Assembly: GCF_009834535.1 (NCBI RefSeq)
Contig: NC_045717.1
Coordinates: 26,908,001-26,972,000, forward strand
DNA length: 64,000 nt
Direction of reading: 5' to 3'
DNA from: Camelus ferus
Lineage: Eukaryota
Positions within the stretch are counted from its first letter, which is position 1; the number at the start of each line of letters is the position of its first letter. This document shows positions 1 through 64,000 of this stretch, in pieces. Both the position numbers and the translations under genes were made by a program. Below the pieces are notes generated by a model. That model saw only the letters and a program-made list of their open reading frames with translations. It made no database searches and was not told the DNA's origin.

Positions 1-200
1 CTATTCCCACCATGTTTTGGACAAAAGTTGATTCACTGTAACTCCTATGAACAGAATGACACTGCAGGGAAGTCTGCACTGCTGTTTTTTAATCTCCCAA
101 CATCCCCTCCCCACCAACACCAAGGGCAGCGTGCGGCCGGCCCCCAGGATCGCCCCCAGGATCGGGGAGCTTTCCGTCTTTACATCAAGATCAGGCTGCA

Positions 201-344
201 GGGTGGAGGGAACAGCTCGGTGGCAGAGAGCGTGCTTAGCTTGCACAAGGTCCTGGGTTCAATCCCCAGCACTTCTGTTGAAACAAGTAAGTAAACACCT
301 AATTACCCCCCAAAAAACAAAGTCTAATTAAAAAAAAAAAAAGA
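201..344 (+). mobile_element. tRNA-derived SINE (camelid vic-1 type)
   Basis: A-box AGCTCGGTGGCAGAG, B-box GGTTCAATCC, AAACACCTAATTACCCCCC body, A-rich tail. Confidence 0.85.
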
Positions 345-3300
345 AGACCAGGCCGTGTCGCCCCTGCTTCGGAGGCCAGACCTCCTGCCTGCGGGCCCGC
401 CTTGTGCACAGTGCTCCCTGCTCACAACCTGGCCGGGCCCAGGGCCTCTGCGCTGCTGGCCCCCACCTGGGCCCCCTCCCCCACCCACGGCTCGAGCTGG
501 GCGGCGCCCCCAGCAGCGCCCCCAGCAGGTCGGGGCTCACCTACTCGAGCTCCTTCGGATGGGTTCCTTCCGCTCTTTCTCCCCACCCCCACGAGAGCCC
601 TCGGGGGCAGGCTGGCGATTACGGGTCAGCCGGCGCACAGCAGGCGCCCACTCACGAAGGAAGGGAGGGGGGAGGGGGCACACTTGGGCAGTCGCCCCCA
701 GGTGCATCCTCCACCAAGCTGGCCCCGCGGCCCCCGGCCCCGCTGGTGAACCCCTCCTCACATCATCAGGCGCTGGGAGGCAAGCCCAGGATGACTCAGC
801 AGGGGCGGCTGCTGCCCAGGTGGGCCAGAGCTCGTCCCTGGGGCCCGCTGGCCCCACTCACAGAACCGCCCGTGGCCACAGGGGGAGGTGGGGTGGGGGA
901 TGCACCGGGGCGGCAGCCCACGCCTCCCCAGCCCCTCTCCTCACGCCCACTCTGCACTGGGGAACCTGAGCTGGGAGGAGGCACCGTGCACCTGAGGACC
1001 AGGTCTCAGTCTCGCCCGGGGCAGACTTCAGTAACCGTCCTCTTCCACCTCCACCGAGAGGCCCACAGCTGCCAGCAGGGAGCCTGAGGCCCAGGCTCAG
1101 CGCCTGGCTAGAGACCCAGGGGGCAAGGACCAGGCGGGACAGACAGATGGATGAAGTCGGAGTGACAGTGGGGCTGCAGGAGGAGGTGACGTGGGGTGGA
1201 GGACCAGGAGTCGGGAACCCTGCGTGTCTCCACTCCCAGCAGGGGGGTGGGGCTGGGGCCATGTGATCTGGTCACCAGCTGTGGGGGGCAACGGGGGCTC
1301 CTGGGACTCAGACCCCCCACAGCACAGCATGGGGAGGTCAGGGCCAACTGAGAGTTTGGCCTTGGGATTTCGGCCACGTCAATCCATTCTGCAGCCACGC
1401 CTGAGCACCTTCTGCATGTTAAAGCCTACGCTGGGTGCTGGGGACACCGCAGTGTGCCTGAGAGCCCCAGAAGCCCCTTGGGAGCCCCAGGCCAGCAAGG
1501 GGGACAGGAGAAGTCACACACAGGAGGGGAGGTGGGGAGGAGCAGGCCTCTCCGCTGCAGGACGGGTCAGGGCAGGCTCGCTGGCCGCTGCACACAGCAG
1601 GGGCTTAATCAATGTCTGTGAGGTCTCCTGGCGCACCTGCTGGCTGGGCCACCCCCGCCGGGCGCAGGGCCACGCGGCCCTTTCATTTCCCGTCAGCGCT
1701 CCAGGGCCGCGGGGGCCCCACTGGGCCCGCAGGAAATTGGGGAAGTGATTCTGGGCAGGGCAGAAACATCTGCCCGCGTGGCCACCAACCCACCGCCCGC
1801 CCTCCCGGGCCACCAACCCACACGTGTCCCCTCTCTGAAAAGACACAGCACCTCCACCCACGCCCCAGATATTAATAAAAGTTCCAGAAACGAGTCACGG
1901 AGCCTGACCACGAAGCTGACGATGAAAGGCGCTGCTTCCTGGATTTCCGGGTTAGTGGTTCCAGGGAAGTGCCCTTCTCTCCAGGTCGTGTGACCAGGGC
2001 CCCCGGGGCCTCAGTCTTCCCATCTGTGAAGGGGACAGGGATGCACCTGAAGCGTCCAGGATGGGGATGAGGGATCACGTGGAGCAGACTGTGCAGGGAG
2101 GAGAGTCCGGCTCCGAGAAGATGCGGGGGCACCGAGCAGGGCAGCAGAAGGAGCCACCTTGGTGGCAGCCCCATGTCACAGCTGGGGACACCAGCAGCTC
2201 AGGCCTGGAGGACACATCCAGGATGCAGAGCAAGGGAGAGAAACTTCTAGGAAGGCAGTTGCCCCGTGGTGGCACGCAAATGACATGCAAACCGGGGTGG
2301 GTGGCCTCCAGTCCGCCTGGGAGCCCCCGACCCATCGGCCTGGCTCTGAGCAGACCGCTGTCTGCACGGGAGCCCATTTCACAGAGGTGCTGAGAGAAGG
2401 CTGCGCAGCCAGCCTGGAGCCCAGGGCCAGCCCCTCGGAGCCTCTGGGACGACTCAGGGCCTTGCAGGGCTGCAGGAAGAGGGGTCCTGTTCAAGAGCGC
2501 CTGCCGCTGAGGGCCCCAGGCAAATGCTTTGGGGCCAGAGAGCCGAAGACCCAGAATCTTCTCCCTCCCTGCCCCCACCCCAGTTATGAGCCCAGAGCTC
2601 CACGCTGCTCTCAGGGCATTTCCTACGAGGGTCCCAGGCCCCTGCAAGCCGAACATGACAGCCTCACTACCACTCAGCCGCTGGCTTGGAGTGGCGAGGG
2701 GTCCGAGCCCTGCACCCAGGGCTCAGCACCGGGAATTAAAAATCCCGCCGTGGGGTTTCCTCTGAAGGGAAGCAACCCTGTTTCCCTGCAGAAGAGCTGC
2801 GGGCAGCCCCGAAAACGCTGGGAGGGACTTTCCTAGCGGTGAGGCTGTTCTGAAAGGTCTACCTGGTCAGGGAGTGAGGTCCCAGCCCAGGTTCTCCGAA
2901 GGGAAATGCAACAGCATTAGGGAGCAGGAGGCCAAGTGGTCCCCGCTGAGAGTGCGGGAAGGAAGGGGGCTGCCTCCCGCCCAGGAGTCAAGAGGAAGGG
3001 GCCTCGAAGGGTTCAGGGAGGAGCCTTGGTGAGACCCCAGGCCAAGGGCAGGAGAACAGAGTCCACCCCGCGGTGGCCAGCAGGCTCACAGGGCCCTCAA
3101 GCCTAGCCTCGACTGCAGGACAGGGACTCCGCTCCCCAGGGGCAACTGCTCCAGTGAACAGAGTGGGGCTGAGATCCAAGCTGGGCGGCCCCCCCATCCT
3201 GGGCAGGCAGAGCCGGGGCCCCACACGCCCACCCTGCTCCACCAGGACCCTGGTGGCAGCCAAACACCAGCTCAAATGCTGACCCCATCTTACAGACAAG

Positions 3301-4499
3301 AAGCCGGGCCCAGAAGGCCAACATCTGCACCCCAGCGTGGCTGTCCCGCCCACGGCGACGGCACCGAGAAAGAATAACCCCAGAGGTGCCCACAGACCCC
3401 ACTGCCTGTCCTGTCCAAGAACCAGGCTCTCGGTCAGCGAGGGCGTGGACCAGCCGGGGGGGGGGGGACAGGGAGGGGCCGGGCAGGGTGCCAGCTGTGG
3501 CAGGGCCAGCCGCCAGGCTGCGGGAGGGCAGCAGCGGTGCCCACGCTCGCCGTCCACTGGGCACTCGCTGGGGCCACTCCTGGGAGAAGAGCAGCTGAGG
3601 AGTGATTACGGGCTGATGGGAGGATGGAGGGTGAAGAAAAACGGGGAAGGAGAAAGACAGAGACAGAGACACATGAGGGAGAGAGAAACCAGAGACCCAG
3701 GGACAGAGGGACGCGTCCGGGTTCCGGGCCTGGCTCCCCAAGGGCGAGGCGGGGTGGCCTGGAGGTTCACGCTGGTTCCAGCCTCCAGCAGAGGACCCAG
3801 GCCCAGCCTGAGTCCCCGGTGGGGGAGAACTTAGCGGGCTCGTCAGAAAAGAGGGGAGAGAACAGGAGGCTCTGGTCTGCAGCTGGCAGCCCCTCGGGCT
3901 CGGGGTGCCCCCAGGGCAGGGGGGTCTCACAAGCCCAGAATATCCACATTGGAAGATACTAGTTCAACACCCCTACCGAAGGCGGGGGTTTGAGGGAGTG
4001 CTGTTGCAGGGCAGAGGCCGGGGCGGTCACGGGGACCCCCAGAGACCCCTCACGGGGCAGAAAGGGAAGGTTACGGAGCACCAAGGCCCACAGCCACTCC
4101 TGGTCACTCCAGCCTGGACAGAGATGCTGGACCCCCCATGGACACTAGCAGGACTCACCCCCACCCTGAGGGAAACCCAAGCCCCACTCAGATGGCGCCC
4201 CACGGCCCCCCACCTACTCCACGGCCCCACATGCACACCTACGTGGCCGGCGCACAGACCCTCCCACCCGTCTGGACGCCCCCCCCCTCACAGTCCCTCT
4301 CGATGTGCCCACGGCCCTGCCACCTGGCATGGTCTCCTGGCACAGATGGACACGCCCGTCCAGCCAGACACAGACACACAGACAGACACACCCTCACCCG
4401 CTGGCTCGCAGATAATAGCTCCAGACAGCCTCGGCCGCCCCGCCCAGACGGCCGGCCGGGGCTAGTAAGGAGCAGGCGCTCCGTACTCGCTGTGGGAGG

Positions 4500-4500
<1 letters not shown>

Positions 4501-4550
<50 letters not shown>
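4501..4550. repeat. (AC)25 microsatellite
   Basis: Read directly. Confidence 0.98.
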
Positions 4551-4553
<3 letters not shown>

Positions 4554-4554
4554 A

Positions 4555-4942
4555 GGTTTCCTACATCCCGTGCCCACTGAGCAGGGGTTCATTCCCTCCC
4601 AGTTCTGGAGCCCAGACGTCCGGAACCCAGGGGTCGCCGGGCCACACTCCCTCCGGAGGCTCCAGGGGAGGGTCCTTCCTGCCTCTTCCAGCTTCTGGGG
4701 CCCCAGGCATCCCTGGGCTTGTGGCCCCATCAGCCCAGTTTGCCTCCACTGTCACATGGTTCTCTCCCTGTCTCTGTGTGTCCCTTGCCTTTTCCTAAGG
4801 ACACCAGTCACTAGATTCAGGGCCACCTCCTTCCACTGTGACCTGGCCTTCACTGCGTCACACCTGCAAGGACTCCATTTCCAAATAAGGTTCCATTCTA
4901 AGGACCTGCGCGGACGTGAGTCTGGGGGACACCATTTGCCCC
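4555..4942 (-). mobile_element. MaLR LTR (MLT1-type)
   Basis: CAGTTCTGGAG, CCTTCCTGCCTCTTCCAGCTTCTGG, TAAGGACACCAGTCA, TTTCCAAATAAGG, GGGGGACACCATT. Confidence 0.75.
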
Positions 4943-7900
4943 GACAGACTTCTTCCTGGAACGGGCGGTTTCATTTGCCTCTTCCTCATCGTCGGGAAGG
5001 CAGGGGTCCCTGCGGCCGCCAGCCTGCAGGGCTAGCAGTCGGTGTTGGCTCTGTGCCCTCCCCACCCCCACCGCTCGGCCCCACGGGACCCCCACCAGCC
5101 CTGACCGAGGGGCAGAGCTGCGGCCCGCGCTGGGGCCTTCAGTAGGCAGACTGGTTACCGTTTAACCCTGTGACCCCCAACTGTCCTCTGGCAGAGCGCA
5201 GCCGGGTGAGCAGAGAAGGGCGGTCCACCCAGCCCCCGCACATGCCCACCCAAGGCCCGCGCCCCCAGCTGCTCCCCAGCAGCGGACAGCCTTTGCAAAC
5301 GGGGGCGCTGGGCCTTCCAGAGGGCCTGGGAAGCCCCTCCAAGTCACCGCGGGAGGTGCTGGCTCAGGATCAGAAGACTCAGCAGGTTGAGGGGTCTTTG
5401 CATCCAGCAGGGAAACTGAGGCACAGAGTGGGCGAGCCCTGCCTGCCATACCTTGGCGGCATCCCTGGATCAGAGAGGGTGTGCCCCTGCCTAAAACCAC
5501 ACAGCACGTGAGGGAAGGAGGGGATGGGACTCAGTGGGGGCACCCCTGCAGCCCCTGGGGCTCTGGTCACACCCTGCAGCTCCTGGGGCTACGTCAGCAA
5601 GGCAGCTTGGAGCCTACATGGGCAGGTGCAGGCGGCTGACTTGTGCCTGGGCTGGCCGACTCAAACCACTGACTTGGGGGGGAACGTGGCTGATGGCTAA
5701 TGGGCCCCACTGCCACCTCACGCTTCCTGGGACACGGGGTCAGTGGGGCCAGCGGTGCGCACGCAAGGCTCACACGGCGGAGCACTGGGAGCCCGGCCAC
5801 ACACGTGCGCTCATACACGTGTGCTCACAGACCCCACCACGCACACAGCTGCACGCAAACTAAACAGCCATGGGAGACGGTGGCCCACCACCTGTCACAT
5901 ACAGGCACATGGGACATGCCTGGCGCTGGGCCAACACATCTGGGGTACACGAGCCCAGGACACGTCCATGCAGATTGGGGCCACGGAACAGGGTGTGCAC
6001 GCGGACAGACCCAACACTCCAGACACAGGGACACACATGGCGCTGGAGCTGACAGCTGCCCATAAAGATGCCGCAGATGGGCCACGTGGCCATGGAATGT
6101 ACATGTGCACACACGGGACAGTCGCGACCCCCAGACCCCCCGCCCTGCAAACTCAGACCCTGCCACACACAGAGCCCCCTCCCGAGACAGGGCCCCCCCA
6201 GCCCACAGGGACCCCACGTAACCACCAGGTCCCCACATGTGCCCGGACGCCCTGGTCGGCAGGCTGGACCCCACGTGCTCACCCGCACCCATCCCCGCCT
6301 GGCAGAGAATGTTGGGCACCACTCCCTCTCTCTGGCAGCTGCGTGTGTTATTAGAAAGCGTGGGGAGGGGCCGGGCGCTTGGCAGCGGCCACCAGGGTGG
6401 GGAGCAGCGGTGGGCGTGGGGCCAGGCCGCAGTGGTGGTGACCCCATGGCGGTGACCGGGCGGCTGGGCGGCGGCGCCGGGGCCAGATAAGGTTCTTCCG
6501 GCTGAGTCAGTGTGGCTCCCTGGGCTGGCACGGGCAGGGGCACGGTGCCAGGGGCTGGCAGGCGGGCACCTTCCCCGCGCCCGCCATGGCCCAGCTGGCT
6601 CCATGCCAGCAGCCGCAGCCGCTTTGATGAGGCGGGCGCTGCCCCAGGCGGCTGGGCCGGCCTCCCGAGGGGCTTCCCAGCACTCGTCCCGCCCCCAAGC
6701 TCGGGGCCCAGGGATCCCGCCGCCCCAGGATGACACCCGGCACCCGAGGGACCCAGGGCCTGGCCCCAGGCCCACCCTGTCCCCAACACACCGGATAACG
6801 GTGCTGGGCTCACCTGACCTCCAGCCTGTGCCCAGGGTGTGCCTTCTGCCCTGAACATGCTCCTCCGCCGAGAAGCTCTCACCTTCCCCCCGGCCCGGCA
6901 GGCCCGGCTGCAGCACTGGCCTCTTCCGCTCCTGCCTGGAGCATGGGCCCTGGAAGGGCTCCCCCAGCATCTCTCTCCCTCGCCCACTCTAAAAGCCCTG
7001 CTAAGGCCCCCCATGAGCCCACCTTTGGTTTGCCCAGATGTTCTGCTCACCCCTCCCCCTCCCACTTTACGTCCCAGCCACACTGTTCCAAGGCACGGAC
7101 CCTAACCCTTCTCTGTCCATCTGGCCAACTCTCAGATATCCTGCAAAGCCCCAGCTCCAAATTCCACTCCTCAGGGCAGCCTTTCCCCTAAGCCAGCCCT
7201 GACAGGGCTGGAGTGCCTGGGTCCACTCCTGGCTCCCCAGCCTCCGGGGGCTCCCACGCAGGATGAAGAAAACACCTGCCACCTCCTCCCCAAGCCCTGG
7301 CAAGGCCAGCTCCCAACCCCCACACCACACAACCCCAAGCAGCCCTCATGAGCCCGGAGATGTTCACTGTGGTGCTCAAGTTTACAACAGGGGAACAGGA
7401 AAACAGAACAATGTGCTGGTTTGGGCCCCACAAGGAAACTGCAGCACTAAAAAGGCAACTCAGAACTCAGATAAAACAGACGGACACAGGGCGAAAGTCA
7501 CGTGGAAAAGTGGCAGGACAGCAGGGTCCAGCTCGGAGCCCGCAGCCCCCGAGCGGTCACACCTGGACAGCCGTCAGCCCCACTTCTGTGTAAACGGGCA
7601 GAGAAAGGCCCGGAGACACCACGGCCGATGCCGGCCGGGGCGGGGTGGGGGCCTTTGGGCCTCAGGCCTCCCTGGAACCCCCACAAGAATGGTGCCAAGT
7701 GTTCTTCTGGAATCAAAAAAGGACTTTAAAAATGTTCCTGGTGGAAATGTTGCTGCGATACTCCAGGCTCCGAAGACCAGACTTAGAGGTAATCGCCAAA
7801 AGGAAAAAAAAAAAAAGGACATAGTGTGTTTTCCGTAGTCAGTAAAATTCTAAGTGAGCTGAAAGGACCAGAAAAAAAATGTGACCCCAGCCTCGTGCTG

Positions 7901-8542
7901 AGGACACATCTGAGGCCCCTGGTTTCAGTCCAAGTTGCTGGAGCCTGTCTCTGGGGTACAGAAGGACACCCATGGGAATTCACTGGGCCCCAGGAGGAGG
8001 GGAGGGGCCTGGGTGGGGTCCACGGCGAGGGCGGGGCAGCCTCTCAGGGCTCACTGGTGGCCCTTCCTGCCTGAAGGCCTGTGTATGTCTAGGCCCCAGG
8101 TCCCGAGGCCCTGATGTGGGTCCCTGGACCAAATGTCTCCATTTCAGTTGAGGAAACTGAGGCTCAGAGCGCCATCCAGGTCCCCCCAGACCCATAGCCA
8201 GTGGGCCCCTGGACGTGCAGCCTGCTATGCCCCCAGTGTACCCGGGGGTCAAATCCCAACTCTGACACCTGCCCTGTGTGACTGTGAGCGAGTGGCTTGC
8301 CCACTCTGCGCTTTGGTTTCCTCATCCGCACAGTGGGGGCAGTAGGAGTGCCCTCCCCCCCGCCGTGGGACCAAGTAAGGGTACGTGAGACTCAGAAGAA
8401 GCTCAACCCGCTGCCTGTGCACATTTAGGCGACAAACAACAGCTAGGTTTGTCATCCCTACACCTCTTGAGCTCATTTACAAGTTGTGCTGAGCAGACAT
8501 GACCTTGGAAAGTGGGGAGTGGGGGGGAATATCCCAACATTT

Positions 8543-9395
8543 AATGCAAATCAAAACCACAGTGAGATAGCGCACCACCCCCACCGGACGGCTGGAGTCA
8601 GAGTCATAACCACAAGTGCCAGTGGCGACGTGGAGAAACTGGAACCCTTGTGCGGCTGCTGGGGATACAAAATGCAGCTGCCGCCGTGAACGACCGCAGC
8701 TCCCAGTGGGTTAAATGCAGAGTTCCCGTGTGACGCAGCAGCCCCCCTCCTGGGTACACACATTTGTGTAAAACTCGTACACACGTGTTCATGGCAGCCA
8801 AAGGAAGAAACAACCCAAGTGTCCATTGGTGGACGAGTGGATAAATACAACGTGGTATACGCACATCTAATGGAATATGGGGGAGGGTACAGCTCAGTGG
8901 GAGCATGTGCTCAGCATGCACAAGGTCCTGGGTTCAATCCCCAGTACCTCCTCTAAAAATAAGTAAACCTAATTACCTCCCTTTCCCACCAAAAAAGAAA
9001 AAAACAAAACAAAACAAAACCCGAACGGAATATTACTCAGCCACGAAAAGGAGAGCAGCCCTGACACCCGTTCCCACGTGGACATACCCTGAGAACACGG
9101 TGCTCAGTGAGAGAAGCAGACACAGAAGGACTCCCCACAGCGTGTGAGTCCATGGATGTGAAACGTCCAGAACAGGCCAGTCCACAGGGGTGAACAGTGG
9201 GTTCCTGGCTGCTGGGCTGGGGAGGGGACGAGGGTAGCAGCTAAAGGGGGCATTTTGGAAGGTTTATCTTTGAAGAGATGGAAACATCCTAAGGTTGCCC
9301 GTGGTGATGCCCTACAGCCCTGTGAATGTACTAAAACCACTGACTTGCATCTTCAGTGGGGGAATCGTGCTCTGTGACTTTTATGTCGATGAAAC
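8543..9395 (+). mobile_element. Old LINE-1 (L1M-type) 3' fragment, interrupted by a SINE
   Basis: L1 hallmarks ATGCAAATCAAAACCACAGTGAGATA, AAACAACCCAAGTGTCCA, GGAATATTACTCAGCC, TGTGAATGTACTAAAACCACTGA. Confidence 0.75.
8879..9023 (+). mobile_element. vic-1-type SINE nested in an old L1
   Basis: A/B boxes and tail; flanking AATGGAATAT (8869..8878) and AACGGAATAT (9024..9033) look like a target-site duplication. Confidence 0.88.
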
Positions 9396-12270
9396 TGTCA
9401 ACGGAAGTCCCAGCGTTCACGTGCGTTGTGGAGACTGAGGATTCAAACCCTTAAAAGTGGCTGACAAGCTGTTATTCAGCGTCTGCCGGCTTAAAATTCC
9501 TCGGTGGTACTCTCAAGAGCCCAGGCGCAGCCCTGCTAGTGACCCGAAGCCACCGGGATATCACCAAATGCCACATGTGACCGCAGCAGGCTGAGATCCT
9601 GATCACCATGCGCGACACACGGACCCAGGACAGCAGCGGCCAACTCCGCACACGCCCCTGGGGCCCCACAGCAGTGCTGCTCCCAGCTTTCAAGGGAAGA
9701 TTCCATGGCCATGAGCCTGAAGCTCCTGGCCCCTCCCCAGCCTGGCTGCCCCCCAGACCCCGTCGCCGATGGCGTAATTTCACGGCTGTCGAGGGTTTTT
9801 TGGGCGGAAGTCAGCCCCAGGCCCTGCCAAGACCAGGGAGGAAGAGGCAGAGGTGGTGCCAAGCAGGAGGCTGGCTGGCCTGGCTGCCACGTGCCAGGAA
9901 GGGGGTGGGGCAGGCGCCAGAGTCAACATGGCCCCGACATCTGCTGGGCCGGCTGGGCCCGGGCCACTGTTGACACTGGCTGCACAGGTGCCTGGCCAGC
10001 TGGGCTGGAGGGCAGCGCTGGCTGCTGGACCTGTCACAAATGGACAGGAAGAAGATCCCAGCACCGCAAGGCAGCCCCTCACCTGACCATAACCTCCCTC
10101 AGCCCTCACCGTCTTGGAATCCAGGACCATTCCCTTTGGGACCCAGCCTGGCGGCGTCTGGCCTCCACACACAAGCCAAGCTGCGTCCTACCTCAGGGCC
10201 TTTGCACGGGCCATTTCCTCTGCCAGCTACACCATCATTCCTCCGTGTAGTGCCTGGCACCTCCTACGAGACTAGGCCCAAACGCCATATCCTGAGGGGC
10301 CTTACCCGCCTCCCCAGCTGGGTGCCCAGCCACATCTCGACCCCCCACCCCACCACGACCACCTTGACCTTCCTATCCATTTGCTTACCAACTGTCCCTG
10401 CCCCACAGCAGGGGAGCCGGGCAGCTAGCGGGGACTCCATAGGCACGAGTCTGACTGTGTGACACGGGTCCCCTGACTTCCTCTGGCCTCAATTTCCCCA
10501 TCCACAAATCGACCCTGGGCATCAGCAGGGCGTGATCATCACGTCCCAGACAAGAAGGACGATGGCTCCCGGAGGCCCCTTGTTCTGGACACGCTGAGGG
10601 GGTTGTGAAGTCAGGGCACCTGACCCCTGGACTCTGCCCCGCTGGCCACCTGAAATCCGCCTCCCACCAGCACTGGGCCCCGTGGCTGGGGCTGCTGGGT
10701 GGGGCCAGGGCTGCTGGTCAACCTCCAACCCCACAAGGGCTCTGGTCTGGCCACGACCCTATGAGGTGGCGGGTGTCTATCCAGCTCTGGCCCCCCAGCC
10801 TGGGGCTGCCCAAGAGAGAGATTCAGGGCAGATGGCAAAAATCCAGTGAACCCATAAACATAATTCGCCCGTAAGGTTCCGGTCTGCGTCATTTTGACCC
10901 TGAAGAACGTCAAGAAGCCCAGTTCTGGGAAACCCGCCCCCCCTTGCCTTGCCAGTGTTTTCTCATCTACAGTCCAGATGACAACAGCCCAGCCACGAGG
11001 GGCTCCTTGGGAAGGGGAGGGAAACTGAGGCAGGGAGCTGGGCAGCCCTTAATCCAGGGTACCAGCTCAGGCTGGTGTCCACCCACAGGGGCAGAGCCTC
11101 CCAGGCTGAAGGGTGCGGCTGGCCACGCCCTAAGGAGGTGACGTCTGCTGTGTGTCACTCCACCTCCGGCACCACCACGGTGCCAGGACCCAGCGGGAAG
11201 CTGGGGCCCCACCTAGCCCGAGATGCCTGGGCAGGGGATTAACCCTCCTTCCCATTCCTTGAAGCTGACCTCCTGCCCCCAGGCCTCTGTCCTGGCCATG
11301 CCCACCCCAGGGCACCATCTCCTCCTGCCTAGATATCTCCTATTGCCCCCGTCAGCCTCTGGGCGGTCCCCTTCACGCCGTGCGTCCACTTTCCAGTCCT
11401 GCACTTTACCTGAGTTCCGCTGGGGTCCCGGTGCCCTTTCCCCAAGTGAGGCTGACAGCAGAGGCCCCACACGGTGGCCCGGCCTCCTGCGCCCTCCGGA
11501 GGGTCCCACTGCCCATTCTGGACACCAGCACGGGGAGGGGGGTGACCCAAGGCTGCACACGGTCACCTCCCGGCTCCCATGCACCCCAGATGAGGCTCAG
11601 GCGCCAGGCCGGGGAGGCCAGGTCCCCACCGTCCACTCTCAGAGGTCGGGGCAGGGCCCAGCTGGCCTCAGGCTGGAACACAAGCCCAGCCGGCCGCCCT
11701 GGCCGCCATCTGGTTTCCATCTGCCCGGCCCAACTTCAAAGGATCGGCTGCCTGGCCACTTCCTCTGCCCTGGCCGCCCGCGGGGAAGGCACCCGGGCGC
11801 CCGCTTCCTCCCCACCCCTCCAGAGCCCCAGGGAGCCACCATCCGCGGGGCTGTCCGCACTGACATGGCCACCCTTGTCTCAGCCCAACCTCCACAGCCG
11901 CAGCCCGGAGAGACCAGCCTCCACACAATGACAAGGCCTCTGGCCCCGCGTCCCTGAGCCCCGGCCGCTGCCGCGGGCCTCACCACGACCCACAAGGGGC
12001 CCCGGCCAGTCACACGGCCTGAGGAGAGGCCATTTCCCCATCGGGTGCTGGCGCAGACACCCAAACTCCACCGCCCACCTTGTGTCCTCACGTATCCACA
12101 CATCCGCGCACCTAACGGCCGGCCCCGCCCACCCACAGGATACAATCTCCCTTGTGGCTCCTACAGGATCCCCAGAGCCCAGCCCGCAGCCAGCAAATGC
12201 CCTGCTGTCCTGGGCCAGTTAGAAGGACCCCAGCAGCAACCTCGTGCCCCCATTTTGACGCACAGCCCAC

Positions 12271-12586
12271 CTGCTTGAACTGCTCCTCGTACGTCCAGTC
12301 CCCATGGTCAGGCGGCTGCAGCTGGGGCGCTATGTGGGCAGCCCCTCCGGGGTGGGCCGGGCCAGCCCCCGGGCGCTCCTGGCTGCCCAGTGCTCTCGGC
12401 CCGCCATCGCCGCGGAAGGCCTGGAGCGGCTGGGCCTTGCGGGGGAACAGGGCTGTGGGGCCGAGGCCAGCAGAGCCAGGGGGCCCAAGCCCCTCCTCCT
12501 CCCCGTAGTCCTCGTCCTCCTCGTCCTCCTCCTCGTCCCCGAGATCTTCCTCCAGCTCCTCCTCCTCGTCTTCCCATTTTGGCTTC
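12271..12586 (-). CDS. ARID3A: ARID3A exon 3 (316 nt, acidic tract)
   Basis: Acceptor ccccag|GAAGCCAAAATGG; donor AAGCAG|GTGGG. Confidence 0.95.
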
Positions 12587-13938
12587 CTGGGGCGGACACA
12601 GGGTTAGGGGGTTAGGGGAGGAGGCCCCAGCTCACCCCTCCAGCCTGTTTCCCTCTCTGGGCATGGGAGAGCAGCCCCCACCTGCTCTGGCGGCCGAGAA
12701 GGCCTGTGAGCATGACCTGTTTAGGGCCTGAGACACATTGTTCTTGTTCCCAGTTAGCCCAGAACAACTAGAGGTGACCCTTTGGCAGATACCCCAGCCC
12801 CCCGGCCCAACTGCTAAGCCCAAATCCCCTTCCCTGACCACACTGCAGAGGCTTCCTCACTGGGTCTCCAAAATGTTGACCCAGTTCCTGCCTCGGGGCC
12901 TTTGCTCAGGCTGTTCCCTCCACCAGGCATGCGGTTCCCTGCTCCCCCCTTGCCCTCCCTGGGGGCTGTCACTGGGGCAGGGAGACCTCCCCTCACCATT
13001 CCTGAAAGCTGAGCCTACCCCTAGCCACCCCCTCCAAGACCCCTGCTTTATATTCTTGCTGGCCTCAGCCTCAGCCTGCTTCCTTGCGCATTAAGTGTCT
13101 GCCGAGAAGGACCCCACCAGGGTCTCAGTAGCACCAGCTCGGGGCGTGCATCAGACCTGGTGGGATGCATCCGTGAGCCAATCAATGCCCACTCTGTGAA
13201 GGTTCCTAATCTGTCCCAGGCAGGCGACAGGGGCCGCTGGCCACACGCAGCTAGTTCCGTTTAAGTTGAAATAAAGCTACAAAGGCAGATCCCTGGCCAC
13301 ACCGGCCACATTTCAAATGCTTGTCAGCCATGGAACACAGGTGGCTCCCACCCCGGGTGGTGCAGATGGAGAAAGGTCCCTAGTCACCCAGAAAGCTCTA
13401 AAGGATGGACGCTCTTGGTGGTCAGCAGGACAGGGGTTTTGTCCCTCCTCTGTCGCTGCATCCCCAGGGGTCAGAGCGGCCTGGCACCCAGCAAGTGCTC
13501 ATTAAACGCTCATTCAGGGTGAACCCCAGAAACCCCAACTCACAGGTCATCGTCGGAGCCTGTGTCCTCGAAGTGTCCATCGTCTTCAGGAAGTCCCACC
13601 GCCTCCCTGCCTCGGCCAGGCGGGCCGGGTGAGCCGGGTGCCCCCTCCTGGGCAGCATCCTCGTCCTCCGAGCCGGCGGGCCCATCCTCGGAGCCGCTGG
13701 GGCTGGGCGCGTGTCCGAGGCCGGCAGCCGCAGCCCGCATGGCGGCCAGTGCGGCCATCTGTGCCCGCTGCATTCGTGCGTTGTCGGGCTCTCTGTCCTC
13801 GTCCGGGGCGGCCCGGGTGCGGGCCGGGGGGCCAGCCGGGGGCTCAGGCGGCGGTGGCTGTGGCTGCCGGGCCTCCAGCTCCTGGCGTGCCCGCTGCTGC
13901 CGCTGCAGGAGCGTCTCCATCACGGCCTGCAGCTTCAT
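12271..13938 (-). CDS. ARID3A: ARID3A (Bright/DRIL1) 5' partial CDS, join(13544..13938,12271..12586); continues beyond the left edge
   Basis: Translates MKLQAVMETLLQRQQRARQELEAR...GSDDDL|KPKWEDEEEE...DHGDWTYEEQFKQ, matching the ARID3A N-terminus. GT-AG junctions in phase. The next exon (LYELDGDPKRKEF, ARID domain) was not found in 1..12270. Confidence 0.97.
13544..13938 (-). CDS. ARID3A: ARID3A coding exon (exon 2, coding part, 395 nt)
   Basis: ATG at 13938; donor CT|GTGAGT after 13544; exon acceptor (ccccag) gives exon start 14198, so about 260 nt of 5' UTR. Confidence 0.95.
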
Positions 13939-16900
13939 GGCCCTGCGGGCCGGGCCGCCCCGGGCACCAGGGGTGGGCGGCGGGGGCGGCCCCTGTGGGG
14001 AGGGGGCCCGGCCGCACTGCAGTGTGGGGGCCGCGGGGGAGCCGGGGCAGTGCAGGGTGGCGGGGGGCAGGGGCGAGGGCCGCCGGACTCAGGCTGAGGG
14101 GTGGCGGGGCATGCCAGCGGCAGGCGGGCACTGCCTCCTCACACAGGGCACCCAGGGGCAGCGGCTGGTGTGTGGCTCATTCACGTGTTTGCAGAAACCT
14201 GGGGGGACAAGAGAGACCGTCAGACCACCCCTGGGCTCCTCAGCCCCATCCTCCCCACTGAAGTCAGACCCCCAAAGCCTCTTGGAAAATCCCTTCCATC
14301 CATGTCCACCAGGGTGCAAACCCGGAGGCCTCCCCTGGAGGTGGAGGAGCATGCTCTCCCCATCCGCCCCCTCTCTGTCCACCCTCCAGTGGCCTGGGAA
14401 GTGGGGTCACCCCACTCTGGGCTCCTGAGGGTCTTGAGAGGGACCCCACGAGTCTGGGCCACACAGAAACACACAGTCGTGGAGGAATACTTGGATTATG
14501 GTTTCATAAACAGAGCAGGGGAACAGGGCGTTTCTGGCCTCTGATTGGCTACCAGGGACCAGAGTCCAGGTGCATTCTGGGTTCTGGTTCTGAGTTCTGG
14601 GTGCTGCTCGTGGCCGTGCTGGATGCAGCCCGGTCCGGGGAGTGCCAGGCACCTTCCTTTCTCACAGGCACGCTGGCTGCCCGAGACGCACTTGCTGTTT
14701 ATGGGCTCTGAGCTGCAGCCCCCACTCAGGCTCTCATCCCATCCCTAAACCTCAACTTCGCTAGACCTCAGTTTCCCCATCGGCACAGTGGTGCCCTAAA
14801 AGGCGCGCCCACCTCCCTGTGCCCAAGCAGGATGAAGCGAGTCTATGATGGCACAGACGGGGGGAGGGGCGGGCACAGCAAGCACCACACTGGTGTTGAG
14901 GAAGGAGGGACAGATGGCCCCCGGTTCACCGACGACGAGGAAAGCAGGCTGGGAGGGGACCCCCTGGAGGACACACAGCAGGTTCCGGGCAGGGCTGGGA
15001 TTCGAACCCAGGGCTGGGTGACATCAGAGCCTCCCACACAGCCCCCACGTGCTCTCTGCAGGGAGTTCCCCTGCCCTTTGGGACCCCAGGTGAGGCCGAT
15101 GTCCCAGAATGCAACGCACTCTGCCCCTAGCCTAGGGTCCCCTTGGACCCCAGCCAACCCTTGCTGCCAAGGCCTCGGGTGGGCTCTGGGCATGGACATC
15201 CCAGAGCCTGGCACAGCGGGGCACAACAAAGGACAGGAGGATGACGCAGGTCCTGTCCCGGCCCCCCACCCAAGCCCAGGCCACACCTCCAGCCGCCCAG
15301 GCCGCCAATAAAACAGACCAGGCAGAACCCAACAGGTCTGGCAGTGACACCCCAGATGGTACATCACTGGGACAGTGGGGGCAGCAGGGGAGTCCAGAAG
15401 CCACCCCTAACCCAGCAAATGAATCCCCTAAGGATCTTGAACAGCTCCTGGAGCACAGGGGGCCCACACACAGGAAGGGGCTGACACAGTGGGTGCTGGC
15501 TGCTAGAGGCTCCTGGTAGCTGGCTGACACTGACCAGCCTGGCCACCCTCCCAACCCCTCCCCTGACCTGCTAAGAGAAAGAAGCCTGACCCCACCCTGG
15601 GGAGACCCTTCCAGCCTTCCCAGTCACAGGAGGGGCCCTTTCCCCAGTCCTTGGGGCTTCCAGCAGGATGGGTGAAAGGACGGTGGGGGATGCAGGTGAG
15701 CGGCCCCTGTGGGAAAGTGGGCAGGGACCTGTCCTGGGAGGGCCTCAGGATCCAACAGGGGCAGGGGTCCCAGGGCACAAAGGCCCTCTCCGAGGCCACA
15801 GCGCTGGAGAGTGACCAGGCTAGCCTGTCCTTAGAAGCAGCAGAATAGCACCCAGCCCCCACCCCCCAGGGGCAGGCGGTCACCCCCAGCACCAGCCCCA
15901 GCCCCAAGAAGTGCTGAGGGGACATTTCTCACCCAGTGTCTAGTCTGGTCTGCCGCCCCTCCCCCACCTTTGACAACTTCAAGATGAGTCCCCCCTCCCC
16001 ACGGAAACGCTCTGGGCAACGCCCCCCTCTTTGGGGGGCAGAAGGAAGAGGCCAGAGGAAGCCACTCCCCCCACGCCATCCCCCTCCCCAGGCCTGCTGG
16101 GTTTAATGACCCTTCCGGGTCCACGGTGGGGGAGGGGAGCAGGGCAGGCCTCCACGCTGGGGCTGGTGGAGGGGGCAGGTGGGAACCCTAGAGCCCCCTG
16201 GGCCCGGGCAGGACCCCCCATGGCCGCCATTAACCCTAAGCGGGTGACGCCCGCCCCCCTCCAGACCCCTCCCCCCAGGAGCCCTTTGTCCTCGGCCCTA
16301 CCCCCACTTTATGACAACCCCAGGGGAGAGGCAACCCCTGGCAGGGACTAGGGGGGATGGGGGTGCTGGGTGGTCGTTGGGACCTGGCTGGAGGGGCGGG
16401 GAGGAATCTGGGGCCACACCCTCCCCCCCAATGCCTCCCGGGGAGAGAGAGGTCACCCGCTCAGCCCAGGGCTTGCAAAACACGGTTATTTAAAGAGTTG
16501 TGCAAGGCTGGGGCCCGCGGGTGGCGAAAGGGGGCCCTCACTCCACCAAAGGAAGAGAAGGGGGAGGGCGGGGCAGAAACCTGGGGAGGGGGCTAGCAGA
16601 GTCCAGCGGGGGCGGTCTGGAGGAAGTGAGAAAAGAAACACTTAAGAAGAGAAGAAATAAGAAGACAGAAACCCCAGTCCGATTTCAAAGGCTTCTTGGA
16701 AAGCGGCAGATTTGCATGGTGGGGGGGCAAACCCTCCAGGCCGGGCCACTAAAAACGGAAGATTATTGACAAACCGGCCGCCCAGGTCCGCCGAACGTTG
16801 GAATTGACCAACGCGCGCTCCCCGCGCTTCCTGCGCCCGCTTTTGTGTCTGGGGGGCACTGAACGGGACAGGGGGGCCTTTTCCCGAGGATCCTCACCAG

Positions 16901-17428
16901 AGAGCCAGGGCTCAGGCCGAGCCCACCCCGGGACGGAGTCACGATGGTGTTCCCTCCAGGGGCCCCTTTCTGCCCCAGAACCGACACTTTATAAATAAAC
17001 CATCCAAGCTGGGGAGGGTCGCCACGGAACTGCCCTCCCCACCCGGCGCTCCCACTCCCCTTGGGGATCCCAAATGAAACATCCTAATTTCAGGGAGGAA
17101 AAAAATGAAATAACCCAGAGCTTAGCCCCCCGCGCGCGCATAGAGACCATTTCCTTCCGCTGGAGGGTGGGGGCGCGCACTCGCGACCCCCGATCACCCC
17201 CGGACCCGCCTGGGTGCAATCTGGTAGGGGGTGAGGTCTTCAAGGGGGACGCAGAGAAAAACACCCCAACTCTGACCCACTGGGACCGCCTTCCCGGCCC
17301 TGGACCCCCACCCACGTCCCTGACCAACTTTGGGGACCCCCCCTCATTGGCTTCCAGGGCGCACGGCACCCACCCGGGACAGAACCCGCGATTTGAAAGG
17401 CCGGCCCACCCCTCGCCCCAGCCTCACC

Positions 17429-17473
17429 GCGCAGGGCCCGCTCGGGGGGCGCAGGGCCCGCTCGTGGGGCGCA
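17429..17473. repeat. 20-bp tandem repeat, about 2.2 copies
   Basis: GCGCAGGGCCCGCTCG(G/T)GGG occurs twice. Confidence 0.8.
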
Positions 17474-17589
17474 TGCCCCACGCCTGGCGTCCGGCCCTGC
17501 CCCGGCCGCGCCTGGCCTCCGGCCCGGGCCGCAAGCTGCGCGCTACTGGCTCCCGGCCACCGCCGGGTTTGTGCCGCGCGCCGACTCAC

Positions 17590-17620
17590 CAAGACGCCGG
17601 CCGAGTCCGCGTCTACACCC
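17590..17620 (-). other. ARID3A: Probable ARID3A non-coding exon 1 (5' end uncertain)
   Basis: Consensus donor G|GTGAGT at 17589..17584 inside a CpG island, 3.4 kb upstream of exon 2; CCAAT box just upstream (17633..17637). Confidence 0.55.
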
Positions 17621-20424
17621 CCCACGGACCCGATTGGTAAAAGTCTCCCCGCGCGCGGCCTCCCCCGCCCCTCCCCTCCCCCCCCCCCGACCGGCGCGCT
17701 CACCGCCCCGCAGACAAATCACCGGGTGACAAATCGCTCTCAGATGCAAATACCTCGCCGGTGATTCAGCACCGCGGCCCAGGATGCGGGGAGGGGTCTC
17801 GCGAGGCCCCCTCCCCCTTCCCGGACGCCCCCTCGCCCCCGGAGTTCTGTCCGACGATGCACGACTAGCTCAGGGGTGTTGGGGAGGGGGAGAGAGTGGA
17901 CGGAAATTTTCAGGTCGCGGCCCCTTTAAAGGATAATAAATAATAAAAGGGAAGGGGAACCGGGACGCGGAATGCCCCGCCCCCTATCTAGGGACGGTGG
18001 GCAAAGTGCGCGCCGTGGCCGGGAGCGCACAGGGCGCCTAGGGTGCGGGCGGGGTTGGGAGCGCCCTGGGCTGGGGGAGGGGAAGAGATTGGGCCTCCGC
18101 GTGGAAGGTCTTAGGGGATCCGAGCCTGGTCGGAGACCCCTTCGCCATCTTACTGAGCACCTAGTATGGACCTCCTGGGCTCGGAGTTTCACCCCTGCCC
18201 CTTAGGCTGAAGAACCCGCCGGAGTGACTTTACCCCCTAGAGCAGTGCCTCTGTTTCCAAGTCTGTAAAATGGGGATTAGAGACCTGGTAAAGTAAGGAT
18301 TTGCGGTGATGGGAAAAGAGAGCGGGGCGGGGTCGGAGAGAGGGAACTGAGGTCCCGCGATGGGGGCGCTGCACGATGGGGGGGGGGTGGCGGAGCGCGG
18401 CTGCCAGGAGAGGGGCACGGCCTTGGCAAAGTCGTAGGGGTGGGCGAGTGCGTCCTGGATCCCCCCAGAGGGCACGTCGCGAAATCGTGATGACCCCTAC
18501 CCCCCGACAGTCACCACCTCTTGGGAACCTGATAACCCACACCGTCTAAGAGGAGAAACGAGGTTATCACCTTGGTAATAATAGTTCAACAGTAATTTCC
18601 ATATTCTGAGCCCTTGGTTGCCCCACCATATGCCCAACGCATGAGGCTCACCTCTTGGTGTAGCAGAGACTCTCCATTTCTGAGAGTGGGAAACTGAGGC
18701 CTGGCATAGGTTAAGGTTAAGGGGAATGTGGGGGTGGGCATGTGAACTCAAGTAGGAGGTCTCAGCCCCTCAGGCCACTGCTGGGAGCTAATCGCAAGGG
18801 CCCAGGCTCCAGCCCAGATAAGAGTCAAGTGGGAGCTTGGAGGGCAGGCAGAGGCCACCCAGAGGGCCCCAACTTTCTGGAAGGACTGGAGTCCCTGAAC
18901 TTGAGTTGGGGGGGTTGTGTACAGCCCCCCACACACACACACAGAGCACAGCGCTGCTATTTTCTGGGGCTCCTCCCTCCCCACCCCACATCATCCCCCT
19001 CAATTGCAGGCTAGCTCTCTGGGAGATTCACAAGCCCAAGGGACAGGGCGGAGGGTGGGGGTGCTGTCCCCTGAGCCAGGGCCAGAGCTCTGCCTGCCCT
19101 TTTAAGAAACCCAGCATCCCAGCCCCTGGGCTGTGTGGAGCCTAATGGCAGCAGATGGCAGGGCAACCTCCACCATGAGGCTATTAAACGCCCAACACCA
19201 CCAGAGGGGCCCAGACATCTGCCCCAAGGTGTGGAGCTGGAGGAGGGAAGCCACCCCTGAAGGGCCAGGCCCCAGATCAGTTACAAAGTGCAAGAAAGCC
19301 CCCTCCCCACCAAAGAGACAGATCAGAATACAACCCCTTCCCCATCCTGGGCAGGTTCATGGGCCTCCCTGTGTAAAGTGGGTCAATATTAATTTACTTC
19401 TTCTACAGTAGTTTTGAGGATTACATTCCCCCCTGTTCTCAGGGCAGGGGACAGGGAGGGAGGATCTCCTGAAGGGCAGGAGGGGTGCTGCCCCTGCCCC
19501 CATTTCCCAGAGGGCAGTGGTTGTCTCTGAGCAGTTGGGTGCAACTTCCCCAGAGGTGCCTGGCCCAGGAGGGTGAGGGGCTGCTGGATTCCCAGCTGAC
19601 TCTGGTGAGGGGGGGATCCTATTTTTAGCTCAGAGAGGGAGCTGGGAATTGATACCAGACTTGCTGGCTCAACCAGGCATGGGCAGCAGGCCCAGGTTCC
19701 ACCTGGCCCTGGCTGGGTGATGTTAGGTTAGGGTAGTAGACCCCTCTCTGGTCTCTGTTTCCCAAGCTGGGAAATGGGTGCAGCAACCCCAGCCTTATGT
19801 TTCCTGTCCAGTATGGCTTGCGGGGCCCCTGTAAAAACCAACCCTATCCTCACTGAGCCCCACAGTCAGTCATTCATCCTCCCCCGCCACTCAGAGCTGA
19901 GGGGCATCTACTTAAAAGTTCACCCAGATCCCAAACTGCCCACCTTCCCACATAGATTCCTCCTCAAGCATATTCCCATCTCGGGGCCTTTGCACTGGCC
20001 ATTCCTGCTGCCTGGAGTGCCCTTCCTCAGGTTTTCCCATTCAAACAGGAGCCTCAGCTCAGTGTTAGGGGAGCCCCCATCACATCACCCTGTTGTATGT
20101 TCATCAGGGCGCTCCCATGACACCACAGCTGTGTTTATTTACCTACTCAGCCTTGATCTGGGCTGCCTGCGCCTCCAGTCCTGAGGCAGGGTCTGACACA
20201 CAGTAGGTGTGCCAGTCACACTGGGTCAGGGAATGAATTCATGTGTCTCTTCTCTCCTCATCCCACAGGATTTCTGGTGTCTGTCTACACAGAGGTGGAG
20301 GACAACTTGAACTAGTCAGCATCTCAATCTCAAAGGGCAAAAAAAGCCTGGAGGGGTTGCTGGGCCCACCCTGAAACCATCGACGCCCCTTCTCCTATCA
20401 CCCACACCTGGCCCCTGGGTAAGC

Positions 20425-20795
20425 CAGGGTCTATGAAAATGTAATTTTAACTTCTTTTAAAATGAGAAGAGTAGGGGGGCGATAGCTCAGTGGTAGAGCA
20501 GCATCTGCTCAGCAAGCATGAGGTCCTGGGTTCAATCCCGAGTACCTCTATGAAAATAAGTAAGTAAGTAAATTAACCTAAGTGCCCCCAAATCAAAAAC
20601 AAACTAAAAAAACAAACACAAATAAACAAATAAAATATTATTTAAAAAAAGAAGAAAGCGAGTCTGACTATAAGAAATATATATTAATCATTTTAGCCTA
20701 AATTAATTCGTCTTTATACCAACGCAGCTGCAAAAATACAGTTTTAAATATTTTTTCATAGAAGAGGCCCAGGAGACATTCATAATGCGGCTCTG
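20425..20795. mobile_element. AT-rich old DNA-transposon-like fragment hosting a SINE (family not assigned)
   Basis: TTCGTCTTTATACCAACGCAG and terminal CATAATGCGGCTCTG resemble a hAT non-autonomous element as I recall it. Confidence 0.4.
20474..20650 (+). mobile_element. vic-1-type SINE
   Basis: ATAGCTCAGTGGTAGAGC...GGTTCAATCC, long A-rich tail. Confidence 0.85.
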
Positions 20796-20869
20796 CTTGG
20801 CCCACTTCACAGCGAGAAACCTTTGAGCCCAGGGGTCCAGGTTGGGGAACCCATGAGTGGCTCCCCCTT

Positions 20870-21070
20870 AGGCGCTAGGGTTCCTTTGTGGGGTCGACCC
20901 AGGGGAGCGAGCGCCCTCCGCGGGGTGCGCGCGCCACCTGCCGGGCACCTGCAGGTTGCAGCCGGGGGCGGGGCGGCCCCGTCACTGCGGTGGCTTCCGC
21001 CGAGGCCCGTGAGGGGGCGCCGTGTCCCTGAAACCGACTGTCCCGGGTCAGAAAGCAGAGGCCCGCCGAG
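20870..21070. promoter_or_regulatory. Small orphan CpG island with two CTCF-like motifs
   Basis: CCGGCAGGTGGCGC on - strand (20931..20944) and CCGTGAGGGGGCGC on + strand (21007..21020). Confidence 0.55.
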
Positions 21071-22014
21071 CCTTTTCTGCAGCTCTTTTGAATCCCCGGG
21101 AGAGTTTCTAGACGAAATAGAGAACTTACACTTACGTTAGAATTTCACATCAACAACGAATCACTTTAAGTATAGCCTAAATTCTGCACAGGACAGAATT
21201 ATACTAAAATTTGTTTCATTGCTTTTCTGAGGTTGAAATTAACCCCTCTCCGACCCACCCAGACACGCCCCCCCGGGAGAGGGGACTGATCCCCACGCTG
21301 TGGCTTCGGGTCCCACCCTCACCGCACCCCCTCCCAGGTCGGCTATACCGGCGTATGCTTGGTCCTGGCGCCGCCAAAATGTTAGAATAGTCATAGGAGT
21401 GAGATAATAAATGGAAACAAATTTTCACATACCTTGGACCCTGTCACTCCTTGCTTAGAGGCCTCCCATGGCTCCTACCCCGTCTCAGGAAAGACCCAGC
21501 TCACCCCGATGCTTGCATGGCCCCACCACCTCTGTTCTCACCTCTCATCTTCCCTCCTCACCCTGCTCCAGCCCCACCTGCCTCCTAGCTATTCCTTAAA
21601 TCCAGCTGACAAATCCTACCTCAGGGCCTTTGCGCTGGCTGTACCCTCTATCTGGTGTGCTCTTCCCACCTCTGAGTTCAATTCACATTTCCTGGACTCA
21701 CCTCCTCCAGGAAGCCTTCCTGGAATTACCCCCACCAAGGTCAGCCTCCCAGTTACAAAGGTAATACATATTTCCCTTGTAACCCTTTTTTACTGCTGTC
21801 ACTTTGCCTTTGCATCCCTCTAGGGGGTTTGCCACTTACTGGCGCCTTCACAGACAGGGGCTCTGTACCGGAAGGGGGCTGGGCGGCTGCCTTCCAGACA
21901 GAAGGGGCTCTAAAAATAATGCACAGGAATGGACTTGAGGACAAACGAAGGGGATGCACTAGCTCTGCAGTTTGGAAACGATTCCTCTTCCTGGATGTCC
22001 CCTTCAACCCATTC

Positions 22015-22655
22015 ATTTCCCTTTTAAAAACCTTTTCCTTGCAAGATGATTGTACATTCTCATGCGGAGATATCTCCCTCCTGCCCTTCACCAGGCTTCT
22101 CCCAACAGTGACATTTTGCAAAGCTGCAGTACAACACTGAAACCTGGGTTTCTGAATGGATGCCACCCAACCATGTATCCAGATTCCCCCAGTTCGCTTG
22201 CACTCGCGTGTGTGAGTTCAGTCCTCCGCAACTCCACCACCTGCATGGGCTCACGTTCCCACTGCAGTCCAGGAGCAGAGCGGCTCCATCACGAGGGTCT
22301 GTCCTGCTGTCCCCTCCCAGTCAGTCCCTACCCAGGCCATCACCTCTGCCCTCCATTCCCATATTTTTGCCCCCTTGAGGATGTTACGTGGCTGGAACCA
22401 CACATCACGCCTTTAGGAATTTCCTCCTAGGCTCAGCAAGACCCGTGGAGCCCCACCCTGGGGCCTGCATGGGCTGGCAGTGTGCCCACAGCTGAGTGCT
22501 GCCTAGTGGGTGTGGATGGACCACGGTTTACTGACTATTCACCTGTCCTGGTCGTTTCCAGTTGGGGTTATCACAAACAAAGCTGCTGCGATCCCATGTG
22601 TACAAATTTCTGTGTGAACTGAAGTCTTCCTGTCTCTGAGACATGAGCCCGAGCG
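22015..22655 (-). mobile_element. Old LINE-1 (L1MC-like) 3' fragment
   Basis: Resembles reverse L1MC 3' end: ACATTTTGCAAAGCTGCAGTACAAC, TTTCCAGTTGGGGTTATCACAAACAAAGCTGCT. Confidence 0.6.
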
Positions 22656-23549
22656 TCCCTCTTTAACTTTTTTTTAAAATTCTGTTTATCACAGAGAAAT
22701 CCTACTCCTCACTCTGCACACACGGTCTCTTTTGATCGGTCCCACTCTGTGCTGAACCCTGGAGACCACTTCAGATACACACCCAGCAGATACAGCACAA
22801 GGGTATCAGAGCTGAGATAGAACAGCACTGGGCCCCGATGAGGCGCCTGACACAGCCTGGAGGGGTCCAGGAGGGCTTCCCAGAGAAGGAGGCAGCTGAG
22901 CTGAGACTTGATGGATGAGCGAGGGTGTGCTTGGTACAACAGAGGGACCTGCACGTGCAAAGGCCAAGAAGTAGAAAGGGTGGTAGCAGTTCAGGAAGCC
23001 ACAGGGAGACTGAGTGTGGGGGATGGGAAGAGGAGAGGGAGGGAGGGGCGGGGCCTGTGGGCAAAGGGAACTTTACCTCATGTTCAGTCCCACCCAGGCC
23101 ATGGCTGGGAGACCAGAGCAAGCAAGCTTCAGACCAGTCTCAGAATGGCCTGTCCTTCTCACATAAATAATCCCTGCAAATGTGGGCTCTTTGGACGCCT
23201 GTAATGTCCCCAAATAACTTGGGAGGACAGGGGCCCCCCAAGAGAGGGGCAGCTGCCCTTCAGGGTGACCAAGCCCTAGGCTGGTGAGGCCTCCCCACCC
23301 GACCCCCCCGGGCTGGCACATGCAGCCCAGTGGCGGGTCTGTTCCCCCAGCCTTGAATCTGGGTGGGGCTCTGACAACTCCCAGCAGCTCGCTGTGGAAG
23401 CATGAAGCGTGTGCGCCCAGGAGTAGGTCCGACTTTCCCCGACAGCCATGTTGGGAGGAAGCCCGAGCAACCCTGGGCTCTGGACACTCACCAGGGAGTC
23501 AGAAGGGTACCCTGTTTCATCAGTTTTAAGAGTCACATTGTGTTCACTT

Positions 23550-23555
23550 TTTAAT
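23550..23555 (-). terminator. Candidate KISS1R poly(A) signal ATTAAA
   Basis: TTTAAT on + strand, about 310 nt downstream of the stop in an AT-rich 3' UTR. Confidence 0.55.
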
Positions 23556-23866
23556 GTCTCTGAAAATAGGCTGGATCTTACATTACAATTGTACAGTCAG
23601 CTGCAACACTGTGTGTGAAAACTTCTACTTTGCTTCCTTGAAAGTTCCAGAAAGTGCCAACATCAATACATCTTTGATTTCAGGAAACACAGAAATAGTA
23701 ACTGCAATATTAATAGAAGCAAACATCAAAGCAGATTTGTAACCAACGTTCCAGGAGGAGACAACATGTTCATTAGGATTATCCTGGACAAAAATAAGGA
23801 CATTAATAAAATAATAATAGCAGCGCCTGTTCTGGAGGGGCCTACCTTGATTCCCCCAGAGAGGGC

Positions 23867-26754
<2,888 letters not shown>

Positions 26755-26851
26755 TGCTTCCTCCCGGCCGCCCGCCAGGATTGCACCCGGGTCTGGAGCG
26801 TACCTCCTCTGGATTTGGTGGCTCCAACGCTGGCGCTGCAGCGGCCGCGCA

Positions 26852-26857
26852 TTTATA
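26852..26857 (-). promoter_or_regulatory. KISS1R TATA box (TATAAA)
   Basis: TTTATA on + strand, about 100 nt upstream of the ATG, within a CpG island. Confidence 0.6.
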
Positions 26858-27549
26858 CCCTCATCCCACCTTGTCCCCGCCTTCCCGGTTCTCCAGCAGC
26901 CGCTGGCCACTCCCTCCACTGCGTGAGCGCCCTCCATTCACCCGCGCAGCACCCTTCTCCCCCATTCCCTCCTCCTCCCGCGCCGTCAGGGTGAGAGCAC
27001 GGAGGAGACGGGGCGGCTGGAGTGAGGGGCAGACGAAGAGGGGGGGGGTAGGCTTCATAGAGGCCGCTGTGGACCCGAGAAGGACAGATCTTAAGCTGGG
27101 GGAGCGCGGGGCGGGGGAAGCGGGCGTGGGAGGGGGCGTGGAGACTCACTCGCAAGAAAAGCAGGGGGACAAAGCTACAGGACAAGGGAATGAGGCTTGT
27201 TAAGGTCATGACTTTGACCTTCACGGGGCTGGGGCTCCAGGTGGGTGGGCCCAGGCCAGTGGTGAGGCCTGCCCTCAGAGACCCTGAATATGTTGCCCGA
27301 GTTTGTTCCAGGACACTGGGGAGCCAGGAAGGTTCAGGGCAAGGGAGGGATGCCCGGAATCTGGTGGTTGGAAGATGGCTGTTCTTTAAATAACTCAACC
27401 TCCCCGGGACTTTGCTGTAAATCAGACCCCTAGGGAGTGTCCACCTCCCACCTCACAGCATGGCAGCGATACCTACAATGGGGACATGGTCACTTGTGCT
27501 ACTGGTGGCAGGAACCAGGTGGAGGGCAGTTTATAAAGGACAGTTTCCT

Positions 27550-27912
27550 TTAATTTTTTAAAAATTGAAGGATAGTTGATTTACAATGTTGTGTTAGTTT
27601 CAGGTGTACAGCAAAGTGATTCAGTTATACATACATATATTCTTTTCTATTATAGGTTATTAAAGGACACTGAATGTAGGGGGGGAGGGTATAGCTCAAG
27701 TGGTAGAGCACATGCATGCGTGAGATCCTGGGTTCAATCCCCGGTACCTCCACTGAAAAACCAAATAAATAACTAAACCTAATGACCCCCCTGCAAAAAA
27801 AGGTACTGAACATAGTCCCCTGTGAGGCACAGGAGGTCCTTGTTGTTTATCTACTTCATAAAAAAGTAGCGTGTACCTGTTCATCTCAAACTCCTAATTT
27901 ATCCCTCCCCTC
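27550..27912 (-). mobile_element. LINE-1 3' end (L1MA/laurasiatherian type)
   Basis: TTGAAGGATAGTTGATTTACAATGTTGTGTTAGTTTCAGGTGTACAGCAAAGTGATTCAG. Confidence 0.8.
27679..27802 (+). mobile_element. vic-1-type SINE nested in an L1 3' end
   Basis: A/B boxes; imperfect flanking duplication AAAGGACACTGAATGTA / AAAGGTACTGAACATA. Confidence 0.88.
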
Positions 27913-29818
27913 AAGAAAGGACAATGCTGATCCCCTAAACCCACACCCAGAAATGTGCCCCAGACACTGTCCCGTGAGGCGTGCAGCAGGCCATGTGAGC
28001 TGCTGGGCAGCAGAAGAAAAGACTCTGTGTCTGGGTAAAAAGGACTAGAGAGGGAAAGACATGAAAAATACTCATGGACATCAAAGTGCAGCAAATACGT
28101 CAAGAAGGAAGAACAAAGGACCTGCAGGGGGAGACAGTTCCCTGTCCACCCTTTTCATGCCTTCACCAGTATTCTTGACAACTGCCTAAAAACTCGGAAA
28201 AGAAAGGGAAAATCCTTTTGGGGTGGTAATGATGGCCAGGTGAGGCTGAGGGGACCCAAGTTTACTTGGTGGGGAGAGAGGAACTGTTTGGGGAGGCTGC
28301 CAAGTTGAATGGGCCTGGAAGAGCGCTCAGTCCGGCAGGTGGCTGGACCTTGGAGGTGGGGGCTCTGGGGAGCAGCAACACTCAGGGACGGACAGAGGGT
28401 CCTGGAGGGTGTTAAGAAGGTGAGGACAGGTTCCCTGGAAGTTCCCAAGAACAGGGGCACAGCCCAGGCTGCGCCCTGGAGAGTCAGCACTCCTACTGAA
28501 TGGCTGGCCATTGTGGGCCAGGACCCTGAGACCGGGCATCCCGGGTCCCAGGAGCCTCACCCAAGCACTCTCCCCAGAGGTACCATCTCTCCTCAGTGGT
28601 ATGGCCGTTGATTTCTCTTGCCTCTTTCACGTTTGTCGGCATGAAGTCACACGGTGTGTGCCCTCTTGAATTTTGTCGTAGTTCCTCCTCCTTCCCCTCT
28701 CCTTTTTCCCCCTTGCTCTTTATTTGTTAAAGTAGCTGAGTCGTCTGTCCTGTACAATTTCCACCAGGCTGCATCTGGGCTGCATCCCTGTGGGGTCTCT
28801 TAACGTGATCCAGGTTCCCTACTTTTCTTGCAAAATGAAGGGTGGATTCTAGATTCTAGAGCAGGTTTAATTCTCTATTCTGAACCCTCCCCTGGCTTCC
28901 CATTGCTCTTGGGTCAAAAACCAAGCCTGGCAACCTGTCACCAAAGGGCCGTCAGTCTCATGGGCCTGTCCTCTCCCCCCCCCCCCCCCGCCACGCTCTC
29001 CCGTCACCCTGCTCCGACCACTCTGGATGCCCCGGGGCTTTTGCACTCATTGTTCCTTCTGCCCGGCACACCCTTCCCACTTTTGCAGCCTGACAGTCCC
29101 TTTTCCAGAGGTCTCCTCTTCCTGCCCCCTGGGGGGAAGGTCTATTTAGTCACTGCTGGGTCTGGAGAACACAGCCCCGGCCCCGAGTACAGAGGGCATT
29201 TGTGAAATGAATGAACTCTAAAAGGCTAAGGGGGTTTGGGGCTGACTTTGTCCGGTTTTGAGAGATGAGTAAATTGAGGCGTCCAGCGGGGCTCCAGGGT
29301 TGGCACTTTTACCGAGGACCGGGTCGGGGCTGGTGGAAGGAAAGCCCTGTTAGTGCTCAGTGGGGACAGCGTGGGTCCTTTCGTCCGTCCATGCCTTTGA
29401 AAAAGGACGTGCCCCTCCTTTCTCCCTCCCCAGGCCTCAGTTTCCCCATCTGTCCCGCCAGGGCTGGGTGCCCAGCCCACAGCCCCGCCTGGGCGCAGAG
29501 ACACTCGCGACCTTCGGTCTCCGTTTCCCCGGGGCTACAGTCCGGGTTCAGGCGAGGATAGGGTAGTGGTCCCCTTCCCCCGCCTCAGTGTCCCCAGTCC
29601 ATGCCCCGGGGCCGGGTGTCTCCCGCCCGCCGCCCGGGGTCTGGCCGGGACTTGGCCGCGGCCCCCGCCCCGCCCCGCCCCGCCCCGCCCGTTCAGCCTC
29701 CAGGCCCCGCCCCGGCCCGCCCCCGGGCGCCCGTCACTTCCTGCCCGGCCCCGAGAAGGCCCCGCCGGGCGGCCTGGACAGCGGCGGGAGCGGCGGGGGC
29801 GGCGGCGGCGTCCGAGCT

Positions 29819-37740
<7,922 letters not shown>

Positions 37741-38560
37741 TGGCGGCCCCGCGGTGCCCGCCCGCCGCCCCCCTCACCACGCCCTCTGCTGCCCTCCCCT
37801 GACGCAGCTTGATCGTTTTAGACTCCTCCCTTGGAAACATGCTCTTCCCCTTGGGGCGGCCCCTCCCTGCCCAGACAAAGGCTGGCGGTGGGGGCTGCTT
37901 CGTGCCCTCTGGCCAGACTGCCCACTCTGGGACGCTGTCTGGGGCAGGGACCCCTGGCCTGGTCGCTCCCGTGTCCCTTCCTCGGTCAGTGTCAGATGCT
38001 GAGGGGAGGAGGCAAAGGCTGGGTTTTTATCATTTTTAATGAATTTGATGTGATTTGTTGTAGATTTTTAAATTTCCCTTTTCAGAAGAAAAGCCAAAAA
38101 CTTGCCCCAAGTGATAAATTGGGGGGCTTCATTCCAGTCCCTGCGTGGGGGTCTCTGGGGCCCTGACCCTCACCCCAGGAACATTACGTTTTGCGCGTGT
38201 GTGCGTGTGCATGTGTGTGCCCTGCAACCCAGGACAGAGGCTGTGTCTTGAAGGCTGGTTTTACCCTCTTTGTGGACTGTGTGTTGTCCGCCCCTGGTGC
38301 CCTTTGGTGGCTCTTGGGGCCCCATCTGCTCTACACACCCCCTCCTTCCTACTAGGGGTTTGGGACTTCCAGCCAGAAGCCTCCACCCTCAGACTGTCCT
38401 GTTCCCCTCTCTGTGTCCCCTGCTCCCCAGCCTGGCTCTGGGGTGTCCCTGTGCTGGTCACCCTGGCGTGGCACATGAGAGTGGGGCTGGGAGACTGTCC
38501 CCCTGACCCACCCTGCCCCCGCGTGTGTGGCTTGTTGTGCTTTGGGAAAGTGGAGAGTTC

Positions 38561-38566
38561 AATAAA
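38561..38566 (+). terminator. R3HDM4 poly(A) signal AATAAA
   Basis: Canonical hexamer about 820 nt after the stop, followed by a T-rich tract. Confidence 0.8.
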
Positions 38567-38824
38567 CTTCTGGTGCTCTAATCCCCAGCTCTGGAGTTTT
38601 CCTTTGGGGCAGGGCTGGAGGCGTGAGGGGCATTCACGATGCCCTTGGGTCCTGGTCGTTGAGGGATGACACCCCACATGGAGGCAGGTGTGTGGGGACT
38701 CTGCTGGGAGCATCCCGGCCCTTGGCTCCGCCGCCTGGCTTGTCCCCTCCGGAGTGCAGAGGCTCAAACCCCAACTCCACCACTTCTCAGCTGTGTGACC
38801 TCCAGCAAGTTCATTCGTGTGAGC

Positions 38825-39050
38825 TTTCTGGGTCGCTGGAACAAAGTGCACCACACTGCGGCTTAAAACCACAGGAATTTATTGTCGCGCAGTTCTGGAG
38901 GCCAGAGGTCTGAGGTCAAGGTATCAAGGGAGGGTCCCTCCTGCCTCTTCCAGCTCCTGGAGGCTCCGGCCTTGTTGGCTTGTGGCCGCCTCCCTCCAGC
39001 CAACATCTTCATGTGGCCTCTTCCCTGTGCGTCTGGGCCTGGCTGTGTGT
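38825..39050 (-). mobile_element. MaLR LTR (MLT1-type) fragment
   Basis: GGCTTAAAACCACAGGAATTTATTGTCGCGCAGTTCTGGAGGCCAGAGGTCTGAGGTCAAGGT. Confidence 0.7.
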
Positions 39051-39325
39051 CCTGCAGGACTCCGCAGCCTGGGTCATCTGCTGTTTCTCTCGTGATGGCA
39101 CCGAGGGAACTGCCCTCCCCCGGCCACAGCAGGGGTCTCTGCTGTCCACAGGGCTCTTCACAAGGCTGACCTTGTCCCTGAAGGTTGAAAATTCTGCAGG
39201 AGAGATTTACCTCTATACCTGCTCCGAGTGACCGAGAACCAGCCAAGGAGCCTGCTTCCTTTCACCCGGGCACCGTTTAGAAACCAAGATCTATCTGGGT
39301 GCTGTTCCATTTTAACAGACATTGT

Positions 39326-39457
39326 GTTATTTTTGGCGGGGGGCGGGGTAGTGGAATTTAGATTTATCCATCTTTAGTTTAACGGAGGAGCTGGGGATTG
39401 AACCCCGGACCTAACATGAGAAGCCGCGCTCCCCCGCTGTGCTGCATCCTCCCCTCC
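39326..39457 (-). mobile_element. vic-1-type SINE, diverged
   Basis: Reverse B-box GGATTGAACC; perfect 14-bp TSD TTAACAGACATTGT at 39312..39325 and 39458..39471. Confidence 0.85.
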
Positions 39458-39708
39458 TTAACAGACATTGTAGTTTTCAACACAGATGCCGAATGAGGGA
39501 AATCCAAATGCCCCAGCTTGGAGGCTCCCACGGGTAACGAGGACCCAACTTCTGGTGCCCGGAGCGCCCACAGGCTGCCTGTGCTCCCCTACGCGGACCC
39601 GCAGCCGGGCTCCCAGGCCATCGGGGTTTGCAGACGGGACGGGGTGGCATCCACACGGGCCCTGGATTGGTTCTCGCTTACCAAGCCCAGTTTCTCCATC
39701 CACGGATG

Positions 39709-39844
39709 NNNNNNNNNNNNNNNNNNNNNNNNNNNNNNNNNNNNNNNNNNNNNNNNNNNNNNNNNNNNNNNNNNNNNNNNNNNNNNNNNNNNNNNNNNNN
39801 NNNNNNNNNNNNNNNNNNNNNNNNNNNNNNNNNNNNNNNNNNNN
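39709..39844. other. N gap (136 nt)
   Basis: Read directly. Confidence 1.
39723..39829 (-). ncRNA. RNU6: Inferred U6 snRNA gene (RNU6-9 orthologue) lying inside the N gap; the RNA sequence itself is not visible
   Basis: TATA (TAAATA, 39859..39854), PSE-like TCGCCCTTTGTGAAAAG (39895..39879) and octamer (40057..40064) sit at about -30, -66..-50 and -230 from an inferred +1 near 39829. A 107-nt U6 fits the 136-N gap. As I recall, human RNU6-9 lies head-to-head with MED16. Coordinates are inferred. Confidence 0.7.
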
Positions 39845-39853
39845 TCCGAGGGC

Positions 39854-40120
39854 TATTTAGAGCGCACAAAATGGACTGCTTTTCACAAAGGGCGACCTCG
39901 GTTAAAAAAAAAAAAAAAAAGTTCAACAACTTACCTCTTACTTTATGACATTAGTGCAATAATAGCTTAACCAAGTGCGGGTCATTCACTGAAATTGAGA
40001 AAGTCTTTGTTTTTCACCAAGTATACCTCAGATGTCTGCTGGAACGCCATCAATGTATGCAAATTACCCCGGAAGCGGGGCGGGACCGGAGCCGCTGCCA
40101 TCCCAGAAGTCTCCGGGAAG
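39854..40120 (-). promoter_or_regulatory. Pol III type-3 promoter (TATA + PSE + DSE), overlapping the MED16 promoter
   Basis: TATA, PSE and octamer at canonical spacing; SPH/ZNF143-like TCCCAGAAGTC at 40101..40111; ETS CCGGAAG at 40069..40075. Confidence 0.75.
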
Positions 40121-40233
40121 CGGCCGCGCTGCGCGGGCGACTCGTTGGTGCGGGGAAGATGGCGGCGCCCGAGCCGGAGCGTTAGGGCGCGTGCAGGCCC
40201 CCGCCCGCTCGTCTGGGCGCACCGGCCAGTTCG
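40100..40233 (+). other. MED16: Probable MED16 non-coding exon 1 (boundaries uncertain)
   Basis: CpG island with ETS sites and YY1 motif AAGATGGCGGC (40156..40166); plausible donor CG|GTGGG at 40234, alternative at 40276. Confidence 0.45.
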
Positions 40234-41733
40234 GTGGGCGCTGGGCTGGGGCTCGGGCGGCCTGCCGGCCTCCGGACGGCACCTGGTGCCACGGGGAGCG
40301 CGCAGCGGGAAAGGCGGCGACTCGCGGGCCCGGGGCGGGGCCTGTGGGGTCAGAGGGCGGGCCTGGAGAGCAAGGGGAGCTGGGTACGCGGCCTGAGCGC
40401 TCTGGGTGGGGTCTGTGGGGGTGGGTCGAGGAGGAACCTCGGGGTGAAGCCTGAGGCGCCCCGAGGGTCCGGGGGACCTGGAGCAGGGGGAGTCGGGGCG
40501 GGGCCTGGAACGCGAACGGGGGCGGGGCCTGACGTACCTCCCTGGGGAGGGGCCTGGGCGTTGTGCTGGGGTTGGGGCTTGAGAACTACGGGGGGGGGGC
40601 TTGGGGACCGGAACTGGGGGCCAGGAACTAGGTATTAGGTGAGGGGTCCCTGGGATGGAGCCTGGGGGGTCTCACAGGGCGAATTGGAGGCAGCGCCTGG
40701 AGGACCAGCCGTATGGGGGCAGGGCCTTGGGATTGTTGGGGAGATCCTGAGGTGGAAACGGGAGTTTAGGCTGGGACCGGGGACACAGGGGGCAAACTGG
40801 GAGTGGAGTCTGGAAAGCAGATATAGTAGGGGTAGGGGCCCGGGAGGCTTAGGGGCAGAGCTTAAAGACTGTGGAAGGGACCTTGTGGTCGGGTCTTGAA
40901 GAAGCGTGGCACCCGGGGTCGGTGATTGAGAAAAATGGGTTGATGGTACTTTTCGGCCTCCCTGAGCTTTGGTAACGGTGAAAGGGAATAGCCTTAATCG
41001 ATGCCGGGCACATAGCGCCGAGGAAAGGCCAGTGTTTCCGCTATCACTGTTACCTTTGGAAGTCCCGCACCAAGCTTCTGCCTGCCCCCGCCCTGCCTCC
41101 CTGCCGCCCTGCCTCTGCCAAAGGCAGCCCCACTGGTGCTCTTGGGTATCCGTGGGCTCCTCTTTAAGGACGGACCTTGGGTTGTGCCTCTTCTCACCGC
41201 TTCCTCTGCCCCATCGTTGTTCACCTAGACCACTTGTCTCCCAGCCTCGCCCTCCAGACAGCCAGAGGGGTCTGCTGAAACAGAAACAGGTCTCAGCCCT
41301 TCTGGGTGAACCCCCCAGGCCCTGCACGATCTGCCTCCTCCTCCCCTCCCCACCCTCACTTTACTCCTCTCCTACACTCACTCTGTTCAGCTACACAGCC
41401 TGACCACTCCTTCAGCACCCCAGGCTCCGTCCAGCCTCTGGGCCTTTAGCACTGGCAGTTCCCTCCGCCTGGAATGCTCTTCCTCCAGGCTGCACACCTC
41501 TATCCCTCGCACCTACACTGCGGAGGCCTCCTTGGCCATGAGTGTGTAAAATGCAGCTCCCCCGCCACACACGAGGGCAGGGATTGAGTCCACTTGTTTC
41601 CCTTTGGCGACCCAGCGCCCAGCACTGTACTCGGGGTCCTGCACACCCTGCCTGAACGTCCATGACAAGCCAGCCTTCCCTCCTTCAGGAACTGGTGGTC
41701 GCCCTCCGTGTGTGAGCTTGGCGGGTGGGCACA

Positions 41734-41866
41734 ATGGACCTGGCTTATGTCTGCGAGTGGGAGAAATGGCCCAAGAGCACCCACTGCCCGTCGGTGCCCC
41801 TGGCCTGCGCCTGGTCCTGCCGCAACCTCATCGCCTTCACCACAGACCTCCGCAGCGACGACCAGG
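41734..41866 (+). CDS. MED16: MED16 exon 2 (coding part; exon starts 41689)
   Basis: [11 protein letters not shown]...RSDDQ; donor G|GTGCG. Confidence 0.93.
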
Positions 41867-44800
41867 GTGCGCCCCTCGCCCGGCCCCCATCCCATGTCAT
41901 CAGGCCCCAGCTCCTACAGGTTTCCAGCATCTCCTCATCGGTGGCAGGGGTGATGAGGGGTGAAGGGCCGAGTGTGCTCTCCCATGCCTGGAGCCAGGGG
42001 ACCCTTGGGTCACCCCTGCAGAATGTGACGGGGTGATGGGTGGGTGGTTCCCTACAGCTTGGCCTGAGGCTCATGCCTGAGTTTTCCAGGCTTTTGAAAG
42101 CCTTTGAGGTGCACCAGGCCTGCGCTTGTTAGAGGAAATTGGAAAAACAGAGAAGTTTAGGATGAGGAAAACGAACCAGAGGTTCCCTCCCACGGAGAGA
42201 TGCCCGACATTAGTGTTTCGGGTTTTCTCGTCCTTTCAATCACAGGTGTAGGCACACAGGTGGCAGAGTCTTGGGCCTGCTCAGGGAGGAGACCCAGCCT
42301 GTTCCTGGAAAGCCCTGGGCCGTGGGCGTGTCAGCAGCAGCTCCGCACTCACTGGAGCTGGGGCTTTGCTGGGCTTCTCCCTCGTCACCCCTGGGGTCAC
42401 TGCCGGCTGTGCTGTGGTTGCCCTGTTGACCACCCAATCCCTCGCAGACCTGACCCGCATGATCCACATCCTGGACACGGAGCACCCCTGGGACGTGCAC
42501 TCCATCAACTCTGAGCACAGTGAAGCCATCACCTGCCTCGAGTGGGACCAGTCAGGTGAGGGTGGGGCTGGGGGTCCAGGCGGGGCCGAGGGAGGGGGCA
42601 GTGCTCATCCCTGATCTCCAATCCCTGGGCTGTCTGCTCTGTTTCCTGGTCAGTCCCCAGGGTCCAGAGCTGGGACTCAAACCATTGACCTGTGTCTTTG
42701 CGGCCCCCGCACTTCCCACTCCCCATGTCCAGAGTCCTTTCCAGAATATACCTGTGCCACTCCCCTGCTCCACCTCCCCAGAGCCTTGATGTGCCTAGCG
42801 GTGGGCTTTGTGACGCAGGCTCACGGCTCCTGTCGGCCGATGCTGACGGGCAGATCAAGTGCTGGAGCATGGCAGACCACCTGGCCAACAGCTGGGAGAG
42901 CCACGTGGGCAGCCTGGTGGAGGGGGACCCCATCGTGGCCTTGTCCTGGCTGCACAACGGTGTGAAGCTGGCCCTGCACGTGGAAAAGGTGGGTGTCCCC
43001 CCTGCGTGAGTGGGGGTGGTGGACGGGGGCCCTCACCCTTCCTGCCTACCTGCCAGCCTCCGGGCTGGCTCCTCCCCGCATTGCCAGCACCTTGGTCTCT
43101 CCAGCCGGGGCCCAGTCACGGTGGCCACCAGGCCGTGAACACCTGTTTCCAGCTGGCCATCCATTTAACTAGTGGCTGCTGTTCTCGGAATCCAGCCCAC
43201 CCTTTGATTTAGTAATATCCCAGAATTCTTCCCTGGACCCCGATTCAGCCCAGTGTCTCTACTGAGAGTGGGTGCCACCCAGGTCAGGGACCCTGCGTCC
43301 ATGTCCTAACCTCACACCTCCACACGTCACTTTCCTGGGGGTCACGTGGTGCTGATGGTCGTCACTGTCAGGGTTCACTGTGAAGCCGCCGTCTGGCACA
43401 GGGTGAGGGCCCAGGGCCGCCACAGGTGTTCAGACGGCTCCTCAGCTGAGCGGCCTCCAGAACCAGGAGGCCCTCCTGGATTGATGCCATGGAAAGTGAC
43501 TTTTTCTCCTGTCCCTTCCCCACATCTGCCTGCCCTGAGCTCAGCTAGGCCTGGGGGCTCTTACTGTCCATGCATGGGAGCAGAGCCTGGGCGCCAGCCG
43601 CCTGCCCCAGGATAGGCCCCTGCAGCCCTCCTTTTGTGTGTTTTCTTTTTCTTCCTTTGTTTCTTTCTTTCTTTCTTTCTTTTTTTTTTTTAACAAATTT
43701 TGTTGAGATATGGTTCACATACCGAGTAACTCACTTACCTAAAGTACACAATTCAGTGGGTTTTCAGTATCTTCACAGACTAGTGCAACCGTCACCACAG
43801 GCAGTTTCAGACCATTTTCATCACCTCGAAGAAAGCTGTGTCCCCATTAGCCTCACCCCCCACCCGCTCCAGCCCCTGACCACCGGGAACCCATTCTCTG
43901 TACCCGTGGACTGGCCTGTTCTGGACGTTTCACGTCCATGGAGTCGCACACTGTGTCCTTCTGTGCCTGCTTCTCTCTCTGACCGTCGTGTTCTGAGGGT
44001 CTGTCCATGTGGGAGCAGGGTGTCAGTGCTTGACTTCCTTGTTACCAAATACATTTGTCTTTAAATTATAAAAGACGTATGTGCTGGTTTAAAACGCTCA
44101 GACATGGGACTTTTGAAGCCTGTGGCATTGAGGTCAGGCATTTGGCTCCCGTCTCCCAGGTAGGCACTCTCACCGCTTGTCTGGCTGCCTGGCCTTCTGG
44201 ATCCTTCCCCCGTGGGAAGTGTCTTTTTCAAACGTCTGCTCTGCAGTGAAGTCGTGCACTACATGCGCTCCTTCATTGTAGTAGGGACCTTTCTCTGCAT
44301 CACCACCCATGAGCTCCCGCCTTTTTGTGTCTTTTATCAACTCAAGTGACAGATCTGATGGTCCTTGAGCAGAATTCTGGCCGCTGAGAAGAAGCCTTTT
44401 AAAGCCCCAGCAGCTCAGGCCCCGCCCACCCTCTCCGGGTTCTAGAGAAATCCCACTGCGGGCATCTTGGGGTTGCTGCCCATGTCTCTCCCTGGGGGTC
44501 ATTCAGGGCCTTGGCTTCTTTCTCTCTGACGGGGGGTCAGAGAGGCCCACATCACAGGACGCTCGTGTGGTCAAGTGGCTGAGGCCAAACCTGGACTCAG
44601 GTTCATGGTCTCCTGGCTTCTGCCACATGGTTCTTCTGTGTTCCCAAGAGTGCGGCTTCCAGAAGAGGGTCCTCGGTCTCCCAAGGCCGATCCCTGAGGC
44701 TGAGCGGGTGCCTGGGGAAGGGGCCACACCAGGCTGACCCTCCCTCTGCCCGCAGTCAGGCGCCTCCAGCTTCGGGGAGAAGTTCTCCCGCGTCAAGTTC

Positions 44801-47800
44801 TCACCGTCCCTCACGCTGTTTGGGGGCAAGCCCATGGAGGGCTGGATTGCGGTGACGGTCAGCGGCCTGGTCACCGTGTCCCTGCTCAAGCCCAGCGGCC
44901 AGGTGCTGACCTCGACGGAGAGCCTGTGCCGGCTGCGTGGGCGCGCGGCCCTGGCCGACATCGCCTTCACGGGCGGCGGCAACATCGTGGTGGCCACGGC
45001 GGATGGCAGCAGCGCGTCCCCCGTACAGTTCTACAAGGTGTGCGTGAGCGTGGTCAGCGAGAAGTGCCGCATCGACACCGAGATCCTGCCCTCCCTCTTC
45101 ATGCGCTGCACCACCGACCTCAACCGCAGGGACCGCCTGCCCGCCATCACCCACCTCAAGTTCCTGGCGCGGGACATGTCGGAGCAGGTGAGCCCCCTGC
45201 TGTGGCTCAGCTCCTGGCCCCATGGCCGGACCTCCAAGGGACTAAACCAGGTGTGGGCGGGGCTGGTCCCCCAGAGGCTCCAGGGAGAAGTGGCTCCTGC
45301 CTCTTCCAGCTTCTAGAGGCGCCGCATCCCTGGCCCCCGGCCCCCCCCATCCTCACCGCCAGCAGCGCAGCATCCCCCGTCTCTCTCTGACTCTGACCCT
45401 CCCGCCTGCCTCTGATGAGGACTCTGTGAGGACACAGGGCCCCCTGGGAATCCAGGGTCACCCCCATCCCAGGGGCCTTAACTCAGTCCCACCTTCAGGG
45501 TCCCCTCTGCCCTGTGAGGTGACGTGTCCTCAGGTCCCAGGACCAGGGCAGGAACCAGGTTAGACGGGGTCTCATTGTAACCTCGTAGTGATAAGCCCCC
45601 ACCTTCAGGAAGCCCTGACGTGTTCCCCTGGTCCCCTTTGCTTTCTGCCAGGGGCACCAGCGGGTGACTGCCCTCCCCAGGCGAGGTGCTGTCGGGGGTG
45701 GGCAGGTGTGGACTTGGGGTGGGCAGACCTGGGTTTGAGTCCACAACGGCCATGAGGTTGGTGCTGGCATGGGCCCTGTGTAGGAGCCGGAGGCCCAGAG
45801 AGGCCAGGGGGCCAAGTCCAGGCCCGCTTCCCAAGCCGCTGCCAACCCCCAGGTGCTCCTGTGCGCGTCCAGCCAGACGAGCAGCGTGGTGGAGTGCTGG
45901 TCCCTGCGCAAGGAGGGGCTCCCCGTGAACAACATCTTCCAGCAGCTCTCGCCTGCCGGTGAGCCTCCCTTTCCGCCTGGCCTTGCGTCCCGCTGTCCTG
46001 GCACTGGGCGTGGTGAGGGTGTCCCAGCGCAGGGACCCTGGGCAGGCCAGTTACACAGGCCCCTGAGTCCCAGGACCCTCTGAAACCCCGATTAGAGTGA
46101 GCGTGGGGGTGAATGGAGTTGGCCGAGAACACGCCCTCCAGCTCCCCTCGCCTCCCCTCCCCACACCACTTGGAGCCCCAAGCCCCTCACCAAGGCTGTC
46201 CCCTCTCCTGACACCTGGCGAGGCGCGGAAGCCAGAAAAGCCAGCTTCCCAGAAGCTGGGGTGACCCCGTGGCCCAGGTCTCCGGCCACCTCTGCCCTGT
46301 ACACAGGGTGTTTTCCTGCAGACAGAAGCTTTGGCTCTTTGCTGATCAGCACTGATGGGCCCTGGAGTAGCTGTGGAACTGGGTCAAGAGGCCCCTCACA
46401 GCCCTGCTCACCCGCAGGGGTTACATAAGCTGCCTATTGTGGCTGGGGAGAAATTAAGTGCCCAGAGGGTCACGCTGCCTTTCCTGAGTGACCCTGCGGG
46501 CGGGTCGGGCAACATGGGGCCTCGGCCCTTCCCAGGTCTTCCTCCTTCCTCCAGGCAGCGCAGGGCCCTGTCTTCCCAACTTCTTGCCCCCCACGCCCAT
46601 GGCCGGGCTTGTCCTGCACCTTGTCTCCCACCCCTGCCATCCCCAGCCCTGGGACCTAGTCACAGGTGGGACCACATCTCAAGCAGAAGGACCTCCCCTT
46701 GCTGGGTAGAGTCTTGTCCTTACGCATGTGTCGGGATGCTGGAGGTGGTCTCTGAGCTCACACGCCCAACCCCACCCCACCCCTCAGTCCAGCCTCACAG
46801 GCCTTTTGGGCTCTCAGGCCTGCCCCTTCCAGTCTCCCCTCCCCTGTCTGGTAGCCTGTCCTCCCTGAGTGTCCACCTCAGGCCCTTCTGGAGGGTGGCC
46901 ACCCCTAGGCAGACCTCAGGCCCCCGTTCTACCAACCATGCTCCACACCATGGTCGAGTCAGTGGCCTGGCGTGGGTGGACAGGTGGGTTCAGGTCCAGC
47001 TCTGCCTCAGCCTCCAACTGACACGCTCCTCCGTGGACCTAGCAGGGCCCGAGCTGTCACGGCGGGTGTGGATCACTGTATGCTGCTGCCCGGGTTGTCA
47101 CTCTCACAGCGCTGTTTGGTGTCGCTGCATCAGGTGCTATAGTCCACGCTGGTCTCAGGCCGAGTCGCCCCTCTCTGGGCCTCAGTCTCCCTGGGGGATG
47201 ACTTTTGCCAAGAGTCCCCTTATGTGGGCTGTTCAGGGCCGAGCGCTCAGGACAGATGGGCCGAGAGGAGCTGTGTCTCAGCCAGCTTTGCCGTGTAACA
47301 CACCAGCCTCGAACTCTGGCTCAGAACCACAGTCCGGAAGGTGCTGGGCTAGGCTGCCTCTGCCGCTCAGTCCTGGTTCCAGGTCTGCCGTCAGCCCCGG
47401 GGCAGCCGGGGCAGCTAACCATCGGCTGGGCGCCTGTTCACCTAGCCCAGCCTCACCTAGGTGTGTGAGCAGTACTGAGCCTTAGCTGGCATCATGCCTA
47501 CCGGGCCCACGGGCCGAGTTCAGATTGACGGGAACCAGCCCACCTCTGGTTGAGGGGCTTCCTCATCACTCTGGGGCTGGGGGGCGCAGGGGGTCCATCT
47601 TGGCCCCTGGTCCGTCCAGCTGAGGCCTCCTGGGGAAAGTTGGGGTTCCACCCAGGACCTCTCAGACCATAGGGACAGAGAACCCAGCGCCAGCCGGCCG
47701 AGATGCGAGGGGAATTTTGGGGTTTTGTGGTGGTGAGGTCTGGGTTGGGGTCACTCCCTAGCACGTTGGCTCCTTCAAGGGAACATGGTGGTGCCGCCCC

Positions 47801-50800
47801 ACCAGGCATCATGCGCTCGGGGCCCCGGGAAGGGCAGGGCGCTGGGGCAGATCATCCTCTTTGTCTTCACTTTGTTGCTGTCTGTCCCCTCAACCCCGTC
47901 CCCACCCCTGCTTTCAGTTGGCGACAAACAGCCCATGATTCTCAAATGGCGGATCCTGTCAGCCACCAACGACCTGGACCGTGTGTCTGCCGTGGCGCTG
48001 CCCAAACTGCCCATCTCGCTCACCAACACTGACCTGAAGGTGGCCAGCGACACCCAGTTCTACCCCGGCCTCGGTACAGCTGTCTCCCGAGCTCCCTGGG
48101 GGAGGTGGGCTCCGAGCTGAGTCTCAGGGTTGTGGGAGCCTGCCTCCCAGCCTCATGTCCACGAGGATGTGGGCGCTGCTTTCGGGGTTGTGTGGGCTCG
48201 GAGGGCTGGGAGGCTGGCCAACGAGCTTTGCTCTTTAACATGGAGAGAGCTGTTGGGAATCAGTAGGGGAGAAGCTGGGAACTTGCGGCAACCTGTCCAT
48301 AGGCGGCATCATCCCCTTACCTCGCCCCCGCTCTGCAGTACTGCGATGTGGGTCCTGGGCACAGCCCCCGGGGGCACACAGCCACACCGCAGCCCCCAAC
48401 CTCACTGACCTCCGCTGCCCCCAGGCCCTTTGTGTGCTCTGGCCCTAGGCCCTTGCGTCTGCTGTGTGTCCTACCCACTTGTCCCCCTGGACATCAGTGT
48501 TGGCTCGCATCGGCCAAAGCTCAGGGCCAGCTGCGGGGGGTGGGCAGGGGGGGAGACCCCGCAACAAGCGGCTCCAGCGATTCGGGGGCTGTTAGCAAGG
48601 GAGAGGGGAGGGCGGCTGCCAAATACCCGGGTGGGGCGGGCTTAGTGGCCCAGGCTCGGCACCCCCGGCGCAGCCTCTGCCTGACGCCGCGTGTGCCCCC
48701 CAGGGCTGGCCCTGGCCTTCCACGACGGCAGCGTCCACATCGTGCACCGGCTCTCGCTGCAGACCATGGCCGTCTTCTACAGCTCTGCGGCCCCACGCTC
48801 CGTGGACGAGCCGGCCATCAAACGCCCTCGGACCACGGGCCCTGCCATCCACTTCAAGGCCATGCAGCTCTCCTGGACCTCCCTGGCCCTCGTGGGCATC
48901 GACAGCCACGGCCGGGTATGCGCTGTCCTGAAGCGTCTTAGGCCCCTGCTGCGTGGGGGCTGAGGTTGGCCGTGCCCTCTGGGGGGGGTCTGGGCGGGGT
49001 CTCTGTCACAGGGTGGGGTGTGCGGCTCACAGCCAGCGCTTCAGAAGTGGGAGCCCCGAGGACGGTTGCTCTGCAGGGTAAGGGGTCCTGGGATTAACAC
49101 CCCTAACACCACCCCAACTGTGAGGAGTAAGTGCTTGTTCCCAGAGGAACCTGCCCACGGCCTGGCCGGGACACGCAGGCAGCCCTCACACTCACACTCT
49201 TGCTTACACACACGCAGACAGGTGTTTCCACTCTCCCACGTTCACAGCCCACGTGTTCACACACGGCACGGATTCACAGACACATGCATGCGTTCGCACA
49301 CTCACACTCATGTGCATGCACCCCCATCCCCCCAGAGGCAGTGGGCTCCTGGGTCGCTGTCGGGTGTGCCCTGTGATTTCTGTTCTGGCTCTGCCCGCAT
49401 CTGCTCCGGCCTGTCCTCGGCATCTCTGGGTGGTGGGTTCGGATTCTCCGGAGCACTGGGTCTGTGTCTTCAGGGACCGCACGACCCCTGCCGGTCCTGT
49501 CACTGCACACATGCTCTGCTGGGTGGGAGGCCTCCCAAGTCCCTCCGGGGAAGTGCCACCGCCACAGAAACCAAGGACTCGTGACCTCATTTCACACCGT
49601 GTGGCCCTGCCGGTGTCTCTGCAGCCCTCGGGTCCGACAGGACAGGACTGCAGGCCTGGACCTGGGGTGGTGCAGCCTTCCTGCCTCTCGCCACCCCGCC
49701 CCTCATGGCCCACCCTCTCCTGGCAGCTGAGCATGTTACGCATCTCGCCGTCCATGGGCCACTCGCTGGACGTGGGGCTGGCCCTCCGGCACCTGCTCTT
49801 CCTGCTGGAGTACTGCATGGTGACCGGCTATGACTGGTGGGACATCCTTCTGCACGTGCAGCCTGGCATGGTGCAGAGCCTGGTGGAGAAGCTGCACGAG
49901 GAGTACACGCGCCAGAAGGCCGAGCTGCAGCAGGTGTGCGCGCCTCCCTCCTCCGGTGACCTGCAGGCCTCCCCTCCCTGCCTGGTTGCCGGGTGCTGCC
50001 TCAGCCACCAGCGCTCGGCTGCGGGCTTGACCCCACCTGACTCTGGGTGGCCCTGGAGGCCCTTGCCCCTAAGGTAAGAGCGTAGACCATAGCTCTAAAG
50101 GTGGGAGAGGCAGAGAAGGATCCGAGGCCCGCTAGTGCACCTGTAACTCGCGGAGCCTCCCAGCTGAGGATGGCAGCTGTGCCGCTCAGCGCTTTTCAGA
50201 ACCCGAAGTGGTCCTGTGTGCCAGCAGTGACCAACCAGGAGAGAGACGGGAGAGAAAGGCCCCGCCCCCAGTGCCAGCCTGACAGGTTACGTGGACTGCT
50301 GTGAGGCCCCGGGCAGTGGCGTGGGACGGGGCTGGGCTGGGCTCGGAGCCCATAATGCCAGAAGGCTAAAATCCCTGGCTTATCGGGCTGAACTGCTTGC
50401 GAGCATTTTATATTTTAAGTCCATCAGTTACCCCTGAGACGTCAGGGCTGGGTCATCCTCTGGGGGCCGTCCCCGAACAGTGGGGCATCCCTGGCCCCAC
50501 CCACTTCATGCCGGGAGCCCCAGTTGTGGCCCTGTGGCCCTGGGGCAGGCCTGGTCCTAGATTGAGACCCTGCTGTCCTGTGAGGAAGGTCTCTTTATCT
50601 GCCCACTCACGCCCCCCACCCCCCAGGTCCTCTCCACCCGGATCCTGGCCATGAAGGCCTCGCTCTGCAAGCTGTCGCCCTGCACAGTGACCCGTGTATG
50701 CGATTACCATGCGAAGCTCTTCCTCATTGCCATCAGCTCCACACTCAAGTCGCTGCTGCGTCCACACGTCCTCAACACACCGGATAAGAGCCCGGGAGAC

Positions 50801-53800
50801 CGGTTGACCGAGATCTGCGCCAAGATCACGGACGTTGGTGGGTCCTGCCCGCCCCGCCCTCATGGGCTGCCGTGGTGATGGAGTGCTGTAGCGTCCATGC
50901 CACAGTGGAGGACCCTCCCAAACCACTGAGGAGGGCCCCTTGGGCATCTCATGCGTGCCAGGGGCGGGGACTCTCGCGGCAGGCAGCAACAGGGGAACAG
51001 ATGACCCAGCCTAGGGGTTGGTGTCCACAGAGGTGCTGCCCATGCAGAGGGAGGCCTGGGGGCCGGCGGGAGCTGCAGGGTGCCCGGTACAGGGAGTCCG
51101 AGGGGCGGGCAGGGAGTTCCGAAGGCCAGCAGTGGACACTTGGAGCTCCTCCAGCCAGCCCTTCCCTCCAGGGTCCTGGACTCAGCCTTGCTGACCCCTC
51201 ATTTGCTTGTTCACAACGTCGGGGTCGGCTTTCCGGGGCTCAGCTCATAGTGGGTGCTCATGATGAACATGTGAGGTCCTGACTTTCTGTCCCCGGCTAG
51301 ACATTGACAAGGTCATGATCAACCTCAAGACGGAAGAGTTTGTCCTGGACATGAACACACTGCAGGCACTGCAGCAGCTCCTGCAGTGGGTGGGCGACTT
51401 CGTGCTCTACCTGCTGGCTAGTCTGCCCAATCAGGTGTGCCTGCTGCGGCTCGGACGCCCCACCTCCCGGGCCCCGCCCCCCGAAGCCCCACCCGCCGCT
51501 CCCGCCCCTCCCGAAGCCCCACCTCCTCCGGCCCCGCCTCCCCCGAAACACCCACCCCTCAGGACCTGAGTTCCAAGGACGCCGCGCACACTGAAGTGCA
51601 CAACCAGGGCACCTCTCCCCGTAGGGCTCCCCACTGCGGCCAGGCCACAGCTTCCTGCGGGACGGCACCTCGCTGGGCATGCTGCGTGAGCTGATGGTCG
51701 TCATCCGCATCTGGGGCCTGCTGAAGCCCAGCTGCCTGCCTGTGTACACGGCCACCTCAGACACCCAGGACAGCATGTCCCTGCTCTTCCGCCTGCTCAC
51801 CAAGCTCTGGATCTGCTGTAAGACACACGGCCTTCTGCTCTCATTCCTCCATCGAAATACAAGCCCTGACTGAGTCCCTCCACCAGAATATAAGCTCCCA
51901 CAGGTCAAATTGTTGTCTTGGCCTCCACTGTTTCCCCAGCACAGGTCCAGGCACAGTGTGAGTGCTCATGAAACTCAGCCATTCTTAACGCACACGTGTC
52001 TTGGGTCACCAGGTGTGTGTTTCTGGAGCCAGACTCTGTTGCTGTCGCATCTCTGATGCCAGAAAGGGCACCCAGTGCTCACTGCGTATTTTTTTGTCTT
52101 TTTTCAGTTTCGTTTTGTTTTGTTTTGGGGGGAGGTAATTAGGTTTTATGTAATTACTTATTTATTCTGATGGAGGTGCCAGGGGTTGAACCCAGGACCT
52201 CGTGCATGCTAAGCAGGCGCTCTACCACTGAGCTATAGCCTCCCCTACTTCGCTGCGTATTTTTTAAATGAGTAAGTGGGTCCCCATTTTACAGAGGAGA
52301 AGGCTGAGGCCAAAGGGGGAAGGAGCCTTCCAGGGCCACCCAGGAAATCAGGGAAGGGCTGGGGCCTGCACTTGGTGTTTTGTGAGCTGAGGAGGCCAGG
52401 GTGCCTCCTGGGTGGGCAGTGCTCCCGGCAGGGCTGTGGAGAGTGACACGCCCGTGGTCCCCTCCCTGCAGGCCGTGACGAGGGCCCAACGAGCGAGCCG
52501 GACGAGGCGCTCGTTGATGAGTGCTGCCTGCTGCCCAGCCAGCTGCTCATCCCCACCCTGGACTGGCTGCCAGTCAGCGACGGCCTGGTCAGCCGCCTGC
52601 AGCCCAAGCAGCCCCTGCGTCTGCACTTCGGCAAGACTCCTGCTCTGCCTGGCAGCGCGACCACCTTGCAGCTGGACGGCCTCATCAGGTGCGTACCCGT
52701 TTCTGCCTCTGGCCCTTGGCACGGCCCTTCCTTCTGGCAGAGTCTTCCCAAAACCAGCCTGATCTCCTTCACACCTCTGTCTCAGGGCCTTTGCACGTGC
52801 TGTGCTGTCTGCATCCTTCCAGCCTGACCTAAATGCTGTTCCGGAGAATTCCGCTACCTCCGAGTCCCTCTTCCCTGCCTGTCACTTCCCTCATCCAGTT
52901 ACCTCAGCCTACACTGACTTACGCCCTCGTCTCTCTGGGTGTTGTCATCCTTCCTCTGGTCTGTCCCCACATATACGCAGGAGCCATGTGGCTGACCTTG
53001 GCTGCTCAGGCTCCAACCCCTCCAGAGTTCAAGCTGATACCCCAAGCCCTCCACCAGAAATTACACTGCAGCACAGACTGCCTGGCAGGGCCCAAGGCCC
53101 CGGGGAGGCAGAACAGTCCCTAGGCAGGACCTTCCCAGGTTTTAGAGGAACCTTTCTTTGGAATGTGTGGGTCCTGGACAGGCCATGCCACGCCTGCCAA
53201 GTTAACCCTTTACTGCCCAGCCATGCTGTGGGGTGGGTGTTTGTCCCCTTTTTATAGGCAAGTAAACTGAACCTGAGGGCTGCAGTCAGGAAGCCGGCCA
53301 CGATCCCAGGACCCTGCAGACTGCCTCCTGTTTCCAATGCTCAAGCGATGAATTCCCCAGGCAGTGTCACTAGGGGCGGGGCCTTAGCACCTTGCAGCCC
53401 CTGCTCCTGGAAGCCGCTCTGGGCCTTGTTCCACGAGACCTCCACATTTTCTTTCTTGTCTCGTGGTGGGAGGAATGGCCTGAGGAATCACACGCTGTGG
53501 TTTGCGTCTGGGCTTTAGGAAAACCTTACAAGAAGAGGTGGCTGGTCACTCAAGGGGTTTCACACTCTTTCAGAGGTTTTCAAACGTTCCGCACCGGTAA
53601 AACAAGCGGGCCCGCCCCAGCCCCGCGTTCCCTCTGACGGGTCTCGGCCCAGGTTCTCAGCTGTTGTGGGGGTGCGGGCCCTCCAGTGGGGGCGTCTGTG
53701 TGTGGGAGCCCCACTGGTGGACGTCCCCCACTCCTTCCCCAAGTGTGCACGTCACGCCCGCTTTGCTTCTAGGCTGCGGATCTGCACTGGCGGGCGGGTG

Positions 53801-54550
53801 CACGTGGTGTGGGTGCATGCACATGGGTGCAGCAGCCCCTCACGCGCTGCTGTCCCTGCCAGGGCGCCGGGCCACCCCAAGACGGACCACCTGCGGAGGC
53901 TGCACCTGGGCGCCCATCCCACGGAGGAGTGCAAGGCGTGCACCAGGTGAGCGCCCGCCGGCCCCGCCCTCTGTGCTGCCCCTGGCCACTTGGGGCCTCG
54001 GGTTCCAAGTGGAACCTGCGAGCAGGGGTCTCCGGCAGCCTCCCCGAGTGTCCTGTCCCAGGGCGCTGATTGTGAGTGCTTCGTCCGAGCCTGCCCCGGT
54101 GGCGCTCCCAGTCACCTGACCAGGACAGAAATGAAGGAGTGACCGCAGCAGTGCTGCGCTTCTCAGACACTGCCTGTGTTGCTGCAGACCACCCCGGGTC
54201 GCACCACTAGGGGCTGGCTGAGACCGCCGGCCCTCCTCCACCACTCAGGAAGGTGGGGATCGATGTCTGAGCTGGGACGGAAGGACGCAGAGGAGTCCGC
54301 TCGTCATAGGCTGGGGGCGTGCAGGGAACGGCGTTCCTGGGCCAGCAGAGCATGGGCAAAAAAGGCCCTGCGCAGGTGGGGGCCCAGCCCCGCCCAGCAC
54401 CCCACCGCCGGCTCTGCCTGCAGGTGTGGCTGCGTCACCATGCTCAAGTCACCCAACAAGACGACGGCTGTCAAACAGTGGGAGCAGCGCTGGATCAAGA
54501 ACTGCCTGTGTGGGGGGCTGTGGCGGCGAGTGCCCCTCAGCTGTCCCTGA
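41734..54550 (+). CDS. MED16: Mediator subunit 16, 829 aa, join(41734..41866,42448..42555,42819..42988,44756..45187,45853..45958,47918..48073,48704..48915,49727..49933,50627..50837,51301..51434,51625..51817,52472..52688,53863..53946,54424..54550)
   Basis: [12 protein letters not shown]...[22 protein letters not shown] matches MED16. 2490 nt open frame, all GT-AG; strong Kozak ACAATGG. Confidence 0.97.
42448..42555 (+). CDS. MED16: MED16 exon 3
   Basis: [16 protein letters not shown]...LEWDQS; donor G|GTGAG. Confidence 0.95.
42819..42988 (+). CDS. MED16: MED16 exon 4
   Basis: [16 protein letters not shown]...LHVEK; donor AAG|GTGGG. Confidence 0.95.
43640..44055 (-). mobile_element. Old LINE-1 (L1MB-like) 3' fragment with T-rich tail
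   Basis: Poly(T/TTTC), then TTGTTGAGATATGGTTCACATACC...AAAGTACACAATTCAGTGGGTTTTCAGTAT. Confidence 0.75.
44756..45187 (+). CDS. MED16: MED16 exon 5
   Basis: [15 protein letters not shown]...ARDMSEQ; donor CAG|GTGAG. Confidence 0.95.
45225..45550 (-). mobile_element. MaLR LTR (MLT1-type) fragment immediately after MED16 exon 5
   Basis: AGGCTCCAGGGAGAA...CCTGCCTCTTCCAGCTTCTAGAGGC...CCCTGTGAGGTGACG. Confidence 0.65.
45853..45958 (+). CDS. MED16: MED16 exon 6
   Basis: [35 protein letters not shown]; donor G|GTGAG. Confidence 0.95.
47918..48073 (+). CDS. MED16: MED16 exon 7
   Basis: [15 protein letters not shown]...FYPGL; donor G|GTACA. Confidence 0.95.
48704..48915 (+). CDS. MED16: MED16 exon 8
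   Basis: [17 protein letters not shown]...DSHGR; donor CGG|GTATG. Confidence 0.95.
49727..49933 (+). CDS. MED16: MED16 exon 9
   Basis: [12 protein letters not shown]...AELQQ; donor CAG|GTGTG. Confidence 0.95.
50627..50837 (+). CDS. MED16: MED16 exon 10
   Basis: [16 protein letters not shown]...KITDV; donor G|GTGGG. Confidence 0.95.
51301..51434 (+). CDS. MED16: MED16 exon 11
   Basis: [14 protein letters not shown]...SLPNQ; donor CAG|GTGTG. Confidence 0.95.
51457..51547. repeat. Degenerate about 30-bp C-rich minisatellite, 3 copies, MED16 intron 11
   Basis: Units begin GCCCCACC and end CCGAA. Confidence 0.75.
51625..51817 (+). CDS. MED16: MED16 exon 12
   Basis: [14 protein letters not shown]...KLWIC; donor T|GTAAG. 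Confidence 0.95.
52095..52246 (-). mobile_element. vic-1-type SINE
   Basis: Reverse A/B boxes (CTCTACCACTGAGCTAT, GGTTGAACCC); TSD CTGCGTATTTTTT at 52082..52094 and 52253..52265. Confidence 0.88.
52472..52688 (+). CDS. MED16: MED16 exon 13
   Basis: [21 protein letters not shown]...LDGLI; donor AG|GTGCG. Confidence 0.95.
53863..53946 (+). CDS. MED16: MED16 exon 14
   Basis: [28 protein letters not shown]; donor AG|GTGAG. Confidence 0.95.
54424..54550 (+). CDS. MED16: MED16 exon 15 (to stop)
   Basis: [45 protein letters not shown]. Confidence 0.92.
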
Positions 54551-54610
54551 GCGCACCCAGCCCTGTAAGTGGAGGCTCCAGACGGCCTTTAATTATTAGT
54601 TGGATGACTT

Positions 54611-55680
54611 CCTTTTTATTTTCATTTTATTGAAGTGTAGTTGATTTACAGCGTTGTCTCTGGTGCACAGCAAAGTGAGTCAGCTCTGCGTATACTTTTC
54701 CAGGTTCTCTTTTGTTATAGTTTATTACAAGTTAATGAGTCTAGTTCCCTGTGCTGTACAGTGGGTCCTTGTTTATCTATTTTATATGCAGTCGTTTGTA
54801 TCTGCTAACCCCAGACTCCTAATTTGCCTCTCCCCACTCTTTTCCCCTTTGGTAACCCTAAGTTTGCCTTCTCTGTCTGTGAGTCCGTTTCTCTGTTTTG
54901 TCAATAAGTTTATTTGTGTCGTATTTCAGATTCTGTATGTGAGTGATACCCTGTGATTCTTGTCTTTCTCCGTGTGACTTCANNNNNNNNNNNNNNNNNN
55001 NNNNNNNNNNNNNNNNNNNNNNNNNNNNNNNNNNNNNNNNNNNNNNNNNNNNNNNNNNNNNNNNNNNNNNNNNNNNNNNNNNNNNNNNNNNNNNNNNNNN
55101 NNNNNNNNNNNNNNNNNNNNNNNNNNNNNNNNNNNNNNNNNNNNNNNNNNNNNGCTGTGGACCTCGGGGTGCAGGTGTCGTTTCGCGTTAGAGTGCTCTC
55201 CAGTTGTACACCCAGGAGTGGGACTGCTGGGCCACATGGTGCGTCTGCTTTTAGTTTTCTAAGGAATCTCCATACTGTTTTCCTTAGTGGCTGCACCAAA
55301 CTGCATTCCCGCCAGCAGTGTCAGAGGGTTCCCCTTTCTCCACACCCTCTCCAGTACTTATTATTTGTGGACTTCTTGATGATGGCTTTTCTGACAGGTG
55401 TGACTTGACACCTCACCGTGGTTCTGATTTGCGTTTCTCTGATAATTAGCAATACTGAGCATCTTTTCATGTGCTTATTGGCTGGCTGGCTGGCTGTCTC
55501 TGGAGAAATGTCTGTCTAGGTTTTCTGCCCATCTTTTGATGAGATTGTTTGTTTTTTTGTTTTTCAGTTGTACGAGCTGCTTGTATATTTTGGAAATTAA
55601 TGCCTTGTCAGTGGCATCATTTGCAAATATTTTCTCCCATTTGTAGATTGTCTCTTTATGGTTTATGGTTTCCTTTGCAA
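54611..55680 (-). mobile_element. LINE-1 3' fragment (L1MA/laurasiatherian type) about 60 nt downstream of the MED16 stop; contains the second N gap
   Basis: TTTTATTGAAGTGTAGTTGATTTACAG; GGAATCTCCATACTGTTTTCCTTAGTGGCTGCACCAAACTGCATTCCC; TTGCAAATATTTTCTCCCATT. Confidence 0.85.
54983..55153. other. N gap (171 nt) inside L1
   Basis: Read directly; L1 sequence on both sides. Confidence 1.
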
Positions 55681-58230
55681 AATGTAAGTGGATTCCTGAT
55701 GGATTTCAAGGAAGGCCATACTGTCCCCTTGCCGGAGACAGAGCAGCTGTGTACTCCAGACCTTCATCGGGTGCGTTAGACAGCGCCACCTTGAACTATG
55801 CTTTTGGGGCCTTGTCAGCCGCAGCCAGCACCCCGGTGCCCGACAGGGCAGGAGAGGACACGGCCTGAAGCGTCGAGTTGGCGCCCGCAGCCCCAGGCGC
55901 TGCTCTTTCCCCCCCGCGGGCCTGGCGGTGAGCCCCGGGAGGAGGGCCCGGCCGCGTGGCCACCCTGCCAGCTGGTGACTGAGACCGCCCCGGGCAGAGC
56001 CAGGGCCCGTGTGCCGCGTCTGGGACCTCTGAGTGCCACGGGTCCAGGATGGCCCAGGCCTCTGCCCTTTGGAACTTTTCACCTGCACCCATCAGGCCGC
56101 CTGCCCCGGTTCACTCACCTGTGCCTGTTGATAGATACCAAGCCCTCGTGTCCAGAGGTCTGTGAGCGGGGCGGGCCCAGGAAAGCCCCCACAGGCCGTC
56201 TCGTCGGTGTCCCGGGCACGGCCCCTCCCCAAGCCTCGTCCAGTTCCTGCTCCCTTCCCTGGCTGTGTGGTTCTGCCCCTCGTGTGTTGCTGTCTTGCTG
56301 TGCCAGCGTTATTGAGCACTAGTGTACGCCAGGCACAGGGTCCCCGTGGGGAGCAGTAGGCTAGATGTGGCTGGGGGTGCTCCCTGCCCCCAGTTTCTGC
56401 TGATATGAGCACCTCTGTCTCTTGTCCCCCCTACCTGGCCCCGCCCCCGGGTTCTGGGAGCTCAGGCCTCATTCCCCAGGGGCCCTGTGTCTGTCAGCAG
56501 CCACTTTCAGAATCTGTCTGGCTCCCCGTGGCCTCCAGGCACAGTGGCTGCCTGTTAAGTGGTAATTGGTTCTCTTGTTTTCCTTCTGGAGATCAGAGGG
56601 AGGGTAGGCCAAGTGGCGGGAGGTCAACTCACGCTGCTATGTCAGGCTTTCCGGGGGTGGCCAAGCTCCGGGAGCCCCATTATCTGGGCTGGGGGCCTGT
56701 CTCCCTTCCACCTGCGGCAGCCACCGCACCAGAGGGAGGGTGACAGCATCCAGGGCCAGCACAGCCTGCGGCCGAGGTTGCGTCTGCTGGGAGGGGGTGG
56801 TAAGCCCGGGTCCGGCACCTGGATGTGCGCTCGCTGCCCGGAGGAGGGAGGTGTCTGTAAACCATTTGCTCTAACTGGAGGTGCAGGAGGAGGGCCTCTC
56901 CTCCGGGACCTTCCCACCCAAACCGCGCCCACACTGTCGGGTGGGGGCCATAAAAGGCTGTCCTTACTGGTTCCTGCACATTTTTTCTCGGCCTCTTATG
57001 ATCAGTTATGTCTCCCATACCTCATTTGACCATATGTTTTTAAGCAATTTGCCATTCTTAAGTCATTCTAAAGTCTTTAAACTAGTTAATTGTCTTAGAA
57101 AAATGAGTCTGTTTTCTTGCACTTACATGTCACTGGCCTAGCATTGAATTGTGGGGGTTTTACAACCTGGCCACTGTCCTCGGACGGCTCTGTGGAGGGC
57201 GGGCCCCTGGCCCCTCCCCTTGGGTCTGGGGGCTCGTGCCTGTTCCCACCTGCCCTGCGCAGTGGGAGTGGCGCCGTGTGGCCCTGAGGCTGGAGGGGAC
57301 CGGCCTGGCTCCTGGGCCCTCATCTGGGCCCCGGGGCCGCAAGGAAGCCCATGCGACGTGGGGAGGTGCGTGTGGGCGCTCAGTACACCTCACCCCACGC
57401 CTCCGGACACCTCCAGGCCCCGAGGCTCCAGTCACCTAGATGGTGGAGCCGGGACGAGCCCCCGTGCCCATAGGACCCCCAACCCTTGTAAGCTGCGCTC
57501 AGTGGACAGTGAATATGGAGAGGCAGGGGTTCAGCATTGCCAAGTCTGGGGCGGTTTGTTACGCGGCAGCAGATAACCAGAACATTTCGGGACTGCTGTG
57601 ACAAGCCCAGTGGGCTTCAGCGTGCCGGGCTGTCCAGAATCTTTGGCTCATCCGGGGCCATGGGGTGCTGCCTGCTGTGGGTCCTTCTGGAATGTCCTTC
57701 CTGGTTGAGAGGGGGTTGTGGTCCCACCTCTTAGGGCAGCAGCAGCACATGGTATCAGGGCGTGAAAGGGCGGTTCAGTCCGCGTGTCCCCATGCCCCTC
57801 CTTACAGATCAGGGAGCTGAGGCCGCCGTTCTCCAGAAGAGAAGTGGGAAGCAGCCCTGGACTCCCTCTGGCCAGTGGGGCACAGCCACGTGGCCCTCCC
57901 TGCGCTCCCTGTCCGTCCTGCCCTCCCCCGTGGCTTGGGGCGTCCCCTCACCGCCTCCCCCACAAGTGTCCAGGGGGTGTTGCTAGAAGCGGCCTGCAGG
58001 GTCACAAGGCTCTCAGATGGCTCTGTCACGCCTGGGTTTCCATTGTGACTGCAGAGCACCCCCCATAGGGTAGAAGGTATTAAGCCTAGGTCTCCTGCCT
58101 GGAAACACACAGACCCCTCCCCAGGCTGCATCTCCCACTCCATCTGGTCCTGCTCTGACCCTCCAGGCCCGGAGAGTCTGGGCCCCCAGCTCACCGACGG
58201 GGACAGTCTGCTTTCATCTGTACCCCCAGT

Positions 58231-58420
58231 GGTGTTGCCAAATAACACGCAGGATGCAGTTCAATTTGAATTTCAGGTGGACGATGCATACTGTCTTAGC
58301 ATAAATCTGTCCCAAATATTACATGGGATATACTTACGTTACACACAGTATTTGCTGTTTTTCTGAAATTCCCATTTAACTGGATGTCCTGTATTTTTAT
58401 TTGCTAAATCCAGTAATCCT
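58231..58420. mobile_element. Palindromic non-autonomous hAT DNA transposon (MER3-like)
   Basis: GTTGCCA...AATTTGAATTTCAG...TGTCCCAAATATTACATGGGATA...CTGAAATT...TTAACTGGATGTCCTGTATTTTTATTTGCTAAATC; internally inverted. Confidence 0.7.
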
Positions 58421-59677
58421 CCTGCACCCCACCCACCACCACCAAACTGGATCATTTCAAAGGCACTCCGTGGCGTCATGTTTCATTCAGGAAATACCTG
58501 TTGGATGAATGAGTCTGTCGTGGCTGACCCGCAGCTGTGTTTCCCTCTCCCCTCTTTTTCAAATGTGTACAACTTAAATTATGAAATTTGCAGCTAGGCT
58601 GAGGAAAGACTCAGACTTGTCATCAGAATGACTAGATGAGTGCCGTCCTGTCCAGTGGAGTATTTGGCTAAGGTCCTATGAGCAGGGCTGGGTCTTAGCT
58701 GTGTCTCCAGTACTCAGCCCAGGGCCAGGTACACAGTGGGCGTTTGACAAGTGTTTACATATGAATGAATGGCTCCCAGTTGAACCCTCCGTACAGGAAA
58801 ATGAAACCTGGCCACAGGTTCCGATTCTAGTCCCTGGTGGGGCACAGGGCTTCACCTCTCAGACCCTCTGTCTTTTTCAACCAAAGGGACTCCCTTAGTG
58901 GACCAGGCTTAACACCTGGGGCCTACTAGGTGCTGGGCTTCAGTGGCCCCTCATCCAAGTGGGAGAAGGGCCCTCTGTCACCTCCCAGAAGTGTGAAGTG
59001 AGACCCGGGAGGGCAGTGAGTCACCTGGACCCCCCAGTCAGTGTGGCTGCTCTGGGACTCCTTCCCGCTTTCCTCAGCCAGTGAACCTGGCAGCACCTAG
59101 GGGTGCCTATGAGCACAGGCGCCATAGCTCCGGGTTCAATTGCAGGCTTTGCTCAGGGGCGTCTGTGTGACCTCAGGAGAGTCACACGGTCTCTCTGAGC
59201 CTGCTTCCCGATTTGGGACTTGGGTCATAAGAACACAACTTCTCTGTGTACCTCAATCTCAGCCTAGAGCGGGATCTTGCACACGGAAGGCCTTCACGTT
59301 CTGCTTGGGGAGCAGAGGGAAAGCTGGACGTTCCCCGGACCCAGTGGACACCCACGCCCAGGGGGGCACCTCCCTGGGTTCGGGGCTCCTCCAATTTCCA
59401 GGGAAGAGTAAGAGCGCCACCGTGTGGCAGAGGTGTGAAGCAACTCCTGGCAGCTCCAGCCAGGCTTGAAAGGCGTCAGTTCCCTGGACTTTTGCCTCCG
59501 AAGGTCCCTCCGCCGGACACGCCGTCTCAGCCTTTCGGTCACCTCACCTCCTGGCACTGCATTACCAGGGCAAACGCTTTTGTTTGCTGATTGCGGCCAC
59601 CCCCTTGGCTCGCCTCCGTCTGCTCGCGCGCGCAGCTCGCAGTCAATACAGACAGGCTGGATGCAGGAAGGGTTGAC

Positions 59678-59683
59678 TTTATT
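59678..59683 (-). terminator. CFD poly(A) signal AATAAA
   Basis: TTTATT on + strand, about 40 nt after the stop. Confidence 0.85.
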
Positions 59684-59724
59684 GCTCGGCCCCACCCCCG
59701 CGACCGCCGCCCCGCAGGCCCTCC

Positions 59725-59886
59725 TTAGGCGGCTGCTCCCTCAGCCATCACGCCGTCGATCCAGGCTGCATAGCTAGCCAAACGCGTGTAGATGCCGGGC
59801 TTCTTGCGGTTGCCGCAGACTCGGGAGCCTGAGGTGACCACACCTTCGGCCACGCCCCCGCACACCAGCGGGCCTCCCGAGTCGCC
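59725..59886 (-). CDS. CFD: CFD exon 5 (coding part)
   Basis: [11 protein letters not shown]...[13 protein letters not shown]. Confidence 0.95.
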
Positions 59887-61859
59887 CTGCGTGGGGTGGG
59901 GTGGGGTCGTGAGGTCTGGTGCAGGCCCGGCCGCAGGCGTCCGGCCCGCCCTCCCGTGTCGGGTGAGCTCCACCGGCGCCCGCTGCATTCCCGCTTGTCC
60001 CTCTGGCCGCAACCTGCTCCCAGCTGGAGCTGCCAGGAGTTGCTTCAGTCTCCCAGGGCCTTGCTCACTGCTGCGGGCTCTACCCACTAAGGCCCCGTCT
60101 CCCCGAATTTTGGCTCCGCCCCTCTCTGTCCCGGACCTGTCCCAGGCTCAGCCATCCGCCTCCTCCTCCGACCCTGCCCCCACTCCCCGCCCTCTCCAAG
60201 CCCAGGCCCCGCCTCGTACATACCCTCTTCCAGATCCCACCTCTCCTCCCAGCCCTATCTTGACGTCGGGCCAGACACGCTCACCCAGCCTGTCCCGTGA
60301 TTGACCCTCCCATCTGGGGCCCCGACACCTGTCTCGGGCCACGCCCACTCCTGGATCCATCCTGGTCAGTGCAAACTCCGCCCACGCGCTAAGCCCCGCC
60401 TCCCGCCCTGCCTTTCTGTCGTCCCCGCCCATCCGCGGGCCAGCCCCTTCTGTCCCCCATCCCTTCGCCTGGCCACACGCTCCATCACGCCCCTCCCCCG
60501 CTCGGCCCCGCCCCGCCGCACACCTTGCAGGTGTCCCGGCGGTTGCTCTCCGCGCACATCATGCGCTGGGTGATGGTGCCGTCATGGTACGTGCGCAGGT
60601 TGCAGGTGGCGCGGTCCATCACCGGCAGGAGCAAGTGCTGCAGGCGGTCGGGCCGGCGGCCCGTGTAGCTGACCACGCCCCAGCCGGCCACATCGCAGAG
60701 TGTGCCGGCCGCCACGTCTCGGTCCTCGCGCTGCCAGGGCAGGGGCTGCACGGCGGGGCCCAGCACGGCCTTCTCAGAGAGCTGGGGGACGGGGCGGAAG
60801 CCGGCATTAGGGTGGGGCGGGGGCGGGGGCGGGGGCGGGGGCGGGGGCCCGAGTGCAGGAGTGGGGACTGCGGAGAGACTTAGCAGACCTGCAGCAAGAG
60901 GAGGTCGTGGTCGATGGTGTCAGGTCGGCTGTCCGGGTGGGGCACTGCGCGGAGCACGTCGTACAGGCGCTTGGTGGGCTCCGGCTGCGACAGGGAGTGC
61001 GCGCCCAGGAGCACCTGCAGCTTCCCGTCGGCCCTGGGAGTGCGGTGGGCCCGCATCAGAGCCACGTCCTGGCCCCACCAAAACCCCCTTCGGGAACTTT
61101 GCCCCAGGCCACTCACACGTCCTCCAGGCAGTGCGCGGCGCTCAGCACCCACTGCTGGGCGGCGAGGAAGCCTCCGCACACGTGCTTGCCGTTCACCTGC
61201 ACCGAGGCCATGTAGGGCCGCGCGTGGGACTTGGCCTCTCTGCCGCCCAGGATCCGGCCTTGGGGCTGTGCTGCTGGAGGCAGGCAGGTCTGCGTGAGGC
61301 CTCCAGGGGTGATGGCAGCCCAGCCCTCAGATTCCCCCTATACCCCCGGGCAGCTCCAGCACCCCTCAGAACTGAAATGCCAGCCTTGGAATCCTCCCAG
61401 AGTTGCAAACTCCAGGGGCCCAGGGAGGAATGCCCAAGAAGACAGGTGGCAGTGAGGGACAGAGTCTGGGGCAAATTCCATACCTACACGTCCGGCCTAA
61501 CGGCTCCAACTGAAATATAAGAAAAACGGGACTGACCAAACTCACAGCCCCACCAGACAGCTGCCCCTTGGGCTGCAGGTTTTCCACTGTAGAGTTAGTC
61601 TCACTGTGCGCAAAAAGCTAGGGTCAAAATTTTGAGAATTCCTTGGTTTTCAGAGCCTTGTGTTCACGTGGACACCGCCACCTCTCTGCCTACTCAGTGG
61701 GGCTGGAGGACAGTTGTGTTCGATGGAAGGGGTCCCTCTGGCTGACTGCCCTGCAGGCCAGTGGCCCCCACAGCTGTCACACCAGGCCCAGGTCCACTCA
61801 CCGCATACAGCCACTCCCAGGAGGATCAGAGCCGCCAGGTGCAGCGAGCGGCCCGCCAT
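59725..61859 (-). CDS. CFD: Complement factor D (adipsin), 259 aa, join(61802..61859,61117..61273,60889..61033,60524..60781,59725..59886)
   Basis: Signal peptide [19 protein letters not shown], propeptide AQPQGR, mature ILGG start; catalytic motifs AAHC, DHDLLL and GDSGGP; C-terminus [21 protein letters not shown]. 780 nt in phase. Confidence 0.98.
60524..60781 (-). CDS. CFD: CFD exon 4
   Basis: [16 protein letters not shown]...RRDTCK; donor AAG|GTGTG. Confidence 0.95.
60819..60848 (+). repeat. (GGGGGC)5 G-quadruplex-type repeat in CFD intron 3
   Basis: Five exact units read directly, preceded by GGGTGGGGC. Confidence 0.9.
60889..61033 (-). CDS. CFD: CFD exon 3
   Basis: [19 protein letters not shown]...DHDLLLLQ; donor CAG|GTCTG. 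Confidence 0.95.
61117..61273 (-). CDS. CFD: CFD exon 2
   Basis: [25 protein letters not shown]...AAHCLEDV; tandem CAGCAG acceptor; donor GT|GTGAGT. Confidence 0.93.
61802..61859 (-). CDS. CFD: CFD exon 1 (coding part)
   Basis: Signal peptide; donor G|GTGAGT. Confidence 0.93.
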
Positions 61860-61860
61860 G

Positions 61861-61944
61861 GTGCTGCCGGGGCCTTGACACTGACCCAGGCGGGATGCTG
61901 GGGTGCTGCCGGGGCCTCGACACTGACCCAGGCGGGATGCTGGG
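61861..61944. repeat. 42-bp tandem duplication, 2 copies, 1 mismatch
   Basis: 61861..61902 and 61903..61944, both GTGCTGCCGGGGCCT(T/C)GACACTGACCCAGGCGGGATGCTGGG. Confidence 0.95.
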
Positions 61945-61949
61945 GCTGC

Positions 61950-61956
61950 TTTTATG
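61950..61956 (-). promoter_or_regulatory. CFD TATA-like box CATAAAA
   Basis: About 31 nt upstream of an Inr-like TCAGT (A at 61924); GC box at 61968..61974. Confidence 0.7.
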
Positions 61957-63784
61957 AGGCTGGAAGAGGGCGGGCACTCCCACAGGCCCTGTCTGCCAAG
62001 TGGGCAGAGACCCAGCTGGGCAAAGAGGAGCCTCCTGTCCATCCCCCCTGGGGTGGGGTGGGGGGTATCTCCTGCTGGAATTTTGTACCAAGAGTAGACA
62101 GGCTGCTGGGCGTGCCGGCTGCCTCTGAGCCTGGCCCAGGCCCGGCCCAGGCCCAGCCCGGCCCAGCCCAGGTGTGGAGAGCAGACCCTCAGGATGGGCA
62201 GCAGGCAGAGCAGAGGGATGGAACTGCCCCCCAGCCCAGTAACCCCAGAGTGCCCTTCCAGCCCCAGAGTTTCGCAACAGCAGCTGGAGACCACAGTTTG
62301 TAAACAACTCATTTCCTCATTTTCTGCCCCTCCCTTCTTTCTCTTCCTCTGGACACTTGGAGAAGAGGTCAGGTGGGGGAGGGGGAAGGTCTGCTGTGGC
62401 TCTGGGACTTGATACCCCAACAAGTAGAATATTGGAAAGGTAGCGTGTAGGGCAGCTGGAAAACCTGTTGGATACAAGTGATGGAAAAATCTAGTCGAAC
62501 TGAGTGGAGGAGCCTTCAACAAGGAAATTTAAATGGAAAGTTCCCGGTCTACCTTCAGGTGTAGCTTGTTCCAGGCACCTGAACAATGTTAGGTCTGTGC
62601 CTCTGGTTCCCCCCTTTCCTCTTTGATGGCTTTTTCCTCACCAGGCGCCCTCACTGTGACCTCAGGAGCCCCTCCGCAAATTCCCCATCCCTCTAGGCAA
62701 CATCTCAAGGCTGTCTCTGATTGGCCGAGCTTGGATCTCATGCTCCTAAACACTCATTGTGGGCAGGAGCTGATAGGTTCCAATGAGCGGAACCTGGGTC
62801 ACGTGGCCTCTGTAAGTTGGGGGTGGTGGGTCAGCATCTCCTGAACCTACTAAGAGAGGTGCTTCCTGCAACCAGAAGTGGGAGGGGACCTCGAACATAC
62901 CCAGTGGGGACAGTGTGCAGTATTTTTACTTTTACTTCTTTTTCTTTCACAGTGGACTATTTCATTTGTACAGAGAAAAATAGGAAACAACGTCACAAAT
63001 GTGACTGGTCAGATCCTAACATGCTTCCTGGCTAAAATCAGAAACTCTGACCAAAAGCCCATTGGGATGTGGAGTCCAGATTATGTAAGAGTATTGGAAA
63101 TTGCAACAAAGTTTGGAAATGACCCAACAAGACAGGACGGTTCAATAAATAACCCTGCTTGTCCCCGGATGCTTTGTTGACGCGGAAAGACGGACAGGGT
63201 GTAGTATTAAGTGGAAAAAGCAATTGCAGGGCAGCGGGTCACCTTTCTGAGCAGTGTGCATGTGTGTGTGCGGTGTGCCCAGGGGGCACCCGGTGGGGAG
63301 AGCAGGCGGGCAGAGGGAACAGCCAAAGTAAAGACCCTGGCGTGGGGCCCAGGCTGGTGGGGCCCACTGGGAGGAGAGCGGTGGGGGGACAGGGTGGGAG
63401 GGGTTTGTTCCCACCTTGCGCTGTGGCGGCAGGGTGAGGGAGGTGGCGTCCCTTCTCTCACTTGCTCGCTTGGGCGGCTGTTCCCCCACCACTAGACTGT
63501 GAGCTGCCTGATGAGAGAGGCCGTGTGTGTGCCGCGGTCCCCGCCTGTGGCCCCCAGGGGTTCCTCCCCAGGCTCAAGGAAACAGAAGAGGGTACTGGCT
63601 GGTCGCCTCCCCAGGCTGTGCCTCCCTTGGGGCTAGGTGACTCCTTGCAAAATACCTGCTCTGCTTTGCCGCCCTCCGCCCCCGACCCCACCAAGGCGAA
63701 GGCTGGGGAGGTGGAGGAGAGATCGTCTCCCCACCCAGTGAGGTCGAGGCTGGCCTGGGACCCCAGCTCCTGTCCGGATCCTTC

Positions 63785-63925
63785 CTAGACAGCACCTCAC
63801 TCTTCCCCATGGGGAAACTGAGGCTCAGAGACAGGGAGCAAGTTGCCCAAAGTCACAAAGCTGGGGCTGGAACCCAGGCTCCTGAATGCGACGTCACACT
63901 TCTCTGCACCTCCTCATCTGTAAAA
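63785..63925. mobile_element. MIR fragments (other short MIR/L2 remnants occur throughout, e.g. near 8150, 8280, 10480, 18260, 30630, 52280)
   Basis: MIR core GGGGAAACTGAGGCTCAGAG...TTGCCCAAAGTCAC and CCTCATCTGTAAAA. Confidence 0.65.
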
Positions 63926-64000
63926 CGGGGCCGCGAGGGCTGGAGACAGGAAGGGATGCGTGTGCACTTGCGGGGACGCAGTGGTTTCTGTGCCTCGTCA

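Follow-up and report, generated by a model that had tools for sequence, protein, structure and literature searches.

Between the 3' end of an R3HDM4-like gene and the divergent 5' end of MED16, the 64 kb window (the whole stretch of Camelus ferus DNA analysed here) carries a run of 136 N letters, and on the minus strand an octamer, a PSE and a TATA box are directed into that run (Table 1). The R3HDM4-like gene is marked by an R3H-assoc domain match at 34256-34768 (+), which at 24.3 bits falls just below the cut-off of 25, and an AATAAA at 38561 fits as its 3' end. MED16 is identified by Pfam matches to Med16_N at 44834-45316 (+) (E 5.6e-23) and Med16_bridge at 49253-50077 (+) (E 1e-16), and by an exon at ~42815-42990 (+) whose translation is clearly part of the MED16 WD repeats. 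A CpG island at 40001-40500 (GC 0.72, CpG observed/expected 0.89), which has GC boxes and, at 40156, a YY1-type AAGATGGCGGC, is likely the MED16 promoter; it stands ~300 bp from the predicted start of Pol III, in divergent orientation. The putative MED16 first exon region also contains an upstream ORF, ATG GCG GCG CCC GAG CCG GAG CGT TAG, at 40160-40186 (+), which overlaps the YY1-type motif.

Table 1. Features at the Pol III promoter and the adjoining MED16 5' end. Relative positions are counted from the predicted Pol III start (+1).
Feature	Window coordinates	Strand	Relative position and remarks
ETS-like CCGGAAG and GC box (GGGGCGGGAC)	40069..40085	not assigned	adjoining the octamer
Octamer ATTTGCAT, Oct-1 site of the DSE	40064..40057	-	-234..-227
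T17 homopolymer	39904..39920	- (A on +)	-90..-74, immediately upstream of the PSE
PSE (SNAPc site) TCGCCCTTTGTGAAAAGC, i.e. PSE-like TCGCCCTTTGTGAAAAG(C)	39895..39878	-	-65..-48
TATA box TAAATA	39859..39854	-	-29..-24; TBP/Brf2/Bdp1 site, Pol III-specifying element
N run, 136 letters	39709..39844	-	-14..+122; predicted RNA body all N
MED16 CpG-island promoter and first exon region	40100..40600	+	divergent from the Pol III promoter; exact TSS predicted

We find the three promoter elements exactly where the sequence-only reading had placed them, pointing into the gap. Read along the minus strand, the GC box and ETS-like CCGGAAG are followed by the octamer (ATGCAAAT on the plus strand), by ~135 nt of AT-rich sequence that ends in the T17 run, and then by the PSE, the TATA box and the N run. 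The octamer lies 169 nt upstream of the PSE start, the PSE and TATA box are separated by an 18-nt spacer (36 nt start to start), and only nine bases stand between TAAATA and the first N. The PSE departs from the published consensus, TCACCNTNA(G/C)NNNAA(A/T)(G/A)N (PMC5493778), at 2 of its 12 specified positions. In human U6-1, substitutions that weaken SNAPc binding fall at CC -62/-61, T -59, AA -52/-51 and G -49 of the PSE, whose first T is -65 in the structure of the SNAPc/U6-1 PSE complex (PMC9652321); all of these contact bases (CC, T, AA, G) are kept in the camel PSE. Pol III specificity comes from a TATA box set at a constant distance after the PSE, at about -30..-24 (PMC5493778, PMC9652321). 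The identity, order and spacing of elements expected of a type-3 promoter (PSE at ~-65..-48, TATA box at ~-30..-24, octamer ~220-240 nt upstream) hold at this locus, as the sequence-only reading had stated (TATA near -30, PSE at -66..-47, octamer near -220..-240).

With human RNU6-1, the camel promoter shares its architecture and the 36-nt distance between PSE and TATA starts; the U6-1 sequence is consistent with the positions -65, -62/-61, -59, -52/-51 and -49 given in PMC9652321. The two differ at non-contact positions of the PSE, and in the TATA box, which is TAAATA in the camel and TTTATATA in U6-1. The camel octamer, at -234..-227, lies slightly further upstream than the U6-1 octamer, at about -221..-214, and the T17 run may account for this difference of ~13 nt. 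The run is likely length-polymorphic and is a possible source of assembly trouble nearby. U6-1 is not known to have an active neighbouring Pol II gene (PMC2082468), unlike the camel locus beside MED16. A type-3 promoter in a compact bidirectional region shared with Pol II is familiar from RPPH1, the gene for RNase P RNA whose H1 promoter stands head to head with PARP2. H1 RNA differs from the RNA predicted here in that, at ~340 nt, its 3' part would show beyond the gap, where there is no Rfam match, and in that its neighbour is PARP2, not MED16.

The sequence around the octamer holds further candidate sites. The GC box near it agrees with the Sp1 consensus of PMC5493778 at 9 of 10 positions, and this box and the ETS-like CCGGAAG may serve the DSE, the MED16 promoter or both. 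Near the octamer, a scan for Staf/ZNF143 (SPH) sites gives nothing beyond background: YYWCCCRNMATSCMYYRCR is matched best at 40099-40117, with mismatches at 5 of 19 positions, which we regard as background because the window contains 233 sites with four or fewer. Staf/ZNF143 sites are common in DSEs, yet are not listed as obligatory for all type-3 genes. The best site of this type in the window, TGTCCCAGAATGCAACGCA at 15100-15118 (+), has 2 mismatches in 19 and lies far from the Pol III promoter.

Numbering the PSE start as -65, as in U6-1, sets +1 at 39830, one nucleotide from the 39829 that had been predicted from TATA and PSE. U6 is 107 nt long (PMC13484765), and a U6 RNA starting here would span ~39830..39724, with 14-15 N left on each side, in agreement with the earlier estimate of an end near 39723 and about 15 N per side. 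From the predicted +1 to the last N there are 122 nt, room enough for a 107-nt RNA provided that the number of N reflects the real length; this size argument is weaker if the run is an assembly gap, its length then being an estimate. A repeat search across the gap finds neither overlap nor mutual repeat between its flanks, and gene order over it is coherent (R3HDM4-like gene, gap, MED16). The window has just one other N run, of 171 letters at 54983-55153, which lies inside the likely 3' part of an L1 on the minus strand; its flanks look like the end of L1 ORF2 and the 3' UTR. Odd lengths such as 136 and 171 are also compatible with masking of highly conserved sequence, of which a U6 body, not known to vary among mammals, would be an example; we give this weak indication little weight.

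The readable flanks of the 136-letter run were searched for the RNA itself and for its terminator. At gathering thresholds, Rfam models searched against the full window give no U6 in its readable part, and a permissive Rfam search (E up to 10) of 39300-40200 returns no credible RNA family. Two weak matches from that search were set aside: one is mascRNA-like (E 0.45) and corresponds to the tRNA-like portion of a SINE, the other is to DUF3800-I (E 7.3) and is driven by the T17 run. No run of at least four T occurs on the minus strand for 517 nt past the gap (to 39191). With a Pol III start at ~39830, transcription would thus either end within the gap or run on for a considerable distance, and the lack of both an Rfam family in the flanks and a T run over these 517 nt implies that the predicted RNA is short and lies wholly inside the gap.

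These observations point to a type-3 Pol III promoter on the minus strand, which in our judgement likely serves a U6 snRNA gene, the orthologue of human RNU6-9. The likeness to RNU6-9 is judged by element composition and gene order. [quoted passage not shown] It differs in that its body is all N, no Staf/SPH site is recognised, and a T17 run occupies -90..-74. The sequence-only reading had noted that human RNU6-9 stands head to head with MED16; the presence of a divergent MED16 is confirmed here by Pfam and exon translation. Human 19p13.3 runs CFD-MED16-RNU6-9-R3HDM4, with RNU6-9 head to head with MED16; the camel locus has the same divergent MED16 and an R3HDM4-like gene on the other side. 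Active protein-coding gene start sites map close to human U6-9 and U6-2 (PMC2082468), which lends partial, independent support to this arrangement.

[quoted passage not shown] Pol III would then start at ~39830, ~25-30 nt downstream of the TATA box, transcribe toward lower coordinates and terminate at a run of T within the N letters to give an RNA of ~107 nt. Open chromatin is probably maintained by the CpG-island promoter of MED16, divergent and ~300 bp upstream. As all of the RNA body is N, we infer what the RNA is, where it terminates and that it is transcribed, and hence a true, transcribed U6, from the promoter and its surroundings. Against the U6 reading, the readable letters include no U6 letter, start nucleotide or terminator, and there is no convincing Staf/ZNF143 site near the octamer.

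Could the motifs have come together by chance, in an AT-rich patch beside an ordinary assembly gap? With 39% GC, the visible promoter is AT-rich for a window of 62% GC, which makes TATA-like and octamer-like words likelier there. We defined the composite as a PSE carrying no more than 2 mismatches, accompanied by a TATA-like hexamer 33-39 nt beyond the start of the PSE and an octamer up to 260 nt upstream, and find it once across the two strands of the window (128 kb). A single one of the 21 PSE-like sites on the two strands has a TATA-like hexamer at the set distance, and an octamer as well; just one of the four octamers in the window stands upstream of a PSE-TATA pair. First-order Markov simulations of the window (n = 150) give a mean of 0.02 PSE-TATA pairs per window, and all three elements together in none of the 150. 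The AT-rich composition improves the local odds of AT-rich words, but falls short of the several orders of magnitude needed. The spacing is moreover that of human U6-1, and the position is syntenic to that of a known U6 gene, so that we hold a chance coincidence to be very improbable.

The remaining alternatives accept the elements and question what lies behind them. The promoter might be an orphan or relic, its elements perhaps kept through overlap with the MED16 bidirectional promoter and the gap holding a decayed U6 or no RNA gene. The missing Staf site and the all-N body would suit this, as would the finding that non-primate RNU6-9 promoter orthologues are weaker than primate ones in human-cell assays (PMC13355316). 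A PSE and a TATA box 230-300 bp from the MED16 start region have, however, no known role there, and the SNAPc contact bases, all unaltered, and the precise distance from PSE to TATA speak for selection still acting on Pol III use and against decay; we consider a relic unlikely. A working type-3 promoter could also drive some short RNA that is not U6, for instance a Y RNA, a vault-like RNA, tRNA-Sec, U6atac or one yet undescribed, since its elements are common to all type-3 genes, the body is all N and anything up to ~118 nt fits in -14..+122. Among specific candidates, U6atac (~125 nt plus terminator) would overrun the gap into sequence with no T run or Rfam match, and 7SK, RNase P and MRP RNAs would exceed the available length, their 3' parts reaching readable flank where there is neither match nor terminator. 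Synteny with the human MED16/R3HDM4 interval points instead to RNU6-9, and the other human type-3 genes are known from elsewhere in the genome. A non-U6 product appears distinctly improbable. Taken more broadly, the case of an intact promoter with another or lineage-specific short Pol III RNA behind it, or with nothing (an orphan kept for another reason), is one that we think quite unlikely.

On the preferred reading, a U6 gene orthologous to RNU6-9, the locus is very probably an ordinary one: the orthologue is expected from the known human gene, U6 promoters built of DSE, PSE and TATA are textbook material, and much is known about the five active human genes, RNU6-9 included. McDiarmid et al. 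assayed promoter orthologues of RNU6-1, -2, -7, -8 and -9, H1 and 7SK that they had taken from the Zoonomia alignment of 240 species, so that RNU6-9 promoter orthologues of about 240 mammals have been tested as gRNA promoters; dromedary U6 promoters of other loci have been tested too, and a U6 promoter from dromedary ranked with the best (PMC13355316). Two dromedary entries among the table rows listed there carry other gene identifiers, and distal 16-19-mers of the camel promoter have no matches among the supplementary table entries listed (PMC13355316). Our literature search found no paper on RNU6-9 together with MED16, and for camelid U6 promoters gave nanobody papers only. To call the gene hidden, as had been done, is therefore an overstatement, and its significance beyond annotation is slight; ORF-based annotation will nevertheless miss such a U6 gene, and the locus would be moderately interesting if the body were not U6. 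The RNU6-1 promoter is the standard shRNA/sgRNA promoter. The proposal that 39830..40120 could serve as an sgRNA promoter does not stand in that form: the last 14 nt (-14..-1) are N, and the visible promoter is for that reason not usable as a part as is.

The sole Rfam matches in the window at gathering thresholds are two to the tRNA model, at 27685-27752 (+) (40.8 bits) and 52171-52242 (-) (37.6 bits). The acceptor stems are mismatched in both and the anticodon loop is shortened in one, and these are probably the heads of tRNA-derived SINEs, not tRNA genes. Closer to the promoter, a tRNA-derived SINE fragment of ~132 nt with an A-rich tail, a minus-strand element, lies within 39312-39471, in the same orientation as the predicted Pol III transcript and ~360-500 nt beyond its start. 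The tRNA-like part of this fragment accounts for the weak mascRNA-like match mentioned above. On both sides the fragment is bounded by TTAACAGACATTGT (39312-39325 and 39458-39471, +), a 14-bp direct repeat without mismatches that looks like a target-site duplication.
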